This document shows positions 1-64,000 of a DNA stretch of 64,000 nt, piece after piece. The DNA lies in IMG/VR virus record IMGVR_UViG_3300020084_000003, positions 1-64,000 of that record; one strand, written 5' to 3'. The translations under genes were made by a program, and so were the position numbers. Numbering within the stretch: position 1 is the stretch's first letter; the number at the start of each line of letters is the position of its first letter. The notes beneath the pieces were generated by a model. That model had not been told where the DNA came from and did not search any database. It worked only from the letters and a program-made list of their open reading frames with translations.

Positions 1-9
1 CATATTATT

Positions 10-282
10 TTAGAAGGAAGCTCCATTCAAGCTATTTCCACTATTCATACTTGGGACGGCCAAGTATGAAAGTGTTTCGGATTGTGTAAAATCAACAATT
101 ACTGGTCTAGCATTTGCTGATGGTGTTATAGTTGGACCTTCGGTTAAAGAATAAATTCTATATGGTGTATTATTTGAAAATCCAGTTATTGTGCTACCTT
201 GTGTAGCGTTTGGATAAAATCTTGCATTAGATATATCTCTATTTTCTTCGTCGTTAGACGGTATTAAAAAATACGGCATCAA
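10..282 (-). CDS. hypothetical protein
   Basis: 90-aa ORF co-oriented with and directly downstream of the 804-aa gene; a further ATG begins at position 3 and runs out of the window. Confidence 0.65.
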   Translation of the reverse strand: MMPYFLIPSNDEENRDISNARFYPNATQGSTITGFSNNTPYRIYSLTEGPTITPSANARPVIVDFTQSETLSYLAVPSMNSGNSLNGASF

Positions 283-292
283 TTCTCCTAAT

Positions 293-2707
293 TCAATTTA
301 ATTGTGGTGGTGTTGGTGGGGTCCATGTTGACCCATCAAGCCACCCTATAAAGTCTGATTCATCTCTCCCGGCTGGACCGGGAACTGTTCTATTGTATTG
401 GACTACTGCATTCCATCTTGGGTTATTATCACCAACATATCTTGTAGCACCCCAAATTCCATGTCTTCCCGGTCTAGTCATTTCAACGAATACGTTGAAG
501 AAAATGCCACCGGAATCCTTAAATCTTTTCATTATCTCTCGATATAGTTCACCCATCTGTTCAGAATAGTGGAATCTTACATAAAAATCAAATAATGATG
601 GATCGGCATCTATTGCAGCATGGTTTGGAACCACATGGCTACCACCTTCATACATTATCAATCCTAGACCAGCACTATCTGCCAGTTGTTTATTTCTGCG
701 CCAAATATCTTGAAGAGCATCAAAATCATTAATATCTTGCGATTTAATATATCTTGAACTCATGATTTGATCGCGCAATCTATTAAACACTTCTGTTTCA
801 CTATATTGTCTACGCCATTGCTTGATTACTTCAACATTTGCGGGATTGTTTAGACCGCCATCAAAATATCCTGTAACTGCGTAAAAATCATGATATTCTT
901 TTGGTGCTTTTCTACCGCCACCAAGAGCTACCCAATTAGGAGCATTCAACATACCTGAGTTTAAATCTACCCAACCGGTATGTGCGCTCAATACTGTGTA
1001 GAATTTCTTGTTAGAGTTTTTATACACATCTCGAATTATCATTGCCATTTCAGATGATCTTGCGCCGTAATATTGAACCCAAGCATCACCAACGTTATTT
1101 CCAAACAATTGCTGACCCATGCGATGAGCGTGGTGCGCTTGCTGGAACTGCCAATTCCAAACTTCATTTGAATATTCAAAATAAGGTCTTAGCTTTGGAT
1201 TTAATTGACTTTCCACATATGTTGCATACTTTCTGATATAGTCATCGGTAGCCAAATGTGGAATGTTGAACCAAGGATCAACGCCAATTTTATTACTTAG
1301 TGCAACCATTACTTCTACTGGAACACCAACTGCCCAAGTAAAATATGATGGTTTTGTTCTTGAATTCCAATCTGATTGAGTGGAATCATTTGTTGCTGCC
1401 CAATCCATGAATCGAACAACTCTAAAATCTTTAATCATATTCATCCATTGTGGTCTGAATATTTCGCCCCTGTCGTATATTTCACGCAAATCATTCTTGA
1501 CGCATTCAATATTTCTTATACCACCGGTGCCTCTTATTTGGTAAACATCTACTGTTACAATTCCGCCGCCATTTGCGACAAAATCAAATTCTTTCCAGTT
1601 TGAACCTGACGTAACGTTTCTAACATTTCCACCTACTCTTATATCAGCATCGCCGTCCCATGTCAAGCGATATCTTCCATTTATTGAAGTGTTGTCAGTA
1701 GCAATTTCACATAAAATGATAGCACTTACATGTGTGCAATCGCTCGGAACGGCAACTGGATAACCGTCGCTGTTCAAGAAACCATTATCTCTAAGATTGT
1801 TGAAGCTTCTTTGGCCGAAACTAGTTGCTGATCTACCTTCCCATCTTCTGCTACATTTCATTACGTTTATGAAAGGTTGTGCTGCTTCCCAATCTGCGAT
1901 ACCATTTAATCCTAATGCAACGGAAGGGCCAGAATTTGTTGAAACTGGTGGCTCTACTTGAACATTACCTTCACCCACAATAATTCCACCATTTGCAGCA
2001 TGTGCTTTAGGTGTTGACGGGAAAGGAGATGATTTAATGGTTGCTTCGTTATTAGAAACAGAAACATCCCACCCAAGGGCAGGTTCTTCCGGTTCTTCTG
2101 GTTCTACGGGAGGTTCTTCTTGATAATCACCTTCGCCTACAATAATTCCGCCATTTGCAGCATGTGCTTTTGGACTAGATGGGAAAGGTGAATTAAGAAT
2201 TTCTATTGAATTATCTTTAACAGATACATTCCAACCATTTGTCGGCTCTTCGGGATCGACAGGATCAACCGGGTCAACAGGTTCTTCTGGATCAATTGGA
2301 TCAACAGGTTCTTCTTTTTTCAGTATAATTGCTTGTGCCTCAAAAGTATAATCAGGTTCTATTGAATTAGAAGCTTTAACTACCCAAATCAAATCACCAT
2401 CTGTAGTTGAAGTATATTTTCCGTCTACAATTTCACTTGATATATCATGACCATCTATGTATAAGAACCCTTCGACTTTGATTGGTTGAGTGCCTGAATA
2501 CTCACCTAAATCTAATTCGTATACTGTTCCTACTTCTCCAATTGAAGGTCTTATTGATGGAATTTCAACAACTTTTGGTGCTACTTGTTCTGGTAACGGT
2601 TCTTCTTCTCCACTGTCCAAATCCTTTAGTGCAGTTTTAAACCATAATAAAAGAGCCTCTATGGCTTTAATAAAATCGTTTATCAGTTTTCTTATTTCAT
2701 TATTCAT
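293..2707 (-). CDS. modular protein: Ig-like region, Pro/Glu linkers, two repeats, C-terminal glycoside-hydrolase-like barrel
   Basis: 804 aa; PVDP/PEEP linkers; C-terminal motifs FEYSNEVWNW and MYEGGSH resemble clan GH-A acid/base and nucleophile segments. Confidence 0.6.
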   Translation of the reverse strand: MNNEIRKLINDFIKAIEALLLWFKTALKDLDSGEEEPLPEQVAPKVVEIPSIRPSIGEVGTVYELDLGEYSGTQPIKVEGFLYIDGHDISSEIVDGKYTSTTDGDLIWVVKASNSIEPDYTFEAQAIILKKEEPVDPIDPEEPVDPVDPVDPEEPTNGWNVSVKDNSIEILNSPFPSSPKAHAANGGIIVGEGDYQEEPPVEPEEPEEPALGWDVSVSNNEATIKSSPFPSTPKAHAANGGIIVGEGNVQVEPPVSTNSGPSVALGLNGIADWEAAQPFINVMKCSRRWEGRSATSFGQRSFNNLRDNGFLNSDGYPVAVPSDCTHVSAIILCEIATDNTSINGRYRLTWDGDADIRVGGNVRNVTSGSNWKEFDFVANGGGIVTVDVYQIRGTGGIRNIECVKNDLREIYDRGEIFRPQWMNMIKDFRVVRFMDWAATNDSTQSDWNSRTKPSYFTWAVGVPVEVMVALSNKIGVDPWFNIPHLATDDYIRKYATYVESQLNPKLRPYFEYSNEVWNWQFQQAHHAHRMGQQLFGNNVGDAWVQYYGARSSEMAMIIRDVYKNSNKKFYTVLSAHTGWVDLNSGMLNAPNWVALGGGRKAPKEYHDFYAVTGYFDGGLNNPANVEVIKQWRRQYSETEVFNRLRDQIMSSRYIKSQDINDFDALQDIWRRNKQLADSAGLGLIMYEGGSHVVPNHAAIDADPSLFDFYVRFHYSEQMGELYREIMKRFKDSGGIFFNVFVEMTRPGRHGIWGATRYVGDNNPRWNAVVQYNRTVPGPAGRDESDFIGWLDGSTWTPPTPPQLN

Positions 2708-2727
2708 TCGGGTGTCCTTTTAAAAAT

Positions 2728-2758
2728 AAAAACATGTCATGTATCATGACATGTTTTT
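2728..2758. terminator. symmetric hairpin, possible bidirectional intrinsic terminator
   Basis: AAAAACATGTCATG-TAT-CATGACATGTTTTT, 14-bp inverted repeat with T runs on both strands. Confidence 0.55.
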
Positions 2759-2986
2759 TAGTGTTCGAAAAAGAGTTTGAGAGGACACTTTGTCTAGTTT
2801 ATCTTCGTTTGTTTCTAAAAATTCTTTTGGAACCACAAAAGTATCTTTTTTGAACCATGAACTCTTGATACCTAGCTCACTTGCCATTCTCTTCATATTC
2901 TCAATTGAATATGGATGGCAAATGATGTTTTCTTTTCCATCTGTTAGAAACAGAATTTCTTCTACAGACTTTTCTTTTGTCATCAT
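2744..2986 (-). CDS. small phage protein (DUF4031-like)
   Basis: ICHPYSIENMKRMASELGIKSSWF motif; SD GGAG upstream. Confidence 0.55.
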   Translation of the reverse strand: MMTKEKSVEEILFLTDGKENIICHPYSIENMKRMASELGIKSSWFKKDTFVVPKEFLETNEDKLDKVSSQTLFRTLKNMS

Positions 2987-3001
2987 TTATACTCTCCATT
3001 A

Positions 3002-3030
3002 TTGACTTATATTTTATATTGTGATATTAT
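3002..3030 (+). promoter_or_regulatory. sigma70-type promoter
   Basis: TTGACT-17-TATTAT upstream of the ORF at 3054. Confidence 0.6.
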
Positions 3031-3053
3031 GTATTTTTACGAAAGGAAATGTT

Positions 3054-3341
3054 ATGAGCTTTTTATACGTCATAGGCAACAATACAAATAGACAGAAGAT
3101 CGGTTTCAGTAAAGATGTTAGTAAAAGACTAAAGCAGTTACAAACTGGAAATCCCGATGAGCTATTTGTTCATTACAAAATAGAATGTTCCACTGACAAA
3201 ACCAGACAACTTGAAAAGAAAATCCATTTAGAACTTTCATACAAGAGACTGTCTGGCGAGTGGTTTAATATGACACCTGATGAAGCTAAAAACTACTTAG
3301 AATTTGCAAGAATTACTTGGTTAGATAAAATTATCATCTAA
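3054..3341 (+). CDS. GIY-YIG nuclease, T5orf172/MUG113 type
   Basis: LYVIG..KIGFS..KRLKQLQTGNP..LEKKIH..GEWF; start moved to the ATG after SD AAGGA. Confidence 0.8.
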   Translation: MSFLYVIGNNTNRQKIGFSKDVSKRLKQLQTGNPDELFVHYKIECSTDKTRQLEKKIHLELSYKRLSGEWFNMTPDEAKNYLEFARITWLDKIII

Positions 3342-3734
3342 ATCGTAATCAAATTTTTGCTTTACGCTTTCTTTAAAAACTTCTTTAAACTCTCGCTTCG
3401 CTTCGTCAGTCCAGCCATATGACGGCCATTTAGAATACCTTTTTTGTGTAACTGTCTTAGCAATAGCATCGAAGAAATTTTCGCGCAAAAGAGTGTCGCC
3501 ACTAATCCCACGTGCATAATCTTTTCTATCTCCCCATCTATACCATTCACCGTAAACTTCGCTAGTAATTATATTATCTGATGCAACAAAATCAACCAGC
3601 TTTTGAAAATCTACTTCAATGATTTCTTGAAGTTCAACCGCCGCAGATAGAACGAAAACCTTTAACGGGTCTATCATTACATCCTCGTTTATCTCATTCA
3701 CATCGACAAAATGATATTCCATAATTAACTCCAT
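3321..3734 (-). CDS. hypothetical protein
   Basis: 137-aa ORF overlapping the deaminase stop; last gene of the minus-strand operon. Confidence 0.7.
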   Translation of the reverse strand: MELIMEYHFVDVNEINEDVMIDPLKVFVLSAAVELQEIIEVDFQKLVDFVASDNIITSEVYGEWYRWGDRKDYARGISGDTLLRENFFDAIAKTVTQKRYSKWPSYGWTDEAKREFKEVFKESVKQKFDYDLDDNFI

Positions 3735-4153
3735 TCACTAAACGTATAGGACAGGTTGAAAGTTTCGGTGTTATTCGTATAATATACATTTTTAATACCA
3801 TGAGCGGAAATACACTTAGAGCAACCAGAGCAAGGTTTGGCGATACCAAACGTATCTTTCTTTCGCGTAACATCCTTTTTGACCCTGCAAATGTAGATCG
3901 AAGACTTGGAAAGCTCCGCTGCACTTAGACGTTTCTTAGCCTTGTTGATAGCATCAACTTCGGCATGAAGATACACCGCATGGTCGTTTTTCTTATACTC
4001 ATTCTGAAAAGGATGAGTTTTGTATTGCGACATACCAATAGCCACAATACGCTTTTTATAAACAATACAGGCAACTACTTTAGCCTTGCTCACTGGCTCA
4101 AGGTCTTTAGCTACATCCGCCAAGACTTCAAAATAGCGATTGTTCCTGCACAT
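3725..4153 (-). CDS. zinc-dependent cytidine/nucleotide deaminase-fold protein
   Basis: HAEVDAI and PCSGC zinc motifs; start placed at MCRNN after SD AAGGG. Confidence 0.8.
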   Translation of the reverse strand: MCRNNRYFEVLADVAKDLEPVSKAKVVACIVYKKRIVAIGMSQYKTHPFQNEYKKNDHAVYLHAEVDAINKAKKRLSAAELSKSSIYICRVKKDVTRKKDTFGIAKPCSGCSKCISAHGIKNVYYTNNTETFNLSYTFSEWS

Positions 4154-4205
4154 GAAAATACCCTTCTGTTGTGATACATTCTTATACACCACAACAGAAG
4201 AGTTG

Positions 4206-5102
4206 TCAATAGTAACCGTGCTTGTTCAGCAAAGAAATCATTTCTTTTGCTAAATGATCGCCCTCTCTGTTCAGCACTACAGCAGCATCCATACTCCCGT
4301 AATGCATTTCTAGACATTCTAGAAGAACTCTCTTGATAGCATCTTCATCTGGCTTGTTTTGAAGAGTTGATTTTGAATACAATTCTTCAAGCGCACGTTC
4401 CTTATCATTGAACCATTGATTAATTTTTTCAAAGGACCATTCACCACGACGAACAGACTTCAAAATCTCCGAGTTTGCTTCAATATCAAGATCATGATTA
4501 ATCAAGATATATTCTGCCTCAAGTGCCAAGCGAACGATGTGATATGCAAATTTAACGTCAAAACCAAATTTATCAATAGATTCTTGACGCTTTGGGTTGG
4601 AAGAGTTTGATTTACTTTCAATCTTTTTCAACTGTGAATATGCATATCCACGGAATTTGTGGTATGAACCCTTGTGCAAAAACATCTTGCGACGATCCCT
4701 GACGTGCTGTGCAATTTTACTTGCAAACAACACACAGCGTTGCGGAACGAAAAGAGTGTCCACCATGTTTGGGTTGTTATCCATACATAGATCAAAGAAC
4801 TTGACAATGCTGTAAATAGTAAAGTCATATTCTTGATTTTTGTCTTTATCAAAAACATGGTGTTGCTGAAATTGCTCAAACCTTTGTTTTTGCTGACCAA
4901 AACCCGGAATATCGCCCGCTAGATGCGGAAAGATCAACTCCTTCGGAGGAATGCAAAATCCAACTACGTCCATGTCTGACGTGTCACTAGAAACCGCATA
5001 TGCAGTAGAACCAGTGATAACTTCATAATGAACATTGTCAGGTAGCCATTTTGGAGGATGGATTAATCCTTTTTTGCTTGTTTCACTGATTCTAGATGCC
5101 AT
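4206..5102 (-). CDS. Pol-beta superfamily nucleotidyltransferase (NrdC.11/RlaP-like)
   Basis: GSTAYAVSSDTSDMD signature, NNPN motif, YDVK-like FDVKFAYHIVRL helix. Confidence 0.85.
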   Translation of the reverse strand: MASRISETSKKGLIHPPKWLPDNVHYEVITGSTAYAVSSDTSDMDVVGFCIPPKELIFPHLAGDIPGFGQQKQRFEQFQQHHVFDKDKNQEYDFTIYSIVKFFDLCMDNNPNMVDTLFVPQRCVLFASKIAQHVRDRRKMFLHKGSYHKFRGYAYSQLKKIESKSNSSNPKRQESIDKFGFDVKFAYHIVRLALEAEYILINHDLDIEANSEILKSVRRGEWSFEKINQWFNDKERALEELYSKSTLQNKPDEDAIKRVLLECLEMHYGSMDAAVVLNREGDHLAKEMISLLNKHGYY

Positions 5103-5108
5103 GATATA

Positions 5109-5294
5109 TTATCCTTCTTTAAAGTGTTCTTCTAAAACTTTGATTACTTCACTAGTGTTTGTATTAAACATTGCTAGAATAATGGCGTAATTTACACCTA
5201 GTTCCACCAACCGTTCTTTTTCTTCGTCAGTAACTTCAATGGTGAAAGTAGCTGACCCATCTTCATGTTCCTCTACATTTTCTACTACGCTCAT
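5109..5294 (-). CDS. hypothetical protein
   Basis: 61-aa ORF in tight operon spacing. Confidence 0.65.
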   Translation of the reverse strand: MSVVENVEEHEDGSATFTIEVTDEEKERLVELGVNYAIILAMFNTNTSEVIKVLEEHFKEG

Positions 5295-5638
5295 AATTTA
5301 TTCCTTTCGATGAAAGATTTCAGTTTAAGTGCAAAGTGTTCTTCTCGTTCTTTTTTTGACCCATTTTGTAAAATAAGCCAATCTTTCTTTTCTAGTTTCT
5401 CTCCTGTCAAAGTTTCGTAACATACACCTGTATGAGTAGCAATAGCATGAGGGGCAAACCCCAAAAATTTTTCTAGTTCATAATCATAAAATGTCGTGGC
5501 AGTGAAATTGATAAGAGGCTTAACTTTTTTCTTATGACATTGTGTCGGACCCATTACAACCACTTCACCCGGAATCATTTTTGAAGCTTCAATGTAGCCT
5601 TCTTCTACTGACATTAATTTCATCAAAATAATTACCAA
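5291..5638 (-). CDS. hypothetical protein
   Basis: 115-aa ORF overlapping both neighbours. Confidence 0.6.
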   Translation of the reverse strand: MVIILMKLMSVEEGYIEASKMIPGEVVVMGPTQCHKKKVKPLINFTATTFYDYELEKFLGFAPHAIATHTGVCYETLTGEKLEKKDWLILQNGSKKEREEHFALKLKSFIERNKL

Positions 5639-6177
5639 GTTTTAGGAACAAGAACTCGAAACTCACTTTGCTTCTGGTTCATTAAAGGTTTATATGTATC
5701 TACCAGTCTTTGATGAGACTTTCCAGACAAAACGATATCATCATAAAATTCGTTCGCTTCTGTAAAATCTACCACTTTGCCATGCTTGGCAATCTGAATG
5801 CCGAACATCAAAATTCTTATAGAATGCCACATAGACTTTCGCCCAATATAGTCGTCACCTTGAGCCATCTTCTTTTTTGCCTTCACCCAACTGTTGGATA
5901 CAACAGCAGAGATTGAACGGCGAAGTTTCTCACTATCTACTACGAATTTAAAATCATTCTGAACAGCATCAGAATGAGAGTAAACTTCTATAGCAGCAAT
6001 ATCGTGATTGTCAAGCATCTCTTGGAAATGATAACTACCAACATCGTGATAATCAGAACCATCAACAATCTTGTTTTTATATCCAGATGTTCCAAAAGAA
6101 ATCATATAGAAATCTTTGTCAGAATTTTCTGTGGTCTTACCGTAAACTTGACTGCCAAACGGCACTACAATGAACAT
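5632..6177 (-). CDS. Pol-beta superfamily nucleotidyltransferase (minimal)
   Basis: FGSQVYGKTTENSDKD signature. Confidence 0.8.
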   Translation of the reverse strand: MFIVVPFGSQVYGKTTENSDKDFYMISFGTSGYKNKIVDGSDYHDVGSYHFQEMLDNHDIAAIEVYSHSDAVQNDFKFVVDSEKLRRSISAVVSNSWVKAKKKMAQGDDYIGRKSMWHSIRILMFGIQIAKHGKVVDFTEANEFYDDIVLSGKSHQRLVDTYKPLMNQKQSEFRVLVPKTW

Positions 6178-6186
6178 GTCAATCTC

Positions 6187-6444
6187 CTATACTTCACGCG
6201 ATCCCTTAAAATCAGTTTCGTCTACCAAAGTGATATCCGAATCAGTCTCTATGTAAGCTTTCGCTCCACATGCGAGTCCACTAGGGTTGTATACCATCTT
6301 GCAAGGCCCGTCAATAGAAATCTCATTGGCGTAGCGAGCTTTTGTGTAACCCTTTGACTTAACAGTATAAACAGGACGATTTTTGCCGTCCTGTTTGTTC
6401 ATTGCAATATTTTGTCTGTTCACGTGGATGATATGTTTAGACAT
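6187..6444 (-). CDS. conserved phage hypothetical protein
   Basis: IHVNRQNI..L.CGAKAYIET pattern; operon spacing after gp52. Confidence 0.65.
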   Translation of the reverse strand: MSKHIIHVNRQNIAMNKQDGKNRPVYTVKSKGYTKARYANEISIDGPCKMVYNPSGLACGAKAYIETDSDITLVDETDFKGSREV

Positions 6445-6445
6445 T

Positions 6446-7765
6446 TTATAGTCCTTTCAAATCAGATAGATATTGCTCTTCAACCGTTGTATCTTTCCAG
6501 AATTTAAGAGTTTCACTAGATGCAAGTATCTCGGAAGCTAGTTCTGAAACCATCTCAGATGTAAGGCTGATAATGTTTGTTCTTAGAAGCTTGTCAATAT
6601 CTTCTTCCTTAACACCCTTGACTTCTTTCATGATTTGTGCAGCTACATCATCCTTTGTCTTGTTCTTGAACTTGATCTTATCATCCAAAACTGCCATGAT
6701 GAAATACATCTTGACTTTCTTCCAACGCATTTCTTCTGAAATTTCAGAAACCTTGGTATCAATGCGCTTTTGAAGGATGGTCTTCTTATACTCACAGAAA
6801 TCTTTAATCAATTCCTTAACATCATCATAGACCTTTAGCTTGCCTTCATGATTGATTACAGTGATGTTTTCAGTCTCAGTTGTTTGAAGTTTCAATTCTT
6901 TGATGATTCGCTCATCACTCCAACCACCATTCGCCTGCTTCAACTTGACTTCAAAACGAAAACCTGATTTATCACACTTATCAACATATGACATGATTAC
7001 GCCATCGTCTTCAAGCTTGTTCAATACGTTAACAAATTTCTCACGGTCGTATCCATAAGGAACCTCTGTCACCGTAAACTCTGTCTTGTTTTTTCTAACA
7101 ATCTTTCCAGTAATGTATAGTCGCCCATCATCACCAAATTCTGCCGTTCCGTTAAATTGCGGAAACTTGACCCTCGGCGTAGTCTTGATCTTTCCAGTTT
7201 TGATATATTCAGCACATGCTTTCGCCACTTCTTTTTCATCGCGAGGAAGAATGTTTGTGGCAAACCCTGTAGCAATACCTTTTGCTCCATTAATCAAAAC
7301 CATAGGAATGATAGGGACATAGAACGTAGGAGGCAAATGCTCTGGATCATAATGGACCGGAGATAGATCAAAGTCAGTGTAATATTTGTAGAAATTTTCA
7401 TGCAATCTAGTGTAAGTATAGCGCGGCGCACCAGCCTCTTGAACAAGACGGGAACCAAAGCTACCTTCACTCTCAATAATAACTACATTGTTATACCAAT
7501 CTGCTGCCATTAGCTGACCGGCACCGGCACATGAAGTCTCACCATGATTGTATCCATATTTCGATACAACACCAGAAATTGCACTTACTTTCTCAAATAT
7601 TTTCTTTGAGTTTACAATTGATGAATATAGATAAAACCTTTGAACCGGTTTCAAACCATCAATCATGTTGGGAATTGCGCGAGATTCAACTGTATAAAGA
7701 GCGAAGTTTTTCCACTCTTTATTAGCCAATTCTACAATATCATATATTTTATCTGCACTTGTCAT
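6446..7765 (-). CDS. gp52: DNA topoisomerase II medium subunit
   Basis: RAIPNMIDGLKPVQR, YNHGE, catalytic AGAPRYT, NGAKGIATG. Confidence 0.97.
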   Translation of the reverse strand: MTSADKIYDIVELANKEWKNFALYTVESRAIPNMIDGLKPVQRFYLYSSIVNSKKIFEKVSAISGVVSKYGYNHGETSCAGAGQLMAADWYNNVVIIESEGSFGSRLVQEAGAPRYTYTRLHENFYKYYTDFDLSPVHYDPEHLPPTFYVPIIPMVLINGAKGIATGFATNILPRDEKEVAKACAEYIKTGKIKTTPRVKFPQFNGTAEFGDDGRLYITGKIVRKNKTEFTVTEVPYGYDREKFVNVLNKLEDDGVIMSYVDKCDKSGFRFEVKLKQANGGWSDERIIKELKLQTTETENITVINHEGKLKVYDDVKELIKDFCEYKKTILQKRIDTKVSEISEEMRWKKVKMYFIMAVLDDKIKFKNKTKDDVAAQIMKEVKGVKEEDIDKLLRTNIISLTSEMVSELASEILASSETLKFWKDTTVEEQYLSDLKGL

Positions 7766-9615
7766 TTAAACATAAACTCCTTGCGAACATCTGCATTATT
7801 ACCAAACATCATCTCTAGAAGAGATGGATCACTCACCGCAAGCGTGTCTAGTGTAGGCTTGTTAATCACCACATCATACTCCTTCTCTCGCAAAGACGCA
7901 AGACCTTTGATATAACGATGAGTATATCCTTTTGAATCAGTTTTAAACTCATTTGCGCTATCATAGGAATAGAACCACTTGGTATCTTTCCCATTTGTAG
8001 AAATCATGATTGGCGTTCTAGTCAGCTTTAATCTACCATCTTTCACCATACCCGGCCAGAATTTATAAAAGAAACCTAGAAGCAAGGTTGCAATCTTCTC
8101 ACCATCATGGTCTGCGTCTGACAAAATAGCCACATTCTGGTATGTCATATTTTTATATGAATTGGGGTCATTAATATTCAAACCAAGGATATTGATTAGG
8201 TCGCTAAACTCTTTGTTTGCCAGAACCTTTGCAGGGGTTTCTGTCCAAGCATTAAGAGAAACACCGCGAAGCGGGAAGAACCCTGTAGTATCTGGATTTC
8301 TGATCTTAATGCCAAAGCCTAGAGCCGAATCACCCTCTACCAAGAATAGAGTTGCATTTTTTCCACTTGCAGCAATGTGCTTGGCTACTTTTACCTTTTT
8401 AAGTTTCTTTTGTGCAATAGCTGCTTCACGTGCAGCTTCCGCTTCTTTTTTGTTAAGTTGAGCTTCAACAATGGGACCAATAACGTCTTCCATGTCCATG
8501 ATCTTCTTTGCGATATACTTGAAGTCGTATTTAAAAGACTTCTGGAAGTGGTCACGCACCTGTGTCATAGTATTGGTCAGGCGTTCTTTGGTTTGAGAAT
8601 CATACTTTGGATTGACGAAATTTCTTGCGAAAATTACAAAGGTGATGCCATTCTTGATAGTCGATTTGGATACTTCCACTTTATACTTGCGCTTAATCAT
8701 GGCAGTCATTTCATCAATAGTGCCATTAATGACATAATCGACGTATGCGCCACCAAGACGAGTATTCACACCGTTGATGAAGCAATTTTGACGGAAACCA
8801 TCTTCTGAGCCAGTAATGAGGAATGAAACATCATCAGTTGATGAGACAAATTGACTTCCGCCTTCTGGACCAAATTTTTCAGCATAAGCTTTGAATGTGG
8901 TGACACCATCGAAGAAATCTTTTTTACCGTTGAAAGTAAACTTTATTTCAGGGAAACACATTGAAAGGGAAATTAGTCGATCTTTAAGAAGACGAATGGT
9001 ATCAAAATCATTAATTGAATTGCATTCCATAAGATCATAGTCAGGAATAAATGAAACCTGTGTTCCGTTTCCTGCTTTGGTTGATTTTGTAGTTTTAATA
9101 TTAAGGCCACCATCAGAACATTTTACTGTCACCGACTGACCATCTCTCCAAGTTTTTCCTACAAAAGTTTTCGACATGAAGTTTGTGCATGAGCTACCTA
9201 CACCGTTAGCACCGATTGTTGTTCTTTCGTCATCAAAAGACGTGCCAGCATTAACGCGGGTCCATGCTGCTTCTGGACGCAATAGTTTTACGCCATTAGA
9301 ATCTACAACTTCATCTTGTGGAATACCGCGACCATTATCTGTAATGGTTATCTCTTCGCCATCAATGGAAACATCAATCTTATTCGCAAATTTAAATTGT
9401 GTTCTAATTGCTTCATCGACAGAGTTATCTAAAATTTCTGATATGATTTTCAGAACTGCTGGAACATATGTTACCTTCTCGTATTTTCCTAGAACAAAAC
9501 CTTCAATTGTTTCTTTGGAAACAGAACCTACATACATTCCCGGTCTTTTCCTCACATGCTCACGTGGGGATAAGATTTCGAATTTTTCTTTACTCATTAG
9601 AGTTTCCTTCTTCAT
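7762..9615 (-). CDS. gp39: DNA topoisomerase II large subunit (gp39+gp60 fused)
   Basis: HVRKRPGMYVGS, EILDNSVDE, GANGVGS ATP lid, TOPRIM EGDSA and DADHDG, YIKGLAS. Confidence 0.97.
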   Translation of the reverse strand: MKKETLMSKEKFEILSPREHVRKRPGMYVGSVSKETIEGFVLGKYEKVTYVPAVLKIISEILDNSVDEAIRTQFKFANKIDVSIDGEEITITDNGRGIPQDEVVDSNGVKLLRPEAAWTRVNAGTSFDDERTTIGANGVGSSCTNFMSKTFVGKTWRDGQSVTVKCSDGGLNIKTTKSTKAGNGTQVSFIPDYDLMECNSINDFDTIRLLKDRLISLSMCFPEIKFTFNGKKDFFDGVTTFKAYAEKFGPEGGSQFVSSTDDVSFLITGSEDGFRQNCFINGVNTRLGGAYVDYVINGTIDEMTAMIKRKYKVEVSKSTIKNGITFVIFARNFVNPKYDSQTKERLTNTMTQVRDHFQKSFKYDFKYIAKKIMDMEDVIGPIVEAQLNKKEAEAAREAAIAQKKLKKVKVAKHIAASGKNATLFLVEGDSALGFGIKIRNPDTTGFFPLRGVSLNAWTETPAKVLANKEFSDLINILGLNINDPNSYKNMTYQNVAILSDADHDGEKIATLLLGFFYKFWPGMVKDGRLKLTRTPIMISTNGKDTKWFYSYDSANEFKTDSKGYTHRYIKGLASLREKEYDVVINKPTLDTLAVSDPSLLEMMFGNNADVRKEFMFK

Positions 9616-9645
9616 ATTTTACTTGTGATTCTCAAAACAGCCTTC

Positions 9646-9674
9646 ATCATACACGATGTGCATGATGTTGTCAA
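9646..9674 (-). promoter_or_regulatory. sigma70-type promoter of the topoisomerase operon
   Basis: TTGACA-17-TATGAT on the minus strand. Confidence 0.7.
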
Positions 9675-9700
9675 CCATGTTATAACAGTAATAAATGAAA

Positions 9701-9900
9701 AAGAATCATAAGATTCTATAACGACTCTATAGAATCTAACAGAATCAAATAATTATGACGGGCGAAGCCCGAAAACGCGAAGCGTTTTTCATTACTTTAC
9801 AGAATCTTACGACTCTATAAGACTCATTAAGAATCATAAGATTCTATACATAATACTAGACTCTATAGTAATATTAGTATTATGATTCTTTATGATTCTT
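9701..9900. repeat. iteron-like direct/inverted repeats with tandem GCGAAGC mini-hairpins; candidate replication origin
   Basis: AAGAATCATAAGATTCTATA at 9701 and 9829; ACGACTCTATA at 9721 and 9809; inverted TATGATTCTT twice at 9881-9900; hairpins 9759-9771 and 9772-9788. Confidence 0.65.
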
Positions 9901-9913
9901 AGGGATTATAAAT

Positions 9914-10008
9914 GTTATAACGTAAATCGAGCCAAGAGTCAAGAAGAAAATTGAACTTTGTCGATTTATTTTTTTCTTCTTGACTCTTACCCTATTTTAG
10001 AGTAGATT
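9914..10008. promoter_or_regulatory. divergent sigma70 promoter pair built from a 17-bp inverted repeat
   Basis: minus strand TTGACT(9942-9937)-17-TATAAC; plus strand TTGACT(9980)-17-TAGATT; IR AAGAGTCAAGAAGAAAA. Confidence 0.6.
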
Positions 10009-10036
10009 ATAATAACCATAGTGACAGTGATTCGCA

Positions 10037-11554
10037 CTATAGGTCTACAGTGTAGACTTTAACCTCAAAACCTTCTTCTGCATATATCTCAAGTCTTTTA
10101 GCAAAATGCTGGTATGAATAGTTACCATTGTTTGTGCTGCTTGTCAATAGGTCGCCTATGTCATAAAGGACAGTATCATCTGATCCATTACCTTTTCTAA
10201 GTAATCTACCTATAGACTGCAATGTTTTAACTTCACCTTTGGTTCCAGATGCAAATATGGCATTGTCAATTCTTTTAATTGAAACACCAGTAGACGTGGT
10301 TCCTGATGAAGCAACAATATCATATACTTTTTCTGGATTAGATTCTATCTGCTGTCTCATTTCTTCTCTAACGTCAACATCTACTTTGCCATGAATAAAG
10401 AATACTACTCTTCCTTCTCTTTCAAACATTTCAGCAAGTATTTTACCATGAGTGTCTACATCATCAAACAAAATCAAATTGTTCTTCCCATCTAATGATG
10501 CAACAAGATTTTTAATGAACTCATTTCTAGAATCACTAGCCTTCAAAAATGCTTTCTCCAAAGGATATTTCATCTTACCTTTTTTGCTATTATGAATCTT
10601 GTTGTCATTCTCTAGCTGTTTCAATGCTTCTCTAAATCTTTTCTTTTCATCTTTTGTATGATTTAACAGTATTGCCTTGATTTTGAATTTTGCAGTTACG
10701 TTATTGTCAATCATCTCTTTAGTAGAAATGTATTTGCGTATCTTGCCAAACATGCCTTCAAGGTTCAGTCTATGCACTTTTGATTCGGAAGATATTGTTC
10801 CAGTAAATCCATGTCTGAAATAACATTCTGGCAAAGAGTCCATTATTGTTGTGAGTGATTTAGAGTCGAACGTATGCGCTTCATCTCCCAACACACATCC
10901 AAATTCAGAAAAGAACTTGCTGTCCTTTTTGACCAAAGTATGCCATGTTGAAACAACTATTTTTGTGCCGGGATCATCATTAACGCCATCGCCCATCATC
11001 CCTATGAATTCTCTTGGGCAATTATATGAAACAAAGTCGCTGACCATTTGTTTAGTCAACTGTATTCTAGGAACTACAATCAAAACTCTTACATCATAAT
11101 TTATGATATAAAACATTGCGATGATATATTGAATTAAAGATTTACCGGAACTGGTCGGACTGAGGTTCAAGCTTCTGCCATCTTTTATCGCGTCGGTAAT
11201 ATATTTCGCTTGATAGTCGTGCAGAGTGTATGGTATCTTTAGCTTGGTAGCGAGATTCGTGATATCTTCCTCGGTTACAGCGTCACCGTAAAACACATCC
11301 TTGTGTATGTCAATAGTGTATTCACGTTCATCCGCAAACTTTTTTAATAAATTTATGAGGCCAACATACAAGCTCTGGTCTTTGGTAGAGAATATACGTA
11401 TATAACCATCCCAGATGCGATTGCGGTATTTTGGGTGGTGTTGGTAGTTTTTTGGTCTGAAAGTGAAATAATCAGAAATTTCCTGTAAAATGCCTCTATC
11501 AGCTTCTACATGAAGATGTATAGCATTTTTGATAGTTACCTTAATATCAGCCAT
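10037..11554 (-). CDS. uvsW: UvsW SF2 DNA helicase
   Basis: YFTF, SPTSSGKS, GDEAH, GFTGT, TLQSIGRLLR motifs. Confidence 0.96.
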   Translation of the reverse strand: MADIKVTIKNAIHLHVEADRGILQEISDYFTFRPKNYQHHPKYRNRIWDGYIRIFSTKDQSLYVGLINLLKKFADEREYTIDIHKDVFYGDAVTEEDITNLATKLKIPYTLHDYQAKYITDAIKDGRSLNLSPTSSGKSLIQYIIAMFYIINYDVRVLIVVPRIQLTKQMVSDFVSYNCPREFIGMMGDGVNDDPGTKIVVSTWHTLVKKDSKFFSEFGCVLGDEAHTFDSKSLTTIMDSLPECYFRHGFTGTISSESKVHRLNLEGMFGKIRKYISTKEMIDNNVTAKFKIKAILLNHTKDEKKRFREALKQLENDNKIHNSKKGKMKYPLEKAFLKASDSRNEFIKNLVASLDGKNNLILFDDVDTHGKILAEMFEREGRVVFFIHGKVDVDVREEMRQQIESNPEKVYDIVASSGTTSTGVSIKRIDNAIFASGTKGEVKTLQSIGRLLRKGNGSDDTVLYDIGDLLTSSTNNGNYSYQHFAKRLEIYAEEGFEVKVYTVDL

Positions 11555-12413
11555 TCAATATCCAATCTCTACATTTCTTAGTTTTGTTTGTTAACAGGTT
11601 GCTTACACTTGTTACTGGTATATTAGTATTTTTAATAAATTCGTGTCTAGTGCATTCCATTGTTTCTTTTGTTTTTGTGTTAAAAAACTTGTATATTTTA
11701 ACATCTTTGTTAAAGTTTTTAGTTCTATCAAAATCATCTATTGTAGATGCTAGTTTCCAACCTTTGTAGCTTTTCTCTTTGCCATTTAAAAGGTTTGTTA
11801 ATGAAGCAACATTTCCTGATAGTTTATTAAATTCACTTCTAGTGAGGGACATTTTTTCACCATTAGGTGAAATGAAATCATATTTATTTTTATCTAATTT
11901 ATAGTGATGGTCGTTTATTCTAAGTTTATAATTCAAGTAATCCTCAGTTATTGTGTCATTTTCTTCCATAATGAACCAGTTTTTATAGCTTCTTATGATA
12001 TTTAGCTTAACTTGACTAAAACCAGTTTTACTATTATATTTCTTAGACATGTCGTAAATCGTCGCATATTCCACTCTTCCATCTGCATTACCCCATTTAT
12101 ATATTGTAGGATCATACATAGGATGCGTTTTACCAGAATATTTCGGTGGATTGGCATTCAAGCACAAGTTCATACATAAACTATTTTGATAGTTATTTAG
12201 TATATGAAATTCTTCTCTAACTACATTTTCTTCGTCCGATCCACAATATTCTATGACTTCTTTAGTTAAGTTTGTCTTATTTTCATGAGTTTGTATCCAT
12301 TTACCGCTACCTAAATATGGGTCTTCAAGAGCATCTTCATATCTAGATGTAGTTCTTTTTCCAATATAAAATCTGCCATCTATGTCTGTGACTTTATAAA
12401 CATAGTGAATCAT
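11547..12413 (-). mobile_element. free-standing GIY-YIG (Seg-like) homing endonuclease
   Basis: YVYKVT..FYIGKR..YLGSG N-terminus with repeated C-terminal DNA-binding modules; inserted between uvsY and uvsW. Confidence 0.8.
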
Positions 12414-12862
12414 CAGGCTACTCCTGACACAAATTTTTCGTATTCTATGATGTTTTTTATATCGAATGATCTTTGGTTTAGCTTTTTAACTATGTCTTCT
12501 AGGTATCTTATGCAATTATCGGTTTCCGCAATAGTTTCGATAAACTTTATTATGTCTGGGTCTGCGTCCATCACTTTTGATACTTCTGATTTAACTAGAC
12601 GTTTGCCATAAACAGGCCAGCCAAGTTCTTTCATTTTTGGTAGGTCCATTTCACCAGAGTAATAATCTATTTTGTTGGATTTTAATTCTGCATATAGAGA
12701 ATTTAGTTTATTCTTCTTAGACACCATCTTGACCAACATGCTGTAGTATTTCTGGTGCAAACTAAGCTGATTTCTGGAATGTTTTGATAGGTCGGGGTCT
12801 GTTCTAAAATCTTCGGAATCTTTGGACCACTCTTCATTTATAGTGTCAATTGTAATAGCCAT
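12413..12862 (-). CDS. uvsY: UvsY recombination mediator
   Basis: WSKDS, LHQKYY, YYSGE, DADPDI, RSFDIKNIIEYEKF; start placed at MAITID. Confidence 0.88.
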   Translation of the reverse strand: MAITIDTINEEWSKDSEDFRTDPDLSKHSRNQLSLHQKYYSMLVKMVSKKNKLNSLYAELKSNKIDYYSGEMDLPKMKELGWPVYGKRLVKSEVSKVMDADPDIIKFIETIAETDNCIRYLEDIVKKLNQRSFDIKNIIEYEKFVSGVA

Positions 12863-12875
12863 ATTATATCCTTTA

Positions 12876-13361
12876 TTAATATCTTTCAATAGTGTAATAA
12901 TTATAGTTAAATGTAGCATCTACTATTAAAGGCTTAGTGTCTGTAAGAGCATTATCAAAGTTAAGATCGCTCAATCCAGACGGGAAAGCATCAAAGAATG
13001 TTACATTTATAGCAGGGTTTTTGCTGCTGTTAAGTATAATAACACTTATATCAGATTTTAGATCATATTTCAAGTCATTTTTCTTGTATTGTGAATGATC
13101 TTGTGGGAAAGCTATGTGATGCATCCAATCAAATAATTCCATATAGTTTTCCATTTTCTCATCAACAAGAAAAGACCATGTTAGCTCATGATAATCCAAC
13201 TTATCATAAGGCACTCTTAGTGGGTTCAATGGTGTTGGCTGAGTTATTGCGTTTGCAGAAATTGATGGAATATTTGTCTTCTGCAAAGTGAATGTTGTAT
13301 TGGGCAATCTCTTGACACTTCCAATGAAATTGTTGGGCGTCATGTAATTTATGAAGGGCAT
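12876..13361 (-). CDS. gp3: tail completion / tube terminator
   Basis: NYMTPNNF..RLPN..NIPSIS..FLVDEKMENYMELFDW..DAFPSGLS; start placed at MPFIN. Confidence 0.88.
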   Translation of the reverse strand: MPFINYMTPNNFIGSVKRLPNTTFTLQKTNIPSISANAITQPTPLNPLRVPYDKLDYHELTWSFLVDEKMENYMELFDWMHHIAFPQDHSQYKKNDLKYDLKSDISVIILNSSKNPAINVTFFDAFPSGLSDLNFDNALTDTKPLIVDATFNYNYYTIERY

Positions 13362-13371
13362 ATGTTTCCTC

Positions 13372-13400
13372 TTGACATGGAATGGATATAAGTCTATAGT
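13372..13400 (+). promoter_or_regulatory. sigma70-type promoter of the sir2-cca operon
   Basis: TTGACA-17-TATAGT. Confidence 0.7.
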
Positions 13401-13428
13401 GTTCTTCTGAATGAAAAGGAGAAGAATC

Positions 13429-14151
13429 ATGAATATATTTATACTCACCGGAGCAGGAATTTCCGCAGATAGTGGAATGCAAACATTTCGGGACGTTAAT
13501 TCTGGAATCTGGGCGAATCACAATCTTCAAGATGTTTGCGTTGCTGGCGCTTTTGAAAAAAATCCAGAACTGGTGAACAATTTCTACAACATGCGGCGGC
13601 ATGAATCTGATTCGCATGAACCGAATGCGGCGCATTACGCTATTGCGGAATATCAGAAGAAAACCAAAAATAATGTTGTTTTGGTTACGCAAAATATCGA
13701 CAACTACCATGAGCTTGCTGGTTCGCCAGTAATCAAAATGCATGGTGATCTATACAAGATGTATTGCATCAATTGCGGCGAATATTTCCGGGTAACAAAA
13801 GGCTATGTTCACGATATCAATGAAGCTTGCCGGGATTGCGGTCAAACTCGGTCAATTCGGCCAGACGTTGTTTTCTTTGGTGAAGACATTGAAATCAACG
13901 AATTTGAATTGAATCGGTTTTTGCGGAAAGATGCAAATGGGGAACGGCTTGCCTACTTCATTGCCATTGGAACCTCTGGAAACGTCTATCCGGCTGCTGG
14001 TATGGTCAAGAAAGCACATTTTCACTCCAAGAAGGTGTATATCAACTTGACTCCTGACCATGCATCGCATATCTTCAATGACAAGCGAATCGGTCGGGCC
14101 AAAGATACTGTTCCGGCATTTTTTGAAGAGCTATATTTGATGCATGGTTAG
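13429..14151 (+). CDS. Sir2/CobB NAD-dependent deacylase
   Basis: TGAGISADSG, TFRD, QNID, MHG, two CxxC, RPDVVFFGE, GTSGNVYPAA. Confidence 0.95.
   Translation: MNIFILTGAGISADSGMQTFRDVNSGIWANHNLQDVCVAGAFEKNPELVNNFYNMRRHESDSHEPNAAHYAIAEYQKKTKNNVVLVTQNIDNYHELAGSPVIKMHGDLYKMYCINCGEYFRVTKGYVHDINEACRDCGQTRSIRPDVVFFGEDIEINEFELNRFLRKDANGERLAYFIAIGTSGNVYPAAGMVKKAHFHSKKVYINLTPDHASHIFNDKRIGRAKDTVPAFFEELYLMHG
13436..13443 (-). promoter_or_regulatory. T4-type late promoter for gp3-uvsY-uvsW
   Basis: exact TATAAATA on the minus strand about 75 nt upstream of gp3, inside sir2 codons 3-5. Confidence 0.6.
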
Positions 14152-14160
14152 GAGAATAAA

Positions 14161-15378
14161 ATGAGCGTTAGGACTTACATGGTTGGTGGTGCAGTTCGGG
14201 ACATGCTGATGGGCATCGAACCCAAGGATATTGATTATGTGGTCGTAGGCGCTACTCCTGATTACATGGAAAATGTTCTTGGAATGAAACGTGTCGGGCA
14301 GGACTTTCCAGTTTTTCTTGATGAAAATGGCGACGAATATGCTCTGGCGCGTCGTGAGCGTTCTACCGGTGAAGGCTATGTTGACTTTCAATTTGAAGTT
14401 GACGGTGTTTCTCTGGCCGAGGATTTGCTTCGTCGTGACCTGACCATCAATGCAATCGCTAAAAATAAGGACATTGGTAATATCTTTGATCCTTATGGTG
14501 GTCGTGCAGATATCGAAGATAAAATCTTCCGTCCTGTGTCGGATGCTTTCATGGAAGACCCGGTGCGCGTTCTGCGCGTTGCACGTCTACGTGCGCGTTA
14601 CGGCGCGGATTGGACCCTTTCTGACGAGCTACGTATTATGGTAAAAAAGATGGTGAAAAAAGGTGTTCTTTCAAATCTTCAACCTGATCGAGTTTGGAAA
14701 GAAATGAGCCGTGCGCTCATGGAACCAAACCCTCGCCTTTTCTTTGATACTCTATATGAATTGGATGCTTTACATGTAGTTTTTCCTGAGATTTATAAAA
14801 TGTTGACTTCGTTGGAGCCAATTTTTTATCATCCTGAAAAAAATACGTATGAACATACCATGTTGGTTCTTACTCAAGCTGCTAATTTTGGATATGATAT
14901 TGAAACCCGATTTTCATGCTTGATGCATGACATTGGCAAAACTCTGACGACTTTTGATAAATTTCCTGCACATTATGGTCATGATATTAAAGGTGTAGAG
15001 CTTGTTGAACAATTTGGACACAAATATAAAATTCCGAGTAAGATGATTAAAATAGCAAAATTTGCTACCAGATATCATATGTATGGGCATAAGCTTGGAG
15101 AAATGAATCCAAAGACAATAGTAAAAATGTTTGATGAAATCAATCTTTCTTCCCAGAAAATTGATTTCGTTGTAAATCTAAAAAACGTTTTTGAATGTGA
15201 CGAAAGAGGTCGGCTTGGTTACGAACATGTAATTGTAGATGATAAATCAATTATCATTGATTGGGCTAATTCTTATATCGGTGTTAAATTTGATGATGTG
15301 TTTCCTAATGGAGAAACAAATGTTAATAAGATTAAAGATGGGATGTTTAGAAAAAGATGTGCAGCGATAAAGAAATAG
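14161..15378 (+). CDS. cca: tRNA nucleotidyltransferase (CCA-adding) with HD domain
   Basis: VGGAVRD, DIDY, RRDLTINA, EDPVRVLR, HD motif MHDIGK. Confidence 0.95.
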   Translation: MSVRTYMVGGAVRDMLMGIEPKDIDYVVVGATPDYMENVLGMKRVGQDFPVFLDENGDEYALARRERSTGEGYVDFQFEVDGVSLAEDLLRRDLTINAIAKNKDIGNIFDPYGGRADIEDKIFRPVSDAFMEDPVRVLRVARLRARYGADWTLSDELRIMVKKMVKKGVLSNLQPDRVWKEMSRALMEPNPRLFFDTLYELDALHVVFPEIYKMLTSLEPIFYHPEKNTYEHTMLVLTQAANFGYDIETRFSCLMHDIGKTLTTFDKFPAHYGHDIKGVELVEQFGHKYKIPSKMIKIAKFATRYHMYGHKLGEMNPKTIVKMFDEINLSSQKIDFVVNLKNVFECDERGRLGYEHVIVDDKSIIIDWANSYIGVKFDDVFPNGETNVNKIKDGMFRKRCAAIKK

Positions 15379-16298
15379 TTGGTTATGTGTATAAGACAAC
15401 AAGAATTTCCACAGGTGAATTTTATATAGGAAGGCACCTGTGGAAATCAGAAACTATAGACGAAGAATATTTCGGAAGTGGTTTATGGGTTGAGAACTAT
15501 AAGAAGAAATATAAAAGAATTTGGAAAAATGACTTAAAATGTGAAGTAATAGAGTATCATACAGATATTGTTGATTTATATAAATCAGAGATTGAACATA
15601 TAAGAAGAAACTATAAAGATGTTTTAAATAAAAATTTATCAATGAGCGGAGATGGGACGTTAAGTCCTCAATATAAATCGGATAAGTTTTTTTGGATCAA
15701 TATAGAAACTGGTGAATGTATCCATGCAACCCGATTGGAAATGTTTCATAGGATAGGTTCTAAAAGAACTCAAATAACTGGCTGTATAACCGGAAGATAT
15801 TATTCCGTTTCTGGATGGTTCTTCATGGGTAAAGAAAAGATGAACGTAGATTTGAATGTTATTATTAATAAAATTAAAAGAATGGGAGAATACGCCTATA
15901 ATTTTGATTCTAAAGAATATAAATGGATAAATTCTAATGGTGATATTGTATACAAAAATCAGACACAAATGGCTGAGTTATTGCACTGCAATAAGTCTAT
16001 GGTAAATCAAGCTATCAAAGGAACTAAATTGTCAGTAAAGGGTTGGTATTTATTCGACAGATATGATCCTGATATTGTAAATAAAAGCGATCAAGTAGGA
16101 AAATACTCCTCTTCATATGTAAAAGAAACTTTCGATTGGGTATATCCGAATGGAGATATAGTATTTTCAAAAACACCTTATGAAGTTTTTATAGAATTGG
16201 AGTTGAAAAGCAGAAGCCATGTTGGAAGAGTATCTAGAGGATTAATTTCACAATATAGAGGTTTAAAATTATACCGTGGCAGCGAAAAAAGTTCTTGA
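15357..16298 (+). mobile_element. free-standing GIY-YIG homing endonuclease
   Basis: GYVYKTT..FYIGRH..YFGSG; repeated YKWIN..G modules; very AT-rich. Confidence 0.8.
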
Positions 16299-16323
16299 CG
16301 AATCGCTTCCCCGGAACTATAAA
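16295..16323 (+). promoter_or_regulatory. sigma70-type promoter with A-tract
   Basis: AAAAAAGTTC-TTGACG-17-TATAAA. Confidence 0.65.
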
Positions 16324-16357
16324 GACAGTCCAAGCAAGAAACAGAAGGAGAATTGAT

Positions 16358-16498
16358 ATGCATCTAGTTGTAGCAACCATCGCTGGCGTTGAAGTAGCTG
16401 TTAAAACTACTAACAAACCAGAAGAAGCAAAAAACCTTCTAAAGCATCAATATGCTAATACTGGTGTGCGAATCAGCGTTCAACCTCTGAACGCATAA
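16358..16498 (+). CDS. hypothetical protein (46 aa)
   Basis: ATG after SD AAGGAG; first gene after the promoter. Confidence 0.65.
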   Translation: MHLVVATIAGVEVAVKTTNKPEEAKNLLKHQYANTGVRISVQPLNA

Positions 16499-16514
16499 CA
16501 GGGAAATCTGGACC

Positions 16515-17165
16515 ATGATTAAATTGCTAGGCTCCCTACCTCGCGGGAAAACAATTTCTATTGCATTCTCAGGGGGTGTGGATAGTGTAGTTGCTCTTGA
16601 CTTCATTTCAAGGCGACACCCTGTTGAAATCTTGTATTTCAATCATGGTCCAGAAGACCCAACTTCACAGTCTATGGAAGACTTTGCTATTAGTAAAGCT
16701 AACACTTATAACTGTGAATTTAAGATCGGCCATGTTGAAAAAGAACGACTTAAAGGACAATCTCTTGAAGAATATTGGCGCGATTCGCGTTATGCATGGT
16801 TTGATACTATGCCAGACAAATTCATTGTAACTGGTCATCATCTAGATGATTGTGTAGAGACTTGGATTTGGTCTAGTCTTAATGGAACAGGTAAAACCAT
16901 TCCATACAAGAGGAATGAGAATGTTTATAGGCCATTTCTGCTAAACAAAAAAGCAGAATTGCAAAATTGGGCAGATAGAAATAACATGGCCTATAAGTAT
17001 GATCCAACAAATGAAGACAATTCTAAAACACGCAATTACATTCGTAATGTCATGATGCCACATTGTCTAAAAGTAAATCCGGGGCTTCACAAGATGGTGA
17101 AGAAAAAAGTTATCATCGACAGTGAAAAATACTTGACAAGTGACCCCGACTCGTATATAACTTGA
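16515..17165 (+). CDS. tilS: tRNA(Ile)-lysidine synthase catalytic domain
   Basis: PP-loop SGGVDS, SRY, TGHHLDDCVET, RPFL, DPTN, RNYIRN; lacks the C-terminal domains. Confidence 0.88.
   Translation: MIKLLGSLPRGKTISIAFSGGVDSVVALDFISRRHPVEILYFNHGPEDPTSQSMEDFAISKANTYNCEFKIGHVEKERLKGQSLEEYWRDSRYAWFDTMPDKFIVTGHHLDDCVETWIWSSLNGTGKTIPYKRNENVYRPFLLNKKAELQNWADRNNMAYKYDPTNEDNSKTRNYIRNVMMPHCLKVNPGLHKMVKKKVIIDSEKYLTSDPDSYIT
17133..17161 (+). promoter_or_regulatory. sigma70-type promoter inside the tilS 3' end
   Basis: TTGACA-17-TATAAC. Confidence 0.7.
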
Positions 17166-17171
17166 TGCTCA

Positions 17172-17209
17172 AGGTTGAACGCAGCAGTGTTCAAAATCAA
17201 AATCAACCT
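17172..17209 (+). promoter_or_regulatory. structured 5' leader of the DUF2828 gene
   Basis: TTGAACGC-AGCA-GTGTTCAA hairpin, or the alternative AGGTTGA/TCAACCT helix next to the SD. Confidence 0.5.
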
Positions 17210-17223
17210 GAAAGGAATATAAA

Positions 17224-18660
17224 ATGGTAAAATTTTCAAAAGCAGTTTCACAACTTTCTTCTGATGAAATCAGCCGCACAGAAAACGGCATGAAAGCCTT
17301 CGCTACTAGCGATTCAAAGGTTTTGGACCTTTTCGGTCGTGTTGGTTCCGCACGTGCAATCGGCGGAAAAGCTCTTTCTGGTATTTTCTCTGCCGCACTA
17401 GCGGAAGATGAAGAAAAAGCCATTCGTGTGTTGCTGTGGGCGCGTGACGTTCGCGGTGGTGCTGGTGAGCGTAAAGTTTTCCGTGAACTTCTAGAAGTTC
17501 TGGAAGCTTCTAACCCTTCCTTGGCTAATCGCATTATGCCAAAAATTCCTTTCTTGGGTCGTGTAGACGATCTATTTTCCTATAAAGACCCCATCAACCG
17601 CAAAGATGCCCTTGACATGTTTGCCGATGGCCTAATGGCTGGTGATGGTCTGTTTGCCAAGTGGGCACCGCGTGAGAAATCCGCGAAAAGCGCAATTGCA
17701 GCAGAATTGCGTAAGCACATGGGTCTTTCTCCAAAGGAATACCGTAAACTGTTGGTAAAAAATACCAACGTTGTCGAGAGCCAAATGTGTGCAAAAGAAT
17801 GGGGTGCGATTAATTTCTCCCACGTTCCTTCACTTGCTTCCGCACGTTATCAAAAGGCGTTCGGTCGCAATGCAAGTGAGCATTATGCTGCATATATTCG
17901 TGAGCTTCAAAAGCCACAAGAAGAGCGTGACCCAAAAGTGAAAATTAACGCTGGTGCGGTATATCCGTATGATGTTGTTAAGTCACTTTATCGCGGTAAC
18001 GAAGCTGTTGCTAACGCACAGTTCGATGCTCTTCCTGACTATGTTGGTGACGCGAAAATTCTACCTCTGGTAGACGTTTCCGGCTCAATGGGCGTTGGCT
18101 CAGGGGTTAATGGTGTTACTTGCATGGAAATCGCTATCGGTCTAGGTCTTTACCTTTCCGGTAAATGCACTTCTGATTTCAAGAATACGTTCTTGACTTT
18201 CAGCGAAACACCAAAACTTCAAACATTGAATGGAACGCTATCACAGCGTTACAATCAACTTCGTCGTGCGGATTGGGGCATGAATACTAACCTTCATGCA
18301 GCATTCGCAGAAGTTTTGAAAACTGCAACTAGGTATGGTGTTTCCCAAGAGGATATGCCAGACACAATTCTGATCCTTTCAGATATGCAGTTCGACCAAT
18401 GCACTCGTTACGATGACTCTGCTATGCAGATGATTAAGCGTAAGTATGCGGAAGCTGGCTATAAAATGCCTTCAATCGTATTCTGGAACCTTAATGGTCG
18501 TGTCGAAAACACTCCTGTCAAAACAAATGACAAGGGCGTTGCCTTGGTTTCAGGTTTCTCGCCTGCTATCATGGCCGCTGTTCTGGGCGCTGATCCAGAA
18601 GAGTTCACGCCTTATAAAATGATGGAAAATACCATCATGAGTGATCGCTACACATTCTGA
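17224..18660 (+). CDS. DUF2828-type TROVE-like helical + vWA protein
   Basis: WARDVRGGAGER, AKWAPRE, HVPSLAS, MIDAS DVSGSM, ILSDMQFD, FWNL, SGFSP. Confidence 0.85.
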   Translation: MVKFSKAVSQLSSDEISRTENGMKAFATSDSKVLDLFGRVGSARAIGGKALSGIFSAALAEDEEKAIRVLLWARDVRGGAGERKVFRELLEVLEASNPSLANRIMPKIPFLGRVDDLFSYKDPINRKDALDMFADGLMAGDGLFAKWAPREKSAKSAIAAELRKHMGLSPKEYRKLLVKNTNVVESQMCAKEWGAINFSHVPSLASARYQKAFGRNASEHYAAYIRELQKPQEERDPKVKINAGAVYPYDVVKSLYRGNEAVANAQFDALPDYVGDAKILPLVDVSGSMGVGSGVNGVTCMEIAIGLGLYLSGKCTSDFKNTFLTFSETPKLQTLNGTLSQRYNQLRRADWGMNTNLHAAFAEVLKTATRYGVSQEDMPDTILILSDMQFDQCTRYDDSAMQMIKRKYAEAGYKMPSIVFWNLNGRVENTPVKTNDKGVALVSGFSPAIMAAVLGADPEEFTPYKMMENTIMSDRYTF

Positions 18661-18686
18661 AAAAAGGGCCAATTGGCCCTTTTTTT
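18661..18686 (+). terminator. intrinsic terminator
   Basis: AAAAAGGGCC-AATT-GGCCCTTTTTTT. Confidence 0.85.
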
Positions 18687-18707
18687 CTTATGACATGATA
18701 AAAGTAG

Positions 18708-18736
18708 TTGACATGTCCATATGGGTATGGTATGAG
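18708..18736 (+). promoter_or_regulatory. sigma70-type promoter
   Basis: TTGACA-17-TATGAG. Confidence 0.6.
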
Positions 18737-18767
18737 GACACCATTGATAACTTTGGAAGGGTAAATT

Positions 18768-20180
18768 ATGCTTAATATTGAGACTTTGAAATCATACGCA
18801 AGAGAAGGTGAAAACGTGCTTCTGCAAGGTCGTCACGGTGTGGGCAAAACCGCAATTATTAAAGAGGTATTTAACTCTACCTTTGGTGAACAAAATGTGA
18901 AATGGCGTTATTTTTCTGCACCCACGATGGACCCTTGGGTTGACTTTGTTGGCGTCCCGAAGAACTACACCCGTGAGGATGGCACAGAAGTTTTCAAAAT
19001 TATTCCGCCTGAACACTTCACCGGTGATGAGCAAATCGAAGCATTGTTCTTTGACGAATTGAACCGTGCTGACGATAAAACCCTGAACGCTCTTATGGAG
19101 CTTATTCAGTTTCGTTCGATCAACGGGCGCAAATTTCCACATCTAAAATGTATCTGGGCTGCTATCAACCCGGCATCTGATGATGATAACAATTATATGG
19201 TTCATGAACTTGATCCTGCACAGATGGATCGTTTTGATAAGCAAATTTCAATTCCTTATGAGCTTGATATGACGTATTTTACCACTAAATTTGGTAAAGA
19301 TATCGCGAATGTCGCCAATGCATGGTGGAACGGTCATGAGCGTAAGCGTGTGATTTCTCCGCGTAAACTTGAAGGTATTTTGTCAAGCTTCATGAAGGGT
19401 CATGATATTTCAGACTGCACGTTGCTTGCAAACGTAGAAGAATTGAAGCAGAACCTTGATTCTGTGGGCAGGATTGAGGTTCTAAAGACTGCCGCGCGTT
19501 CTGGCGATCCCGCGCGTATTCGTGATACATTCACGCTTGATAAAATCCGTGAATATGAAAATATCATCGTATCTGCCGATAGAAGTCAGGAAATTTTCAC
19601 TCTGATTTATCCGCATATCTCTAAAGAGATTCAAGACTTCATTAAGGATACCTATAAATTTAACTATGTTTCTGATGTTGAGCGTAAGCTAACACCGGGA
19701 CAATCAAAAATTTTGAAAGACAATGCTGGTTCCAAAATTGCATTTACTCTAGGCAATGGAGTGAAAATCAAGTCTAAAATGAAAGATATCTCGAAAAATT
19801 TCACTGTTGATGATATCCTTAGTAAATTGATTGGGATGACTGATGCAAATGAAGTGTTTCCATTCATCTATGATGAAGATGCAGAACAAAAAGAAATGTA
19901 TGATCTTGCTTCTTCATTCGACAAAAATGATTTCTCTGATTTTTATACACTGGCAGTCGCTATGCTGTATCAACATGTAAAAATGAATGGAAAGTATGGC
20001 ATCGAAGAAAATAATATTTGGAAATTTGTAACAAAAATTCCAGAAGATGCGAGTGTCAATGCTAACCTTCAAATCTCGGTCGTGGAGAACCATAGACTTA
20101 AAAAGGCTATCATGAATGGCGATCTTGATTATGTCTTGCGATTGATTGTAGAAACGCCTGAACAACTGTTTTATAACTAA
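18768..20180 (+). CDS. MoxR/dynein-related AAA+ ATPase
   Basis: Walker A GRHGVGKT, Walker B LFFDELNRA, AAINP, DRF. Confidence 0.88.
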   Translation: MLNIETLKSYAREGENVLLQGRHGVGKTAIIKEVFNSTFGEQNVKWRYFSAPTMDPWVDFVGVPKNYTREDGTEVFKIIPPEHFTGDEQIEALFFDELNRADDKTLNALMELIQFRSINGRKFPHLKCIWAAINPASDDDNNYMVHELDPAQMDRFDKQISIPYELDMTYFTTKFGKDIANVANAWWNGHERKRVISPRKLEGILSSFMKGHDISDCTLLANVEELKQNLDSVGRIEVLKTAARSGDPARIRDTFTLDKIREYENIIVSADRSQEIFTLIYPHISKEIQDFIKDTYKFNYVSDVERKLTPGQSKILKDNAGSKIAFTLGNGVKIKSKMKDISKNFTVDDILSKLIGMTDANEVFPFIYDEDAEQKEMYDLASSFDKNDFSDFYTLAVAMLYQHVKMNGKYGIEENNIWKFVTKIPEDASVNANLQISVVENHRLKKAIMNGDLDYVLRLIVETPEQLFYN

Positions 20181-20193
20181 TAAGGAGATTTAA

Positions 20194-21573
20194 GTGGAAA
20201 ATCTTGTAGACTTCAAAAGGGGTATGCTTGCAAAGGTAAACCCCTTTCTAAACAAATTTCCTGCGTATTCCTATATCTACAATTCTCAGATGGCATCTCT
20301 TGATATCGACACAACTCCACCGAAATATGGAGTTGTAAAAAGGAATGGTAGAGAAGAAAACATTATTTTCGGACGTTATACGACAGCCGCAGTCTGTTTC
20401 ACCAATAACGGCAAAAACATCAGGTTTTATTTCAACAAGTTCTTTGCTGAAAAATTGACCGAAGAAGAAATCCAATTCGTGTTTGCCCATGAAGCTCTGC
20501 ACGTTCTTCTAAATCATGGCAAAAAGGGTGATGAGTTTTTAAAATCACTGCCCGAAGAACAGCGCAGTCATTCTATTTTGAACAAGGCTATGGATATTTG
20601 TATCAACGAAATCCTGATAGAGACTGCATTCAAGGATAGATTCAAGTATATGTATAACTTGAATGATACGCTATGCACCATCCGAACTATTTTCGAAAGG
20701 CGTGGAATTGCAGTAAATCGTGATGAAAACTTCAAGTATTACTACATGAAGATTTTGGAAAACATCAAAGATGATGAAAATGACGATGATTTCACAATGT
20801 TTGGCGATATTCAGGAATCTTACGGTGGTCTGCCGCAAGAAAGCAAAGAAAACGCGGATGAAATGTCTAAAGGCGGTGGGGTTGATGATGATAACGTGAA
20901 GGAGAAGATGACCGGTGGTGGCTTTAAGGAAAGCTCTGGTTCAGAAAAGTTTAAAGAGGTCGTCACCCAATTCAAGAAAATGTCTCTTGAAGACGCTATC
21001 ACTCGTTATATCAAACCAAGAAACATGGCTATGGTGGATTTTACTATTGCACCAAAAGTGAAGTATGAATGGCACAAGACCAATCGTAGATTTGCTATGG
21101 CAAAGTCTAAAGATACAACTGTTCCAAATAGAAGCGTAAAATATACACATAAGAAAATGAATGTCGTTGTGTATTGTGACGTTTCAGGTTCGGTTGAGGC
21201 TTATACTAAAAGATTTCTTTCCATCATTGATATGATTGACAACGAACGTGTAAACGTGATACCTTATGTTTGGGCCGATTCGGTTTCGGAAGCCGTAAAG
21301 ATTGCTGATGATAAGTTTTCTTGGAAAGCTTGTGGTGGCGGGACTAACATTGCTTCTGTGATTTCCCACTACACTAAAAACTATTCAGACGATAAAATTG
21401 ATAGTGTGGTTGTCTTGACAGACGGTGAGTATAGAGATATATCTAATATGAAGTTGGGTCGCAGATTTAATCACCAAAAGTGGGTATTTTTGATGACAGG
21501 CTCATCGCAACTGAGTAACGTTTTTGACAAGTCTGTGTCGGTAGAAATTGATTGGAGAGGTAACACTAAATGA
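20194..21573 (+). CDS. HExxH metallopeptidase-like + vWA protein (DUF2201-like)
   Basis: HEALHVLLNH, DICIN, MIDAS DVSGS, GGGT, LTDG. Confidence 0.85.
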   Translation: MENLVDFKRGMLAKVNPFLNKFPAYSYIYNSQMASLDIDTTPPKYGVVKRNGREENIIFGRYTTAAVCFTNNGKNIRFYFNKFFAEKLTEEEIQFVFAHEALHVLLNHGKKGDEFLKSLPEEQRSHSILNKAMDICINEILIETAFKDRFKYMYNLNDTLCTIRTIFERRGIAVNRDENFKYYYMKILENIKDDENDDDFTMFGDIQESYGGLPQESKENADEMSKGGGVDDDNVKEKMTGGGFKESSGSEKFKEVVTQFKKMSLEDAITRYIKPRNMAMVDFTIAPKVKYEWHKTNRRFAMAKSKDTTVPNRSVKYTHKKMNVVVYCDVSGSVEAYTKRFLSIIDMIDNERVNVIPYVWADSVSEAVKIADDKFSWKACGGGTNIASVISHYTKNYSDDKIDSVVVLTDGEYRDISNMKLGRRFNHQKWVFLMTGSSQLSNVFDKSVSVEIDWRGNTK

Positions 21574-22079
21574 AATATGAAACTCTTGTAGAAATTGTAA
21601 ATAGTGTCAAAGGCACCAAATTTGCGTCCATTGATACTACTACAGAAGTGAAGCTAACTGGTGGCAAGAAAAACCCGTTTCAAGGTCGTGTCACCAAGAA
21701 AACTTCTAACAACATGGTAATCATGACTAATACGCCGGAAAACGTGTATTCAAATATGGTTAAAAAACGTCTTGTTGAAGAAGGTAAGGACTTCAAGGAA
21801 TTTGAACTTAAACCCCGCAAATGGGGTATTCGTGAAGGCGATACCTGCATCATTGACCATAATGGCAAGAAATATCTAGAAGCCATTTTTGTTCGCGGTG
21901 GCGATTCTGTTTACTACGTGGATGGTGTTGAAACTGATCCAGATAAAATTGAGGGTCTGCCAGAAAAGAAAATGTCAGAAGAATCTCAAGGTGGTCTGGA
22001 AGATAAGGTTATTATCAGGACATTTGCATCTGATTCTATTGACAACATTCGTATCAACCACAAGGAATATGTGGAGTAA
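21570..22079 (+). CDS. conserved phage hypothetical protein
   Basis: 169-aa ORF with 4-nt overlap; GGKKNPF..YSNMVKKRL. Confidence 0.75.
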   Translation: MKYETLVEIVNSVKGTKFASIDTTTEVKLTGGKKNPFQGRVTKKTSNNMVIMTNTPENVYSNMVKKRLVEEGKDFKEFELKPRKWGIREGDTCIIDHNGKKYLEAIFVRGGDSVYYVDGVETDPDKIEGLPEKKMSEESQGGLEDKVIIRTFASDSIDNIRINHKEYVE

Positions 22080-22084
22080 AAAAA

Positions 22085-22147
22085 TTCGTTCCAATGCACT
22101 TTTCTCTTGACATTGGAACGAATCAGTGCTATAAGAGTTATAAATAA
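22085..22147 (+). promoter_or_regulatory. sigma70 promoter with palindromic operator, plus a late promoter
   Basis: TTGACA(22107)-17-TATAAG; 12-bp IR TTCGTTCCAATG/CATTGGAACGAA; TATAAATA at 22140. Confidence 0.65.
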
Positions 22148-22196
22148 AATACGCATATGAGCGTATCCAAAATTATTAAAAAGGTATAAAACTATC

Positions 22197-22256
22197 ATGT
22201 ATAACGCAATTTATAAAATTGAGAAATATGAATACATTTCCGAGGGGATTATGTAA
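22197..22256 (+). other. candidate 19-aa ORF or small RNA in a stand-alone unit
   Basis: MYNAIYKIEKYEYISEGIM between the promoters and a terminator; weak SD spacing. Confidence 0.3.
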
Positions 22257-22284
22257 ACGGATAGTCATATCTTACGTTTATTTG

Positions 22285-22315
22285 AAGCCCCAAGTTTGCA
22301 GACTTGGGGCTTTTT
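22285..22315 (+). terminator. intrinsic terminator
   Basis: AAGCCCCAAGT..ACTTGGGGCTTTTT. Confidence 0.9.
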
Positions 22316-22351
22316 GCTTTTTTACAATTGAATAATGAAACTATAAAGTCC

Positions 22352-22380
22352 TTGACAAGTTGATACTGGTGTAGTAGTAT
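22352..22380 (+). promoter_or_regulatory. sigma70-type promoter
   Basis: TTGACA-17-TAGTAT. Confidence 0.65.
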
Positions 22381-22406
22381 AAAACGACACTATATGGAGA
22401 AATGAT

Positions 22407-22910
22407 ATGGATAATGAGTCTAACTTAACGGATGAAACCCCGATCAAGATGATCGTAGATTTTCACAGGCAAGCTATGCCTAATCCAACAGTTAGACAAA
22501 AAACAGTCCAGATTGGTCTTCATTTAGATGCTATCGCCAAGATGCTAAATGAAATGGAAGTGGTTAGATCAGGTCCATGTTGTGACGATGATCCCAACTT
22601 TGAAGTTTTTAAAAATATGGCTCAGAAAGTTGCTGACTTTCTGGTGGTGGGTTCTTTCATACCCAATATCAAAGATGACGCTAAATTTTTAGAAACTCTT
22701 GCATATCAGGATGTATCACGTGCTGGAATAGCATATACACAAGGATACAACTTAATCGGTGCTATTGAAGAAACCGCATCAAATCAATTTAAAAGATTTG
22801 ATGATAACGGAAATCCAATTCTAGATAGATTTGGTAAATTACAAGATAGCCCTAATTTCGTAGAAGTGGATTACTCCAAATATACGAATAAAATTATACA
22901 AGGAGTTTAA
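22407..22910 (+). CDS. MazG-like all-alpha NTP pyrophosphohydrolase homolog, degenerate active site
   Basis: family frame QIGLH..KML, SN..KFDDNGNPI.D..GK; acidic metal ligands not evident. Confidence 0.6.
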   Translation: MDNESNLTDETPIKMIVDFHRQAMPNPTVRQKTVQIGLHLDAIAKMLNEMEVVRSGPCCDDDPNFEVFKNMAQKVADFLVVGSFIPNIKDDAKFLETLAYQDVSRAGIAYTQGYNLIGAIEETASNQFKRFDDNGNPILDRFGKLQDSPNFVEVDYSKYTNKIIQGV

Positions 22911-22912
22911 TA

Positions 22913-23362
22913 ATGAAATTAACACTAGCTTTAGCTTTTTCTCTATTTGCAACCGCATCTGTAGCTGATACTTTGACAATCACTGATGCATATATTATGA
23001 ATAGCACTCGTCCAGATATGGCGATGGGGTTTATGATGATTAATAACAATACAGATGCAGATTGTAGTCTGGTTGGTTCTAGCTCAACACGTGCCGGAAA
23101 TACAGAATTGCATGAAACATTTGAATATGAAGGTCGCACATATATGATGCAAACAGTTGAACAAATTGATATTCCTGCGGGACAATCTGTTGAACTATGG
23201 CCCGCATCTTATCATGTAATGCTGCTTGACATTGATGAAGATGCACCATTGGTGAATGGAGAGTTTGTTGATTTGACTATGGATTTTGGTAATTGCGGAA
23301 ATGTGACACTGGAAGTAGAAGTTGATACACCAGTTGCACATGAAGGACACGAAAATCATTAA
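22913..23362 (+). CDS. periplasmic copper chaperone PCu(A)C
   Basis: signal peptide; ELHET..MM..V..IDIPAG.SVEL.P.SYHVML; His-rich tail. Confidence 0.88.
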   Translation: MKLTLALAFSLFATASVADTLTITDAYIMNSTRPDMAMGFMMINNNTDADCSLVGSSSTRAGNTELHETFEYEGRTYMMQTVEQIDIPAGQSVELWPASYHVMLLDIDEDAPLVNGEFVDLTMDFGNCGNVTLEVEVDTPVAHEGHENH

Positions 23363-23384
23363 TACAGAGACTTGAAAAAAGTTG

Positions 23385-23413
23385 TTGACGAATCACTCCT
23401 GTTGATCTATGTT
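23385..23413 (+). promoter_or_regulatory. sigma70-type promoter of the tRNA cluster
   Basis: AAAAAAGTTG-TTGACG-17-TATGTT. Confidence 0.65.
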
Positions 23414-23441
23414 GCTGACATACGAAGAAACAGGAGATTGT

Positions 23442-23519
23442 GGTGATGTAGCTCAGTTGGTTAGCAGCGCACCCCTGATAAGGGTGAGGTCGGTGGTTCG
23501 AATCCACCCATCACTACCA
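23442..23519 (+). tRNA. tRNA-Ile(GAU)
   Basis: acceptor GGTGATG/CATCACT, anticodon arm CACCC-CTGATAA-GGGTG, TTCGAAT loop, encoded CCA. Confidence 0.95.
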
Positions 23520-23572
23520 AAAATTATATAATGGAGACATTTATGTGGTTCAAAAAATTGAAGGAGTTTATT

Positions 23573-23926
23573 ATGGGAACTGTTCGCATAAATGATGATG
23601 TTTATGAAGATGTGACCACTGTTAATTTTAATGGTAACAGAACTATTATTATAAATGGTAAAGATGTTTCTGGATCATATAAAACATTTCCACAAATCAA
23701 TGTGACTATTGAAGGTGATGTGAAAATCGGTGTAGTTGATGTTAATACACTTACTGTAAATGGAAGTCTTACAACGGGTAAAAATGTTGACTGTAATGAT
23801 ATTACCGTTTATGGTGATATGACTGTGAATGGTGATGTGGATTGTAATACGTTGCGTGTAGAAAAAGACTTGACATGCGGTGACGTTGATGCTAACACTG
23901 TTAAAGCAGGAAAAATGAATAAGTAG
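23573..23926 (+). CDS. beta-helical repeat protein (bactofilin-like repeats)
   Basis: V.G.V.C..I.V.G repeats; SD AAGGAG before MGTVRI. Confidence 0.6.
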   Translation: MGTVRINDDVYEDVTTVNFNGNRTIIINGKDVSGSYKTFPQINVTIEGDVKIGVVDVNTLTVNGSLTTGKNVDCNDITVYGDMTVNGDVDCNTLRVEKDLTCGDVDANTVKAGKMNK

Positions 23927-23947
23927 GAGATGGTGGTGATTAAATAT

Positions 23948-24032
23948 GGGCGGGATGGCACAGTGGAGGGCCACCAGACTGTAAATCTGGCGCGGTAACG
24001 CATGGTAGGTTCGAACCCTACCCCGCTCACCA
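23948..24032 (+). tRNA. tRNA-Tyr(GUA)
   Basis: acceptor GGGCGGG/CCCGCTC, CCAGA-CTGTAAA-TCTGG, long variable arm, encoded CCA. Confidence 0.93.
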
Positions 24033-24052
24033 ATTATTAAAGGATTTATATT

Positions 24053-24271
24053 ATGCAAATGGAAAATAAACACCCTTTTACGCAAACGGTAAATGTGCCG
24101 CAGCACATTCTTGATAAAGTAAATGCTGCAAATCCTGATAAACCAAAAATGACCGAGCTACGTCTTGTATTTGAACCCGGAACAGAAGTAACGGATGAGT
24201 TGATTGAAAAAGGCGCAATGAGCTTTCACGATTGGACTAAAAACGCTAAACTTGTTTCGGGAGTAGATTAA
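24053..24271 (+). CDS. hypothetical protein
   Basis: 72-aa ORF with SD AAGGA. Confidence 0.7.
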   Translation: MQMENKHPFTQTVNVPQHILDKVNAANPDKPKMTELRLVFEPGTEVTDELIEKGAMSFHDWTKNAKLVSGVD

Positions 24272-24489
24272 TGGAAAAATATGCAAAAAAGTCATTGCGT
24301 TTTGTCGTGAAACTATTAGTGTCTCCTTTTGTTTTATTTGGATGGGGAATGATTTTCTTGTTTCGTTATATTGAATTATTTTACGAGTGGTTATTTGAAG
24401 TAAAACAGTCTGACTTCACGAAACAATTTAATAAAGAATATCATGAAGAATCAATGCTTAAATTTAGGCGTTTCTTCACTCAGATTTAA
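24271..24489 (+). CDS. hypothetical membrane protein
   Basis: 72 aa with one hydrophobic segment; TAATG coupling. Confidence 0.65.
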   Translation: MEKYAKKSLRFVVKLLVSPFVLFGWGMIFLFRYIELFYEWLFEVKQSDFTKQFNKEYHEESMLKFRRFFTQI

Positions 24490-24499
24490 GGGGGTTAAT

Positions 24500-24709
24500 A
24501 TGGATATTAAAGAAATGGTTGCCAATGGTAAACGTGTAAAATTTACTAGGTATTTTGACGGTAATCTCTGGTATGTGACAGAAAACGGCTTTGAGTTTCC
24601 TGTTCCTGTTAGCGACATTGGGAATGCTACATTTGCGGCGGAAGACAAAGCTATGTTATTCATGCGCTATATCAGGAAGCATATTGCCACGGTAACTAAT
24701 AATGGCTAA
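24500..24709 (+). CDS. conserved phage hypothetical protein
   Basis: LWYVTENGFEFPVPVSDIGNATF.AEDKAMLFMRYIRK; SD GGGG. Confidence 0.75.
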   Translation: MDIKEMVANGKRVKFTRYFDGNLWYVTENGFEFPVPVSDIGNATFAAEDKAMLFMRYIRKHIATVTNNG

Positions 24710-24878
24710 AGACTATTTTAATCAAAAATTTGACCAATTTTTAGGTCATAAGCTTAGAATGGTAGAAAGAGATATGCATGGCAGATTAGTGTTGACATTC
24801 GAAGGTGACGATGATATGGTTAGGTCAGTTGCAGTGGCGGCGACCCCTATGGGCGGAATCAATATCAAAGAGGTATAA
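24702..24878 (+). CDS. hypothetical protein (58 aa, not in ORF track)
   Basis: ATG GCT AAA..GTA TAA; fills the gap between neighbours. Confidence 0.55.
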   Translation: MAKDYFNQKFDQFLGHKLRMVERDMHGRLVLTFEGDDDMVRSVAVAATPMGGINIKEV

Positions 24879-24879
24879 C

Positions 24880-25194
24880 ATGTCTTTTATTTTCAACTTC
24901 CAGAAGAACCGTGCGAGAAAGAAAGGATGGAAGAAATTCTTCTATATGGGAAAACTTCATGATGTTTATACTCGCGAAGAACTGCTAGAACTCGAAAGTA
25001 AAAGATTGAAAGAATGTCAAGACGAAGCAGATGGCCTTGTTGTAGCAAGAATGATACGGGAATTTCAATCTGATTTTAGCACAATATATCCAGAACACAT
25101 CCATATTGGTCTTGGTGCTGTTGGCCCTCTACAGACTTTTTTGGGTCTAGCTATTAAAAATGGACACATCACGATAAAAGATGAGGATGATTGA
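24880..25194 (+). CDS. hypothetical protein
   Basis: start placed at MSFIF after SD GAGGT. Confidence 0.6.
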   Translation: MSFIFNFQKNRARKKGWKKFFYMGKLHDVYTREELLELESKRLKECQDEADGLVVARMIREFQSDFSTIYPEHIHIGLGAVGPLQTFLGLAIKNGHITIKDEDD

Positions 25195-25588
25195 TATGTT
25201 ACATATTACACAAGAAGTAATGTCTGAGGCGATGCTGAAAGTCCATTTAGGAGAAGGTCTGGTTGTGCATAGATTTAATGCACCGGATCATGGTCATCAT
25301 CATGACCATCCTTGGCCCTTCAAAAGCACTATTATTCGCGGCGGATATGTAGAAGAAGTTATGAACCGCGATGGAAGTATTGAGACAGTGGAGAGGCTAC
25401 CGGGTCAGCAATTTCTTATAGAACCCATGCACATTCACAGAATAATTCATCTGTTTGAGCCTGTAGTTTGGACTTGCATTGATTTGCAAGGTGAGAAGGT
25501 GCAGGAACCGGGATTTTATGAAGTGCGAGATGGGCAAGTTTGGTCCCGTAGATGGAACGAAAGAGAATTTAAACCGCATACTTTTTGA
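25181..25588 (+). CDS. cupin-fold protein
   Basis: HHHDHPWPF.STIIRGGYVEE and HIHRI cupin metal motifs. Confidence 0.7.
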   Translation: MRMIDMLHITQEVMSEAMLKVHLGEGLVVHRFNAPDHGHHHDHPWPFKSTIIRGGYVEEVMNRDGSIETVERLPGQQFLIEPMHIHRIIHLFEPVVWTCIDLQGEKVQEPGFYEVRDGQVWSRRWNEREFKPHTF

Positions 25589-25599
25589 AAAGGTCTTAT

Positions 25600-25926
25600 A
25601 TGATGAAACTACTAACAGCAGGTTACGGGGCAGGCAATGGCCCCGGAATGACCCTACTACATAAACCTTTTGTCAAAGTAGACCCAAGTATGGAAGATGT
25701 TCTGTGGAAGTATTCTTGTCATATAACTTTTGCAAGGAAAATAAGAATTTGTTTGGAAAACTCTGGTAGATACGATTGTTGGGTGCAACCCGGATGGATA
25801 TATCATCAGTATCATGAGTGTAAAAAAGATTTAGCTGATATTGGGATAAAAATGCTGATTACATCTGTCCCTGAAAGAGACAAATATGTTATTGACAAAG
25901 GAAAAGTTATAGTAGAGAGTGTGTGA
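25600..25926 (+). CDS. hypothetical protein
   Basis: ORF in operon spacing. Confidence 0.55.
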   Translation: MMKLLTAGYGAGNGPGMTLLHKPFVKVDPSMEDVLWKYSCHITFARKIRICLENSGRYDCWVQPGWIYHQYHECKKDLADIGIKMLITSVPERDKYVIDKGKVIVESV

Positions 25927-25928
25927 AG

Positions 25929-26096
25929 ATGGATGGTTATGAAATAGTGCAATGCGCTGTAAAATATTATGTCATATATAAAGACGAGTATAACTGTATA
26001 GGTCAGGTAGGACCATTTGTATCATACGCAGAAGCAGAAGAGAACAGTCTTGATTATGAAAACGCCATTGTTTCAAGGCAGTTAGAGGAAATATGA
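25929..26096 (+). CDS. hypothetical protein (55 aa, not in ORF track)
   Basis: MDGYEIVQ..QLEEI; ATGA overlap with the next ORF. Confidence 0.5.
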   Translation: MDGYEIVQCAVKYYVIYKDEYNCIGQVGPFVSYAEAEENSLDYENAIVSRQLEEI

Positions 26097-26362
26097 CTGA
26101 GGTATTGGTAGTCTATTACGAGCATAATGGTTCTAGTGCAGGAATGCATATCTTGGACCGTATGCCAGAAAATGAAGAAGAATTGAATTATATTTTTGAT
26201 GAGATACTATGCATTCCAAAAGTATATAAAGATTTGTTGACTAAAGGATCAACTAACTTCGAAAGAATGAAACAAATGGGCTATTGGCAGTTTAGTTGTG
26301 ATGAAAATTGGGATGATGCTCAAATAGTGTATTTCAGTATGAAAAAGGTTAATGAGTTATGA
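26093..26362 (+). CDS. hypothetical protein
   Basis: 89-aa ORF with SD GAGG. Confidence 0.65.
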   Translation: MTEVLVVYYEHNGSSAGMHILDRMPENEEELNYIFDEILCIPKVYKDLLTKGSTNFERMKQMGYWQFSCDENWDDAQIVYFSMKKVNEL

Positions 26363-26562
26363 CTGATGAAGAACAACAAAAATTTTTGGATATGGTAAGG
26401 AAAACAATGCCAGATCAAATTGCTAAAGATATTTTAGAAGTAAATGTTGTCGATCCTAATATAATGAAAGAACTTTATGAAAATAGTAAAAGTGAAGAAG
26501 AATTAGTTAAAGAAGGTTTTAAACCTGTTTCTGGTATGAAATTGGTTTGGACAAAAGAATAA
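26359..26562 (+). CDS. hypothetical protein
   Basis: 67-aa ORF with ATGA overlap. Confidence 0.65.
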   Translation: MTDEEQQKFLDMVRKTMPDQIAKDILEVNVVDPNIMKELYENSKSEEELVKEGFKPVSGMKLVWTKE

Positions 26563-26579
26563 AAAGTGTGTTTAATTGA

Positions 26580-26717
26580 GGACGAGAGGGCGCTGTTGGT
26601 TGGTTCCATCCGGCTTTGGACCGAAGAGTATGAAGGCTCTGTGAAGTTCAAACCTTCTAGGTCAAGATTAACCGGAGACTTAATGTCACGTGGGTTCGAT
26701 TCCCACCGGGATTACCA
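26580..26717 (+). ncRNA. tRNA-like RNA with a second tRNA-like module nested in the anticodon loop
   Basis: D-arm shared with tRNA-Lys(CUU); TCCGG/CCGGA stem around a 51-nt insert carrying a TTCAAAC T-loop; variable arm; GTGGG-TTCGATT-CCCAC; ACCA end; acceptor stem poorly paired. Confidence 0.7.
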
Positions 26718-26734
26718 TTAAATACACTTAATAT

Positions 26735-26810
26735 GGCCCCATCGTCTAGTGGTCTAGGACGCTGCCCTTTCAAGGCAGAAACACGGATTCGAATTCCGTT
26801 GGGGCTACCA
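26735..26810 (+). tRNA. tRNA-Glu(UUC)
   Basis: GGCCCCA/TGGGGCT, CTGCC-CTTTCAA-GGCAG, encoded CCA. Confidence 0.95.
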
Positions 26811-26833
26811 ATAAAAATAGTCTACTTTATAGT

Positions 26834-26921
26834 GGACCGAAGGGCGCTGTTGGTTTGCTCCATCTGTCTCTTAAACAGACGCCGAAAGGCTTCGCCGGTT
26901 CAATTCCGGCTCGGTTCACCA
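26834..26921 (+). tRNA. atypical tRNA with CUU (Lys) anticodon and long variable arm
   Basis: GGACCGA/TCGGTTC, TCTGT-CTCTTAA-ACAGA, GCC-GAAA-GGC arm, GCCGG-TTCAATT-CCGGC, ACCA. Confidence 0.82.
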
Positions 26922-26930
26922 TAAAGTATA

Positions 26931-27584
26931 TTAAATTAGGTGTTTAACTCTCTTTCGGATTGCATTATCTGATATTCCAATTTCCCTACTAGTTTTAGAA
27001 AAGTTGAACAAATTAGATTTTAATATCTCTAAAATCTCTTCGGAAGACAAGTCTGACTTCCTAGATAAGTTTTTTATCCTACAATCGTGAGAGCAATAGG
27101 TGCTACTAGCTTTAGACTTTCTAAAAGTATTATTGCAACCTTCTGATGAACATTCTACGATCTTGTATTCTTTTTTATACCCCTTCTTCATATTTTCAAT
27201 ATCATGTAGTTCTGCAAGTCTATATACTCTTGTGTAGTTGCCTGCTCCGACTAACCCACATTTTTTTAATGCGTGCATGGGTGTAGATGATGTTCTCATT
27301 GCGTCAAGTAGTGTGTCGTCATCAACCTTTTTGTTGTGAACCGAGTAGGACGTATTATTTTTACCACAATAAGATTCTGTTTGTGAATGGCAATTTGGAC
27401 ACAAAAATCTTAGATTATCAAGTCTATTGTCGTTGTTTATCCCATTTATATGATCTAAATGTAGAGATATTGGTTTATTATTCCAACTGTCTATGTTGCA
27501 TATAGCACACTTGTAAGGTAGTAGACCATTTTTTACAATTCTGTTTTTAATTTTACTTCTAGAGCATGTCTTTGTAAATTCCAT
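26931..27584 (-). mobile_element. HNH homing endonuclease
   Basis: CAIC..LHLDHINGINNDNRLDNLRFLCPNCH; C-terminal Cys and HTH-like segments. Confidence 0.88.
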
Positions 27585-27613
27585 TTTGAACCCTCTGTTT
27601 TGTCATTTAAGTT

Positions 27614-27621
27614 TATTTATA
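27614..27621 (-). promoter_or_regulatory. T4-type late promoter for the HNH gene
   Basis: exact TATAAATA 30 nt upstream of the start. Confidence 0.7.
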
Positions 27622-27642
27622 CGACGAGGGTGCAATTTTCAC

Positions 27643-27672
27643 TTGACAAAGTTGTGTGATTCGTGGTATTGT
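27643..27672 (+). promoter_or_regulatory. sigma70-type promoter
   Basis: TTGACA-18-TATTGT. Confidence 0.5.
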
Positions 27673-27704
27673 TTAATCTCAATGTATTAAAATGAGGTAA
27701 AATT

Positions 27705-27917
27705 ATGAAGAAATTGGATGAAATTAAAATTTTGTTGGATGAAGCAGAAGACGAAATAAGAAATTGGACGTATGATACAGAAAAAGGCCAGCAACATGAG
27801 TTTCTAGAAGACTTACGTATTTTTGGGACTTCTAAAAGAAACATACTTGATGAGATTGTAAAATTACAAGGAAACTTAACCTTACTACATTTACAGAGGA
27901 TTGAAAAGGACACCTAA
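27705..27917 (+). CDS. hypothetical protein
   Basis: 70 aa; SD GAGGT. Confidence 0.7.
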   Translation: MKKLDEIKILLDEAEDEIRNWTYDTEKGQQHEFLEDLRIFGTSKRNILDEIVKLQGNLTLLHLQRIEKDT

Positions 27918-28211
27918 ATGTTTCAAAGAATATATGATTATATTTTTCACCGCAATTTCCCACACCCTTCATCAAAAGATGATATGTTTCTTCTAACCTG
28001 CAAAACACCATATAAGGATTTTGATAAAGTTAAACTAGCCAAACGTCGCGGCTATAAGGGTGTTAAGCTTATGTTTGCAGGCATTCCCGGTGTAGCATCA
28101 CCAGAAGATCAGGCGGATGCTTTTGAACGGGCTTTTCTAATTCCCAATAATATGAAAATTGTAATGTCTAGTTACAAGCCATATATGGCACTTATTGACG
28201 TGGAATTTTAA
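27918..28211 (+). CDS. hypothetical protein
   Basis: 97 aa; abuts the previous stop. Confidence 0.65.
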   Translation: MFQRIYDYIFHRNFPHPSSKDDMFLLTCKTPYKDFDKVKLAKRRGYKGVKLMFAGIPGVASPEDQADAFERAFLIPNNMKIVMSSYKPYMALIDVEF

Positions 28212-28214
28212 CAC

Positions 28215-28243
28215 TTGACATACATATGAAATGCTGTTATGGT
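28215..28243 (+). promoter_or_regulatory. sigma70-type promoter
   Basis: TTGACA-17-TATGGT. Confidence 0.6.
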
Positions 28244-28317
28244 GTAATTCAGTATTGAGGATGTTTATATTGCAGCGCATGAAGTTATAATGGCTCTTTA
28301 TAATGAAAGGAAAATGA

Positions 28318-28593
28318 ATGAGTAATAATAATTTTGATGATGGTTTGCGCCGCATGTCAATTGCTAATAAGATGAGACAGCAATTAGAAACAAACCTTAA
28401 CATAATCCATAAGAAATATAATGAGGGTGAAAGCAGTTGTAGTTTCACCTACCGCGACAATTCAGAAATGTCAGCAGAAGAACAGATAGAACAGTTTACA
28501 AATATTTTTGGTGATAACCCTAGATTGACCTTTCATAAGGAAACTTATGCGGATGGCAATACAATTCTGAGTGTAAAGTTTAACAAAGTCTAA
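28318..28593 (+). CDS. hypothetical protein
   Basis: 91 aa; SD AAGGA. Confidence 0.65.
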   Translation: MSNNNFDDGLRRMSIANKMRQQLETNLNIIHKKYNEGESSCSFTYRDNSEMSAEEQIEQFTNIFGDNPRLTFHKETYADGNTILSVKFNKV

Positions 28594-28603
28594 AGGAGTT
28601 ATC

Positions 28604-29035
28604 ATGTATTTGATTGACGAACCAACCCAAGAGCAATATAAGATGATAACCGAATCTCTTATTGAAATCCTAAGAGCTTCTAAAATTATGGATTCAAACT
28701 TGGAGGGAAAAGGTATTACTGGACCACAGTTGCTTTTTGCCGCAGAAAGCTTGGTAGATTGTCTTGATGCTCAGGATGACCCAGAAGAAATTTCTTCGCA
28801 AGAAATTGAAGATGCCATTGCTCTGCATGAGGATATGAAATCTGTAGTAGAATGGTCTGTTCCTCTTGCTATCAGAACAATGGAAGATCGTAGACTTCTA
28901 CGTATGAGTGCCGGTCACATGGATATCTACGGGACTTATAAAGATGGAACAAAATACGTAGGGATTTATCAATCAGAGGTAGACCAGATTGAATTTGCTA
29001 ATGACGTTTTGAAAAGAGTGAAGGATACAAGATGA
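28604..29035 (+). CDS. hypothetical protein
   Basis: 143 aa; SD AAGGAG. Confidence 0.7.
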   Translation: MYLIDEPTQEQYKMITESLIEILRASKIMDSNLEGKGITGPQLLFAAESLVDCLDAQDDPEEISSQEIEDAIALHEDMKSVVEWSVPLAIRTMEDRRLLRMSAGHMDIYGTYKDGTKYVGIYQSEVDQIEFANDVLKRVKDTR

Positions 29036-29397
29036 ACAAAGAACAATTTGACAAAATATTCATGGAACACTCTTTCAAAACTGATGAAGATGGCGTTCCA
29101 ATTATCAAAGAAGAATGGAGCATCGGTGGTATTGGCGGTGGTAACTGTTGGAGTGATGGTGGACATTATGCTATTACTGGTGATACTGAGCCTGATAGTT
29201 GGGCGTTGGATGAAATTATTGAAGATCATTTTGATAAAATTTCATTTATTCAATATAAAAAATTAAATAGAACATGTGTAAAATATAATGAAAGAACATA
29301 TCGTGAATATTACGGTAACTATTCTGAATATAGGTATAAAACTATTAGACTAGATGACTTTTATGGCTTTATGAAGGAATATGGTTATGTTGATTAA
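29032..29397 (+). CDS. conserved phage hypothetical protein
   Basis: W.IGG.GGGNCW motif; YYGNY. Confidence 0.7.
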   Translation: MNKEQFDKIFMEHSFKTDEDGVPIIKEEWSIGGIGGGNCWSDGGHYAITGDTEPDSWALDEIIEDHFDKISFIQYKKLNRTCVKYNERTYREYYGNYSEYRYKTIRLDDFYGFMKEYGYVD

Positions 29398-29782
29398 GCT
29401 GATTGTGGGTCTTCCCGGTAGTGGGAAGACCCATTATTTAAATAGTCTAGATGGCAATTGGATTAAAATAGATGATATTATGGACAAGGGTATATTGCCA
29501 GAGAAGTGTGATAAGCTGGCGATAGTTGATCCGTGGTTTTGTATGGAATTGTCCAGAAAACAGGCTGAGAGCTTCCTAAAAAACAAGTATCCGGGTTGTA
29601 AAATAGAAACAGTGTTTTTTAAGAATGAACCTAAAAAGTGCATAGAAAATGTTACTAGAAGAAATGACGGGCGAGAAGTAATAGGATTTATTGAAAACTT
29701 TCACAATTCATATTATCCGCCTAGTGACGCAATTCCAGTATATGATGAGGAAAAACATGGCAAGCGCGAAAAAGCAGTATGA
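29387..29782 (+). CDS. small P-loop kinase (polynucleotide-kinase-like)
   Basis: LIVGLPGSGKT Walker A; C..NV.RR lid-like segment. Confidence 0.7.
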   Translation: MLIKLIVGLPGSGKTHYLNSLDGNWIKIDDIMDKGILPEKCDKLAIVDPWFCMELSRKQAESFLKNKYPGCKIETVFFKNEPKKCIENVTRRNDGREVIGFIENFHNSYYPPSDAIPVYDEEKHGKREKAV

Positions 29783-30305
29783 AAACCCCGTTGACGTAAA
29801 GCTATATGTGCCAGATATTGGCGACCGAATTGTATTGAAAAATCCTTGGAAATTCTCACTGCACAGTGAAAGTCGAAATTCTTCTTTTAGGGAAGAATTG
29901 GCAAATAATAAAATGTTAGACTTAAATCCTGTATATGACTTCTATGAAGAAATGGTGAAGAAGTATGGTGCATGGTTTGCACAAGCGTATAATGTAGAAG
30001 ATTTTTTAAAAGAATATTTTTGGAAAATAGAGCCTCTTCAACATGCGTATAAAAACGGCTTGATTGATTATGAAACATTTGAACATCTTCGTTATCGTGG
30101 ACTAACCCCAAGGCCAGCTTTGGTAGAATTGCCAGCAGGAACTACTCTGCATGTTGACCGAATTTATATTAGAAAGGGTTTGAACGAATATTCGAGTATC
30201 ACCTTTAGGGTAGATAAGTTCCCTGAGAAAAAGAATCATAGGTTCTGGGCTAAATTGTCAGACACCAGAAACATCGAAGGCACCATTGAATCAATTATTA
30301 AGTAA
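29757..30305 (+). CDS. conserved phage hypothetical protein
   Basis: LYVPDIGD..W.FSLH.E.RN..LPAGT.L.VDRIYIRKG..RFWAKL.D. Confidence 0.7.
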   Translation: MASAKKQYENPVDVKLYVPDIGDRIVLKNPWKFSLHSESRNSSFREELANNKMLDLNPVYDFYEEMVKKYGAWFAQAYNVEDFLKEYFWKIEPLQHAYKNGLIDYETFEHLRYRGLTPRPALVELPAGTTLHVDRIYIRKGLNEYSSITFRVDKFPEKKNHRFWAKLSDTRNIEGTIESIIK

Positions 30306-30335
30306 ATGAGGTAATATTATGAGAAGGTTAGAAAA

Positions 30336-30605
30336 ATGATGGTATCAGGTAGAAAAACAACAGTTGAAAATGTTACAGTAGATGTTGATCCAATTGCAGT
30401 TTTAAGCGGCATCTATAGCGCAACTGTTCCTCCTAAAATGGCGTTTCTTTCATTATCAGACAATCATTGGTATGTTGTATCTGGATACAATTATCATAAA
30501 AATGAGGAACAGTATGAGAAAGATCGTCCTGCCACGGAAGATGAGATTCAGATGAAGAAATCTTACGAGACTATGTATAAATTTTTGAAAGATAATAATC
30601 TGTGA
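30336..30605 (+). CDS. hypothetical protein
   Basis: 89-aa ORF. Confidence 0.65.
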   Translation: MMVSGRKTTVENVTVDVDPIAVLSGIYSATVPPKMAFLSLSDNHWYVVSGYNYHKNEEQYEKDRPATEDEIQMKKSYETMYKFLKDNNL

Positions 30606-30937
30606 AATATCTAGGGGAATTTCAAACCGAAGAATATTCTAATATTTCTAAACCTGAATGGATGATGAAATATATTGAAACCTATGGTGGCTTTGATGGA
30701 AGCCACCACAAAGCTTGGGTTATAGACCAAGTTGCTCGAATTTATCATGGAACGCCTGTTATAGTTAAAGAAGCGAGATGGGAAAAGGAAGATAGTGGAG
30801 ATATTCATACTGAGATTAGGTTTAACACTGGCGAACCTTCACAAGAATATCTAAATTGGGTCAAAGAAATGCGTGGGAATTATGACGAAGAATATGACGA
30901 GTATGAATACGAATATGACGAGGGGATTGCACCATAA
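30602..30937 (+). CDS. conserved phage hypothetical protein
   Basis: YGGFDGSHHKAWVIDQVARI..YDEGIAP. Confidence 0.75.
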   Translation: MKYLGEFQTEEYSNISKPEWMMKYIETYGGFDGSHHKAWVIDQVARIYHGTPVIVKEARWEKEDSGDIHTEIRFNTGEPSQEYLNWVKEMRGNYDEEYDEYEYEYDEGIAP

Positions 30938-31720
30938 ATGGTTTGGTTAGTAGAAAATCTTTTGAATGCCGAGTCTTTCAATGTGATTAAAATGGTAGAA
31001 GCTTTAGAACAAAACGGTGTTGACTATAAACTAGTCAACACCGTTCCCTTTGAGCATGTTTATCTCGATTATGTTGAAGATGTTGATCCTACATTTGTCT
31101 ATGGGTCTACTGTCACTTTAAAAGCTGCTACTAAAATAGGACATGGCAATTTGATAAGGATAGCGCCAAAGGAATCGGAATTATTAGATAATATAGGCGA
31201 TTTATATATGAACAGTGACATGGTTTCGCTTCCTTTTGAAGAATCCACTGAATATATAGAAAGCAGCAATCAAGAATTCTTTTTTGTTAAACCGGACACT
31301 GATTTAAAAAGTTTTGATGGAACAATAACAGACAAAGAAAGATATAAATTCTTCATTGAAAATTCTATGACAACGAACAACTACGACAAGACTACTAAAA
31401 TTTGTATCAGTAGTGTCAAGATTATAGAAAAAGAGTGGAGAGTTTTTGTTGTAGGAAACCAGATATCTACTTATTCTCAATACAGGCAGAATAGAAAGCT
31501 CTTTAAATCTAATAGCATTGATGATGGTGCATATGACTTGGCTAGAAAGTGTATTGACATATACCCATACTCTGATATGATGGTCATAGATGTGGCACTG
31601 ATGGATGATTCGTCATACAAGGTTATAGAATATAACACCATAAATTGCTCTGGTTTGTATGATTCTGATGTTAAAAAATTAGTGTCTGATATTAATTCTC
31701 ATATAAGAGGTTTGAAATGA
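30938..31720 (+). CDS. ATP-grasp domain protein (DUF4343-like)
   Basis: FVKPD..KSFDG, EWRVFVV..SQYR, VIDVA, VIEYN..SGLY. Confidence 0.8.
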   Translation: MVWLVENLLNAESFNVIKMVEALEQNGVDYKLVNTVPFEHVYLDYVEDVDPTFVYGSTVTLKAATKIGHGNLIRIAPKESELLDNIGDLYMNSDMVSLPFEESTEYIESSNQEFFFVKPDTDLKSFDGTITDKERYKFFIENSMTTNNYDKTTKICISSVKIIEKEWRVFVVGNQISTYSQYRQNRKLFKSNSIDDGAYDLARKCIDIYPYSDMMVIDVALMDDSSYKVIEYNTINCSGLYDSDVKKLVSDINSHIRGLK

Positions 31721-31893
31721 AAACGATTGATGACGTTTATGAACGTCTTAAAAAAGAATATAACCTTTCTAGCATCAACATCGGATTTATTGATCCAAAT
31801 GCTGATATGGAAGCTGTATACACTTCCACTAAGGCCACCTTGGATAAATTGATGGCAGGCGATTACGAAGAAGTATTAGAGGAAGATGACTGA
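31717..31893 (+). CDS. hypothetical protein (58 aa, not in ORF track)
   Basis: ATGA overlap with the ATP-grasp stop. Confidence 0.55.
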   Translation: MKTIDDVYERLKKEYNLSSINIGFIDPNADMEAVYTSTKATLDKLMAGDYEEVLEEDD

Positions 31894-32194
31894 TAATCTT
31901 ACTACAAAAAATTACCTAGAATGGGTAAATCATATAGAAGGTTTGCATAACCATGCTGACCTATACATTTACGGTGATGAAAAATATATATTTCACCCAA
32001 AATGGGTAGGACACTTCAAAGGTTTCATGAAACATCCTATTTCTATAAGTTCAGAAAATATGGATGTTTTGGTTTCAGAAATTGTTGTTCTTGATAGTCT
32101 CGAAGAAATTGAAAACTATTACGGGAACTACCTATACATGGTTTCACAAAGACGTGATGGAAAGATAATAATGAGATACGCACGGTCAAACTGA
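31886..32194 (+). CDS. hypothetical protein
   Basis: 102 aa; SD GAGG. Confidence 0.65.
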   Translation: MTDNLTTKNYLEWVNHIEGLHNHADLYIYGDEKYIFHPKWVGHFKGFMKHPISISSENMDVLVSEIVVLDSLEEIENYYGNYLYMVSQRRDGKIIMRYARSN

Positions 32195-32224
32195 TTGACA
32201 CCGGAGGTTGTATTGTGTTAGAAC
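32195..32224 (+). promoter_or_regulatory. sigma70-type promoter with extended -10
   Basis: TTGACA-18-TAGAAC with TGn. Confidence 0.5.
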
Positions 32225-32283
32225 ATACATGCGATTCGTGCATATCGTGGCAATCATATCAACACAACAGAAGGATTTATATT

Positions 32284-33198
32284 ATGAAAATTTTGAAAAT
32301 TGCAGCACTTCTACTTCTGACTTCCGTTCCGGTATCGGCTATGGCTAACGGTGATGTTCCAAACTGTAAAGGGACTTCCATTAGTTGTAGTGACAACGGG
32401 AACAACGGAAAAGACGGTAGCACTAACCATTACAACAATACTGTAACTGGTGGTTCAAATAATCAGGGTGACATTAAAGGTGGTTCTGCTGATGGCGGAA
32501 AAAACACCACGGTCAACTCTGGTGGAAACAATTTTAATAGTGGTGGCAATGTAAACAGCAACGCGACCACAAACAGTGGTGCAATTTCAAATAATAGTGG
32601 AGTTAATAACTCTGGCAACTCTTCGAATGTCAACAAAAATTCGCAAGGTCAGGGGCAAAGCCAAGGTCAAGGCCAAGGCCAATCTCAGTCTGCAAGCTCC
32701 AATGCCAGCGGCGGTAATTCTACAAATAGCAATACTCAGGGTAACGCACAATCGACGGTCGTGAACAATTCTTCGATCAATAGGCATTCAGCCGCAAGTT
32801 CGATTGCACCTTCCATTGATGGTTGCGGCGGGACTGCTGGTGGCGGGTTCTCAGCTTCTATTCAGACTTTTGGTTGGGGCGTTTCTGCTGCACGATGCAA
32901 AGGCGACCGTTTTCAACAAATCGTAGTTGCCGAACAACTTGCAAAAGAAGGCAATAGTGCTGCCGCCGCGTATTTGGCTTCTGTTGATCGCCCTTCACGC
33001 GCCGCGCTGATTGCCGCTGGTATTGTCATTGATCGTAAGGCACGTTCTTTCAGAACAAATGAAGCTCGTCGCTGCGATGTTATTTCGCGTCATATGAACG
33101 GTATCACCAAAGAATTTCGGGCAATCCCTGCCGAGGGCTACACTTCGGATCAAGCTCTTAATTCCTGTGCAACTGCTCTAGGTCTTATTATGCAATAA
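32284..33198 (+). CDS. secreted Asn/Gly/Ser-rich protein with Cys-containing C-terminal domain
   Basis: signal peptide MKILKIAALLLLTSVPVSAMA; QGQ repeat; SIAPS..CGG..GFSASIQTFGWGVS. Confidence 0.75.
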   Translation: MKILKIAALLLLTSVPVSAMANGDVPNCKGTSISCSDNGNNGKDGSTNHYNNTVTGGSNNQGDIKGGSADGGKNTTVNSGGNNFNSGGNVNSNATTNSGAISNNSGVNNSGNSSNVNKNSQGQGQSQGQGQGQSQSASSNASGGNSTNSNTQGNAQSTVVNNSSINRHSAASSIAPSIDGCGGTAGGGFSASIQTFGWGVSAARCKGDRFQQIVVAEQLAKEGNSAAAAYLASVDRPSRAALIAAGIVIDRKARSFRTNEARRCDVISRHMNGITKEFRAIPAEGYTSDQALNSCATALGLIMQ

Positions 33199-33202
33199 AA
33201 AC

Positions 33203-33226
33203 AAGGCGGCATTGAATGCCGCCTTT
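33203..33226 (+). terminator. intrinsic terminator
   Basis: AAGGCGGCAT-TGA-ATGCCGCCTTT. Confidence 0.75.
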
Positions 33227-33244
33227 AAACACAAGGAATAACTG

Positions 33245-33874
33245 ATGGAGAATTTGATAAGATTTATGGGTGACACTCACGCCAAACCTATCTTACAAAG
33301 ATATAACATGACCGGGATTTCCCGGTCAATTCACGTTGGCGATGTTGGTATTGGTTTTGGAGTTGATGAAGATATTCTAAAATTGTATCAGGAGATGCCG
33401 GGGAAACACACATTCATCCGTGGCAACCACGATAATCTAAGTGTTATAAAGGAGAAATTTTCAGACTACTGGCACCAAGATGGTAGTTACGAAAAAGAAA
33501 CAAGTATGTTCTTTGTCGGGGGTGCAAAATCTGTGGATTCTTTCAACAGGATTGAAGGTAAAAACTGGTGGCCGGATGAAGAAGTTGACGAAAAAGAATT
33601 TGATAAGCTAATATTAAAATATGCTTATGCCAAACCCTCAATAGTAGTTACCCATGACATTCCTATTCAGGCTGCGGCGAAGATGTATGACAATCATGAA
33701 CCGTTTGATAGTGTTACAGCTAGAAAACTTAGTGAAATGTATGAGGCGCACCAGCCTAAATTATGGGTCGCGGGTCATTGGCATAGAAAGCGCATAAGAG
33801 ATGTTTATGGCACAAAATTTGTGGTCTGCCCTATGGATAGCTTCTTTGATATAGATATTAACTATTTCAAATGA
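33245..33874 (+). CDS. calcineurin-like metallophosphoesterase
   Basis: GDTH, GDVG, GNHD, THD, GHWH. Confidence 0.9.
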   Translation: MENLIRFMGDTHAKPILQRYNMTGISRSIHVGDVGIGFGVDEDILKLYQEMPGKHTFIRGNHDNLSVIKEKFSDYWHQDGSYEKETSMFFVGGAKSVDSFNRIEGKNWWPDEEVDEKEFDKLILKYAYAKPSIVVTHDIPIQAAAKMYDNHEPFDSVTARKLSEMYEAHQPKLWVAGHWHRKRIRDVYGTKFVVCPMDSFFDIDINYFK

Positions 33875-34046
33875 TGAAGGTCATTTAAGTGTTGAAGTCT
33901 CTGACGACATGCTGTATAGTCTTAGGAAGACAGTAGTGGGTAATGATTCACATCTGTCAAAAATGACTTTCAAGGTTGGTGTTAAGTATACCAATAAAAG
34001 TATTGATAATTCTTGGATTAATTACAAGGAGTGAAATAAATATATT

Positions 34047-34319
34047 ATGATGCCAGAAAAACTATATGGATCAAGTAATAAGGAAGTGATCGCGGTCACT
34101 GACAAACCAAATGGCGCTATTTTCTATCAAAAGTTTGGTCTTCTAGTTCAAATCAAAGCTGATGTTGAATATAAAGAAGATGCCAATGGTGATGTATTTG
34201 TCGAAAGACTCATGCACGAAAACAAGCCTTATTACTACATTATTCACTCGGAAGAAGTCATGAATATTAGAAAAGAAGAAAACCCAGAACTTACGCATTC
34301 TAGGTATACTAAAGTCTAG
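34047..34319 (+). CDS. hypothetical protein
   Basis: 90-aa ORF. Confidence 0.6.
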   Translation: MMPEKLYGSSNKEVIAVTDKPNGAIFYQKFGLLVQIKADVEYKEDANGDVFVERLMHENKPYYYIIHSEEVMNIRKEENPELTHSRYTKV

Positions 34320-34345
34320 TTTCATACCTTTTTCCGAGATTTAAA

Positions 34346-34585
34346 TTGGAGAAAGGTATGAATAAGTTAGAAATAAATGTATACGAGAACGGAGTAATAG
34401 GTGTTCGCGGATCAGGAAACAGTTACGATCAATTTTATAAATGGCAGCGACAATTGTTGTCTGCAAAGGACGTAAACTTGTCTTGGCCTTGGCACTACTT
34501 CATTCTCAATAAATCAGAAGAATATAAAGAGCTTTTTGCAAACTACAGAAATAATATATCGTTTGTGAAAAAGGATTATGTATAA
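34346..34585 (+). CDS. hypothetical protein
   Basis: 79-aa ORF (start may be 34358). Confidence 0.55.
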   Translation: MEKGMNKLEINVYENGVIGVRGSGNSYDQFYKWQRQLLSAKDVNLSWPWHYFILNKSEEYKELFANYRNNISFVKKDYV

Positions 34586-34597
34586 GGAATTTTTATT

Positions 34598-35668
34598 ATG
34601 GAACCTCTTCTTGATAGGGACGTTGCTAAACAGAAGACATTTGAGAGAGATGGTTACAAATGTGTGATTTGTGGTCGTGCTGATCTTCCTCTAGACGCTC
34701 ATCATATCATTGAGAGGCGTCTTTGGGATGATGGTGGTTATTATCTGTCAAATTTGGCAACGCTGTGTGACGCTGGTGTTGATGGGTGCCACTACAAGGC
34801 AGAAACTACAGAGTTGTCTGTTGAAGAAATTCGTGAGGCATGTGGAATTGATAAGCCTATGCTACCAGAAGATTTTTATCATGATACTGTGTATGATAAA
34901 TGGGGTAATACCTATTTGGAAAATGGGATGAGGACTAAAGGTCCACTTTTTGACGATGAAAGTGTCCAAAAAGTTCTTAAAAACTGCTTAGAGGAATTTA
35001 CAGATTACGTAAAATATAAAAGAACATACCATGCACCTTGGAGCGAAGGTATTACAGATGATGATCGCGTATTGAAAGACATGTCTATTTTTGAAGGCTG
35101 CGAAGTTGTAGTTACAGAAAAGATGGATGGTGAAAACACCAACATTTACAAAGACTATATCCACGCGCGTTCTGTGGACGGCAGAAGTCACTACACTAGA
35201 AATTGGGCAAAATCATTCGCTTTCGGTTATTTTGCACATAATATTCCTGATAAATGGCGTGTATGTGCAGAGAATCTATATGCGAAACATTCTATTGAAT
35301 ATAAGGATTTGGACAGCTACCTTCTGGCGTTTTCTATTTGGAATGAAAAGAACGAGTGCCTTTCTTGGGATGAAAGTGTGGAATGGTTCAATCTTTTGGG
35401 CATTCCTTATGTCAAAGTTCTATATAGGGGTGTTTACGACGAAACCCTAATTAGGGGCTTGTATGATGCAAGCAAGTATGATACAATGGAGGGATATGTT
35501 GTAAGGAAGGCAGATTCTTTCCATTACAAAGATTTTAGTAAGAATGTTTTTAAATTTGTAAGAAAAGACCACGTGACCACAGAGAATCATTGGATGTATG
35601 GTTACAATAAGACGCACGACCTCAATTCTCTTAAAGAGGGTGTGACTATGGAAAATATTATAAAATGA
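34598..35668 (+). CDS. HNH nuclease domain fused to an ATP-dependent RNA ligase
   Basis: CVIC..DAHH..N..LC..CH at the N-terminus; EKMDGEN (motif I), EGYVVR and FKFVRK at the C-terminus. Confidence 0.85.
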   Translation: MEPLLDRDVAKQKTFERDGYKCVICGRADLPLDAHHIIERRLWDDGGYYLSNLATLCDAGVDGCHYKAETTELSVEEIREACGIDKPMLPEDFYHDTVYDKWGNTYLENGMRTKGPLFDDESVQKVLKNCLEEFTDYVKYKRTYHAPWSEGITDDDRVLKDMSIFEGCEVVVTEKMDGENTNIYKDYIHARSVDGRSHYTRNWAKSFAFGYFAHNIPDKWRVCAENLYAKHSIEYKDLDSYLLAFSIWNEKNECLSWDESVEWFNLLGIPYVKVLYRGVYDETLIRGLYDASKYDTMEGYVVRKADSFHYKDFSKNVFKFVRKDHVTTENHWMYGYNKTHDLNSLKEGVTMENIIK

Positions 35669-35676
35669 GGTAAATT

Positions 35677-36195
35677 ATGAAATATGAAAATGTAAGAGCA
35701 ACACTAGGCAAACTTTTTGGCGAAGAAATTGTTGCAGTGCTTGATGATGAAGAAATTAAAAGTTTGGCAACTGCACTACTTGAAGTTGCATCAAAAGAAA
35801 CACATTCTTTTGGTGTTGGCAGGCCACAAGATACTGCCAATGAGGATATGGACATTTCTGATAAAAAAGTGGTTCCTTTCAAAACCAAAGAAGCTCCTGA
35901 GAAGGAGGTTCCAGATTCAAACAAAATTACCGGAACTGTTTATATGATGAGCATGGAAAAATTTGAAACGGTTAAAAACGATATCTTTAGCAAAGAGGCT
36001 ACATCTGCAAATGTCGGTAATTTGAAAGTTATGACAAAGGACAAATATGTTGCTTTCGTTGTATCAGGTAAAGTTAATCCATCACTAATCAACATCGCTA
36101 GGTTGAAAATCTACTCAGACGTAATTTACGATGCAGACAATCGTAAAGTGGTTAAAGAAAAAACACAAAACCTACATAGAGAACTTTTTAACTAA
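35677..36195 (+). CDS. hypothetical protein
   Basis: 172 aa; SD GAGGT. Confidence 0.7.
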   Translation: MKYENVRATLGKLFGEEIVAVLDDEEIKSLATALLEVASKETHSFGVGRPQDTANEDMDISDKKVVPFKTKEAPEKEVPDSNKITGTVYMMSMEKFETVKNDIFSKEATSANVGNLKVMTKDKYVAFVVSGKVNPSLINIARLKIYSDVIYDADNRKVVKEKTQNLHRELFN

Positions 36196-36674
36196 TGCGA
36201 GAAACGTATGCTCTAGTTTCCCCCGCGCCAGCAGGTTCGGGGGAAAGATACTTTTTCTTAGGTTATCTTAATCCTAAGTATTCTCACATGGTGAACAAAC
36301 AAGATTGTATTTCTATAAATTTGGATTGGGCTAATATATCTACAAGTTATCAAGATAAAATTTCTCCTTTACGGCGAGATATTGTCGAAATACGTAGAAT
36401 TACACCTTATATACCAAGGCTTAGAAATCATATTTTTTTGATTGATGTTGCTAGTTATGAAGAAGGCAAAGATGTTTACCGCAAGATGATTGATATGGAT
36501 ATTGCGTTGGAGGATGATGGATGGTCTACCTTTGTCGGGGGTTTGGATTCAGTAGAAGATATTGTTTTGAATAGACTTGACGCAGACGAATCGCCAGAAG
36601 AAATATATAAGGATTTATTTGATGGCTACCGAGGTATAAGCTACGTTATGAGATGTGCAGTTAAATTTTTCTAG
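36195..36674 (+). CDS. hypothetical protein
   Basis: 159 aa; TAATG coupling. Confidence 0.7.
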   Translation: MRETYALVSPAPAGSGERYFFLGYLNPKYSHMVNKQDCISINLDWANISTSYQDKISPLRRDIVEIRRITPYIPRLRNHIFLIDVASYEEGKDVYRKMIDMDIALEDDGWSTFVGGLDSVEDIVLNRLDADESPEEIYKDLFDGYRGISYVMRCAVKFF

Positions 36675-36690
36675 GAGATTGTGAGGAAAA

Positions 36691-37221
36691 ATGGCTCTTT
36701 ATTATGTCTTTGTAGATATAGACGGTGTTCTTGTAACGACAAGAGCAAACTTCGATGCTATTGAAAATGACTATAAGATGCAGGCAAAATTCGATCCTGT
36801 ATGTATAGATTTTTTCAACTACATAGACAGAACATATGATGGTGTAAAGTTTGTTTTGACTTCAACTTGGAAGACACATTGTTGTGTCGATCTAGATGGC
36901 CCAGATGAAGGTATGGATTTCCATTGGGTTGTTGCGGCTTTTAGAAATGCGGGTTTCAGAGGAAATTTTGCCAAAAATTGGAAAACAGGATATAAAGATA
37001 GTATCACATATCCTAAATGGCAACGTAGCTTAGAAATTGCGAAATATCTTGAAGAAAACAGTTGTGACGATTATATCATTTTTGATGATGAAAACTTTGG
37101 ATATGATAGAATGGCTAAGAAGAGGTTCATTCAGACTAATGAACATGATGGTTTGACTTGGAAAAATATCAAAAATGCAAAGTCTATAATAGGAATGTGG
37201 AACAGGAGAGATGAGTGCTGA
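36691..37221 (+). CDS. HAD-family phosphatase (RNA-repair type)
   Basis: DIDGVL motif I, LTSTW, R..EI..YL, IIFDD, FIQT...GLT. Confidence 0.82.
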   Translation: MALYYVFVDIDGVLVTTRANFDAIENDYKMQAKFDPVCIDFFNYIDRTYDGVKFVLTSTWKTHCCVDLDGPDEGMDFHWVVAAFRNAGFRGNFAKNWKTGYKDSITYPKWQRSLEIAKYLEENSCDDYIIFDDENFGYDRMAKKRFIQTNEHDGLTWKNIKNAKSIIGMWNRRDEC

Positions 37222-37649
37222 AACCTATCACATCATTTAGTGGAGAATACCACTTTTTATCAAATTTCTATCCATGCCAAATCTCATCGTTTGGCGTGGT
37301 TTTTCCCACATTGGAACATGCATATGTTGCACATAAAACTGACGATCAATCTGTTAGAGAAGAAATATCTAAAATAGAAACGCCGGGCAAGGCAAAAAGG
37401 TTTGGTAGGAAAATAGAACTGATTGATGGTTGGGATGGGATGAAGCTTGATATCATGCGCCGTCTAGTGAAGCAGAAGTTTGCAGAGCCAGAATTACTAA
37501 ATAAATTACTGGCTACTCAAGGGCGTGATCTAATAGAGGGCAACTTGCACGGAGATACATTTTTTGGACAATGCCCCTTGGGTGTTGGAAGAAATGAACT
37601 AGGAAAGATATTAATGTCAATTAGAGAAACATATTTATTGTTTAATTAA
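37215..37649 (+). CDS. NADAR/YbiA family protein
   Basis: FLSNFYP, EHAY.A.K, AKRFGR, LIEGN..D.FFG, GRNELGKILM.IRE. Confidence 0.9.
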   Translation: MLKPITSFSGEYHFLSNFYPCQISSFGVVFPTLEHAYVAHKTDDQSVREEISKIETPGKAKRFGRKIELIDGWDGMKLDIMRRLVKQKFAEPELLNKLLATQGRDLIEGNLHGDTFFGQCPLGVGRNELGKILMSIRETYLLFN

Positions 37650-37660
37650 GGAGAAAAGAA

Positions 37661-37813
37661 ATGGCAAAGAAAAAGCTACCAAAACCAAGAAACCCATTTG
37701 TTCAGCATCTAGTCGTCAAGAAACAAGGCGCACATACTGAATCCAAAAAAGGAAAGCGTTCCAAGGATAAGGTTGCTCTTAAAAAGGAGAGACATTATGA
37801 CAAAGCAGCGTGA
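37661..37813 (+). CDS. small basic protein (50 aa, not in ORF track)
   Basis: MAKKKLPKPRNPF..GAH; SD AAGGAG. Confidence 0.65.
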   Translation: MAKKKLPKPRNPFVQHLVVKKQGAHTESKKGKRSKDKVALKKERHYDKAA

Positions 37814-37934
37814 TTGCGCTTCTTTGTTTTGATGTTTCAAGTTGTGTAACAAAATAGTGATAAAGGAACTATAGGTAAATACGGATAAGCGGCTCTATTT
37901 ATACGATTTTTTTGGTCTTTTCGAAAGAAAAAGC

Positions 37935-37963
37935 TTTACATAACTTATAAAATATGTTATATT
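37935..37963 (+). promoter_or_regulatory. sigma70-type promoter of the gp55 operon
   Basis: TTTACA-17-TATATT. Confidence 0.6.
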
Positions 37964-37998
37964 GCTTCTTGTATGTTGAATGCAGGAGAGAATAACGC

Positions 37999-38577
37999 AT
38001 GTCTAATTTAAAAATAGGTGAGGTTGTTGAAATTTCACCGGTAAAGAAAAAAAGAAAAAGAAATTATGTAAACAACCCAGACTTCCTAGAAGCTTTGATT
38101 ATTTACAAGAAACAATGTAATGCCGCAGATGCAGCAAAGGTCGAAAGACCAAGAATACCAAAATATATTGGCGAATGTATTTTTATGATCGCCAACAGAA
38201 TATCAACCAGAAAGAACTTTAGCGGATACGCTTTTAGAGAAGATATGGTTATGGATGGTGTTGAAACTTGCTTTCGCTATATAGACAGGTTCAAGCCAGA
38301 AAAATATAACAACCCATTTGGTTTCTTTTCAATTGTCATATGGAGAGCTTTCTTACAGAGAATAGCTAAAGAAAAAAGACAATTATATTTGAAATATAAA
38401 AACTCGCAACTAATACACGTCAATGGTGGTTCATATTATAATGATGTTAGCAGTGACGCAGGTATAAATGGTAGTGGCGTTGATATAGACTACATGAATG
38501 CTTTCATAGAAGATTATGAAAACAAAGTTGAAGAGAAAAAAATTAAAAATAAGAAGGCTAAAGAAGATAAAGAATGA
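37999..38577 (+). CDS. gp55: late transcription sigma factor
   Basis: NYVNN..YIGECI..NFSGY..EDM..DG..NPF..RAFLQRI.KEK. Confidence 0.95.
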   Translation: MSNLKIGEVVEISPVKKKRKRNYVNNPDFLEALIIYKKQCNAADAAKVERPRIPKYIGECIFMIANRISTRKNFSGYAFREDMVMDGVETCFRYIDRFKPEKYNNPFGFFSIVIWRAFLQRIAKEKRQLYLKYKNSQLIHVNGGSYYNDVSSDAGINGSGVDIDYMNAFIEDYENKVEEKKIKNKKAKEDKE

Positions 38578-39638
38578 AGATATGCATAATTACAGATACA
38601 CACTTCGGGGGTAGATCGGGTAATCAATATCTGATAAAAAATCAGGAGAAATTCTTTACTAACACATTTTTTCCGACATTGAAAGAAAATAATGTCACCA
38701 CTATATTGCATGGTGGTGATTTATTTGATATAAGAAAATTTATTACATACCAATCGCTTCACGATACCAAAGAAATATTCCTTGACAAACTTGTAGAATA
38801 TGGTATAACTATGCACATAATTGCTGGAAACCATGATATTACATACAAAAACACAAACAAGATAAATTCTCTTGATTTGCTTTTAAAGGAATACAAAAAT
38901 ATTAATGTCTACTCTAATGATGTAGAAAATCTTGAGTTTGACAAGCTAAAAATAGCTATGGTCCCTTGGATCAATCCTGAAAACTCAGAATCAATTCAAA
39001 AGCAACTCAGAAAAAGCAGTAGTGATTACATCCTCGGTCATTTTGAAATTGAGGGTTTTGTCATGAGTGGCGGTGAAAAGTGCAAGCATGGCTTGAAGCC
39101 AGAAATATTTTCCAAATTTGACAAAGTGTATTCAGGACATTTTCACGTTCCGTCACAAAAACACAATATCGAATATATTGGTGCGCCATACCAAATGGAT
39201 TGGTCAGATTATGGTGGTGATAGAGGTTTCCTTATAATTGATAGTGAAACTCTAGAAGTCGAATTCATTTCAAATCCTTATACTATGTTCAAAGTCATAG
39301 ATTATGATGACACTGACGCCAAGGTGGATGATCTAGAGGATTTGGATGAGGAATTATTTGAAGATTCTTACGTAAAACTTAATATCAAGAAAGTCAGCAA
39401 TAAAGCTCTTTTGGAAAAATTTATCGAAAAAGTAGAAAGCTTTGATGTTGCAGATGTTAAGATAAATGAGACATACGAAGAATCAGATAATGATGAAGAG
39501 GAAAAAGAAGAGACTGCTGGAATTGAAGAGACAATATCTTTGGTGATGAGGCACATTGATGAACAAAATTATGACGAGGTAAAGAAAGAAGCTATTAAAG
39601 CCAAATTCAGAGACTTGTATAATAGAAGAGATGAATAA
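38574..39638 (+). CDS. gp47: recombination nuclease subunit (Mre11-like)
   Basis: TDTHFG, GGDLFD, GNHD, GHFE, SGHFH. Confidence 0.95.
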   Translation: MKICIITDTHFGGRSGNQYLIKNQEKFFTNTFFPTLKENNVTTILHGGDLFDIRKFITYQSLHDTKEIFLDKLVEYGITMHIIAGNHDITYKNTNKINSLDLLLKEYKNINVYSNDVENLEFDKLKIAMVPWINPENSESIQKQLRKSSSDYILGHFEIEGFVMSGGEKCKHGLKPEIFSKFDKVYSGHFHVPSQKHNIEYIGAPYQMDWSDYGGDRGFLIIDSETLEVEFISNPYTMFKVIDYDDTDAKVDDLEDLDEELFEDSYVKLNIKKVSNKALLEKFIEKVESFDVADVKINETYEESDNDEEEKEETAGIEETISLVMRHIDEQNYDEVKKEAIKAKFRDLYNRRDE

Positions 39639-41359
39639 TGGTAATTTTTGAAAAGATTAAATATAAAAACCTACTGTCAACTGGAAACGTGTTCAACGAG
39701 ATAAACTTTGTTGAACACAAAATGAACCTGATAAGCGGAAGCAATGGCGGTGGCAAATCTACTATATTAGATGCAATAGTTTATTCCCTGTTCGGAAAGC
39801 CGTTTAGAAAAATAACCAAAGGGCTTCTTATCAATTCCATAAACAAAAAAGAACTATTGGTAGAGTTATACCTTTCTGTCGGAAACGCACAATACAAGAT
39901 AGTGAGAGGCGACAAGCCTTCTGTGTTTGAGGTTTACAAAAATGACAAGCTCATAAATCAGGAAGCCTCGTCAAGAGACTATCAGACTGTTATAGAAGAA
40001 GATATCATAAGATGTAATTACAAAACATTTACTCAAATAGTCATATTGGGATCAGCAACATATATTCCTTTCATGGAGCTAAAACTTGACGAAAAGCGTA
40101 AAGTAATCGAAGATGTTTTGGATATCGGCGTATTCAGCCAGATTGCCGCAGGACCACTAAAAGCAGACATAGACGAATGTAAAGACTTGATAAGTGAAAT
40201 TAATTCAGATATGCGCGTGACACAAACAAAACTTGATATGGCAAAAGAGCATAATGACAAAATAAAAAAGAGCAAATCTGTTGACACTTCTGATATTGAA
40301 GATGAAATCAAGAAATTGGAAGAACAGATTGAAACTGGCATTGCCACTAGAGACAAATATCAGGCCATTGTTGACGGATATGAAAAGCCTAAAGATTCTA
40401 ATGATATAAAGAAAAAGATATCCAAAAGGATAGAACTTAAAGCCGATATAAACAGCAACAAGAAAAATCTTGCCAGAGAAATCGAGTTCTTAAAAAATAA
40501 CACGACATGTCCTACCTGTAGACAGGCCATATCGGAAGATTTCAGACACGAAGTTTGTGAAACAAATGCACAATCTATTGAAGATATGGATGAGGGCTTG
40601 GAAAAGCTGGTGTCTATAATAGCTGGATTGGAAGAAGAGCTTAGAGATATTGAAGAGTATGAAGAAAGATACAAGTCAATAAAGAGCAAGCTTGAGAGGG
40701 TTGAATATACCTTGGATATGAATGAAAAACAACTTGGTTTGTATAAAAAGAAGCTAAAAGATTTTAGGGATAACGAGAAGATTTCGGTTGACTCTATAGA
40801 CGATTCGGAGTATAAGAGGACTCTTGAAGAGCAGATGCAGCGTTACAACGATGCGGTGTTTGAAAGAGAGGTTTTGGCAGAAATTGCTAAAATGATGAAA
40901 GATGAAGGCGTCAAGAGTGACATAATACAAAAATACATTCCCAAGATGAATGAGTTGATAAACAACTATCTGATTCAGTTTGATCTATATGTGAATTTCA
41001 CACTAGATGAAAACTTCAAGGCGACAATAAAATCTAGATATAGAGACAATTTCTCTTATGACAGCTTTTCACAAGGCGAGAAATTGAGAATAAACCTATC
41101 CATCATGCTTGCTTGGAAAGAGATAGCAAAGCTAAAGAATTCTATCAACACCAATTTGTTGATACTGGACGAAACTTTAGATGGCGCTCTGGATGGTGTT
41201 GGCGTAACAGACTTGGTTAAAGCTTTGAGAAATCTGGATGGCGAAAAGAATAATATTTTTGTAATATCTCACAGAGGCGATACATTAAAGGATATGTTCG
41301 ATCATCACTTAAACTTCCACAAGACAAAGAATTTTAGTGTGATGAGCGTTATAGAATAA
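39638..41359 (+). CDS. gp46: recombination ATPase subunit (Rad50-like)
   Basis: GSNGGGKS, CPTC hook, FSQGE signature, LDE, ISH. Confidence 0.96.
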   Translation: MVIFEKIKYKNLLSTGNVFNEINFVEHKMNLISGSNGGGKSTILDAIVYSLFGKPFRKITKGLLINSINKKELLVELYLSVGNAQYKIVRGDKPSVFEVYKNDKLINQEASSRDYQTVIEEDIIRCNYKTFTQIVILGSATYIPFMELKLDEKRKVIEDVLDIGVFSQIAAGPLKADIDECKDLISEINSDMRVTQTKLDMAKEHNDKIKKSKSVDTSDIEDEIKKLEEQIETGIATRDKYQAIVDGYEKPKDSNDIKKKISKRIELKADINSNKKNLAREIEFLKNNTTCPTCRQAISEDFRHEVCETNAQSIEDMDEGLEKLVSIIAGLEEELRDIEEYEERYKSIKSKLERVEYTLDMNEKQLGLYKKKLKDFRDNEKISVDSIDDSEYKRTLEEQMQRYNDAVFEREVLAEIAKMMKDEGVKSDIIQKYIPKMNELINNYLIQFDLYVNFTLDENFKATIKSRYRDNFSYDSFSQGEKLRINLSIMLAWKEIAKLKNSINTNLLILDETLDGALDGVGVTDLVKALRNLDGEKNNIFVISHRGDTLKDMFDHHLNFHKTKNFSVMSVIE

Positions 41360-41375
41360 GGAAAAGTTAAGTAAT

Positions 41376-44084
41376 ATGGCTAACGCTTTTTATACCAGTG
41401 TCGAAAGACATATGAATGATATAATCTATCGGGGCTATGAAAACGGAAAACCTTTCACAAGAAAGGAGCGTTTTCAGCCCCGTCTTTTTATAGAAAAAAA
41501 GAACGCAAATAGTGGCTATTTCTCATTAGGAGAGAGAAAGCCGCTACTTGAGAAGAGATTTGATACTATGAAAGAATGCAGACAGTTCCTAGAGGAATAT
41601 GCTGACGTTGCTGGTGTCAAGATATACGGCAATTCCAACTACATTTCACAGTTTATTCATGAGAAATTTCCGGGTGAAATAAAGTTTGATATAAACAAGA
41701 TACACACATTCATGTTTGATATCGAGGTAGATATTTCAGATGGTTATCCTAACATGGAAACTGCTGATAAATCTATCACATCAATTGCAATCAAGTCTTC
41801 CAAGAGGGATGAATATCTACTTTTGGGTCTAAAGGACTATGACAAGTATAAAACTGAAACTGGTATTGATCCAGAAAAGATTCGCTTCATCAAATTTGAT
41901 GATGAGATTAAGCTATTGTCTTATTTCGTAAAATATTGGAAAAATGATTATCCTGAGATTGTGAGCGGTTGGAACGTTGAATACTTCGATATTCAATACA
42001 TCATCACAAGGCTAATCAGAATATTTGGTGAAGATGTTGCCAAATCTCTATCACCAATGAATGTCTTGAAGCAAGTCGAGAAGGAATTTTTCGGAAAGAA
42101 GCAATATACTTACCACATTTACGGAATGTCAATTCTGGATTACATGGATGCGTTCAAGAAATTTGGATATAAATATGGCACTCAGGAAAGCTATAAGCTT
42201 GACCATATTGCTCACGTGGTTTTGGGCGAAAGAAAACTATCATATGATGAATATGGTTCTTTGACAAAACTATACGAAGAAAATCCTCAGAAATACTTGG
42301 ACTATAACCTTAAAGATACACATCTTATTCAAAGATTTGAAGAAGAGACTGCACTTCTTGCACTTGTTATCACAGTTGCGTATGACGGTGGGGTTAACTA
42401 TAAAGATGCATTCGGGACCGTGGGTATTTGGGAGTCAATTCTTTACAGAAGATTGATGAGCAATTATGAGGTTCCACCTGTCAAGGGCGGGCCGGGTATG
42501 CGGGCGAATGATCTTGTCGGGGGATATGTGAAAGAACCAATTCCCGGTATGTATAAATGGGTAACATCATTCGACCTTAACAGTCTATATCCACACCTTA
42601 TGATGCAATATAACATGTCACCTGAAACTCTTGTCAAGGGCGGCAATGTCTATACTGTTATTCAAAAGATCAGAGAAAATGCAGATGATCCTGAGCATAG
42701 TGAATATGCAGAAAGAGTTCTGGAATTTATTGATAGCGGGTTGTATAACAGAATATATAGTAATATGACAACTATTTTCTTGGATAATAGTTTGACAGAA
42801 GAAGATATTGAGTTGTTCAAACTAGCCAACAAAATGCACAATTATGCAATTTGTGTTAACGGAGCATTGTTCACCAAAGATTTTGAAGGGATGATTCCAA
42901 AGATCATTAATGAGAAATATGCTGAACGTAAAGACGTTAAGACAAAGATGTTACAGAAGGAAAGCGAACTAGAAAAGATCAATTCCAAAATGGAAAAAAA
43001 TCCTAGTGAGGATTTGAAGCAACTACAAAGCAAAGTCAAGAAAGAAATAACTCAGTTGCACAATAAGCAAATGTCAGTTAAAATTCTTATGAACAGCTTG
43101 TATGGTGCCTCTGCCAACATCTACTTCCTTTACTATATTATGGAAATGGCGGAAGCTATCACCAAATCCGGTCAGCTTTCGGTGCAATGGTCAGGTAAAT
43201 ATGTAAATGAATACATGAACAAGATTCTGAAAACAGATGGCGTTGATTATGTGGTTTATATTGATACCGATTCCATTTACATAAGAATGGATGATCTTGT
43301 CAGAAAGGTCTTCAAAACAGATGACATATCCAAAGAAGATGGCGAAGATTTCTTGGATAAAGTATGTCAGGATAAGATTGAAAAAGTAATTGACAAATCT
43401 TACGATGATCTGTATAATATCTTAGGCGCATACAAAAATGCAATGAAGATGAAAAGAGAGAAGATAAACGACAAAGCTTTGTTTGTCTCTAAAAAGCGTT
43501 ATGTTTTGAATACCTTGAACAGTGAAGGAGTTCATTACGATACTCCAAAAATATCAGTTACAGGTCTAGAGCAAGTTAGGTCTTCAACACCAGAGGTTGT
43601 TAGAGACAAATTGAAAAAATCATACCATATGGTTATGAATTTCGATGAACGCACAGTTCAAAAATTCATTGGTGATTTCAAAGACGAGTTCAAGACTTTG
43701 GAGCCTGAGAAAATCGGTAAAAATTCTGGAACCGATGACATTGAAAAATATGTATTGGGTGATAGTTATGCAAAAGGATGCCCCGGCCACGTTAGAGGCG
43801 CGATCATCTATAACAATTACCTAAAGAAGTTGGGTCTTCAAAAGAAATACAATTCTATCAAGTCGGGAGACAAGATCAAGATTGTATATTTGAAGTTGCC
43901 AAATCCAGTGAGAGAAAATGTAATATCATTCCCAGAGGTATTGCCGCATGAGTTTGGTTTGCATGAATATATCGACTATGATACCCAATTTGAAAAGGTA
44001 TTTCTTGCACCGACTGAAAACATTTTGAATGTGGTTGGTTGGAGAGCAGTTAAGGTTGATTCTATTAAAGATATGTTTGAATAA
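41376..44084 (+). CDS. gp43: family B DNA polymerase
   Basis: FDIE exonuclease motif, SFDLNSLYP, K..NSLYG, YIDTDS. Confidence 0.98.
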   Translation: MANAFYTSVERHMNDIIYRGYENGKPFTRKERFQPRLFIEKKNANSGYFSLGERKPLLEKRFDTMKECRQFLEEYADVAGVKIYGNSNYISQFIHEKFPGEIKFDINKIHTFMFDIEVDISDGYPNMETADKSITSIAIKSSKRDEYLLLGLKDYDKYKTETGIDPEKIRFIKFDDEIKLLSYFVKYWKNDYPEIVSGWNVEYFDIQYIITRLIRIFGEDVAKSLSPMNVLKQVEKEFFGKKQYTYHIYGMSILDYMDAFKKFGYKYGTQESYKLDHIAHVVLGERKLSYDEYGSLTKLYEENPQKYLDYNLKDTHLIQRFEEETALLALVITVAYDGGVNYKDAFGTVGIWESILYRRLMSNYEVPPVKGGPGMRANDLVGGYVKEPIPGMYKWVTSFDLNSLYPHLMMQYNMSPETLVKGGNVYTVIQKIRENADDPEHSEYAERVLEFIDSGLYNRIYSNMTTIFLDNSLTEEDIELFKLANKMHNYAICVNGALFTKDFEGMIPKIINEKYAERKDVKTKMLQKESELEKINSKMEKNPSEDLKQLQSKVKKEITQLHNKQMSVKILMNSLYGASANIYFLYYIMEMAEAITKSGQLSVQWSGKYVNEYMNKILKTDGVDYVVYIDTDSIYIRMDDLVRKVFKTDDISKEDGEDFLDKVCQDKIEKVIDKSYDDLYNILGAYKNAMKMKREKINDKALFVSKKRYVLNTLNSEGVHYDTPKISVTGLEQVRSSTPEVVRDKLKKSYHMVMNFDERTVQKFIGDFKDEFKTLEPEKIGKNSGTDDIEKYVLGDSYAKGCPGHVRGAIIYNNYLKKLGLQKKYNSIKSGDKIKIVYLKLPNPVRENVISFPEVLPHEFGLHEYIDYDTQFEKVFLAPTENILNVVGWRAVKVDSIKDMFE

Positions 44085-44094
44085 AGGAAATAAT

Positions 44095-44511
44095 ATGAGT
44101 GTATTTGAAGACATTAAGGCCATGCAACTTAAATTTGGTCATAAGCAGTGGGCCTTGGACAATAAAGACAATAAAGAGTTGATGAAAAAACTCATTGCTT
44201 ACAGAATTTGTAAAATGATGGATGAAGAAATGAATGAGCTTCGTTCTGCCGCATTTGTCGATGAAGACGCAGAAGAGATTGTTGATGCATTGATTGATCT
44301 TATGGTTTTTTCGGTGTCAATTCTAGATTTGATGGATGTTGATGGTCAAGAGGCATGGGATCGTGTTTATAAAGCCAATATGGCAAAAGAACCGGGTGTT
44401 AAACCGGGCCGTCCAAATAAATTTGGTATGCCAGATTTGCTCAAGCCCGAAGGATGGCAAGCACCAAGCAACGCAGACAACACCGGTTTCTTGAAAGATA
44501 TCTATGAGTGA
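44095..44511 (+). CDS. MazG-like NTP pyrophosphohydrolase
   Basis: EEMNEL..EEIVDALIDL, V.KANM.K; start placed at MSVFED. Confidence 0.85.
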   Translation: MSVFEDIKAMQLKFGHKQWALDNKDNKELMKKLIAYRICKMMDEEMNELRSAAFVDEDAEEIVDALIDLMVFSVSILDLMDVDGQEAWDRVYKANMAKEPGVKPGRPNKFGMPDLLKPEGWQAPSNADNTGFLKDIYE

Positions 44512-44995
44512 CTTTAATGATTGGGACTATACCTTTATGCTTGAAGCCAAACTTTGGGCAACAAAAAGTAAAGACCCTAGCAGAAAAATAGGCGCTGTAA
44601 TAGTGCAAGGAAGGAAACCCGTTGCTACAGGATACAACGGGTTTCCTGAACAAATCGAGGATAAAATTGAATATCTTCAAAATAGAGAATTCAAATATCC
44701 CAGAACTATACATGCTGAGATGAATGCAATTCACAATGCGTTGGATCACGGAGTGAAAATTCGTGGCGGCGTATTGTATGTATTTGGTCTTCCTACATGT
44801 TCTACTTGTGCTATTCAAGTTATTCGTGCGGGCATAAGCCGAATAGTATTTTGTGATTTGAACTCACAAGGTAGTCAATGGGCTGATAAAATGACAATAG
44901 AACTTTGTCAAGAGTCGGGCGTTGAGATAAGTGAGATGGACAAGAAAGAACTTGACTTATACGAGAAAAAGGTGTATAGTTTCTTTCAGCAGTGA
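44504..44995 (+). CDS. cd: dCMP deaminase
   Basis: SKDPS.K.GA, TGYNGFP, HAEMNAI, PTCSTC. Confidence 0.93.
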   Translation: MSDFNDWDYTFMLEAKLWATKSKDPSRKIGAVIVQGRKPVATGYNGFPEQIEDKIEYLQNREFKYPRTIHAEMNAIHNALDHGVKIRGGVLYVFGLPTCSTCAIQVIRAGISRIVFCDLNSQGSQWADKMTIELCQESGVEISEMDKKELDLYEKKVYSFFQQ

Positions 44996-45015
44996 AACAA
45001 TGAAGAGAGTAAATT

Positions 45016-45660
45016 ATGGTAAAATCTAGATTCGAGCTATTTCTAGACTTCGAAACTTTGTCAGAAGATGAAACTAAGGCTCCGGTAATCAACGTATCTG
45101 CTATTATCGTAGATAAAGATAAAATGATATCCGATACCCCATACATCACTAAAGATATAGTTCTTGTGAAACAATTCAAGTTATCCGTGGATGACCAAGT
45201 TGAAAATTATGGTGCAGAGGTTTCAGAATCTACACTTGAATTTTGGAAAAAACAACCCAAGGAAACAAGAGAACAACTGAAACCAAGTGAAGATGATCTA
45301 ACCGTCAAGCAATTTGTGAAAGAATTTATAGAATTTTTGAACACAGAACCGACATTGGGTAAATGTTGGGCGAGAAACATCAAGTATGATTTCGCTATAT
45401 TAAAGCGTCTTTTCTCTTACGCGGGTAAGAATATAGATGACTATATAGATCATTACATGATTAGGGATATCAGGAGTTCACTTGATGCTGTGATGGGATT
45501 TGCAGATGGTATTAATTTAAACTACTGCCCTGTTACAGATGAAGAGTTTTGGAATAAAGTTTTCAGGGCGCATGATAGCCGTTGGGATGTTATAGCTGAT
45601 GTTTTAAGATATCAGTCAGTTTTGAGAAATGATAAAGATTTGGAGCAAATTAGAAGATGA
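45016..45660 (+). CDS. DEDD 3'-5' exonuclease (DexA-like)
   Basis: LDFETL, FW..Q, YDFAIL, RDIRS, AHDS.WD. Confidence 0.82.
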   Translation: MVKSRFELFLDFETLSEDETKAPVINVSAIIVDKDKMISDTPYITKDIVLVKQFKLSVDDQVENYGAEVSESTLEFWKKQPKETREQLKPSEDDLTVKQFVKEFIEFLNTEPTLGKCWARNIKYDFAILKRLFSYAGKNIDDYIDHYMIRDIRSSLDAVMGFADGINLNYCPVTDEEFWNKVFRAHDSRWDVIADVLRYQSVLRNDKDLEQIRR

Positions 45661-46595
45661 GCAGAAAAATAAACAACAAAAATAGACCTAAGAGAGTAAA
45701 CAATCCTGCGCCTGCGCCAGTTGCTAAAGAAGAGCAAAATCTAGACAGAGTTGAAATTACTCTTGAAGAATTGCAGCAAGTGAGACTTTTTGTGGGTATG
45801 CCAATGTATGGTGGCATGTGCAATGGTCTTACTACAAAAGGATTAATTGAATTGGCTATGGCGTGTCAAAGTCATGGTATTCAATTCTCCACACACTATC
45901 TTTTTAACGAGTCACTAATTCAACGTGCAAGAAATTACATCGCAGATGAATTTATGAGAAGCAACTGCACACACATGCTTTTCATTGACGCAGATATTGG
46001 CTTTAAAGCAGATGACGTTATTGCCATGCTTGCATATAGCCTAAAACATCCAGATTGTAAAGATGTTGTAGCCGCAATTTATCCTAGAAAAACAATCGCA
46101 TGGGAAAAGGTTGACAAAGCTGCAAAATCTGGTATAGTAAGTAATCCGAACCAACTGGAAGACTACGCTGGTGACTTTGTTTTCAATTTCAAAGAAGGCA
46201 CAACTGAAATGAAAATTTCACAACCAGCCGAGGTCGCGGAAACTGGAACAGGCTTCATGTTAATTCCAAGACATGTTTTTGAGAAATTTGATGAGGCATA
46301 TCCAGAGTATAGATTTAGGCCAGACCATTTAAGATCAGCACATTTTGATGGTTCTAGAGAAATAACCGCCTATTTCCACTGTGAAATTGATAAAAATACA
46401 AAAAGATATCTTTCCGAAGATTATTTTTTCTGTAGGATGATTTCTGCTATTGGCTTGAAAACAGTCATATTGCCTTGGATTGAGCTTATGCATACTGGTA
46501 GCTATATCTATAAAGGATCAGTAGACAGAATGGCGCAATTACAGCTAGATTTGATTTCATCAGGAGTGAAAGACGGCTCAGAAGGAAGAGTATAA
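45657..46595 (+). CDS. GT-A fold glycosyltransferase-like protein
   Basis: PMYGG, ESLIQRARN, FIDADI (DxD), GTGFMLI, LSEDY.FC, H.G. Confidence 0.8.
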   Translation: MSRKINNKNRPKRVNNPAPAPVAKEEQNLDRVEITLEELQQVRLFVGMPMYGGMCNGLTTKGLIELAMACQSHGIQFSTHYLFNESLIQRARNYIADEFMRSNCTHMLFIDADIGFKADDVIAMLAYSLKHPDCKDVVAAIYPRKTIAWEKVDKAAKSGIVSNPNQLEDYAGDFVFNFKEGTTEMKISQPAEVAETGTGFMLIPRHVFEKFDEAYPEYRFRPDHLRSAHFDGSREITAYFHCEIDKNTKRYLSEDYFFCRMISAIGLKTVILPWIELMHTGSYIYKGSVDRMAQLQLDLISSGVKDGSEGRV

Positions 46596-46601
46596 TATAT
46601 T

Positions 46602-47264
46602 ATGATAATATCGCAGAAGACTTTGCAGATTTTGAAAAACTTTCAGGGAATCAACAAGTCTCTTCTTATCAAACCGGGAAGCGAAATTAGGACCATATCA
46701 GAACATGGTTCTATTTTCGCCATTGCCAGAGTGGAAGAGGATTTTCCGAAAGAAGTTGGTATCTATGAATTGAATAAATTACTAAGCACCATTGCACTTT
46801 ATGACGAGCCAACCGTCATCTTTGGTGATAAATATATCGAAGTGTCCGAAAAGAACAAGAAAAGAAATACTAAACTTGTTCATACCGCACCTTCAATGAT
46901 ACATTCTCCCCCATATGATAAAACTCCCAAAATCCATGAGGAAAATGTGAAGTTTATTCTGTCGCAGGAAGATTTCACAGCTATCATGAAAAACGCTGCC
47001 AATTTGGGCGTTGAAGATTTTGAAATTAAAGCTGACGGGGAGAAGCTGTATGTTGGTGTATCTGACACTAACAATGTTACATCTGACGTTTTTTATATTG
47101 AATTGGGCGAAACTGAACAAAAGTTCAGATTTGTAATCAGCACCAACAATATCAAATTCATTCCAAGTGAGTATGTCATAACCGTTGGATCAGGCAAAGT
47201 TACCTTTGAAAATGACAGCATTACTTATTATGTTGCATTGGACTCAACTAAATCTAAAATGTAA
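46602..47264 (+). CDS. gp45: sliding clamp
   Basis: IS..T..ILKNF..IN.S, IYELNKLL; position next to gp44. Confidence 0.92.
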   Translation: MIISQKTLQILKNFQGINKSLLIKPGSEIRTISEHGSIFAIARVEEDFPKEVGIYELNKLLSTIALYDEPTVIFGDKYIEVSEKNKKRNTKLVHTAPSMIHSPPYDKTPKIHEENVKFILSQEDFTAIMKNAANLGVEDFEIKADGEKLYVGVSDTNNVTSDVFYIELGETEQKFRFVISTNNIKFIPSEYVITVGSGKVTFENDSITYYVALDSTKSKM

Positions 47265-47276
47265 AAGGAATAATAA

Positions 47277-47549
47277 ATGGCTAAAAGAGAAAGAAAAGAA
47301 GAAATTATAGAAGTGGACATTCCAGAAAGAGAAGACGATGTTGGAGAATCTGTTGGCGGTGATGCTGCTCCAATGCTACCTCTAACAATAGAAGGTGCGT
47401 TGTTCTTCCTTAACCTAATGGAATATGCTGCTAAAAATGGCGCGTTTAATATCGAACAGTATTCACAAGTATCAGAAACCCACGCCGCTGTTGTAGGATT
47501 TTTGGTAGCAAACGATGTTCTTCAAGCCAACGAAGGAGATGATAACTAA
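47277..47549 (+). CDS. conserved hypothetical protein
   Basis: 90 aa; GAF motif; SD AAGGA. Confidence 0.7.
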   Translation: MAKRERKEEIIEVDIPEREDDVGESVGGDAAPMLPLTIEGALFFLNLMEYAAKNGAFNIEQYSQVSETHAAVVGFLVANDVLQANEGDDN

Positions 47550-47551
47550 GG

Positions 47552-47607
47552 TTGACTTTAACTTGTTAATATGGTATAATACAGGGGCGAATGTAAAAAT
47601 TCGCCCC
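47552..47607 (+). promoter_or_regulatory. consensus sigma70 promoter followed by a 5' hairpin
   Basis: TTGACT-17-TATAAT; GGGGCGAAT-GTAAAA-ATTCGCCCC. Confidence 0.75.
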
Positions 47608-47629
47608 ATTTTGAAAGGAATATTTTATT

Positions 47630-48571
47630 ATGAATAAAGATGAAACTTGGTCTGAGAAATACCGCCCAAAAACTATTGATGATGCTATCTTACCAAAAGA
47701 GATTAAAGAAAAATTCAAAAGTTACATACAAGCTGGTCAATTCCCCAATTTGGTTCTTAGTGGACCATCTGGCACAGGAAAGACCACAGCGGCATTAGCT
47801 CTAGTTTCTGAGCTTGATTGTGATAATTATTTTGTAAACGGTTCACTAAACGCTGGTATTGATCGACTGAGACATGATATAACCAATTTTGCTTCCACTA
47901 TTTCTTTTAGTGGAAAAAAGAAGGTTGTAATCATTGATGAAGCTGACGCAATGCCGAAATCAACGCAGTTGGGGTTCAGAAGCTTCACCAAACAATTTGA
48001 CGCAAACTGTAGCTTCATATTTACATGTAACTATAAGAAAAAACTTCTACCCGCTTTGATTTCACGTTTCGCTGAGATTGATTTCCATGTGGTAGAAGAT
48101 GAAAAGGCCGTGATGGCGTCAAAATTCATGAAAAGAACTGGCGAGGTTCTGGAAATGGAAAACGTGACATACGATAAAAAAGTCTTGGCACAGGTAATCA
48201 TGAAATATTACCCAGACTTTAGGAAAGTGTTGGTTGAAATTCAAGCCTACGTCAAAGACGGGCATCGCGTTCTGGATGCTGGCATTTTTGCTTCGATGAA
48301 GCATATTGATGTTAACCTAGTGTATGACTTTTTGAAGAACAAAGATTTTGACAGTATGCGCGAGTGGGTTGCCGAAAACAGTGACCAAGAGGCAAGTCTT
48401 ATTTTTAGAGAATTGTATGACAACTCAAAAGATCGCGTAGAACCTTCCACAATTCCAAACTTGGTAATGATCTTGGCTGAATATCAGTATAAAGATGCTT
48501 TGGTTGCCGATCCTGAAATCAACTTGGTTGCTTGTCTTGCAGAAATGATGGTGGAGTTATCCTTCAAATGA
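47630..48571 (+). CDS. gp44: clamp loader large subunit
   Basis: W.EKYRP, GPSGTGKT, IDEAD, TCN, YPDFR. Confidence 0.96.
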   Translation: MNKDETWSEKYRPKTIDDAILPKEIKEKFKSYIQAGQFPNLVLSGPSGTGKTTAALALVSELDCDNYFVNGSLNAGIDRLRHDITNFASTISFSGKKKVVIIDEADAMPKSTQLGFRSFTKQFDANCSFIFTCNYKKKLLPALISRFAEIDFHVVEDEKAVMASKFMKRTGEVLEMENVTYDKKVLAQVIMKYYPDFRKVLVEIQAYVKDGHRVLDAGIFASMKHIDVNLVYDFLKNKDFDSMREWVAENSDQEASLIFRELYDNSKDRVEPSTIPNLVMILAEYQYKDALVADPEINLVACLAEMMVELSFK

Positions 48572-48744
48572 GTGGATTTTCTTCATTGTTTAAAGCAAAG
48601 CGTGTTACATGCGTGTGCTGTAACAGAAGCGTTAAAGATAAAAATTTAGCGAAGATTGTGATAAAGACCGGTGATGGTGAGGTTTTGCGTAAAGTTTGCA
48701 AAGATTGTGAAGTAATTTTAAATGGAGTGAGCAAAGATGGATGA
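48568..48744 (+). CDS. small Cys-rich hypothetical protein
   Basis: CVCC and CKDC; ATGA overlap with gp44. Confidence 0.6.
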   Translation: MSGFSSLFKAKRVTCVCCNRSVKDKNLAKIVIKTGDGEVLRKVCKDCEVILNGVSKDG

Positions 48745-49117
48745 AGAAAAGAAGCTGACGCCATTCGATTACGTCAAGTCCATTAACAATACTAAAAAGT
48801 ATATCTTTGATGACGGTGAAGGCTACAATGCCTTTATTGTCAACAAGCAATTGTCCTATTTTCACGATACTGTCTTGTATGCTAATGATGTAAACTTATC
48901 TTATGAGCTTACGGATGAACAGAAATATGATTATCTTTTCCATTCAATTAGAAAGAGAGATAGGTTCAAGAGTTGGCGCAAAGATAGCAATAAGAAAACT
49001 TTAGAAAATATAATGGAATATTATAGGTGCAGTAGTAAGGTAGCGAAACAATATATCAGAACCCTTACTGCCGATGAATTAGAAAATATAAATAATATAA
49101 TGGCACAACGCCAGTGA
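48737..49117 (+). CDS. gp62: clamp loader small subunit
   Basis: PFDY.KSIN, YN.F.VN..LSY..D.V.YAN. Confidence 0.92.
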   Translation: MDEEKKLTPFDYVKSINNTKKYIFDDGEGYNAFIVNKQLSYFHDTVLYANDVNLSYELTDEQKYDYLFHSIRKRDRFKSWRKDSNKKTLENIMEYYRCSSKVAKQYIRTLTADELENINNIMAQRQ

Positions 49118-49149
49118 TAAATTGTAATAATTATATAGGTGAAATTATA

Positions 49150-49548
49150 ATGGAAGACATTTTTAAAGGTGTCGGGGTTGAAGTAGAATTATATTCCCCT
49201 GACGATTTCTTAAAAATTAAAGAAACTCTGACAAGAATAGGCATTGCATCTAAAAAAGACAAGACTCTTTTTCAGTCATGCCATATCCTCCACAAAAGAG
49301 GCAAATATGCTATTCTTCATTTTAAAGAGCTATTTAAATTAGACGGTAAAATGACTGATATTTCCGAAGAGGATATATCTAGACGTGATTCGATTGCGCT
49401 ACTTTTAGATGAATGGAATCTCCTAAAGGTTGTAGGAGTTGACCGTGAAGATGATAGAGTTGATTTGAAACAAATTAAAATCGTTCCTTTCAAAGAGAAA
49501 AAGGATTGGAACTTGGAAACAAAATATAGTATTGGAAGGAAGAGATAA
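49150..49548 (+). CDS. regA: translational repressor RegA
   Basis: DDFLKIKETLTRIGIA..QSCHILHK.GKY.I.HFKELF. Confidence 0.97.
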   Translation: MEDIFKGVGVEVELYSPDDFLKIKETLTRIGIASKKDKTLFQSCHILHKRGKYAILHFKELFKLDGKMTDISEEDISRRDSIALLLDEWNLLKVVGVDREDDRVDLKQIKIVPFKEKKDWNLETKYSIGRKR

Positions 49549-50066
49549 TGAGATATTATAAGGTAGACGCTGATGCAGTGCCAGATTTGGAATTTGAACA
49601 CGATCATTCCACTTTATTCAAACTACGTTCGTTTATAACACCAAAAAGCGAAGTTGTAGCATACAACCCACATCAAAAAGGACACTCCGTCCCTGTAAGA
49701 TTGAAAAATGATGTTCCATACATTTCAATCCAGCCGCAGTTTAGAGTTCTGGTATCCACTGGTATTGTATTCAGTATACCAACAAAATTCCAACTTAGAG
49801 TAACTTCAAACAAAGCTTTGGCTCTATCTAACGGAATTACATTGCTAAACGGAACTGAGATTTACGACAATGATTATACCGAAGAATTGAGACTGACTCT
49901 TTTCAATAACAGCGATACTCCTGTTCACATTTTCAATAACGAAGTAATTGCAGAGGCTACCTTGAATAAAGTTCTAGAATATACATTAGAACCTACATCT
50001 AGAAAAGTTGCTGTCAAGAATGTCGAATCAACTGAACCAGAAGACGAAGACAAAACAGACGAATAA
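49548..50066 (+). CDS. trimeric dUTPase-fold protein with degenerate motifs
   Basis: R.LVSTG..F.IP, L.L.NG..I.D.DY.EE frame; motifs 1, 2 and 5 lost. Confidence 0.7.
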   Translation: MRYYKVDADAVPDLEFEHDHSTLFKLRSFITPKSEVVAYNPHQKGHSVPVRLKNDVPYISIQPQFRVLVSTGIVFSIPTKFQLRVTSNKALALSNGITLLNGTEIYDNDYTEELRLTLFNNSDTPVHIFNNEVIAEATLNKVLEYTLEPTSRKVAVKNVESTEPEDEDKTDE

Positions 50067-50090
50067 AAAAGGGGCCAATTGGCCCCTTTT
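50065..50090. terminator. bidirectional intrinsic terminator
   Basis: AAAAAAGGGGCC-AATT-GGCCCCTTTT between convergent operons. Confidence 0.9.
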
Positions 50091-50093
50091 CTT

Positions 50094-52277
50094 TTATTGA
50101 ATTCCCGGTCCTATGTATTGAGGCGGGCTGGATACAAAGTTATTAACACTACTATCAACTGGACCGCTTGTTGTATTAGTTATGTTGGTTCGGTTGTCAT
50201 TGTTTATTATAGTTGGTGATGATGTTCTATACTTGCTTTGCAGTCTTTCATCTACAGCATTCAAATCCAAGTTTCTAACAATTTCAGCAATGTTTCCTTG
50301 TGCTTGTCTCAAATCTTCAATAGCATTTCCAGTATCAACAAACACTGGCTGCTGTTCCATACCATAGTTTCCGTTTATATTCAGCATTTTGTTGAAGAAT
50401 TCTTGTGCGCGAGGATTTGTTCTCATCCATGCAATCACGTCTTCATCATTAGGCAAAAACTCTTCGCCTCTCTCATTTTCATACTGTTGTCTAATTGCAT
50501 GATATTCTAAGTCAGGATCGGTTATTCCACTAGAGAAATTAACTCCCAGATCATAAGGATTTCTCATGATTTCAGACAATAGACCTTTACCATCATTGGA
50601 GGTCCAGAATGAAGTGTTTCCTATATTTTGAGAAAGAATTCTACCAAAGTCTATCGCTTCCATGTCAGGAAACTTGCTTGCCAATTCTCTAATCAATTCC
50701 TGTGCTGCATCAATTTTTTCTTGTTCAGTTAGGTCATTGTTGTATTGGATGTTGTCAAACTGCCCGGTCAAATCTTCTTTGTTTTCTCTGATATAATCGG
50801 CCACATTTTGGTTTCTGGCAACATCAACTATTTCTAATCCGGGGGTTCTACTCGCATCCTCGGTAAGAATTTTATTGATTGCTTCCACAACTTTTTTATC
50901 GCCAATTCTCTCAGCCTCTTGCAATGAACTAATAAGTCCTGTTTTTTCCATGCTGGAAAGCACAAAATCTTCATTTTCTAATTGTTTTTGTAATATATCT
51001 TGTGCGTCTTGCATTTTATCTTCAATAACGCCTCTAGAATTTGTTATGTAAGAAATAAGTTTCTCACCAATAACCCAAGTCAAACCAATAGCTGCGCCTG
51101 CCAACATCCCGGTTGGTCCAAACATTGCACCATAAGTCGCAGATGTTACAACAAAATTTGCACTATCTTTAATATCGGCAACCATGTCTTCCGGTGCGCC
51201 CATTGCATCTGCGGCAGAACCTAACGCACTTGCTGCCAGAGTGCCAACAATTCCAGTGGCAATAGAAAGCAAACCATTACGAAGAAATGGTATTTTACTT
51301 AAAAATCCTCTTCTTGCAGCATCTCTTGCCACGTCAGAACCGCCGCCTGCTATGTTAGCGGCAGCGGTTGCTGCCAAAGATGCGCCTTTTCCTGCTGCCA
51401 AATTTTTAGTTAGATAAATCACAGAACCAGTTATAATGGCTCCAAACATATCTCCCAACTGCAATCCAAGAAAACCTAAATCAATATTAAGATCGAAATT
51501 GTCAAGCATATTATTGGCAAATGTAAAAGCGCCCCCTGCTATCAATCCGTAAAGACCTAGTTTTTTGCTAAAAGCTCGTCCTATTGCACCCCAAAGCATA
51601 CCACTTTTAAGAGGTTCTATAATAGGCTCAAGCAAAGCACCCAATATTGGTATTTTATCTATTTCATAATCATAAAATGCAGATTCAAGAAATTCACCGG
51701 CCAAGTCTGCCGCTACCATGCCACCCATCGCAGCAATAACTCTAAGTGGAAGTGCAGCTATTGCCAGTAATGGTCCTAGTGCGCCCAGAACTCCCATGAA
51801 TGAGCTTCCAGAACCATTTTTGTCCATAATAGGCTTTGGATTATTTTTTGGTTCTTTGTCTCTTCTTTTACGATCTTCACGATCTTCCGATTCCTGAATT
51901 CTATTCTGAATTTCTATATTTCTAAGTCTATCATGTTCGATGTATGTTTCGTTCAAGATATTCTTCAATATACTTGTTTGAATTTCCATCTCAGAATTAA
52001 TAGACTTGAAAGTATCATTAAACTTATCTAATCTTAATCCGATAGAACGTATAGAGTTGGTGCCAGTATTTCGTAGTAACTGGCCCTCATTCGTAATTTT
52101 ATCTACTAATTTTTTAGTGTTGTCGGAAAAGTTCTTGGCAAGTCTTTCGGTATCTGACATTGCAGTAGAATCATTTTGATCGCTCTGAGGTTTGGAGGCG
52201 ACAGAACGTTTGGAGGAAGACTTCTTTCCACCATCCGATTTATTTGTTTGGTCGTTTGTGCCGCCATTCTCTGCCAT
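50094..52277 (-). CDS. tape-measure-like protein (gp29 position)
   Basis: 727 aa, helical with Ala/Gly-rich hydrophobic middle; lies after gp26-gp51. Confidence 0.6.
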   Translation of the reverse strand: MAENGGTNDQTNKSDGGKKSSSKRSVASKPQSDQNDSTAMSDTERLAKNFSDNTKKLVDKITNEGQLLRNTGTNSIRSIGLRLDKFNDTFKSINSEMEIQTSILKNILNETYIEHDRLRNIEIQNRIQESEDREDRKRRDKEPKNNPKPIMDKNGSGSSFMGVLGALGPLLAIAALPLRVIAAMGGMVAADLAGEFLESAFYDYEIDKIPILGALLEPIIEPLKSGMLWGAIGRAFSKKLGLYGLIAGGAFTFANNMLDNFDLNIDLGFLGLQLGDMFGAIITGSVIYLTKNLAAGKGASLAATAAANIAGGGSDVARDAARRGFLSKIPFLRNGLLSIATGIVGTLAASALGSAADAMGAPEDMVADIKDSANFVVTSATYGAMFGPTGMLAGAAIGLTWVIGEKLISYITNSRGVIEDKMQDAQDILQKQLENEDFVLSSMEKTGLISSLQEAERIGDKKVVEAINKILTEDASRTPGLEIVDVARNQNVADYIRENKEDLTGQFDNIQYNNDLTEQEKIDAAQELIRELASKFPDMEAIDFGRILSQNIGNTSFWTSNDGKGLLSEIMRNPYDLGVNFSSGITDPDLEYHAIRQQYENERGEEFLPNDEDVIAWMRTNPRAQEFFNKMLNINGNYGMEQQPVFVDTGNAIEDLRQAQGNIAEIVRNLDLNAVDERLQSKYRTSSPTIINNDNRTNITNTTSGPVDSSVNNFVSSPPQYIGPGIQ

Positions 52278-52282
52278 TTAAA

Positions 52283-52465
52283 TTATCCTTTTGACTGCTC
52301 TAATCTTTTTTGTTCAACTTCTTGAAGATGGTCCACCAATAGAGTATGAAATATATCACGTTCATATGGGAACATATCATCTAGGTCTGCTTTTGAGTAT
52401 TTATGATGCTGAATCAACGAAAACTGAACTTTATAGAATAGAAACAAGTCCATATGACTCAGCAT
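52283..52465 (-). CDS. gp51: baseplate hub assembly protein
   Basis: F.L.QHHKYS..DL..M.PYERDI. Confidence 0.85.
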   Translation of the reverse strand: MLSHMDLFLFYKVQFSLIQHHKYSKADLDDMFPYERDIFHTLLVDHLQEVEQKRLEQSKG

Positions 52466-53184
52466 TAGATAAAAAAAGTTTCTGTTCCTTCTATGACAAA
52501 TGATTTTTCTTTACCCAGATTATTAGTATATTTTATCTCATGTCTAATTCTTGGTGTTGTTTGGAAGAATTCATTCATCGCTGCAACAGCCTTTGGATCA
52601 AGATCGTCTAGGAAATCACCAATGCTTTCATTTGTTTCGTTTGTGAAATCATATGTTGTTTCTGTAGAAACTAATTTATCCAAACAGCTAACCAAAATGT
52701 TGTATGAACGCTCCACTTCTGGCAAATCGCTTTTGTCAACTTCCATTATAGCATTTATTGTTGGGTATCTCATTACCAACATGTAATCGTCATTCAATTT
52801 TATTTTGTTTGAATGGTTTGGATATGTCTTTACTTCTATATTTTCCAAGTTCAATTTTAGAGTGACTGTTTCATCAGTCTCGTCATCTTTGATTTTGAAC
52901 TCGATTTCGTTGTCAACTGATCTTGATCTAATTCTCAAAAGAAGATATTCAATATCAAAAATAGGAAGTGTTTCCACGTCAAAAACATCTTTTTCTTTCT
53001 TCGCCCTCACACAGTTGTTCAGGATTTGCTTTGCGGAAAGAATTGCTTGTTCAAAATTCTTTGACTGTTTTGCTATAAGAAGTATTTTTTCTTCTTTAAC
53101 AGTATATGGTCTATATAGAATTTCCATTCCATTTGAAGGTAGCTTGTCTTCATAAAGAGGCATCTGTATCTTAGGTAGCGCCAT
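52465..53184 (-). CDS. gp26: baseplate hub subunit
   Basis: ALPKI..P.Y..LPS..YRPYTVKEEKILL, R.RSV. Confidence 0.9.
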   Translation of the reverse strand: MALPKIQMPLYEDKLPSNGMEILYRPYTVKEEKILLIAKQSKNFEQAILSAKQILNNCVRAKKEKDVFDVETLPIFDIEYLLLRIRSRSVDNEIEFKIKDDETDETVTLKLNLENIEVKTYPNHSNKIKLNDDYMLVMRYPTINAIMEVDKSDLPEVERSYNILVSCLDKLVSTETTYDFTNETNESIGDFLDDLDPKAVAAMNEFFQTTPRIRHEIKYTNNLGKEKSFVIEGTETFFI

Positions 53185-53198
53185 TCATTAATACTCCA

Positions 53199-53951
53199 TT
53201 ATAATAATTTGTCTAATAGTTTCTTGCCGTCATTATAGACGCGCTGTTTTATTCTTGTTTCGATATCAATAAAGTCTCGCAAAGTAGCGGAACGTGAATC
53301 GTTTGTGTGCATTGTTTTGCCGGGCTGGAAATATACGCCACTAATACCCTGCTTCAATCTATCAAGGGCTTCTGACCCATTTCCGGTTGCGCCAGCTTCC
53401 AGTTGCATACCGGAATATGAAAACTGAACTGGCATACTCACGTAATTATCATTATCATCCCAAGCTAGGTTAAGGGAAGTGACGTTTGTAGGAAATGCGT
53501 TAAAATATCTCGCTACATATTTATCATTGATATTGTCAGAACTGTAAAACCATATTTCCATAGTGGTTGCATAATCTTCCATATAACCAATTTCATACGC
53601 TGACATTCCATTGACGGTCATGTTAGGATTGCTAACATCATAATTTATAATTTCCTGCATCCATGCATGGAAAAAGCCCATCACTGCATGATTTGAATCC
53701 AGCATGAATGTGCAATTCAAAGGCTCAGATGAAATTCCATATGGTAGCATTTGAGGCAAACCATAGTTATTGTTAGCGTATTCAAATGTCTTTAGGTTCA
53801 AACCCGGTAAAGTTGTTTCTTTACAAAAAGCATGTAGATCGCCAATTCTCATTCTACCACGATCTTTGCCGTGTATAATAACTCTAAACAAGTTTGCTTT
53901 TGCAATGCCATTGTAGGCATTCAAGGTAGCTTTAAATTCGTTCATGTTCAT
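53199..53951 (-). CDS. tail tube initiator / tube-like protein (gp54/gp19 family)
   Basis: A..NLF.V, C....LPG, PYG, TF.LD, W.Q.I, AFP; start trimmed to MNMNEF. Confidence 0.75.
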   Translation of the reverse strand: MNMNEFKATLNAYNGIAKANLFRVIIHGKDRGRMRIGDLHAFCKETTLPGLNLKTFEYANNNYGLPQMLPYGISSEPLNCTFMLDSNHAVMGFFHAWMQEIINYDVSNPNMTVNGMSAYEIGYMEDYATTMEIWFYSSDNINDKYVARYFNAFPTNVTSLNLAWDDNDNYVSMPVQFSYSGMQLEAGATGNGSEALDRLKQGISGVYFQPGKTMHTNDSRSATLRDFIDIETRIKQRVYNDGKKLLDKLL

Positions 53952-54553
53952 TTTTTGATGTTCCTTCTGGAATCGGCCCAAACCTCTTCTTTGGACGCCT
54001 TTTTGAAACTTTCTACTGGCATGTATATTGCAGATTCCCATGCGCTCGGATGTATCTTCACAAACTCAGTTGTGAAATGTTTTCCCAAATATCTTTTTAT
54101 GCAAGGTTTAAAATATCGACTTTTTGCGACAGAAGCCAAAAGCTGATAGTTTATTTTCATTTTTGTTTTCTCGTCTAGATTTTTATTACTCACAGTTTCC
54201 ATTAGTGCATCTAGAAGCTTCGCTCTCATTGCAGGAGGAAGATAATGCAAATTAAGAGCTAGAATGCCGTCAGGATATCTTTCTATTGGTATTATTAATG
54301 GAAAGCTATCATAGTATTTCAGCGTATCTTTATGTTTAGGATCATAATGAACAAAATACATTTGTCCGGGTCCGACATTGGTCCACGACCTTATTTTGGT
54401 TGCACTTTCAGATTCAACTATCTTGCTTCCGCTGCGGCCTGAAATCTTGACAAGATTATCTCTGAACCAAGTAATTGATTCTTTTCTTTTAAATCTGCCT
54501 TTACCTTCGCTTACGTTTTTCTTCAATAAGTCTTGAAACAGTCTTCTAGCCAT
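53948..54553 (-). CDS. gp2: DNA end protector
   Basis: G.MYF..YDPK.K.TL.YYD.FPL, LNLHYLPP, K.Y. Confidence 0.92.
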   Translation of the reverse strand: MARRLFQDLLKKNVSEGKGRFKRKESITWFRDNLVKISGRSGSKIVESESATKIRSWTNVGPGQMYFVHYDPKHKDTLKYYDSFPLIIPIERYPDGILALNLHYLPPAMRAKLLDALMETVSNKNLDEKTKMKINYQLLASVAKSRYFKPCIKRYLGKHFTTEFVKIHPSAWESAIYMPVESFKKASKEEVWADSRRNIKK

Positions 54554-55014
54554 TATCTAACACCCAATTCTTTCTCAGTGAATATTTCAAAGTCCCAACC
54601 TTTATCGGCACAGAACTCCCTTGCGGCCTTCCATTTAGCTTCATTTATAGCATAAGTTGCAGCTTCGCGCAAGTATCTTCTAGAAGTTCTGCCAGTTTTT
54701 GTAGCATTTTTCTTGCTAGGATCGGGCGGCATTGTCTGCGCCTTGGGCTTTATTTCTATCATTATTGTTCTGGTTTTTTTTGTTTTAGGATCGCGCAATC
54801 TAACAATAACGTCAGGAAAATACCGATGAACCCTGTTATCTTTTGGTGAAACGTATGGTATGGCTAATTCTTCACTGGACCACCAAATCACTTCTGGCCG
54901 CCTGTCCAAATATCTAAAAAACTTCGCTTCCCATAGGGAGCGATAGACTATGTTGGATGCATCACCATTATATTTTTCTGGATTCTGCGGCCTGAACATA
55001 CCCTTGTATGCCAT
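54553..55014 (-). CDS. gp4: head completion nuclease
   Basis: Y.G.F.P.NP.KY.GD, YRS.WE, W.SEE..IPY, RYFPD, EIKP, KW.AA. Confidence 0.95.
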   Translation of the reverse strand: MAYKGMFRPQNPEKYNGDASNIVYRSLWEAKFFRYLDRRPEVIWWSSEELAIPYVSPKDNRVHRYFPDVIVRLRDPKTKKTRTIMIEIKPKAQTMPPDPSKKNATKTGRTSRRYLREAATYAINEAKWKAAREFCADKGWDFEIFTEKELGVR

Positions 55015-55031
55015 AATATTTCCTTTTTGGT

Positions 55032-55064
55032 TATAAATAGTCTTGACTGTCAGTAATATTTATA
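55032..55064. promoter_or_regulatory. face-to-face T4 late promoters
   Basis: TATAAATA on + at 55032-55039 and on - at 55064-55057. Confidence 0.85.
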
Positions 55065-55079
55065 AGGAAAATTTTCAAA

Positions 55080-56027
55080 ATGGCTACGAATATATCAAAT
55101 ATAGGAACATCTGTTCCAAAGCCAGTAAGATTGGACATGGACAATTACAGGAGAAATAGTTCAGCTTCAATGATGACATTTCCTACAGATTTGGGTGTCA
55201 ACTCTATGCTTATGGTATTTAGAAAGTATGAATACACTCCTGCTGGCACTATTGGTTTAAATTCTCTGCAAAGGGGCGATAGAGGCAACAGCGTTGTGCA
55301 AAGAGGATTGGACGCAGTTAATTTCCCAATTCCCACCAACCTTCAAGACCAAAACGAAGCCCGTCTTGGTAGATTTGATATGAGATACTTGGGTGACGTT
55401 GTAGCTCAGTCTTTTAACAGAGAAGATTTTGTTAAAATGACAAGTGCGGACGGTGCCGAGTTGTATAATATGATAAAAGGTGGAAATAAAGATGTTATGG
55501 ACGAAGCTGCATACTTGGCTAGATTTGCAGGCAGTGATTTTGCTAGAGCATTTAGTGCTGGTCGTGGTGTAGTTGCAAACCCTAAAGCATCTCTTGTCTA
55601 TGAAGGACATGAATTTAAACTGCATTCTTTCGTGTGGAATTTGGCCCCAAGATCAGAAGCAGATTCTATAATGTTGAAAAATATCACAGACGTTATTAAA
55701 AGAAATCAGCTACCCGCAACAGGTGGTCGAGTCGCAACAATGACATATTTGAGATATCCATCCATAGTAGACCTGTATCTTCTAGGTGTAGATCAAAACT
55801 TCTTCTACAAATTTAAACCGGCCATGCTAAGATCATTTAACATAAACTATTCTGGTCAGAACGCAGTCTCCATTTTGAGAGGCGGAAGACCGGCTAACGT
55901 AACAATAGAAATGAACTTCATCGAAACCGATATTCATTATAGTCATGAATATGGCGGCAGTATTGTGGATGATGTTGATATGGGCATAAATGATAATAGT
56001 AGATGGGGAACCGGCTCAGTAAGGTAA
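55080..56027 (+). CDS. gp48: baseplate tail tube cap
   Basis: PIP.NL.D, NP...YEG, F.W.LAPRS..D, L.YP, Y.G. Confidence 0.82.
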   Translation: MATNISNIGTSVPKPVRLDMDNYRRNSSASMMTFPTDLGVNSMLMVFRKYEYTPAGTIGLNSLQRGDRGNSVVQRGLDAVNFPIPTNLQDQNEARLGRFDMRYLGDVVAQSFNREDFVKMTSADGAELYNMIKGGNKDVMDEAAYLARFAGSDFARAFSAGRGVVANPKASLVYEGHEFKLHSFVWNLAPRSEADSIMLKNITDVIKRNQLPATGGRVATMTYLRYPSIVDLYLLGVDQNFFYKFKPAMLRSFNINYSGQNAVSILRGGRPANVTIEMNFIETDIHYSHEYGGSIVDDVDMGINDNSRWGTGSVR

Positions 56028-56039
56028 GGGGATTTAGAA

Positions 56040-56660
56040 ATGCCAACATATTTTAACCTGTTTCCAAAGGTAAAATACAACGATAAGAGTGTGGTGGATA
56101 TCACAAGAAAATCTTCTATGATTGAGGATGCGCTAAACAACAGCTTGTTGATATTGCCTTACACTGTAGTTGACGGCGAAAGACCGGAAGATATCGCATA
56201 TGCTTATTATGGAACGATTGAATACTATTGGGTCATATTGATGGTAAACAATATCAATAACTACTATGAAGATTGGGTGATGACTTCTGACGCATTCAAC
56301 AATTATCTTATGAAAAAGTATGAAGAGCAGTCGGGCAAAAAGGGCTATGAAGTCATATCTTGGACACAAAATGAAAAGATATTGGATAATGTTTTGTATT
56401 ATTTGGATGAAGACGGAATAGAAACATCTTTGGATACTATCATAATAAATCATGTCCCAAGGCAGTTTTGGGATCAGAGAAATACATTGGAAGGGCAGAA
56501 GTTTCTTATTGAAAACTTTATAAGTAATGTTGAAGGCTTTGAACCCATCAGAATATATGATTACGAATATATTTCAAACGAAAACAAAAGAAAAATCAAA
56601 GTAATAAACAAGAATTACATTGATAGAGTAATTCAAGATTTTAAAAATAGCATGAGGTAA
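56040..56660 (+). CDS. gp53: baseplate wedge protein
   Basis: YF..FP, GERPE.IAY.YYG..YYWVIL.VNNI. Confidence 0.92.
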   Translation: MPTYFNLFPKVKYNDKSVVDITRKSSMIEDALNNSLLILPYTVVDGERPEDIAYAYYGTIEYYWVILMVNNINNYYEDWVMTSDAFNNYLMKKYEEQSGKKGYEVISWTQNEKILDNVLYYLDEDGIETSLDTIIINHVPRQFWDQRNTLEGQKFLIENFISNVEGFEPIRIYDYEYISNENKRKIKVINKNYIDRVIQDFKNSMR

Positions 56661-56662
56661 TA

Positions 56663-58057
56663 GTGGCAAACACAATGAGAGCAATAGGTAGTTGTGATGT
56701 TGAAGCAGCTACCCTATTTTCATATGACAATACAAATATAGTTGATATTAAATTCCTAATTGCCAATGTCAGCATTAGTGAAAGTATCAATAGAACAAAC
56801 ATGTCTGTGTATATTGATGTTTTGGATACGCAAGGTATCTTAAACCATTTCCCAATTGTCGGTGAAGAAACGTTGTTTCTGGAAATTAACGATGCTTATA
56901 CAAATACTACAACAAAGTTGGAGCTATCTGTAGTTGCCGTCACCAATATAAAAATCTTGGAAAAGAACGATGGTCTTTCCTATCGGCTTGAACTTATATC
57001 TAAAACTTCTTTCAAATCAAAATTGAGAAGAGTTTTGGCATCATTCGAAAAGCCAACATTTGAAATCGTAATAGATATTTTCAATCAAACATTTGAGAAT
57101 ATAGTGCAAAATTCTGATACCGTTGAATTTAGTGATAGATTAAGAGAAGAGATGAGAAACATCATCGGCACAAGCGGTGAGTTTGGCACATCTGAGTATA
57201 CCATTTTCAACATACCTGACGGAAGATCATTTACTGTTGAAAAAACAGACGCGGAAGTGAGATGCTTGATACCAAACTATACGCCTGAACAGGCAATGAT
57301 GTATCTCGCATCTATTTCTCTGAACCAAACCAGTAGCCCATCATGCAGCTTCAAGTTTTTCGAAACTAAAAGCGGATATTTCTTTGTTACAGATGAATTT
57401 CTAATCAGACAGGCGACACAAGAAGAAAATGAAAGTAGAATAAAACCTCTACACTACTCTAGCACAACTAGCAGAAACCCGGAAGCATTTGAAATACAAG
57501 CAAATAAACTAAAGAGTATTTCAGTTCTTAGATATGCGGACACAATGGCAGATTTATATTCTGGCGCATACAACACAAGAATAGTATCACTTGATGTTCT
57601 ATACGGAATAGCAGAAAATCTTAGATTTAACAATGAAAATGCAAAAGATACTTTTAGTGGCATAGACGTTAACGCAAAAGAAAAGCACAGTGATTCCTTT
57701 ATTGAAAACATTTTCATAGAGGAAAATGAGAGGGTTCTTACTTTCGTTAAAAACTATGACACATACGGCAACATACAAATTAAGGGCGATCAGTTTATCC
57801 CAGAAATATCATTGAACCGATCTTCATATTCTCATAGAATGAACAGCACCGTATTGTCCGCAGTTATTGATGGTCGTCTGGACATATCCGCAGGGGATGT
57901 GGTATACCTTAATTTGAACGAAATGACTTCTGCCGAGGAAAGAGAAAAGGACACCAAATTTTCTGGAAGATATTTGGTGTCAGATGTTGAGAACAATATT
58001 AAAGGTAAGACCTTGGAAACTAAAATGAAATTAATTAAGTATGGATGGGAAGACTAA
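56663..58057 (+). CDS. baseplate hub protein (gp27-like)
   Basis: 464 aa between gp53 and gp5; FPIVGEE, F.FFE, AGD, SGRYLV. Confidence 0.7.
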   Translation: MANTMRAIGSCDVEAATLFSYDNTNIVDIKFLIANVSISESINRTNMSVYIDVLDTQGILNHFPIVGEETLFLEINDAYTNTTTKLELSVVAVTNIKILEKNDGLSYRLELISKTSFKSKLRRVLASFEKPTFEIVIDIFNQTFENIVQNSDTVEFSDRLREEMRNIIGTSGEFGTSEYTIFNIPDGRSFTVEKTDAEVRCLIPNYTPEQAMMYLASISLNQTSSPSCSFKFFETKSGYFFVTDEFLIRQATQEENESRIKPLHYSSTTSRNPEAFEIQANKLKSISVLRYADTMADLYSGAYNTRIVSLDVLYGIAENLRFNNENAKDTFSGIDVNAKEKHSDSFIENIFIEENERVLTFVKNYDTYGNIQIKGDQFIPEISLNRSSYSHRMNSTVLSAVIDGRLDISAGDVVYLNLNEMTSAEEREKDTKFSGRYLVSDVENNIKGKTLETKMKLIKYGWED

Positions 58058-59877
58058 TGGCTGGTTTTAGTAATTTAGTATTTTTTATCGGAGTAGTTGA
58101 AAATAACTATGATGAAAGGCTTGAAGGTAGAGTTCAGGTTAGAGCTTTCGGTTTTCATGGGACAGTCGATCAGATACCAACAAGAGATTTGCCTTGGGCA
58201 ATACCAATTGCTACAGGATATGATGTAAACTATCCAATACCCCCGTTGAATTCTTGGGTATTTGGATTTTTCATGGATGGTCATGCAGCGCAGCAACCAA
58301 TGCTTTTAGGTATAATGCCAACTCAATTTGTAGAACCAATAAATCCAGAGGTTAATGGATGGGGCGTCATAGATGCGATGGACTACGATATTAGAGCAAA
58401 AGGTTTTAGACCGCAAGACGCTGGACAACCGCAAAACTCACGATTGGCTAGAGGTGAAAATCTAGAACAAACTTACAACTCTGACGTTGAAATAACCAAA
58501 GTTAGTGATGTTGTGAGTTCAAGCGGAGAAACTTGGTCTGAACCGGGATCAGCATACAGAGCAAGATATCCATATAATAGAGTTATTGAAACCGCATCCG
58601 GTCATTCAATAGAATTGGATGATACACCCGGTGGCGAAAGAATAATGATTTATCATAACAGCGGTTCATATGTTCAAGTTGATCCTGTCGGAACATCTAC
58701 GTATAAGTCCACAGGTGACAAATTTGATGTAAATGAAAGTAATATGCACGTCTATGTTGGCGGCAAATCTGACGTTACTATTTTGGGAGATTGCTATCTT
58801 AGAGTTGAAGGATCACGCTCAGAAGAAATAATGGGAGATAGCAGAACCATAGTTCACGGAAATTATGAATTGAACGTTGGTGGTTTTGCCAATATGAATG
58901 TCTCGGATGAAATGCAAATGCGTGGAGCAAGAGTAGCACTGGAAGCAAAAGTTGAAGATGTTAATATTCTTGCCGCAAAGAATTTGAACATGACAGGAAA
59001 GAAAAGTGCATCTGTAAATTCAGAAAAATCAGTATCGGTTCAGTCTAACGAGGTATTGGGTATTAAATCGCAAAATACATCAATGGAATCTGAAACTGCG
59101 ATAAATATGAAATCCGAAAGGATCAATATTGGCGGCGGCTCAAAAATCAGCCTTAACGCTTCACTAGTTTCTATTGATGATTATGTTAACTTGTCAACTG
59201 GCGATTCTGATGAACCAGAAAGCTCATTTGACGGTGTAATTGCTGATTCTGTGCAAATGACTGAACCTACCAGTAAATCAGTCTCAGGAATTGCTACCAT
59301 AGGTGGAGGCGGTGGTTCAGGTGGCGGTTCTGCCGGTGTTGTCGGCCCTACATCCTTTGAGGGAATTCCAGAAGATTTCTCTAGCAGCTTTACGTCAGAC
59401 TGTTCAACTGACCTTGTAGATAGTTTAAAAACAGAAGAGAGATTTTCTCCGAAAGCATATTGGGATTACAAGCAGTGGAGTATCGGATACGGCATTGCAA
59501 CTGACAACCCCAATGAAGTCATAAGCGAAGAAGAAGCAACTAGAAGATTGGCTGCAAGAGTTTCTACTGATAGAAATTACGTTGCAAGTTATGGCAGAAG
59601 CAGGGGTTATAACTGGAATGATTGTCAGGTTGACGCCTTGACTTCATTTGTTTATAATTTGGGGAGAGGTCAACTTGAAAACGTGACTGCATCTGGCAGA
59701 AGATCAAACGATGAGATTGCCCGTGCAATGTTAGAATATAATGGAACTGTTAAAAATGGCGTCAAGCAAGTCCTTCCCGGCCTTGTAAAAAGAAGAAGAT
59801 CAGAATCAGATTGGTTCAAAAGTGGCTCTGGCATAAAGGTAGAACCTGATGTTAACGACGATGGAGTTATGGTATAA
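58057..59877 (+). CDS. gp5: central spike protein with OB fold, beta-helix and C-terminal GH24 lysozyme
   Basis: GRVQVRAFG.H, LPWA, YPYNRV.ET.SGH..E.DDTPG.ER; C-terminal EERF..AYWD..SIGYG..DAL.SF.YNLG..GLVKRR. Confidence 0.9.
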   Translation: MAGFSNLVFFIGVVENNYDERLEGRVQVRAFGFHGTVDQIPTRDLPWAIPIATGYDVNYPIPPLNSWVFGFFMDGHAAQQPMLLGIMPTQFVEPINPEVNGWGVIDAMDYDIRAKGFRPQDAGQPQNSRLARGENLEQTYNSDVEITKVSDVVSSSGETWSEPGSAYRARYPYNRVIETASGHSIELDDTPGGERIMIYHNSGSYVQVDPVGTSTYKSTGDKFDVNESNMHVYVGGKSDVTILGDCYLRVEGSRSEEIMGDSRTIVHGNYELNVGGFANMNVSDEMQMRGARVALEAKVEDVNILAAKNLNMTGKKSASVNSEKSVSVQSNEVLGIKSQNTSMESETAINMKSERINIGGGSKISLNASLVSIDDYVNLSTGDSDEPESSFDGVIADSVQMTEPTSKSVSGIATIGGGGGSGGGSAGVVGPTSFEGIPEDFSSSFTSDCSTDLVDSLKTEERFSPKAYWDYKQWSIGYGIATDNPNEVISEEEATRRLAARVSTDRNYVASYGRSRGYNWNDCQVDALTSFVYNLGRGQLENVTASGRRSNDEIARAMLEYNGTVKNGVKQVLPGLVKRRRSESDWFKSGSGIKVEPDVNDDGVMV

Positions 59878-61532
59878 TGGCAGCTATATGCGATAAGAAC
59901 GTAGTAAATAAAGCAATCAATGAGGTTTCAGACAGATTGATTGCGGAATACAATAATTATGTTTCTAGTGGAGATACTGCCGCCAGAAGCCCAGAGAAGG
60001 TCAATCTATTGTATGAAAACACTGCATTGTTCAACGATTTTATCAATAGACCGGAAGTAAAGCAAAAGATTGTAGAAGAGGTTTATCCAAATATAATTGC
60101 CAGAACTGTTCAAAACGTATTCGTAACTCCATATGAAATAGATACAATGATAAATCAGTCTCTTGCAATTAAACCCGCAACAATATTCGAGGGTGTATAC
60201 ACAGAAGATTCTTACAATGAATATAAAAACATCGTAAGACAGCCTGTTGTGACGGATGGAAACACTTCAAATAATGGTGGGGTTGGCTCTGGTTCTGGTA
60301 ATACTGGCAGCACAGGTGATTCTGATGGCGTAGACTTTTCAGACATATTGATAATAAAGCCAAACGATCCTAAGATAGACGTTATTTTAAATGAATACGA
60401 GTATTACCTTGGAAACAATTTCAAGAGTAGATCATCCCTGAGTTCATTTTGTGATATGGCTCCGAGTATATTTGAGAAAATACAAAGAGTTACAGATGTA
60501 TTCAAGGGTTTCAAAAGACTAGCGGGTAAAATATCCAGCACCTTTTCAAAAATAAGTAGTGGCATTGCCTCTACCACATTTTCACAACTTAAAAATATCG
60601 TCACAGACCATGTTAAGATAGTTTTCGAAAGAGAGTTGAACAGGCTTAAAAATTTCTCATTTAAACTTGTCACAAATTCAAAAAGCATGTCCAAGAGAGT
60701 TGCCACCAAAACCAGCAAGTTGCTGGAAGACGCGAGAGCTTTTTTCACAGAAGAGAACATGAATGAGATACAAGATAGCATCAAAGCTCAAGTTGAATAT
60801 GTTCTAGATTTCTTTAAAGAACCTAGTATAGAAGAAATTCAATATATCGTATATCGCTTCTGCACACTTTTGACAACACTGGATCATGTTTTCAAGGCAA
60901 AAATATCACCATTGAAACAGGTAATTCAATCTCACGATGAGACAAGGCTTGCTCTTGAAGCGACAAGTGGCATGGCAACATCCAGAGCCATAAGAGCGGG
61001 TGCGTTCAGATTGCCGCCACAGCAATATGATGCAACAAGATCATCCTATTCTTCAAGATTAAAAAGTGTGAGTGACCAAGTTGGATCAAATTATAATCCA
61101 AATACCATTACTATAACGCCGGAAGATTTGGACGGGGTTACACCTTGGAACAATGGAAATGGAGATTCCAGAATTGGTTTTAATGGTCAATGGGTCACAA
61201 AACTAGGTGCGATTGGATGGACAGGGGTTAAACCTGAAATAAGAATTATGATAATGCAAGTTCAGGCTGAATTTGGAAAGAGACTGATTATAAACAGTGG
61301 CCTTCGCCCTGAATGGTATAATAGAACAATTCCAAACGCTGCTAAAAGAAGCTTGCACATATCTGGTGTTGCGTTGGACGTTACATGGGCTGGTTTTAGT
61401 GGATCAAATAGCACAGAAGGCAGACGTTTTATAAGTATATGTAGAAAATATGGGTTCACAGGATTTGGTCTTGGATATAGCTCTTTCATACACGTCGATA
61501 CCGGTAATAGAAACTTCGGAGGAAGATCATAA
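59877..61532 (+). CDS. baseplate-associated protein with C-terminal M15 zinc peptidase
   Basis: INSGLR, SLHISG.ALD, FIHVD. Confidence 0.78.
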   Translation: MAAICDKNVVNKAINEVSDRLIAEYNNYVSSGDTAARSPEKVNLLYENTALFNDFINRPEVKQKIVEEVYPNIIARTVQNVFVTPYEIDTMINQSLAIKPATIFEGVYTEDSYNEYKNIVRQPVVTDGNTSNNGGVGSGSGNTGSTGDSDGVDFSDILIIKPNDPKIDVILNEYEYYLGNNFKSRSSLSSFCDMAPSIFEKIQRVTDVFKGFKRLAGKISSTFSKISSGIASTTFSQLKNIVTDHVKIVFERELNRLKNFSFKLVTNSKSMSKRVATKTSKLLEDARAFFTEENMNEIQDSIKAQVEYVLDFFKEPSIEEIQYIVYRFCTLLTTLDHVFKAKISPLKQVIQSHDETRLALEATSGMATSRAIRAGAFRLPPQQYDATRSSYSSRLKSVSDQVGSNYNPNTITITPEDLDGVTPWNNGNGDSRIGFNGQWVTKLGAIGWTGVKPEIRIMIMQVQAEFGKRLIINSGLRPEWYNRTIPNAAKRSLHISGVALDVTWAGFSGSNSTEGRRFISICRKYGFTGFGLGYSSFIHVDTGNRNFGGRS

Positions 61533-61958
61533 ATGGCATTACCTAGAATACATAATAAAGTAGAAGTAAAGCGAGATGCAATCTATAGAGATTTTAATTC
61601 TACTATGGACAAAAATCTTATAACCAATGATATTCCCGCCTTGAGTGATGTTGATGCGGTAAAATCTAGTATGAAGAATATTCTTCTTACAGACAGAGGA
61701 ACTAGAGTATTTAATCCCAACTTTGGTGGAAATATCAGGAAATTCTTATTTGAGAATAAATTTTCTCCTGCGTTGACTAAATTAGTCGAAGAAGAAGTGA
61801 TAAGAGCAATAAATACCTATGAACCAAGAGTCACATTGGAAAGTGTAGAGTGTATTATGCCAATGGATGACAATATAATGCGTGTGATTATAAACTTTTA
61901 TATCATAAACAATGAGCAAATGCAGTCAACTACAATAACAATGGAAAAGATTAGATGA
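61533..61958 (+). CDS. gp25: baseplate wedge subunit
   Basis: AVK.S.KNILLT..G.R.FNP.FG, YEPRV. Confidence 0.93.
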   Translation: MALPRIHNKVEVKRDAIYRDFNSTMDKNLITNDIPALSDVDAVKSSMKNILLTDRGTRVFNPNFGGNIRKFLFENKFSPALTKLVEEEVIRAINTYEPRVTLESVECIMPMDDNIMRVIINFYIINNEQMQSTTITMEKIR

Positions 61959-63778
61959 CAAATAATTTAGACACTTCTTCACTAGATTTCCAAAATTACA
62001 AATCTAGTATCAAGACATTTTTGAAAAATCAATCTCAATTCAAAGATTACGACTTTGAAGGCTCAAACATGTCTGTCTTGATAGACATTTTGGCATATAA
62101 CACTTTCCACAATGCGTTTTACAATAACATGGCGCTATCTGAGATGTTTCTTGATAGCGCACAGCTACGTTCTGCGATAACCTCTCATGCTAAATCTTTG
62201 AACTATCTCCCAAGATCAAAAAGATCAGCAACCGGTTCTCTTAAAGTCTCAATAGAAGTCGAAGATGGCGCACCATTCGTCACAATTCCTGCTAGAACTG
62301 TTTTCAATTCACCAAATTCAAATGGTAGAAGCTTCAAATTTTATACAATGGAAGCGCATACCATAACCCCTCATAACGGGATATACACTTCGGATGAGAT
62401 ACCCGTTTTTGAAGGTAATATGAAAACAGAGAAATTTTTCATATCAGACGATTTGAATAAAAAGTATCCTGTCGGTGCGGTCGATGTTGACACCACATCG
62501 TTGAAGGTATTCATCACAAATAACGATGGCATAGAAGAAGAATATATACTGGCAGAGAGCATTTATCAAATAACAGATAAAAGTAAGGTGTATTACTTGC
62601 AATTATCAAATGATACATACGAGATTTATTTTGGCATGAATGTCTTTGGACGTGCGCCAGACGTAAACTCAGTAATGCGTATAGAATATATTGTAACAAA
62701 TGGTGAAGACGCCAACGGTGTTTGTGAATTTTATTCTCAATCAAGAATAGACGGATATAAAGTTTCTCAGGTAACTCCGATCAATGTGGCGCACGGTGGA
62801 TCAAATGCAGAAAGCAATGAATCTATTAAAAAGAGCGCACCTAGATCATACCAGATGCAAGACAGGGCAATCTCTGAAAGCGATTATGTTAATATATTGA
62901 AAGATAAATTTCCAGAAGTCCAATCTATATCAGTCATTGGTGGTGAGCAACTAAGCCCGCCTGTATATGGAAGAGTTTTCATTTATGTTGATGCCAAAGG
63001 TATCGACGGCATTTCTAGTAACTTGAAAGATAAGATAAGAAACTTTATAACACCAAGAATGCCGGTGGGAATATCCGTTGACATAGAAAATCCAAACTTC
63101 TTCTTCCTTGAAGTTGTTTCTGAGGCTATATATGACGGCAAGGTAACAAACAAGTCAAAAGCAAATATCACCAAAGCTGTTTATGACAATATTAAATCCT
63201 ATGTGAATGAGAATGTAAGTGAATTTGGAATTACTTTTTATCATTCAAAAATGGAAAATGCTGTCAATAACTCAGACGGTGCTATTTTGTCTAACATGAC
63301 AAGCGTTCGCATATACAGTGAGCATGAGCTTCTAGTTGGGATCAGAAACGATTTCATCATTAATTTCGGAATGGAATTGACTCCGATAAGCGATTATGCT
63401 TATAGAGCATTTGCATCTGAAAATCCAAATATGACAAATCTTCCAGATTTGAATAGAAACTCAAATAGCAGACCTCCCACAGTTTCTTCTAGCCCATTTA
63501 CATATGGTGGTCTAGTTGCATATATTAGAGATAATGGTTCAGGAACATTACAAGTTGTTAGAAGCGTAGGTAATAGAGAAATAGTTATCAATAAAAATAT
63601 TGGAACAGTTGATTATAAAACCGGAAGAGTTAGAATAAATAAGCTTATAACTCAGGGATATAATGGCTCTGGCGTTAAATTTTACGCAGTTCCTAAGAGT
63701 AGAGATTTCTCAATACCTAAAAATACATTACTTTCAATAAGAAATGAGGATTTGAGAGTAACCGCAAAAACTAATTAA
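61955..63778 (+). CDS. gp6: baseplate wedge subunit
   Basis: LDF...K..IKTFLK.QSQFKDYDFEGSN.SVL.D.LAYNT, QDRA....DY. Confidence 0.95.
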   Translation: MTNNLDTSSLDFQNYKSSIKTFLKNQSQFKDYDFEGSNMSVLIDILAYNTFHNAFYNNMALSEMFLDSAQLRSAITSHAKSLNYLPRSKRSATGSLKVSIEVEDGAPFVTIPARTVFNSPNSNGRSFKFYTMEAHTITPHNGIYTSDEIPVFEGNMKTEKFFISDDLNKKYPVGAVDVDTTSLKVFITNNDGIEEEYILAESIYQITDKSKVYYLQLSNDTYEIYFGMNVFGRAPDVNSVMRIEYIVTNGEDANGVCEFYSQSRIDGYKVSQVTPINVAHGGSNAESNESIKKSAPRSYQMQDRAISESDYVNILKDKFPEVQSISVIGGEQLSPPVYGRVFIYVDAKGIDGISSNLKDKIRNFITPRMPVGISVDIENPNFFFLEVVSEAIYDGKVTNKSKANITKAVYDNIKSYVNENVSEFGITFYHSKMENAVNNSDGAILSNMTSVRIYSEHELLVGIRNDFIINFGMELTPISDYAYRAFASENPNMTNLPDLNRNSNSRPPTVSSSPFTYGGLVAYIRDNGSGTLQVVRSVGNREIVINKNIGTVDYKTGRVRINKLITQGYNGSGVKFYAVPKSRDFSIPKNTLLSIRNEDLRVTAKTN

Positions 63779-63791
63779 TGGATAATGAAAT

Positions 63792-64000
63792 ATGAACAAA
63801 CATGATGTGTCTCAATATATAAGACAGCAATTCCCCACTGCTTATGAGGAAGGTGGAGAAGGTTTTATAGCATTCGTTGAAGCTTATTACGAATATTTGG
63901 ATCAGAATCATTTCAAAAATAGAACTATGATTGAAAGTATTGATCTAGACACAACACTAGATGAGTTCGTAGTTCATTTCAAAGAAACATATCTAAAGGA
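63792..64000 (+). CDS. baseplate wedge protein (gp7-like), truncated by the window end
   Basis: MNKHDVSQYIRQQFP..F..FVEAYYEYLD; follows gp6. Confidence 0.65.
   Translation, partial: MNKHDVSQYIRQQFPTAYEEGGEGFIAFVEAYYEYLDQNHFKNRTMIESIDLDTTLDEFVVHFKETYLK

What the first reader, a model, noticed from the sequence alone, without database searches (positions are those of the whole stretch)
9701..9942. Origin-like architecture: iterons, twin GCGAAGC mini-hairpins and a promoter firing into them
Seen: a gene-free AT-rich stretch with a perfect 20-bp direct repeat (9701, 9829), ACGACTCTATA twice, inverted TATGATTCTT copies, two abutting hairpins both closed on GCGAAGC (9762, 9777), and a TTGACT-17-TATAAC promoter pointing leftward into the array. 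Established: d(GCGAAGC) is an unusually stable ssDNA mini-hairpin, and T4 origins use a promoter-made R-loop over an unwinding element. Inference: a replication origin that combines both features.
Basis: partly seen in the sequence, partly recalled or inferred. Interest (0 to 1): 0.6.

Follow-up and report, generated by a model that had tools for sequence, protein, structure and literature searches.

The report
Three-copy GANTC-array and mini-hairpin module
The stretch is real and is one of three copies, kept in related lake phages, of a module of GANTC word arrays around two small GAA-looped DNA hairpins fed by a promoter; it is most likely a replication-start site of a giant T4-like phage, but that is unproven.

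Summary
The picture changes in three ways.

1. The "iterons" are arrays of the 5-bp palindrome GANTC. The middle base is free and the sites sit 9-11 bp apart. There are 17 sites in 421 bp, against about 2 in shuffles.

2. The locus is not unique. The 284,776-bp T4-like genome (lake-water metagenome) has exactly three such loci, at 9.7, 119.1 and 156.4 kb. Only these three carry stem-extended GCGAAGC hairpins, always on the + strand. Each also has a leftward sigma-70-type promoter that reads through the array into the hairpins.

3. All three loci are kept at syntenic places in uncultured relatives whose flanking proteins are 60-82% identical. Stems change by compensatory substitutions, GANTC sites turn over, and hairpin 1 keeps a C-GAA-G triloop in all 10 loci examined.

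The hairpins are unlike this genome's ordinary terminators, which have long GC stems and UUCG or GNRA loops.

The best reading, at about 0.4, is a family of replication-initiation zones. They would combine traits of T4 oriF/G (promoter plus AT-rich tract), oriE (phased repeats) and ssDNA mini-hairpin signals.

The main rival is a transcription control and insulator module read by an unknown GANTC-binding or GANTC-methylating factor. No origin activity could be tested.

The parts
9616..10036 (.). Module A: the whole gene-free region between the gp39 homologue (topoisomerase II large subunit) and uvsW
   Evidence: ORF list and Pfam. 69.6% A+T. 17 GANTC sites against 2.06 +/- 1.34 in shuffles.
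9646..9674 (-). The gp39 gene's own promoter, TTGACA-17-TATGAT. It lies downstream (left) of the hairpins.
   Evidence: Consensus scan, 11 of 12 matches. The -35 and -10 blocks are conserved in relative L020.
9627..9631 (.). Single GATTC in the gp39 leader, at about +8 to +12 of that promoter
   Evidence: TTGTGATTC is invariant between the window and L020.
9703..9746 (.). Left GANTC array: 5 sites at 9703, 9712, 9723, 9732 and 9742, spaced 9-11 bp
9701..9720 (+). First copy of the perfect 20-bp direct repeat (holds GAATC-N4-GATTC)
9759..9771 (+). Hairpin 1, CGGGC-GAA-GCCCG (GCGAAGC at 9762). The + strand carries the GAA triloop.
   Evidence: C-GAA-G is kept in all 10 homologous loci, with compensatory stem changes.
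9772..9788 (+). Hairpin 2, AAAACGC-GAA-GCGTTTT (GCGAAGC at 9777), followed by TTTTTC
9802..9844 (.). Right GANTC array: 5 sites at 9802, 9811, 9821, 9831 and 9840, spaced 9-10 bp
9829..9848 (+). Second copy of the 20-bp direct repeat
9849..9913 (.). Most A/T-rich tract, with three more GANTC sites (9859, 9884, 9894). It is the first ~60 nt transcribed from the leftward promoter.
   Evidence: The tract 9797-9907 is 74.8% A+T. The 100-bp window at 9826 is 79% A+T, the 99.85th percentile of the genome.
9914..9942 (-). Leftward promoter TTGACT-17-TATAAC, which reads into the array and hairpins
   Evidence: Read. The same arrangement occurs in L020 (TTGACA-18-TATAAG) and in L036 (TTGACA-17-TATAAG). 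It is not listed by the scan because the last base of the -10 is not T.
9934..9988 (.). Perfect 17-bp inverted repeat, with 21 nt between the arms, that holds the -35 boxes of two divergent promoters
   Evidence: I3.
9980..10008 (+). Rightward promoter TTGACT-17-TAGATT, antisense to the 3' end of uvsW
   Evidence: The -35 block CTTGACTCTT is invariant in L020 and present in L036.
7762..9615 (-). Left flanking gene: topoisomerase II large subunit (gp39 homologue)
   Evidence: Pfam DNA_gyraseB, HATPase_c and Toprim. 50% identical to KVP40-group gp39.
10037..11554 (-). Right flanking gene: UvsW helicase
   Evidence: Pfam UvsW_N, ResIII and Helicase_C.

Best explanation
Locus 9616-10036 is one of three paralogous cis-acting DNA modules. 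The others lie at 119,049-119,341 and 156,357-156,892 of the same genome. They most likely serve as replication-initiation zones of this 285-kb T4-like phage.

Shown:
- Each module has a core of two abutting hairpins whose + strand carries C-GAA-G triloops.
- GANTC sites in helical phase flank the core.
- An A/T-rich tract and a sigma-70-type promoter on the right transcribe about 80-150 nt of non-coding DNA leftward, across the array and into the hairpins.
- The next gene has its own promoter beyond the hairpins.

Inferred mechanism:
- An unknown factor reads GANTC. It could be a binding protein, or a methylation writer/reader pair.
- This factor coats the phased arrays and, together with early transcription, opens the A/T-rich tract, as at T4 oriF/oriG and oriE.
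- Once strands separate, the + strand snaps into the unusually stable d(C-GAA-G) mini-hairpins.
- The hairpins hold the bubble open and/or mark the entry point for helicase loading or priming, as GNA-loop hairpins do at G4 oric, RSF1010 ssiA and N4 early promoters.
For: 1. Only three loci exist, and they share one plan. The three highest GANTC clusters (15, 10 and 12 sites per 300 bp, against a mean of 0.9) coincide exactly with the only stem-extended GCGAAGC hairpins in the genome (2+2+3 copies, all on the + strand).

2. Conservation holds while the sequence turns over.
- Locus A: L020 (UvsW 82% identical) has 18 GANTC sites and twin GCGAAGC, with a GGGC/GCCC to GCGC/GCGC compensatory change. 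L022 (63%) has GGCC-GAA-GGCC plus GC-GTTA-GC. L036 (60%) has TTCGAAC-GAA-GTTCGAA plus TTTGAAAAT-GAA-ATTTTCAAA.
- Locus B: L026 and L027 keep the hairpins and carry 12 and 9 GANTC sites.
- Locus C: L030 and L034 keep the module.

3. The conserved loops are those of known DNA mini-hairpins, GCGNAGC and GCGNNAGC. These are far more stable as DNA than as RNA and occur at phage and plasmid priming or initiation sites (PMC13037366).

4. At locus C, standard nearest-neighbour folding gives no significant hairpin (z about 0). Ordinary Watson-Crick stability therefore does not explain why the GCGAAGC motif is kept there.

5. The hairpins differ from the genome's ordinary terminators.

6. GANTC sites sit 9-11 or about 19-20 bp apart, on one face of the helix, and the middle base occurs at background frequencies.

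7. The A/T-rich tract lies downstream of the promoter.

8. Locus A sits beside topoisomerase II, uvsW and uvsY. T4 oriF lies at uvsY. T4 has at least 5 origins, and oriE has phased repeats plus an early promoter (PMC3016281). Locus B lies at a switch of transcription direction and GC skew.
Against: - There is no functional evidence. Public runs hold this phage only as low-depth DNA contigs, with no raw reads and no RNA.
- No initiator gene or GANTC reader was identified. No CcrM-type (PF01555) or Dam-type (PF02086) methyltransferase was found.
- The stable GAA form lies on the template strand of the leftward promoter, so it is not the strand displaced in an oriF-type R-loop.
- GC skew simply follows transcription direction, and locus C lies at no skew switch.
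- A/T richness is moderate, 1.5-2.5 sd above other intergenic regions.
- The hairpins always have the same orientation relative to transcription, and hairpin 2 of locus A scores as a + strand terminator, so an RNA-level role is not excluded.
- GANTC sites overlap core promoter elements at loci B and C, as operators would.
- In the 60% relative the tight GANTC arrays are mostly gone.
- T4's own iterons have never been tied to origin function.
Confidence: 0.4

Rival explanations
1. Transcription control and insulator module. The GANTC arrays are operators, or methylation-sensitive sites, for an unknown phage or host factor that tunes the divergent early promoters. The twin hairpins act as a bidirectional stop or attenuator that separates a short early transcript from the next gene, which has its own promoter.
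For: - Each locus has divergent or convergent sigma-70-type promoters.
- GANTC sites lie directly after the -10 and in the spacer of the leftward promoter at locus B and its relatives. They also lie around the -35, spacer and -10 of the small-gene promoter at locus C.
- A GATTC at about +8 is conserved in the gp39 leader.
- The downstream genes have their own promoters: P39 at A, a T4-type late TATAAATA at B, and TTGACC-17-CATTAT at C.
- Hairpin 2 of A scores as a terminator.
- The gene under locus B is a methyltransferase-fold protein with FxGxG and NPPW motifs.
- Another promoter family at 128-135 kb carries GAATC/GATTC words in its leader.
Against: - The stems are short and U-runs are weak at B and C.
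- The genome's real terminators look different.
- A plain terminator does not explain GAA loops being kept while stems are replaced.
- Array position relative to promoters differs among the three loci, whereas position relative to the hairpins is constant.
- No DNA-binding protein was found nearby.
Confidence: 0.3
2. Small non-coding RNA genes. The leftward promoter makes an RNA of about 90-150 nt that carries repeated GANUC words and ends at the two hairpins. At locus C there would also be an RNA of about 50 nt on the + strand. Such an RNA would act as a regulator or a protein sponge.
For: - Promoter-to-hairpin distances are about 80-150 nt at all loci, with no conserved reading frame. The short peptides across the hairpins differ in frame among loci (and the reading).
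- Hairpin orientation relative to transcription is fixed.
Against: - The repeated word is palindromic and occurs in both orientations with a free middle base, as expected for duplex DNA recognition rather than an RNA motif.
- The RNA hairpins would have UUC triloops with poor U-tails.
- There is no Rfam match.
- The transcribed sequence between promoter and hairpins turns over freely apart from GANTC.
Confidence: 0.12
3. Structure-specific DNA processing site. Supercoil-driven extrusion of the twin hairpins gives a cruciform that is cut or bound by a phage enzyme such as a junction resolvase, helicase loader or terminase. This would create recombination hot spots, recombination-dependent replication starts, or packaging entry points.
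For: - Both strands can fold.
- GNA triloops are known to favour extrusion and to occur at initiation sites.
- T4 origins coincide with recombination hot spots and late replication is recombination-driven.
- A RuvC-fold gene lies about 1.6 kb from locus B.
Against: This is entirely inferential. T4-type packaging needs no specific site. Nothing in the data points to DNA ends at these loci (one search shows no piled-up ends, but it rests on contigs only).
Confidence: 0.08

Closest known systems
T4 oriF (uvsY) and oriG: promoter plus downstream DNA-unwinding element, R-loop primed
   Same: - A promoter reads into an A/T-rich non-coding tract.
- There are several such sites per genome.
- Locus A lies in the uvsW-uvsY neighbourhood.
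- A UvsW helicase, which removes origin R-loops in T4, is encoded next door.
   Different: - The promoters here are of early sigma-70 type, not MotA-dependent middle promoters.
- T4 origins share no common motif, whereas these three share GANTC arrays and GAA hairpins.
- The stable hairpin strand is the template strand, not the displaced strand.
[quoted passage not shown]
   Same: - Evenly spaced short repeats lie next to an early-type promoter.
- The repeats are kept in syntenic regions of relatives.
- The role of the repeats is unproven in T4 too.
   Different: - The repeat core here is only the 5-bp palindrome GANTC, in either orientation.
- There are three copies per genome.
- Twin hairpins sit at the centre.
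- No repEA/repEB-like genes were identified.
DNA mini-hairpin signals d(GCGNAGC) and d(GCGNNAGC): G4 oric, RSF1010 ssiA (CCGAAGG), N4 early promoters (GCGGAGC, GAA or GGA loops)
   Same: - The heptamers and octamers are the same: GCGAAGC here, and CCGAAGG and GCGTTAGC in relative L022.
- The stems are 3-8 bp with a 3-nt purine-rich loop closed by C-G.
- They sit on one defined strand.
   Different: - The known cases act on single-stranded templates or need a dedicated enzyme (DnaG, RepB', N4 virion RNA polymerase).
- This is a double-stranded T4-like genome, and no such enzyme was found. The PF00940 search was blank, but its control also rang nowhere.
Methylation-site clusters at origins and pac sites, such as GATC at E. 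coli oriC and P1, and GANTC at Caulobacter Cori (cited from general knowledge)
   Same: A dense cluster of a short palindromic word identical to the CcrM/HinfI target, with a free middle base and helical phasing.
   Different: - No CcrM-family or Dam-family enzyme is encoded in the phage.
- The host is unknown, and its promoters look like the TTGACA/TATAAT type.
- The methyltransferase-fold gene at locus B has unknown specificity and substrate.
PeSL promoter-terminator cassettes of T4-like phages
   Same: A composite of an early promoter and a stem-loop, repeated within a T4-like genome.
   Different: - PeSLs are many copies in hyperplastic regions.
- They have one GC-rich stem-loop (A3-4G3-loop-C3T3-4 in the KVP40 group) placed upstream of the promoter, and they mark indels.
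- Here there are three copies at conserved syntenic sites, twin short hairpins with GAA loops downstream of the promoter, and GANTC arrays.

Membership tests
T4 oriF/oriG-type R-loop origin | A promoter whose transcript enters the origin | tested here: met
   Leftward TTGACT-17-TATAAC at 9942-9914. TTGACA-16-TATAAT at 119262-119235 and at 156660-156633. The arrangement is conserved in relatives. The promoter class is sigma-70 early type, not MotA middle type.
T4 oriF/oriG-type R-loop origin | An easily unwound element directly downstream of the promoter | tested here: inconclusive
   The tracts are 68-75% A+T. The best 100-bp windows reach the 97.6th to 99.85th percentile. No superhelical-destabilisation calculation or experiment was done.
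T4 oriF/oriG-type R-loop origin | A persistent R-loop and replication start in infected cells | not testable with these tools
   Only DNA contigs from lake metagenomes are available.
Iteron-type origin (plasmid, lambda, T4 oriE) | Three or more evenly spaced copies of a 12-22-bp repeat | tested here: not met
   Only GANTC carries information and the flanks are merely A/T-rich. The 20-bp repeat has two copies. The spacing itself is regular, at 9-11 bp.
Iteron-type origin (plasmid, lambda, T4 oriE) | A cognate initiator gene at or near the repeats | tested here: not met
   The neighbours are topoisomerase II, UvsW, a methyltransferase-fold protein, PnuC/NadR-like proteins, RNA ligase and small unknown proteins. 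None resembles a Rep or O protein.
Intrinsic (rho-independent) terminator | A GC-rich stem followed directly by a U-run on the transcribed strand | tested here: inconclusive
   Hairpin 2 of locus A qualifies on the + strand. On the minus strand, and at loci B and C, stems have 2-4 G-C pairs and 3-4 U. The genome's typical terminators have 8-12-bp stems with UUCG or GNRA loops.
PeSL cassette | A single stem-loop upstream of an early promoter, in many copies in variable regions and flanking indels | tested here: not met
   Three copies, syntenic in relatives, with hairpins downstream of the promoter.
N4-type hairpin promoter | A template-strand hairpin with a 5-7-bp stem and a 3-nt loop with a central purine | tested here: met
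   Stems of 3-8 bp with a GAA loop, on the template strand of leftward transcription.
N4-type hairpin promoter | A hairpin-specific single-subunit RNA polymerase encoded by the phage | tested here: inconclusive
   There is no PF00940 match, but the control search found the family in no control genome.
CcrM-type GANTC methylation cluster | The recognised word is GANTC with any middle base | tested here: met
   In 45 sites the middle base frequencies equal background (A .31, C .19, G .19, T .31).
CcrM-type GANTC methylation cluster | A GANTC-specific methyltransferase present in phage or host | tested here: inconclusive
   The phage has no PF01555 match above cut-off and no PF02086 match. It encodes a 181-aa gamma-like methyltransferase fold of unknown specificity next to locus B. 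The host is unknown.

The most novel reading that the evidence does not exclude
A sequence-defined, multi-copy origin class for a lineage of giant T4-like freshwater phages. Phased GANTC arrays would be read by a still unknown binding or methylation-sensing factor, and would flank template-strand d(C-GAA-G) mini-hairpins. After transcription-assisted opening, the hairpins would serve as the helicase-loading or priming signal. That would bring a device known from single-stranded phages, RSF1010 and N4 into a double-stranded T4-type replicon. It would also give T4-like phages their first shared origin motif.
Probability: 0.2. Interest if true: 0.8.

Novelty: new variant of a known kind. Interest (0 to 1): 0.55.

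Why it matters
T4, the model for this phage group, has at least five origins that share no motif, and the role of its oriE iterons is still undefined. Here a distant T4-like lineage has three loci built on one recognisable, conserved plan.

If these loci are origins, they would be a tractable, sequence-defined system. It could address how T4-type phages choose initiation sites, what role ssDNA mini-hairpins play in a duplex genome, and whether a GANTC reader or methylation times initiation.

If they are regulatory instead, they define a new operator word and an unusual hairpin insulator for an uncultured phage group. Either way the module is a useful marker for annotating such genomes.

Tried and rejected
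- **DNA similarity to known phages:** none. KVP40, the nearest cultured group (50% gp39 identity), has different synteny and no triple GANTC array.
- **IMG/VR twin-hairpin scan:** the search with the TTTCAT tail found only this same phage, as an identical 21-kb fragment, plus unrelated chance hits.
- **JGI metagenome scan:** None had more than 4 GANTC sites within +/-200 bp, so it found no new relatives. It does serve as a control showing that twin GCGAAGC alone does not bring GANTC clusters.
- **Sequencing runs:** only lake-water DNA runs kept as contigs, at low depth, with no variants, ends or RNA. This gives no information on origin activity, and the absence of signal is not evidence.
- **Whole records behind relatives' loci:** these could not be searched.
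- **Rfam:** no family at the three loci.
- **Coding reading:** rejected. The 30-aa ORF at 9745-9837 (minus) and the short frames across the hairpins are not conserved in frame among the loci.
- **tRNA explanation for the minor GANTC clusters at 128-149 kb:** rejected. The tRNA genes lie at 23-27 and 254-283 kb. Those clusters belong to a different promoter cassette.
- **Candidate GANTC binder:** the 72-aa protein downstream of locus C has no family and no DNA-binding features.
- **Methyltransferase-fold protein P0121:** the fold is confirmed, but substrate (DNA or RNA) and specificity remain unresolved.
- **GC skew:** it tracks transcription and does not discriminate between the readings.

Full report
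**What the window is**

The window is the first 64 kb of a single 284,776-bp virus record (38.2% G+C), which CheckV rates complete. The finding is flanked by the topoisomerase II large-subunit gene (gp39 homologue, 7762-9615, minus) and its partner gp52 (6446-7765, minus). On the other side lie UvsW (10037-11554, minus) and UvsY (12413-12919, minus). So this is a T4-like phage.

The nearest cultured relatives are KVP40-group vibriophages, at only about 50% gp39 identity. No phage record shares DNA with the region. Public runs that hold the sequence are lake-water metagenomes.

**Observation**

This covers the perfect 20-mer at 9701 and 9829, ACGACTCTATA at 9721 and 9809, and tandem TATGATTCTT at 9881 and 9891 with inverted copies inside the 20-mers. 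It also covers the two abutting hairpins, CGGGC-GAA-GCCCG (9759-9771) and AAAACGC-GAA-GCGTTTT (9772-9788), and TTGACT-17-TATAAC on the minus strand (9942-9914).

The region 9616-10036 is gene-free and 69.6% A+T.

**What the repeats really are**

Marking the sequence shows that all the repeated words share one core, GANTC. There are five sites at 9703-9746 and five at 9802-9844, spaced 9-11 bp and flanking the hairpins. Seven more sites complete the region.

A profile of 45 sites, from the three loci of this genome and one relative, carries information only at G, A, T and C. The middle base has exactly background frequencies, and the flanks are merely A/T-rich.

The locus holds 17 sites in 421 bp, against 2.06 +/- 1.34 (maximum 7) in 1000 dinucleotide-preserving shuffles.

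**The locus is one of three**

Genome-wide, GANTC is not over-represented: 861 sites against about 990 expected. Three windows nevertheless stand far out. They lie at 9.7 kb (15 per 300 bp), 119.1 kb (10) and 156.4 kb (12), against a mean of 0.9.

GANTC pairs spaced 9-11 bp are almost confined to these loci, 14 pairs against 4 elsewhere. GCGAAGC with an extended stem also occurs only there, as 2, 2 and 3 copies, and always on the + strand.

The three cores are alignable: (T)GA-hairpin 1-hairpin 2-TTTCAT-GANTC.

Each locus also has a sigma-70-type promoter on its right side that points left into the array and hairpins.
- Locus B: TTGACA-16-TATAAT at 119262-119235.
- Locus C: TTGACA-16-TATAAT at 156660-156633.

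A second promoter points the other way in each case.
- Locus A: 9980-10008, antisense to uvsW.
- Locus B: 119278-119305, toward pnuC and a nadR-like gene.
- Locus C: TTGACA-17-TATTCT further to the right.

The next gene to the left has its own promoter beyond the hairpins.
- Locus A: P39, TTGACA-17-TATGAT, 9674-9646.
- Locus B: a T4-type late promoter, TATAAATA at 119088-119081. This word is strongly positional in the genome, with 25 of 51 copies lying 5-60 nt before a called start.
- Locus C: TTGACC-17-CATTAT at 156410-156382.

The right-hand promoter therefore makes a non-coding transcript of roughly 80-150 nt across the GANTC array and up to the hairpins. Locus C additionally has a + strand promoter (156425-156453) that converges on the hairpins.

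**Conservation**

Protein searches found uncultured relatives, and their contigs were fetched.

*Locus A*
- In L020 (UvsW 82% identical) the intergenic region is again 420 bp. It has 18 GANTC sites at partly different positions and twin GCGAAGC hairpins whose stems changed by compensation, from GGGC/GCCC to GCGC/GCGC.
- In L022 (63%) the hairpins are GGCC-GAA-GGCC and CATTTTGC-GTTA-GCAAAATG.
- In L036 and L037 (60%) they are TTCGAAC-GAA-GTTCGAA and TTTGAAAAT-GAA-ATTTTCAAA. There the tight GANTC arrays are mostly replaced by very A/T-rich repeats.

*Locus B*
- In L026 and L027 (neighbouring protein 76% and 62% identical) the twin hairpins are unchanged. There are 12 and 9 GANTC sites with different middle bases and positions. 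The promoter and the late TATAAATA are kept.
- L029 (65%, 27% G+C) lacks the module.

*Locus C*
- In L030 and L034 (RNA ligase 74% and 71% identical) hairpin 1 keeps C-GAA-G and hairpin 2 has AAA or TCT loops. A third hairpin is GCGAAGC or ACGAAGT, and 10-13 GANTC sites remain.

Over the nine aligned loci, hairpin 1 is C-GAA-G in 9 of 9 with stems of 3-7 bp and varying sequence. Hairpin 2 keeps its GC closing pairs in 9 of 9 and a GAA loop in 6 of 9. The 60% relative, which was not in that alignment, also keeps C-GAA-G in hairpin 1. Its hairpin 2 keeps the GAA loop, but with a T-A closing pair in an all-A/T stem.

Selection therefore acts on the hairpins, on the GAA loop, and on the presence of GANTC rather than its position.

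**Why not ordinary terminators**

The genome's hairpin-plus-T-run sites have 8-12-bp GC-rich stems with UUCG, GNRA or AATT loops. The module hairpins have 2-4 G-C pairs, triloops and weak U-runs, except hairpin 2 of locus A on the + strand.

At locus C, nearest-neighbour folding, as DNA or as RNA, gives no significant structure (z about 0). Ordinary pairing energy therefore does not explain why GCGAAGC is conserved there.

The literature does offer an explanation. d(GCGNAGC) and d(GCGNNAGC) are exceptionally stable DNA mini-hairpins whose RNA versions are much weaker. They occur at the G4 primase site, in RSF1010 ssiA (CCGAAGG) and in N4 early promoters, which have GAA or GGA loops (PMC13037366). 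The variant loops seen in relative L022, CCGAAGG and GCGTTAGC, belong to the same class.

Leftward transcription uses the + strand as template. The very stable GAA hairpins are therefore on the template strand, not on the strand that a T4 oriF-type R-loop would displace.

**Candidate readers of GANTC**

The phage has no CcrM-family (PF01555) match above cut-off and no Dam-family (PF02086) match.

The gene directly left of locus B (genome 118,503-119,048, 181 aa) has the motifs EPFCGRG and NPPW and matches PHROG 799, "DNA methyltransferase" (E 5e-27). It folds with pLDDT 91 into a class I methyltransferase. The nearest structures are gamma-class N6-adenine DNA methyltransferases (M.BseCI, M.TaqI, CamA), but rRNA methyltransferases also match. 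Its target is unknown.

The small protein downstream of locus C is conserved but uninformative.

**Interpretation**

The module is a conserved cis-element family. I favour replication-initiation zones, at 0.4.
- T4 itself has at least five origins.
- oriF and oriG are a promoter plus an unwinding element.
- oriE has evenly spaced short repeats and an early promoter.
- Origins tend to lie near switches of transcription direction (PMC3016281).

Here locus A lies next to topoisomerase II, uvsW and uvsY. Locus B lies at a switch of direction and skew. The tracts downstream of the promoters are among the most A/T-rich in the genome. The conserved loop type also points to a role for single-stranded DNA.

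The main rival, at 0.3, is a transcription control and insulator module. GANTC sites overlap core promoter elements at B and C. The hairpins sit between an early transcript and separately promoted genes. Their orientation relative to transcription is fixed.

Lesser rivals are small RNA genes and cruciform processing sites.

Nothing here demonstrates origin activity. The sequencing runs hold only low-depth contigs.

**Comparison with known systems**

The module is not a PeSL cassette, not a classical long-iteron origin, and not found in KVP40. It is best described as a new variant that combines traits of T4 oriE, T4 oriF/G and GNA mini-hairpin initiation signals with a GANTC cluster like those at methylation-controlled origins.

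Noticed in passing
Outside the window: genome 128,300-135,100 (locus L038:1300-8100): At least 7 copies, in both orientations, of a promoter cassette TTGACA-16-GATATT followed by a conserved leader CTGAAATAGAATC..GAATC..GATTC. At 128,335/128,399 and 131,301/131,365 two copies face each other as a 19-bp inverted repeat. The region is richer in G+C (44-48%), has short ORFs on both strands, and has no Rfam match.
   Followed up: partly
window 11547-12413 (-): A 288-aa ORF between uvsW and uvsY has no Pfam or PHROG match. It is absent from the relatives L020, L021, L022 and L036, where uvsY directly precedes uvsW. It is a likely recent insertion.
   Followed up: partly
Outside the window: genome 118,503-119,048 (-), protein P0121: A 181-aa class I methyltransferase with motifs EPFCGRG and NPPW, and a T4-type late promoter 34-41 nt before its start. 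It has no Pfam family, more than 250 homologues in metagenomes, and unknown specificity.
   Followed up: partly
Locus L022:11640-12100 (relative with UvsW 63% identical): About 450 bp of extra, G+C-richer sequence sits between the twin hairpins and the gp39 promoter. It has no long ORF and no Rfam match.
   Followed up: partly
window 9934-9988: A perfect 17-bp inverted repeat whose arms each contain TTGACT, so two divergent promoters share mirror-image -35 regions. Weaker versions exist in relatives.
   Followed up: partly
window 23442-26921 and genome 253,852-282,660: There are 32 tRNA genes: 4 on the + strand inside the window and 28 on the minus strand near the other end of the record.
   Followed up: no
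Outside the window: genome 119,342-121,049 (+): A PnuC-type nicotinamide mononucleotide transporter and a NadR-like AAA_28/cytidylyltransferase gene lie right of locus B. The pair is syntenic in relatives L026 and L027, and suggests an NAD salvage pair like that of KVP40-group phages.
   Followed up: no
Loci L021, L031 and L032 (relatives): Several metagenome contigs of relatives end within or just beside the modules: 174 bp after uvsW in L021, and inside locus C in L032. The repeats may break assemblies, or this may be chance at low depth.
   Followed up: no

What the first reader, a model, noticed from the sequence alone, without database searches (positions are those of the whole stretch)
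26834..26921. Lys(CUU) anticodon on a class II-type body with a non-canonical core
Seen: 88 nt, long variable arm GCC-GAAA-GGC, A rather than U at position 8, a single nt before a GGGC/GCTC D-stem, an 11-nt D-loop, a two-nt linker and discriminator A. Established: Lys tRNAs normally have short variable loops, and LeuRS and SerRS largely ignore the anticodon and use the long arm. Inference: either a nuclease-resistant replacement Lys tRNA or a tRNA that misreads AAG with another amino acid.
Basis: partly seen in the sequence, partly recalled or inferred. Interest (0 to 1): 0.7.

Follow-up and report, generated by a model that had tools for sequence, protein, structure and literature searches.

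The report
Phage lysine tRNA with extra arm
This is a real tRNA gene of a giant lake-water phage that most likely reads the lysine codon AAG as lysine; its long extra arm is shared by hundreds of phage tRNAs, and I found no paper that describes them.

Summary
The gene at 26834-26921 (+) is real. ARAGORN calls an 88-nt tRNA with anticodon CUU, a GCC-GAAA-GGC variable arm, A at position 8, discriminator A and an encoded CCA.

It lies in the tRNA region of a 284,776-bp T4-like phage from lake water. Folding and relatives favour A8-G9, a 5-bp D stem with one C.U mismatch, a 9-nt loop and a single A26.

The body is not unique. Long-arm tRNAs with CUU, UUU, GUU and CAU anticodons are abundant in viral contigs. 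They also occur in isolates such as phiCbK and XacN1, annotated simply as tRNA-Lys.

The long forms keep the discriminator and first base pairs of their short counterparts: Asn G73 and U1-A72, Cys U73, Trp G73, His C73, Lys mostly A73. This argues for cognate charging.

The body type is that of phage tRNA-Tyr. AAG makes up 31% of the phage's Lys codons and sits at conserved Lys positions.

Best reading: a supplementary Lys(AAG) tRNA charged by the host LysRS. The purpose of the arm is unknown. Deliberate misreading is unlikely. A full replacement for the host tRNA-Lys is unlikely because CUU cannot read AAA.

The parts
26834..26921 (+). whole tRNA gene, anticodon CUU, 85 nt plus encoded CCA
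   Evidence: ARAGORN; family model R1 57.5 bits; fold -31.6 kcal/mol, z -2.25
26834..26840 (+). acceptor stem 5' strand GGACCGA; pairs with 26911-26917 and includes G2.U71
26841..26842 (+). linker A8 G9 (no U8)
26843..26861 (+). D arm: stem GGCGC/GCTCC (4 of 5 pairs, C12.U23 mismatch), loop TGTTGGTTT with G18 G19
   Evidence: MFE fold. The same arm type occurs in 72 phage long tRNAs. The loop is identical in mycobacteriophage Whirlwind tRNA-Tyr.
26862..26862 (+). A26
26863..26879 (+). anticodon arm TCTGT-CTCTTAA-ACAGA; anticodon CTT at 26870-26872, with C32, U33, A37, A38
26880..26893 (+). 14-nt variable region: C, stem GCC/GGC, loop GAAA, then three unpaired bases TTC (Tyr-type geometry)
26894..26910 (+). 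T arm GCCGG-TTCAATT-CCGGC
26911..26921 (+). acceptor 3' strand TCGGTTC, discriminator A73 (26918), encoded CCA (26919-26921)
   Evidence: all ARAGORN tRNAs of this genome except the doubtful Leu(gag) call encode CCA
26570..26717 (+). decayed tandem paralogue of the gene, followed by an intact T arm plus CCA of different origin. It shows what an unconstrained copy looks like.
   Evidence: alignment A3; R1 only 19.8 bits; weak tmRNA-model match
26735..26810 (+). ordinary tRNA-Glu(UUC) 23 nt upstream on the same strand; probably the same transcript (inference)
26931..27584 (-). convergent neighbour gene, probably an HNH homing endonuclease (below Pfam's cut-off)
   Evidence: Pfam HNH 19.4 bits; homologues lie beside tRNA genes in other viral loci

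Best explanation
The gene encodes a working elongator tRNA that reads AAG as lysine during infection.

Steps shown:
- It is an intact five-armed cloverleaf with a canonical anticodon loop (C32 U33 CUU A37 A38), a normal T loop, G18 G19, A73 and an encoded CCA.
- It belongs to a large phage-borne class of tRNAs that carry a short Tyr-type extra arm but keep the acceptor-end identity marks of the amino acid named by their anticodon.

Steps inferred:
- It is transcribed with the neighbouring tRNA-Glu and cut out by host RNase P and 3' nucleases.
- It is charged by the host's LysRS. In E. coli, LysRS relies on the anticodon triplet plus A73 and is tolerant of the body.
- It supplements decoding of AAG. 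AAG is 2% of all phage codons, and a host with only tRNA-Lys(UUU) would read it by wobble.
- The body plan (non-U8, 5-bp D stem, TGTTGGTTT loop, 1+3+4+3+3 variable region) was most likely taken over from a phage tRNA-Tyr gene by two anticodon changes, within tRNA arrays that homing endonucleases move about.

What the extra arm is for is not known.
For: The gene is real and constrained:
- ARAGORN calls it, with 0 calls in 3.2 Mb of shuffles.
- Model R1, built without it, scores 57.5 bits.
- The family alignment has compensatory changes in 18 of 20 pairs.
- The neighbouring paralogue has broken stems and scores only 19.8 bits.

The class is large:
- Long-arm tRNAs were found in 49 of 119 loci scanned for CUU, 65 of 112 for UUU, 87 of 116 for GUU and 67 of 104 for CAU.
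- phiCbK carries Lys CUU of 87 nt and Lys UUU of 91 nt. XacN1 carries Lys CUU of 89 nt.

Cognate identity is kept. Counts are long forms against short forms:
- GUU: G73 in 89/99 against 97/108; U1-A72 in 67/99 against 74/108.
- GCA: U73 in 16/17.
- CCA: G73 in 9/9.
- GUG: C73 in 8/8.
- UGU: C2-G71 in 20/20.
- CUU: A73 in 35/48.
- Lys identity is the anticodon plus A73 (PMC9976931).

AAG means Lys in this phage:
- AAG is 31% of Lys codons.
- At 28 polymerase columns where at least 80% of relatives have K, the phage uses AAG 14 times and AAA 13 times.
- No conserved Tyr column uses AAG.

The phage encodes no LysRS of either class.
Against: - There is no RNA data for this phage, so expression, processing and charging are unshown.
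- The D stem has a C.U mismatch, and the U8-A14 contact is absent.
- The body is Tyr-type and carries A73 and U35, the two main TyrRS determinants, so charging might not be purely Lys.
- Class II LysRS approaches tRNA from the variable-loop side (my own knowledge), and a long arm could interfere.
- The host, and therefore its LysRS class, is unknown.
- No close homologue (above about 75% identity) was found.
Confidence: 0.62

Rival explanations
1. Ambiguous or wrong charging by TyrRS. The tRNA is a tRNA-Tyr body whose anticodon became CUU. TyrRS still recognises A73, U35 and the Tyr-type arm, so AAG is read partly as Tyr.
For: - Its only BLAST matches among 50,697 phage records are mycobacteriophage tRNA-Tyr genes.
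- Whirlwind tRNA-Tyr shares A8 G9, the D loop TGTTGGTTT, A26, the end of the variable region and the T loop.
- 25 of 72 tRNAs with this core are Tyr(GUA).
- The arm geometry is Tyr-type.
- A73 and U35 are the critical Tyr determinants (PMC9976931).
Against: - AAG is 2% of all codons and sits at conserved Lys columns, never at conserved Tyr columns. Tyr insertion would damage the phage's own proteins.
- G34 and A36 are both changed.
- U35 U36 plus A73 is the Lys identity set.
- The same core carries Asn anticodons with G73 and U1-A72, which shows that the body is reused for cognate tRNAs.
Confidence: 0.1
2. Anti-defence replacement. The tRNA exists to keep Lys decoding going when a host anticodon nuclease (PrrC, RloC or PARIS AriB type) destroys the host tRNA-Lys. 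The odd body makes it a poor nuclease substrate.
For: - There is precedent: the T5 tRNA-Lys variant escapes AriB (PMC11464382), and phage tRNA-Lys rescues infection from PrrC170 (PMC11555353).
- The phage has an Rnl1-type RNA ligase, the T4 enzyme family that mends cut tRNA-Lys (the role is my own knowledge).
- The arm appears to have been gained more than once. A few long tRNAs (L285 and L306 Lys-UUU, L403 Asn) have class-I type D arms. This hints at selection for the arm itself.
Against: - CUU cannot read AAA, which is 69% of Lys codons, and no UUU tRNA is encoded.
- The anticodon stem-loop, which is what AriB recognises, is canonical here.
- Long arms also occur on Met, Thr, Ile, Cys, Trp and His tRNAs, so the arm is not specific to Lys.
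Confidence: 0.15
3. A decaying or non-translational tRNA-like RNA: a pseudogene, a decoy, or a processing signal in the array.
For: - The D stem has a mismatch, and there is no U8.
- The gene sits beside a clearly decayed paralogue.
- The genome holds several other broken tRNA-like pieces.
- There is no expression data.
Against: - All four other stems are intact, and the T loop, anticodon loop and CCA are canonical.
- It gets the second-highest R1 score in the whole genome.
- The non-U8 core is a conserved type with perfect stems in relatives.
Confidence: 0.1
4. Charged by SerRS or LeuRS through the long arm, so that AAG is read as Ser or Leu.
For: It has a long arm, and A73 fits Leu. Allo-tRNAs show that SerRS can charge odd bodies (PMC5389517).
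Against: - Ser tRNAs here and in other phages have 4-7 bp arm stems with one unpaired 3' base, and mostly G73. Leu tRNAs have two unpaired bases. This arm has a 3-bp stem and three unpaired bases.
- LeuRS needs the canonical D/T-loop core with A15-U48 and A20a. Here positions 14 and 21 are paired.
- The AAG-equals-Lys evidence applies here too.
Confidence: 0.03

Closest known systems
Long-arm tRNA-Lys genes of isolated phages: Caulobacter phage phiCbK gt008 (CUU, 87 nt) and gt009 (UUU, 91 nt); Xanthomonas phage XacN1 (CUU, 89 nt)
   Same: They have a Lys anticodon, a 7/5 acceptor/T helix, and a short variable-arm hairpin with a GNRA loop and 3-4 unpaired 3' bases. They lie in a phage tRNA array and match the same covariance model.
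   Different: They have U8 and a conventional 3-4 bp D stem. The phiCbK tRNAs have U73. Sequence identity to this gene is too low for BLAST to find them.
Phage tRNA-Tyr(GUA) with the non-U8 core, e.g. Mycobacterium phage Whirlwind gene 50, and this phage's own tRNA-Tyr at 23948-24032
   Same: Whirlwind shares A8 G9, a 5-bp D stem, the D loop TGTTGGTTT, A26, the variable-region layout, the T loop TTCAATT and A73. The phage's own tRNA-Tyr shares A8, the 5-bp D stem, A26, the variable-region layout and A73, but not the D loop, position 9 or the T loop.
   Different: The anticodon is GUA rather than CUU. The Whirlwind D stem is fully paired.
allo-tRNAs and tRNA-Sec (Mukai et al. 2017, PMC5389517)
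   Same: They have a long arm, an extended D stem, loss of the U8-A14 contact, and anticodons for amino acids other than Leu, Ser or Tyr. Some are found in phages.
   Different: Those have 8/4, 9/3 or 8/5 acceptor/T helices and are charged by SerRS. This gene is 7/5 with a 3-bp arm. The Sec model scores 28.1 bits, below its cut-off of 47.
Phage T5 tRNA-Lys variant that neutralises PARIS (Burman et al. 2024, PMC11464382)
   Same: It is a phage-encoded tRNA-Lys that differs from the host's.
   Different: T5's is a class-I UUU tRNA. Its protective changes lie in the anticodon stem-loop, not in an extra arm.
Candida tRNA-Ser(CAG) (PMC2246281)
   Same: A class-II body carries an anticodon that belongs to another amino acid in the standard code.
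   Different: There the body dictates Ser and the genome has adapted its CUG usage. Here AAG sits at conserved Lys sites, and the acceptor identity marks follow the anticodon.

Membership tests
Bacterial-type elongator tRNA-Lys (LysRS substrate) | Anticodon NUU with U35 and U36 | tested here: met
   CUU at 26870-26872 in a 7-nt loop with U33 and A37
Bacterial-type elongator tRNA-Lys (LysRS substrate) | Discriminator A73 | tested here: met
   A at 26918; the identity set is taken from PMC9976931
Bacterial-type elongator tRNA-Lys (LysRS substrate) | Class-I body: 4-5 nt variable loop, U8-A14 core | tested here: not met
   14-nt variable region with a hairpin; A8; positions 14 and 21 paired
Bacterial-type elongator tRNA-Lys (LysRS substrate) | Charged with lysine by LysRS | not testable with these tools
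   No RNA or biochemical data. The complex prediction was not folded.
Phage long-arm tRNA-Lys class (phiCbK, XacN1, many IMG/VR contigs) | Full-length match to a covariance model of the class | tested here: met
   R1 57.5 bits, E 3e-17, positions 1-85 of 85; the model was built without this gene
Phage long-arm tRNA-Lys class (phiCbK, XacN1, many IMG/VR contigs) | 3-4 bp arm stem with 3-4 unpaired bases on its 3' side | tested here: met
   Here a 3-bp stem and 3 unpaired bases. In the class, 75 of 88 parsed arms have 3-4 unpaired bases.
Bacterial tRNA-Tyr | A73, U35 and a Tyr-type long arm | tested here: met
Bacterial tRNA-Tyr | Anticodon GUA | tested here: not met
   The anticodon is CUU
tRNA-Ser | Long arm stem (4-7 bp) with one unpaired 3' base; G73 | tested here: not met
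   3-bp stem, three unpaired bases, A73
tRNA-Leu | A73 plus a canonical D/T-loop core (A15-U48, G18 G19, A20a) and two unpaired bases after the arm | tested here: not met
   A73 is present, but the core is non-canonical and there are three unpaired bases
allo-tRNA / tRNA-Sec | Acceptor stem of 8-9 bp with a T stem of 3-5 bp (12-13 bp stack) | tested here: not met
   The helix is 7/5. A 9-bp acceptor is possible only by pairing bases -2 and -1 with A73 and C74. Rfam Sec scores 28.1 bits against a cut-off of 47.

The most novel reading that the evidence does not exclude
The tRNA is a tyrosine-bodied AAG reader that the host TyrRS charges at least in part, because A73, U35 and a Tyr-type arm are all present. 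Infection would then bring deliberate Lys-to-Tyr ambiguity at AAG codons. More broadly, phages would use Tyr-type long-arm bodies as a portable chassis whose charging is not fixed by the anticodon.
Probability: 0.08. Interest if true: 0.85.

Novelty: new variant of a known kind. Interest (0 to 1): 0.55.

Why it matters
Textbooks limit long variable arms in bacteria to Leu, Ser, Tyr and Sec tRNAs. This gene led to hundreds of phage tRNAs for Lys, Asn, Met/Ile, Thr, Cys, Trp and His that carry a Tyr-type extra arm. They still keep the acceptor-end marks of their own amino acid. Two of them sit in the model phage phiCbK.

If they are charged as their anticodons suggest, several synthetases, including class IIb LysRS and AsnRS, tolerate an arm they never meet in cells. 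That bears on how tRNA identity works and on the design of orthogonal tRNAs.

If the arm protects against tRNA-cutting defence systems, or serves as a handle for a phage factor, it would be a new layer in the phage-host contest over translation.

For this particular locus the practical message is modest. Annotate it as tRNA-Lys(CUU) and do not infer a changed genetic code.

Tried and rejected
- **Rfam.** At gathering thresholds it finds only the Glu and Ile tRNAs. The permissive run gave sub-threshold tRNA-Sec hits for both the Lys and the Tyr gene, so Sec or allo membership was rejected.
- **Direct homologue searches.** An exact-pattern search for close copies of the anticodon and variable arm in viral contigs gave 0 hits. 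A pattern specific to the TGTTGG core gave only 5 loci, 3 of them real tRNAs. BLAST of the 501-nt region found only tRNA-Glu relatives.
- **Relatives by DNA polymerase.** This search gave the same phage once (L001). Everything else was at or below 58% identity, mostly on short contigs, so no syntenic comparison was possible.
- **RNA evidence.** Only DNA runs hold the phage. The RNA runs found share at most 7% of the sampled words, probably the tRNA-Glu part, which I did not check by laying reads. Reads laid from four DNA runs showed no variants in the gene, so there was no population signal.
- **Complex prediction.** The tool did not fold the LysRS-tRNA pair, so it gives no evidence either way.
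- **G2.U71 idea.** I asked whether G2.U71 marks hosts with class I LysRS and explains the arm. G2.U71 is not enriched in long-arm Lys tRNAs, so I dropped it.
- **Lys and Asn only.** I asked whether the arm is confined to Lys and Asn. The CAU control scan and the tally over unselected tRNAs reject this.
- **Promoter and terminator scan.** It found nothing above the shuffled background.
- **Literature.** Seven full-text searches found no description of long-arm Lys tRNAs in phages. Subscription journals are not covered.

Full report
**Setting**

The window is the first 64 kb of a 284,776-bp virus record with 38% G+C. The record is judged complete. Its proteins mark it as a distant T4-like phage. 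They include gp43-type DNA polymerase, topoisomerase II large subunit, helicase, baseplate hub and baseplate wedge. The polymerase is at most 41% identical to that of any isolate in the phage collection.

The sequence recurs unchanged in several lake-water metagenomes. ARAGORN finds 32 tRNA genes, spread over 253-283 kb and 23-27 kb. All except the doubtful Leu(gag) call encode their CCA. HNH and GIY-YIG homing endonuclease genes are scattered through this region. One probable HNH gene converges on the target.

**The observation**

ARAGORN calls tRNA-Lys(ctt) at 26834-26921 and nothing in 3.2 Mb of shuffled window sequence. I checked every segment against the sequence:
- a 7-bp acceptor stem with G2.U71;
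- A8;
- the anticodon arm TCTGT-CTCTTAA-ACAGA;
- a 14-nt variable region with a GCC-GAAA-GGC hairpin followed by TTC;
- the T arm GCCGG-TTCAATT-CCGGC;
- A73 and CCA.

The minimum-free-energy fold gives a different one: A8 G9, a 5-bp stem GGCGC/GCTCC with one C.U mismatch, the 9-nt loop TGTTGGTTT and a single A26. That fold has -31.6 kcal/mol and z -2.25. Relatives have the same register with fully paired stems.

The core is still unusual. There is no U8, and positions 14 and 21 pair instead of forming the usual tertiary contacts.

Rfam's general tRNA model misses the gene, as it misses the phage's tRNA-Tyr. The tRNA-Sec model gives 28.1 bits against a cut-off of 47. Its 9-bp acceptor would need bases -2 and -1 to pair with A73 and C74. 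With a 5-bp T stem that is not a Sec or allo-tRNA geometry.

**The body is common in phages**

I scanned viral contigs for the anticodon loop CTCTTAA followed at class-II distance by a T arm. The same design gave:

| Anticodon | Loci scanned | Loci with a long-arm tRNA |
|---|---|---|
| UUU | 112 | 65 |
| GUU | 116 | 87 |
| CAU | 104 | 67 |

In bacterial and archaeal genomes only about 5 of the first 120 hits were such tRNAs. Those lie in dense tRNA arrays on metagenome-assembled contigs.

Isolated phages have them too, annotated simply as tRNA-Lys. phiCbK carries adjacent Lys(CUU) of 87 nt and Lys(UUU) of 91 nt. XacN1 carries Lys(CUU) of 89 nt beside an ordinary Lys(UUU). Matches annotated tRNA-Lys also turned up in phages of Rhodobacter, Ruegeria, Mesorhizobium, Xanthomonas and Microcystis, whose lengths I did not check.

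I also tallied tRNAs that were not the target of the scan that fetched them. The share of long forms was:

| Anticodon | Share long |
|---|---|
| Ile UAU | 36% |
| Thr UGU | 18% |
| Cys GCA | 17% |
| Asn GUU | 16% |
| Lys UUU | 15% |
| CAU | 13% |
| Trp | 9% |
| His | 8% |
| Ala, Gly, Val, Glu, Asp, Arg, Pro, Phe | 5% or less |

**The target is a member**

An alignment of 44 other long Lys tRNAs shows compensatory changes in 18 of 20 predicted pairs. The covariance model built from it scores the target 57.5 bits (E 3e-17) over its full length. That is the best score in the window and the second best in the genome.

Just upstream, at 26570-26717, lies a decayed tandem copy. Its D arm is nearly identical, but the acceptor and T stems are broken, and it scores 19.8 bits. 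This shows what an unconstrained copy looks like.

**Which amino acid**

Across the class, the long forms carry the same discriminator and first pairs as short tRNAs with the same anticodon:
- GUU: G73 in 89 of 99, U1-A72 in 67 of 99. Short forms have 97 of 108 and 74 of 108.
- GCA: U73 in 16 of 17.
- CCA: G73 in 9 of 9.
- GUG: C73 in 8 of 8.
- UGU: C2-G71 in 20 of 20.
- UAU: A73 in 21 of 21.
- CUU: A73 in 35 of 48.
- UUU: A73 in 56 of 79.

If one arm-reading enzyme charged them all, the acceptor ends would not follow the anticodon. So these are cognate tRNAs with an added arm.

Lys identity in E. coli rests on the anticodon triplet plus A73, and U35 alone draws LysRS to foreign bodies (PMC9976931). 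The target has both. The phage encodes no LysRS of either class, so a host enzyme would do the charging.

**Body type**

The arms of long Lys, Asn and CAU tRNAs have 3-4 bp stems, often GNRA loops, and 3-4 unpaired bases on the 3' side. Phage tRNA-Tyr has the same layout. Leu tRNAs have two unpaired bases. Ser tRNAs have one and a 4-7 bp stem.

The non-U8, 5-bp-D-stem core occurs in 72 phage long tRNAs. Of these, 25 are Tyr(GUA), and others are Asn, Lys, CAU, Ser and Glu, sometimes side by side in one contig.

The target's only BLAST matches among isolates are mycobacteriophage tRNA-Tyr genes. Whirlwind tRNA-Tyr shares A8 G9, the D loop TGTTGGTTT, A26 and the T loop TTCAATT. A Tyr-type gene that changed its anticodon from GUA to CUU is therefore the likeliest origin (inference).

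A few long tRNAs (L285 and L306 Lys-UUU, L403 Asn) have class-I type D arms. So the arm was probably gained more than once.

**Codon evidence**

AAG is 31% of Lys codons and 2% of all codons in 171 long reading frames. In the polymerase, AAG codons align with K in relatives as often as AAA codons do, 46% against 41%. At the 28 columns where at least 80% of 15 relatives have K, the phage uses AAG 14 times and AAA 13 times. Conserved Tyr columns use only TAT and TAC, apart from one TTT. So AAG means lysine for this phage.

- Misreading through LeuRS or SerRS is very unlikely, given the arm geometry, the core and the codon evidence.
- Partial charging by TyrRS cannot be excluded, because A73, U35 and the Tyr-type body are all present. 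It would harm the phage's own proteins, so I give it about 0.1.
- A replacement for a host tRNA-Lys destroyed by an anticodon nuclease has good precedents (PMC11464382; PMC11555353), and the phage has an Rnl1-type ligase. But CUU cannot read AAA, which is 69% of Lys codons. No UUU tRNA is encoded, the anticodon stem-loop is canonical, and long arms are not confined to Lys.
- I therefore favour a plain supplementary AAG decoder (0.62). The function of the arm stays open.

**What is not shown**

Expression, processing, modification and charging are all unshown. No RNA run holds the phage, and the complex prediction was not run. The host is unknown. I found no paper on long-arm Lys tRNAs in phages. 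The library lacks most subscription journals, so this absence is weak evidence.

Noticed in passing
window 26570-26717 (+): A decayed tandem paralogue of the target. Its D arm is nearly identical, its anticodon loop reads CTTTGGA, and its acceptor and T stems are broken. It runs into an intact T arm plus CGGGATT-A-CCA of another origin. It gives a weak tmRNA-model match and scores 19.8 bits with model R1.
   Followed up: partly
G000 281864-281981 (-) = L614:8864-8981: An Asn-like tRNA (U1-A72, G73) whose anticodon loop CTGT..TAA is split by a 45-nt insert. The insert contains a T-arm-like hairpin, CCCG-TTCGATT-CGGG. There is no encoded CCA. ARAGORN with introns calls it His(gtg).
   Followed up: partly
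G000 278248-278333 (-) and 266526-266611 (-): Two more long-arm tRNAs with class-I anticodons. One is an 86-nt CAU tRNA with a Leu-like D arm and U73. The other is 86 nt with anticodon loop UAAAAAG (no U33) and G73, which ARAGORN names Phe(aaa).
   Followed up: partly
G000 258770-258840 (-), 259133-259212 (-), 281164-281241 (-), 279382-279449 (-): tRNA-like sequences that ARAGORN misses but model R1 finds. They include a probable tRNA-Trp(CCA) with CCA and several pieces with good acceptor and T arms but aberrant middles.
   Followed up: partly
G000 278977-279052 (-) and many viral loci: There are 'Leu' tRNAs of class-I length, for example Leu(taa) of 76 nt here. In the fetched viral loci, 28-60% of ARAGORN Leu calls are under 81 nt. 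So the link between tRNA class and anticodon is loosened in both directions in phages.
   Followed up: no
window 23948-24032 (+): The phage's own tRNA-Tyr(GUA) also has A8, a 5-bp D stem, A26 and the same 1+3+4+3+3 variable-region layout as the target. Rfam's general tRNA model misses it too.
   Followed up: partly
G000 157286-157888 (-): A T4 Rnl1-type RNA ligase (PF09511, 90.7 bits) lies in a 389-aa reading frame. In T4 this enzyme family reseals tRNA-Lys cut by PrrC.
   Followed up: no
window 26931-27584 (-); L613:10813-11499 (+), L613:16353-16856 (-); L614:1601-2389 (-), L614:5548-5970 (+), L614:7618-8190 (-): HNH and GIY-YIG (SegE-like, NUMOD) homing endonuclease genes are interspersed with the tRNA genes. 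Homologues recur beside tRNA genes in many unrelated viral contigs.
   Followed up: partly
window 17224-21573 (+): A three-gene run: a DUF7788/DUF2828 protein (PHROG 'RNA-binding protein'), an AAA ATPase, and a protein with VWA (CoxE-like) and putative metallopeptidase domains.
   Followed up: no
viral loci: U73 is more frequent in long-arm Lys tRNAs (13/48 CUU, 22/79 UUU) than in short ones (5/73, 5/113). The variable-arm hairpin CCGAAAGG recurs on tRNAs with different anticodons.
   Followed up: no
whole genome G000: ATA is 32% of Ile codons. The phage carries four CAU tRNAs and no UAU tRNA, so one CAU gene probably serves as tRNA-Ile2.
   Followed up: no

What the first reader, a model, noticed from the sequence alone, without database searches (positions are those of the whole stretch)
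34598..35668. Nuclease and ligase in one polypeptide
Seen: a zinc-binding HNH-type domain (about aa 1-100) in frame with a complete ligase nucleotidyltransferase domain (KMDG, EGYV, K.K) that has no OB domain. Inference: a cut-and-join or end-trimming enzyme, and the best candidate for processing the nested tRNA; the HNH part could instead be only a binding domain.
Basis: partly seen in the sequence, partly recalled or inferred. Interest (0 to 1): 0.62.

Follow-up and report, generated by a model that had tools for sequence, protein, structure and literature searches.

The report
Phage HNH nuclease–RNA ligase fusion
This freshwater giant-phage gene really does join an intact-looking HNH nuclease to a minimal RNA ligase, but the fusion belongs to a large, already noticed and biochemically untested phage family that most likely mends cut tRNA during infection.

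Summary
ORF 34598..35668 (+, 356 aa) encodes three parts:
- an N-terminal HNH zinc-finger nuclease module (aa 1-88);
- a conserved 47-aa middle piece;
- an RNA-ligase nucleotidyltransferase domain (aa 136-335; KMDG, EGYV, KFVRK) with no OB or Rnl2-type C-domain.

It is not new. It fits PHROG 24030 end to end. More than 5,000 protein clusters match it, mostly from jumbo phages. Iyer et al. 2021 (PMC7824862) already mention Rnl2-type ligases fused to N-terminal HNH domains. I found no biochemistry.

What this work adds:
- The HNH catalytic residues (H35, H36, N52, H65) are about as conserved as the ligase lysine.
- This HNH type hardly ever occurs without the ligase.
- The same ligase core is elsewhere fused to a polynucleotide kinase, HAD and 2H phosphoesterases, a CCA-adding enzyme and topoisomerase IB.
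- The gene often sits in or beside phage tRNA arrays and near cREC, HAD_SAK, NADAR and CCA-adding genes.
- Some homologs carry inteins inside motif I.

The best reading is a tRNA/RNA break-repair ligase with a built-in, probably active nuclease or end-recognition module. The "nested tRNA" link could not be verified.

The parts
34584..34588 (+). AAGGA ribosome-binding-like site 9 nt before the ATG. It overlaps the stop codon of the upstream 79-aa ORF.
   Evidence: Read directly from the sequence.
34598..35668 (+). The whole gene: 356-aa HNH-RNA ligase fusion protein (P0001).
   Evidence: ORF list and translation. PHROG 24030 'RNA ligase' matches at E 4e-130 over aa 4-335.
34598..34861 (+). HNH (beta-beta-alpha-metal) nuclease module, aa 1-88.
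   Evidence: HNH matches. Fold matches to McrA, TagI, IscB and Cap5 HNH domains, Z 5.8-6.4.
34661..34792 (+). HNH core, C22 to H65. C22/C25/C57 (+C64) form the likely zinc site. H35 is the metal ligand, H36 the general base, N52 the structural Asn and H65 a metal ligand.
   Evidence: Conservation in 286 homologous HNH modules: C22/C25/C57 98-100%, H35 96-100%, H36 95-100%, N52 99-100%, H65 92-100%, C64 only 44-74%. Residue roles are assigned by analogy with colicin E9 and Cas9 (established knowledge).
34862..35002 (+). Conserved middle module, aa 89-135 (P90, W102, G103, G110, R112, G115). It connects the HNH to the ligase core.
   Evidence: Column conservation. It occurs together with the ligase but without the HNH in 12 of 150 representatives. 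Structurally it overlays the N-terminal part of the adenylation domain of larger ligases (ranges starting at 91-107).
35003..35602 (+). ATP-dependent RNA ligase nucleotidyltransferase domain, aa 136-335.
   Evidence: PF09414 at E 5.5e-30. Fold matches: T4 Rnl2 NTase 1S68 Z 15.8 (rmsd 2.5 A, 176 aligned), NgrRnl Z 14.6, REL1 Z 14.0.
35120..35131 (+). Motif I K175-M-D-G, carrying the lysine that would be adenylylated.
   Evidence: K175, D177 and G178 are invariant in 86 sequences. Inteins are inserted right after KMDGE in six homologs.
35264..35281 (+). Motif III region C-A-E225-N-L-Y.
   Evidence: E225 is invariant.
35489..35500 (+). Motif IV E298-G-Y-V.
   Evidence: E298 and G299 are invariant.
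35552..35566 (+). Motif V K319-F-V-R322-K323.
   Evidence: K319 is invariant. V321 and R322 are conserved at 90% or more.
35603..35665 (+). Short C-terminal tail, aa 336-356, with lower model confidence. It is no separate domain. The nearly invariant H331-W332 lie just before it, within the ligase domain.
   Evidence: pLDDT blocks of 67-92. H331, W332 and N343 are conserved at 90% or more.
33245..33874 (+). Context gene: calcineurin-like metallophosphoesterase, 209 aa. Candidate end-healing phosphoesterase; the link is not shown.
   Evidence: PF00149 at E 1.6e-8. phrog_1649. Syntenic in L007.
36691..37221 (+). Context gene: HAD_SAK_2 phosphatase, the HAD domain of 'Swiss Army Knife' RNA repair proteins.
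   Evidence: PF18143 at E 1.5e-17. It recurs near the fusion in L009, L019, L025, L026 and L043.
37215..37649 (+). Context gene: NADAR domain protein.
   Evidence: PF08719 at E 1.9e-21. It lies directly downstream of the fusion in L035, L050 and L083.
14161..15378 (+). Context gene: CCA-adding enzyme-like tRNA nucleotidyltransferase, 405 aa.
   Evidence: PF01743 at E 8e-22. A CCA-adding enzyme lies 1.3-3.3 kb from the fusion in L008, L009, L011, L020, L026 and HGTV-1.
23442..26921 (+). Context: four same-strand tRNA genes (Ile-GAU, Tyr-GUA, Glu-UUC and an 88-nt CUU-anticodon tRNA), 7.7-11 kb upstream.
   Evidence: ARAGORN and Rfam.

Best explanation
The gene encodes a self-contained phage RNA-break repair enzyme, most likely used to reseal cut tRNAs when the host attacks its own translation machinery.

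**Ligase half (aa 136-335).** It is a minimal Rnl2-like adenylyltransferase. Lys175 would take AMP from ATP, pass it to a 5'-phosphate RNA end, and the 3'-OH end would then attack to seal the break.

**HNH half (aa 1-88 plus the middle piece).** The ligase lacks the C-terminal domain of Rnl2 and the OB domain of Rnl5, so the obligately attached HNH module takes that place. It recognises the broken nucleic acid. Because its catalytic residues are kept, it probably also cuts, trimming damaged or unligatable termini to the 3'-OH/5'-phosphate ends that HNH nucleases produce and this ligase needs.

**Shown here:** domain content, residue conservation, fold, distribution, fusion partners and gene context.

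**Inferred:** RNA or tRNA as substrate, HNH activity, and coupling of the two activities.
For: **Ligase.**
- PF09414 matches at E 5.5e-30.
- All ligase motifs are invariant.
- The fold is closest to the T4 Rnl2 NTase (Z 15.8), NgrRnl (14.6) and REL1 (14.0), above DNA ligases (12 or less).
- Inteins sit in motif I in six homologs, a typical mark of a functional active site.

**RNA-repair role.**
- The same ligase core (47-55% identical) is fused to AAA_33 polynucleotide-kinase-type domains (P0229, P0231, P0262; Actinomycetota cluster).
- It is fused to PolyA_pol/CCA-type NTase + HAD_SAK_1 + 2H phosphoesterase + topoisomerase IB in P0189, and to topoisomerase IB in P0185.
- Neighbours include cREC directly upstream (L008, L011, L020, L030), CCA-adding enzyme within 1.3-3.3 kb (L008, L009, L011, L020, L026, HGTV-1), HAD_SAK_2, NADAR and PTH2.
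- 31 of 65 loci have tRNAs within 10 kb, and 13 are embedded in arrays. tRNA genes lie 2-7 bp from the gene in L046, L053 and L057, almost always on the same strand.
- In 20 genomes, 21% of all tRNAs lie in the 21-kb window around the gene, against about 6% if spread evenly.

**HNH integral and active.**
- Catalytic H35/H36/N52/H65 are conserved at 92-100%, like the zinc cysteines. They are also kept in the archaeal virus HGTV-1 at 28% identity.
- There are only 92 short HNH-only proteins against 5,138 matches in the fusion's length band. Of three examined, one is a frameshift/deletion remnant, one is followed by a transposase, and one stands alone on a bacterial contig next to an integrase.
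- The single-chain model is compact: pTM 0.91.
- Two complete phage genomes (G005, G011) have the fusion but no AAA_33 kinase, cREC or HAD_SAK_2. That fits an enzyme able to work alone.

**Literature.** An RNA-repair assignment of this fusion was already proposed in Iyer et al. 2021.
Against: - No experiment exists for any member. Substrate, HNH activity and coupling are all inferred.
- The nearest HNH relatives by sequence and fold (McrA, TagI, IscB, Cap5) are DNases.
- Trimming both ends of an anticodon-loop break would shorten the tRNA, so simple trim-and-join is not an obvious repair.
- 49 of 150 representatives have the ligase core without the HNH, so the ligase does not strictly need it.
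- No neighbour is conserved across the 66 loci compared: the best recurs in 6.
- The tRNA enrichment is only about 2-3.5-fold, and the baseline is rough because these phages carry 12-72 dispersed tRNAs.
- The inter-domain geometry (H36 to K175) could not be measured.
- The two-chain docking test gave no answer.
Confidence: 0.55

Rival explanations
1. Two unrelated jobs in one protein. The ligase repairs RNA, while the HNH is an offensive DNase used against host DNA or superinfecting phage DNA. This is the suggestion of Iyer et al. 2021.
For: - It is stated in the literature.
- The closest HNH relatives are DNA nucleases: McrA, TagI, IscB, Cap5.
- The catalytic residues are intact.
Against: - This HNH subtype is almost never found without this ligase: 92 against 5,138, and two of the three examined are remnants. 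That is unexpected for an independent weapon.
- No DNA-recognition or modification-sensing domain accompanies it.
- The model is one compact body, pTM 0.91.
Confidence: 0.15
2. The HNH is only a zinc-finger nucleic-acid clamp. It replaces the missing Rnl2 C-domain or Rnl5 OB domain and helps the ligase bind the nick and carry out 5'-adenylylation, with no cutting.
For: - The T4 Rnl2 NTase domain alone cannot perform the full ligation without its C-domain (established knowledge).
- This protein has no other accessory domain.
Against: - General base H36, metal ligands H35 and H65, and N52 are conserved at 92-100% across sequences down to 28-40% identity. A purely structural domain would be free to lose them.
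- Ligase-only relatives of about 210 aa exist.
Confidence: 0.12
3. A nick-sealing enzyme for DNA transactions. The HNH nicks, and the Rnl2-like ligase reseals, duplexes whose 3'-OH strand carries ribonucleotides (RNA primers, ribo-patches, R-loops) during phage replication or repair.
For: - Rnl2- and Rnl5-type ligases seal duplex nicks with an RNA 3'-OH strand (abstracts listed: PMC4408790, PMC5397189).
- IscB/Cas9-type HNH domains cut DNA within RNA:DNA hybrids (established knowledge).
- An ATP-dependent DNA ligase lies within five genes in 5 loci, and about 3 kb upstream in HGTV-1.
- In the window the gene lies 3-6 kb from gp47/gp46 recombination nuclease genes.
Against: - Most fusion partners of the ligase core are RNA-end-healing modules.
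- The association with tRNA arrays and CCA-adding enzyme points to tRNA.
Confidence: 0.07
4. Programmed cut-and-join RNA processing. The HNH makes a specific cut in a phage tRNA precursor or other RNA, and the ligase rejoins the ends, as in enzyme-driven splicing or editing.
For: - Frequent embedding in same-strand tRNA arrays, with tRNA genes a few bp away.
- HNH products (3'-OH/5'-P) are directly ligatable (established knowledge).
- Odd tRNAs occur in this genome: the 88-nt CUU tRNA and an intron-type tRNA-His candidate at 281863-281981.
Against: - No interrupted or nested tRNA could be verified in the window.
- Many fusion-bearing loci have no tRNA within 10 kb: 34 of 65.
- No conserved RNA partner was seen.
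Confidence: 0.06
5. A selfish mobile gene. The HNH works as a homing endonuclease that spreads the gene between phage genomes, and the ligase is cargo or limits damage.
For: - The neighbourhood is highly variable.
- tRNA regions are known landing sites for HNH homing genes. A separate HNH ORF sits at 26931-27584 next to the window's tRNAs.
- Inteins in homologs show that mobile elements visit this gene.
Against: - No DNA-binding modules typical of free-standing HNH homing enzymes were found.
- Both halves show strong purifying conservation across bacterial and archaeal viruses.
- There is one copy per genome.
Confidence: 0.05

Closest known systems
HNH-fused Rnl2-type RNA ligases of jumbo phages (PHROG 24030). 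Noted by Iyer et al. 2021, Viruses 13:63, citing Burroughs & Aravind 2016. Examples: Salicola phage SCTP-2 gp101, Caulobacter phage CcrSC, Acinetobacter phage ME3 gp200, Halovirus HGTV-1 gp233.
   Same: Same architecture from end to end. Identities are 59%, 52%, 48% and 28% over aa 4-335. The PHROG profile match is E 4e-130.
   Different: Nothing architectural. This is a new sequence from a lake-water T4-like jumbo phage; the nearest metagenomic relative is 82% identical. The family has no biochemical characterisation that I could find.
T4 RNA ligase 2 (gp24.1, PDB 1S68/2HVQ) and kinetoplastid REL1
   Same: Best structural match of the ligase domain: Z 15.8, 15.2 and 14.0. Same Pfam family, PF09414. 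Same motifs I, Ia, III, IV and V.
   Different: It lacks the Rnl2 C-terminal domain needed for nick recognition and step 2. Motif V is KxxR rather than KxK. Sequence similarity is too low for HMMER against PDB to list Rnl2. The same genome carries a separate, more T4-like 346-aa ligase.
Rnl5 nick-sealing ligases (Naegleria NgrRnl 5COT, Deinococcus DraRnl)
   Same: The accessory domain is N-terminal to the NTase domain. NgrRnl is among the nearest solved relatives by profile, E about 1e-3, and by fold, Z 14.6.
   Different: The Rnl5 N-domain is an OB fold. Here it is an HNH zinc finger plus a 47-aa module.
Multidomain RNA repair enzymes: 'Swiss Army Knife' proteins, ligase-kinase fusions, bacterial Pnkp/Hen1, T4 Pnkp + Rnl1
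   Same: The identical ligase core occurs in them: P0189 with CCA-type NTase, HAD_SAK_1, 2H and TopoIB, and P0229/P0231/P0262 with the AAA_33 kinase. The logic is the same: end-processing module plus ligase.
   Different: The partner here is a nuclease rather than a kinase or phosphatase. T4 Rnl1 (PF09511) is a different ligase family and was not matched.
HNH domains of IscB/Cas9, McrA/TagI and CBASS Cap5
   Same: CxxC...HH...N...C..H signature and beta-beta-alpha-metal fold, Z 5.8-6.4 with 16-24% identity.
   Different: Those are DNA nucleases embedded in other architectures. This subtype has its own conserved ERRLW-x2-GGY and AE-x-T segments and is tied to the ligase.

Membership tests
ATP-dependent RNA ligase, Pfam RNA_ligase PF09414 (covalent nucleotidyltransferase superfamily) | Profile match above the curated cut-off | tested here: met
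   105.2 bits against a cut-off of 27, E 5.5e-30, aa 169-321.
ATP-dependent RNA ligase, Pfam RNA_ligase PF09414 (covalent nucleotidyltransferase superfamily) | Motif I KxDG lysine nucleophile plus motifs Ia, III, IV and V | tested here: met
   K175, D177, G178, R191, E225, E298, G299 and K319 are invariant in 86 sequences.
ATP-dependent RNA ligase, Pfam RNA_ligase PF09414 (covalent nucleotidyltransferase superfamily) | Adenylyltransferase fold | tested here: met
   AF2 model with pLDDT 95. Z 15.8 to 1S68, 14.6 to 5COT, 14.0 to 1XDN.
ATP-dependent RNA ligase, Pfam RNA_ligase PF09414 (covalent nucleotidyltransferase superfamily) | Lysyl-AMP formation and 3'-OH/5'-PO4 RNA sealing | not testable with these tools
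   Needs purified protein.
Rnl2 family in the strict sense (T4 Rnl2) | C-terminal all-helical domain after motif V, required for nick binding and step 2 | tested here: not met
   About 35 residues follow motif V and no extra domain appears in the model. Alignment to 2HVQ stops at chain residue 233.
Rnl5 family (DraRnl/NgrRnl) | N-terminal OB-fold domain | tested here: not met
   The N-terminus is an HNH. Its fold matches are HNH domains only.
HNH / beta-beta-alpha-metal endonucleases | His-Asn-His catalytic signature with an adjacent cysteine zinc site | tested here: met
   C22, C25, H35, H36, N52, C57 and H65 are present and 92-100% conserved. The fourth ligand C64 is variable, 44-74%.
HNH / beta-beta-alpha-metal endonucleases | Pfam HNH PF01844 above the gathering score | tested here: inconclusive
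   20.0 bits against a cut-off of 21.4. However, PHROG HNH families match at E 6e-8, the NCBIfam IscB HNH segment at E 4e-8, and the fold at Z 6.0-6.4.
HNH / beta-beta-alpha-metal endonucleases | Metal-dependent strand cleavage leaving 3'-OH/5'-phosphate | not testable with these tools
   Needs an enzyme assay.
HNH-Rnl fusion family (PHROG 24030) | Full-length collinear match covering both modules | tested here: met
   E 4e-130, aa 4-335 on profile positions 3-333 of 342. The 120 best homologs cover 92-100% of the query. ESM Atlas clusters match at TM 0.88 and 0.81, 86-90% viral.
Free-standing HNH homing endonuclease | Accessory DNA-binding modules and sporadic, insertion-like presence | tested here: not met
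   No DNA-binding Pfam domain. The gene is one conserved unit across distant viruses. Mobility itself was not tested.
T4-type tRNA repair pathway (Pnkp + Rnl1) | Rnl1-type ligase (PF09511) with a bifunctional kinase-phosphatase | tested here: not met
   No Rnl1 match. The genome has a separate P-loop AAA_33 kinase next to an HD protein, plus cREC and HAD_SAK_2, but no RtcB, 2H or KptA.

The most novel reading that the evidence does not exclude
The fusion is a stand-alone "heal-by-nuclease" RNA repair machine. The HNH would convert unligatable breaks into 3'-OH/5'-phosphate ends on the same bound RNA, and the ligase would seal them at once. Such breaks include 2',3'-cyclic phosphate/5'-OH ends, or ends damaged to defeat repair. 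This pathway would need no kinase or phosphatase.

It would explain four observations:
- the HNH is obligately attached;
- its active site is conserved;
- some complete phage genomes carry the fusion without any recognised end-healing enzyme (G005, G011);
- the gene sits inside tRNA arrays.
Probability: 0.15. Interest if true: 0.75.

Novelty: new member of a known kind. Interest (0 to 1): 0.4.

Why it matters
Cutting tRNA is a common bacterial anti-phage defence (for example PrrC, RloC, PARIS, retron-Septu and OLD), and phage RNA repair is the counter-move. This fusion family is very large, with thousands of clusters and 433 IMG/VR loci, and spans bacterial and archaeal viruses.

No member has been assayed. 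The physiological role of Rnl2-type ligases in phages is also still open.

If the HNH really prepares ends for its own ligase, that would be a new repair logic and possibly a useful one-protein RNA cut-and-seal reagent. If it does not, the protein is simply one more accessory RNA ligase. As a genome-scan finding it is real but not a discovery: the architecture is already in PHROGs, in RefSeq annotation and in one comparative-genomics paper.

Tried and rejected
- **DNA search.** Megablast of 33000-37500 against the phage collection gave no match. The phage has no close sequenced relative; its gp46 is only 40% identical to cyanomyovirus gp46.
- **Source paper.** Burroughs & Aravind 2016 could not be read because it is not held. 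Its content is cited only through Iyer et al. 2021.
- **Literature.** Four searches for biochemistry on HNH-ligase fusions found nothing. Two further paper queries were malformed and did not run.
- **Docking.** Complex prediction with HNH+middle against the ligase core returned "no answer" (score 0.00, controls not run). It counts neither for nor against binding.
- **Second ligase.** An hhalign comparison of the family profile with the genome's second ligase gave nothing.
- **Ligase-domain tree** (113 rows, quick method):
  - It is star-like, with 54 of 110 forks open.
  - HNH-bearing and HNH-less forms interleave, but supported branches do not exclude a single origin, so the history of the fusion is unresolved.
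  - Rows with split or partial ligase hits were left out, including the intein-bearing ones.
- **Nested tRNA or 138-nt RNA.** It was not found:
  - ARAGORN with introns up to 200 nt and Rfam give four uninterrupted tRNAs, two of which fit only the tRNA-Sec model, below threshold.
  - The relaxed-threshold candidate at 28788-28930 was rejected.
- **Conserved operon partner.** This idea was rejected. Clustering of 644 neighbour proteins from 66 loci gave no family present in more than 6 loci.
- **Cellular genomes.** The single-protein scan found only 3 MAG contigs, so the distribution in cellular genomes was not properly measured.
- **Expression.** No RNA run holds the region. The DNA is in lake-water metagenomes.
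Full report
**1. What is there.**

The window is the first 64 kb of a 284,776-bp IMG/VR virus record rated complete. It is a T4-like jumbo phage found in lake-water metagenomes. It carries gp55-, gp47- and gp46-like genes at 38.0-41.4 kb. Its gp46 is only 40% identical to cyanomyovirus gp46, and there is no close DNA relative in the phage collection.

The finding's coordinates are exactly one ORF: ATG 34598 to stop 35668, + strand, 356 aa (P0001). An AAGGA site lies 9 nt upstream. The ORF sits in a long same-strand run of tightly packed genes.

**2. The two domains are real.**

*Ligase.*
- Pfam RNA_ligase PF09414 matches aa 169-321 at E 5.5e-30.
- In an 86-sequence alignment (A1), K175, D177, G178 (motif I), R191 (Ia), E225 (III), E298-G299 (IV) and K319 (V) are invariant.
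- Motif V reads KFVRK, with R322 nearly invariant, so it is not a strict KxK.

*HNH.*
- The signature is C22-x2-C25, D33-A-H35-H36, N52, C57 and C64-H65.
- The generic Pfam HNH model scores just under threshold, 20.0 against 21.4 bits.
- Phage HNH PHROGs match at E 6e-8, and the HNH segment of IscB at E 4e-8 and 1e-4.

*Structure.*
- The AlphaFold2 model built on A1 is very confident: pLDDT 95.3, pTM 0.91.
- An exhaustive structure comparison puts aa 135-327 closest to the T4 Rnl2 adenylyltransferase domain (1S68, Z 15.8, rmsd 2.5 A, 176 residues), then NgrRnl (Z 14.6) and REL1 (Z 14.0). DNA ligases score 12 or less.
- The same comparison puts aa 3-111 on the HNH domains of McrA, TagI, IscB and Cap5, Z 5.8-6.4.
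- There is no OB domain and no Rnl2-type C-domain. About 35 residues follow motif V.

**3. It is a member of a large family that has already been noticed.**

- PHROG 24030, annotated "RNA ligase", matches aa 4-335 at E 4e-130.
- Full-length relatives occur in Salicola phage SCTP-2 (59%), Ralstonia RsoM2USA, the Caulobacter CcrSC group, Acinetobacter ME3 (48%) and the haloarchaeal virus HGTV-1 (28%). RefSeq already labels the HGTV-1 protein "RNA ligase / HNH endonuclease domain".
- The 90%-cluster database holds 5,138 matches in the length band, and the best 120 all cover 92-100% of the query.
- The exhaustive 50%-cluster search gives 2,076 hits.
- IMG/VR has 433 loci.
- ESM Atlas clusters of the same shape (TM 0.88 and 0.81) are 86-90% viral.
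- Iyer et al. [quoted passage not shown] They suggest that the HNH attacks foreign DNA while the ligase repairs RNA.
- I found no biochemical study.

**4. Architecture survey.**

Among the 150 best 50%-cluster representatives:

| Architecture | Count |
|---|---|
| HNH + middle + ligase | 86 |
| Ligase core only | 49 |
| Middle + ligase | 12 |
| HNH + ligase | 3 |

Some members of the shorter classes may be partial ORFs.

The ligase core is also found fused to other domains:
- AAA_33 kinase domains (P0229, P0231, P0262; an Actinomycetota cluster);
- topoisomerase IB (P0185);
- a 2,792-aa "Swiss Army Knife"-type protein with a PolyA_pol/CCA-type nucleotidyltransferase, HAD_SAK_1, a 2H phosphoesterase and topoisomerase IB (P0189).

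Most of these partners are RNA-end-healing or strand-cleaving modules, which supports an RNA-repair role for the core. A ligase-domain tree is too poorly resolved to say whether the HNH fusion arose once.

**5. Is the HNH a working, coupled part?**

- In 286 homologous HNH modules, H35 (96-100%), H36 (95-100%), N52 (99-100%) and H65 (92-100%) are conserved as strongly as the zinc cysteines C22, C25 and C57 (98-100%). Only C64 varies.
- All of these are retained in HGTV-1 at 28% overall identity. A domain kept only for binding would not be expected to hold its general base and metal ligands this tightly.
- A search with aa 1-135 alone found just 92 short proteins. Three were examined:
  - one is a frameshift/deletion remnant followed by the rest of the ligase (L016);
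  - one is followed by a transposase (L018);
  - one stands alone in a Burkholderia contig next to an integrase (L017).
- So this HNH subtype is in effect dedicated to this ligase. That argues against two unrelated jobs and for action on one substrate.
- The compact single-chain model (pTM 0.91) agrees.
- A two-chain docking test gave no answer and is not used as evidence.

**6. Context.**

*In the window*:
- R2K ATP-grasp gene (30938-31720);
- calcineurin-like metallophosphoesterase (33245-33874);
- HAD_SAK_2 phosphatase (36691-37221);
- NADAR protein (37215-37649);
- CCA-adding enzyme at 14161-15378;
- four tRNA genes at 23.4-26.9 kb.

*Elsewhere in the genome:*
- 28 more tRNAs;
- a cREC gene;
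- a P-loop AAA_33 kinase next to an HD protein;
- a second, longer PF09414 ligase next to a NAPRTase-family (PF04095) phosphoribosyltransferase gene;
- no RtcB, 2H or KptA.

*In relatives:*
- cREC lies immediately upstream in L008, L011, L020 and L030/L037.
- A CCA-adding enzyme lies 1.3-3.3 kb away in L008, L009, L011, L020, L026 and HGTV-1.
- NADAR is directly downstream in L035, L050 and L083.
- PTH2 takes the place of HAD_SAK_2 in the syntenic L007.
- No neighbour is general, however. Clustering 644 neighbour proteins from 66 loci gives at most 6 loci per family: R2K 6, ATP-dependent DNA ligase 5, NT5C 4, NADAR 4.

*tRNA genes are the most frequent companion.*
- 31 of 65 dereplicated loci have a tRNA within 10 kb, and 22 have ten or more.
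- 13 loci have tRNAs on both sides.
- 6 loci have a tRNA within 500 bp, down to 2-7 bp. Nearly all are on the same strand.
- These phages carry 12-72 dispersed tRNAs, so the baseline is high. About 23% of the bases of this genome lie within 10 kb of a tRNA.
- In 20 genomes, 21% of all tRNAs fall in the 21-kb window around the gene, against roughly 6% if spread evenly.
- I rate this a real but moderate (2-3.5-fold) association.

*Co-occurrence with end-healing enzymes is incomplete.*
- In the same 20 genomes, an AAA_33 kinase is present in 14, cREC in 10 and HAD_SAK_2 in 10.
- Two complete genomes with terminal repeats, G005 and G011, have none of the three.

**7. Mechanism.**

*Best supported (0.55).* An RNA, chiefly tRNA, break-repair ligase:
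- K175 is adenylylated, AMP is passed to the 5'-phosphate, and the 3'-OH attacks.
- The fused HNH plus middle module supplies the substrate-binding function that Rnl2 and Rnl5 obtain from their C-terminal or OB domains.
- The HNH probably also cleaves, producing the 3'-OH/5'-phosphate ends the ligase needs.
- The domain facts, conservation, distribution and context are shown here. Substrate, nuclease activity and coupling are inferred.
- The weak point is chemical. Trimming both sides of an anticodon-loop break would shorten the tRNA, so the real HNH substrate may be something else, such as a blocked terminus, a 3' end or a hybrid.

*Rivals.*
- an independent DNase weapon (0.15);
- a binding-only zinc finger (0.12);
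- nick-and-seal on ribonucleotide-containing DNA duplexes (0.07);
- programmed cut-and-join RNA processing (0.06);
- a selfish homing gene (0.05).

**8.

I could not locate a nested tRNA or a 138-nt RNA.
- ARAGORN, with introns up to 200 nt, and Rfam report four uninterrupted tRNAs. Two of them (Tyr-GUA and the 88-nt CUU tRNA) fit only the tRNA-Sec model, below threshold.
- The only relaxed-threshold candidate (28788-28930) lies inside a 143-aa ORF, has a mismatched acceptor stem, folds at z -1.13 and has no Rfam match.

The general tRNA link is supported. The specific one is not.

**9. Verdict.**

The gene is a new member of a known, widespread but biochemically untouched family. It is worth an enzymologist's afternoon but is not a surprise for specialists.

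Noticed in passing
Homologs P0124, P0132, P0136, P0138, P0139 and P0253 (not in the window). The insertion point corresponds to window 35135, after E179.: Six homologs carry a 180-360-aa insertion exactly after KMDGE of ligase motif I. The junctions are canonical for inteins: extein ...KMDGE | C... at the start and ...VHN | C(T/S) at the end. These are inteins in the ligase active site, and one of them sits in an HNH-less ligase.
   Followed up: partly
window 26834-26921 (+): An 88-nt tRNA with a CUU (Lys) anticodon, a long variable arm and an encoded CCA. The general tRNA model misses it and only the tRNA-Sec model matches, at 28 bits. A class-II-shaped Lys-anticodon tRNA is unusual. It could be a decoy or replacement for a tRNA-Lys targeted by host defences.
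   Followed up: partly
window 26931-27584 (-): A 217-aa ORF with a Pfam HNH match (27378-27509) lies directly beside the tRNA pair. It looks like a free-standing homing endonuclease in the tRNA region and is unrelated to the fusion's HNH subtype.
   Followed up: no
window 30938-31720 (+) and loci L025, L030, L058, L069, L073, L087, L088: An R2K-clade ATP-grasp protein (PF18299/PF14243) is the most recurrent protein-coding neighbour of the fusion: 6 clustered loci plus the window. Its function is unknown.
   Followed up: partly
window 32215-33198 (+): A 327-aa ORF with a signal-peptide-like start and a long Gly/Ser/Asn/Gln-rich low-complexity region. It has no Pfam match and lies in a locally higher-GC stretch (0.42).
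   Followed up: no
own genome G000:C1 about 192560-193600 (-) and 159720-160700 (-), outside the window: A second PF09414 ligase of 346 aa (KLHGTN motif I, with a C-terminal extension) lies next to a NAPRTase-family (PF04095) phosphoribosyltransferase gene. A 174-aa P-loop AAA_33 kinase is immediately followed by a 153-aa HD-domain protein, a possible end-healing pair. A cREC gene lies at 174442-174732 (-).
   Followed up: partly
own genome G000:C1 281863-281981 (-), outside the window: With introns allowed, ARAGORN calls a tRNA-His(GUG) with a 25-nt insertion inside the large tRNA array. It was not verified.
   Followed up: no
P0185 (940 aa) and P0189 (2792 aa), metagenomic proteins: The same ligase core is fused to a eukaryotic-type topoisomerase IB catalytic domain. 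In P0189 it also carries a CCA-type nucleotidyltransferase, HAD_SAK_1 and a 2H phosphoesterase. This is a second case of a strand-cleaving enzyme joined to this ligase.
   Followed up: partly
loci L049, L064, L068, L071, L076 (cluster of about 454-aa proteins) and HGTV-1 (L102:1-771): An ATP-dependent DNA ligase (PF01068) lies within five genes of the fusion in 5 dereplicated loci, and about 3 kb upstream in the archaeal virus HGTV-1. That virus also has a Band-7 protein and a CCA-adding enzyme nearby.
   Followed up: no
L016:5001-5968: A split allele: the HNH + middle ORF is followed, in another frame, by the ligase remainder, and aa 128-149 are missing. It was seen on 15 contigs from several samples, so it is a circulating decayed copy rather than an assembly error.
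   Followed up: partly
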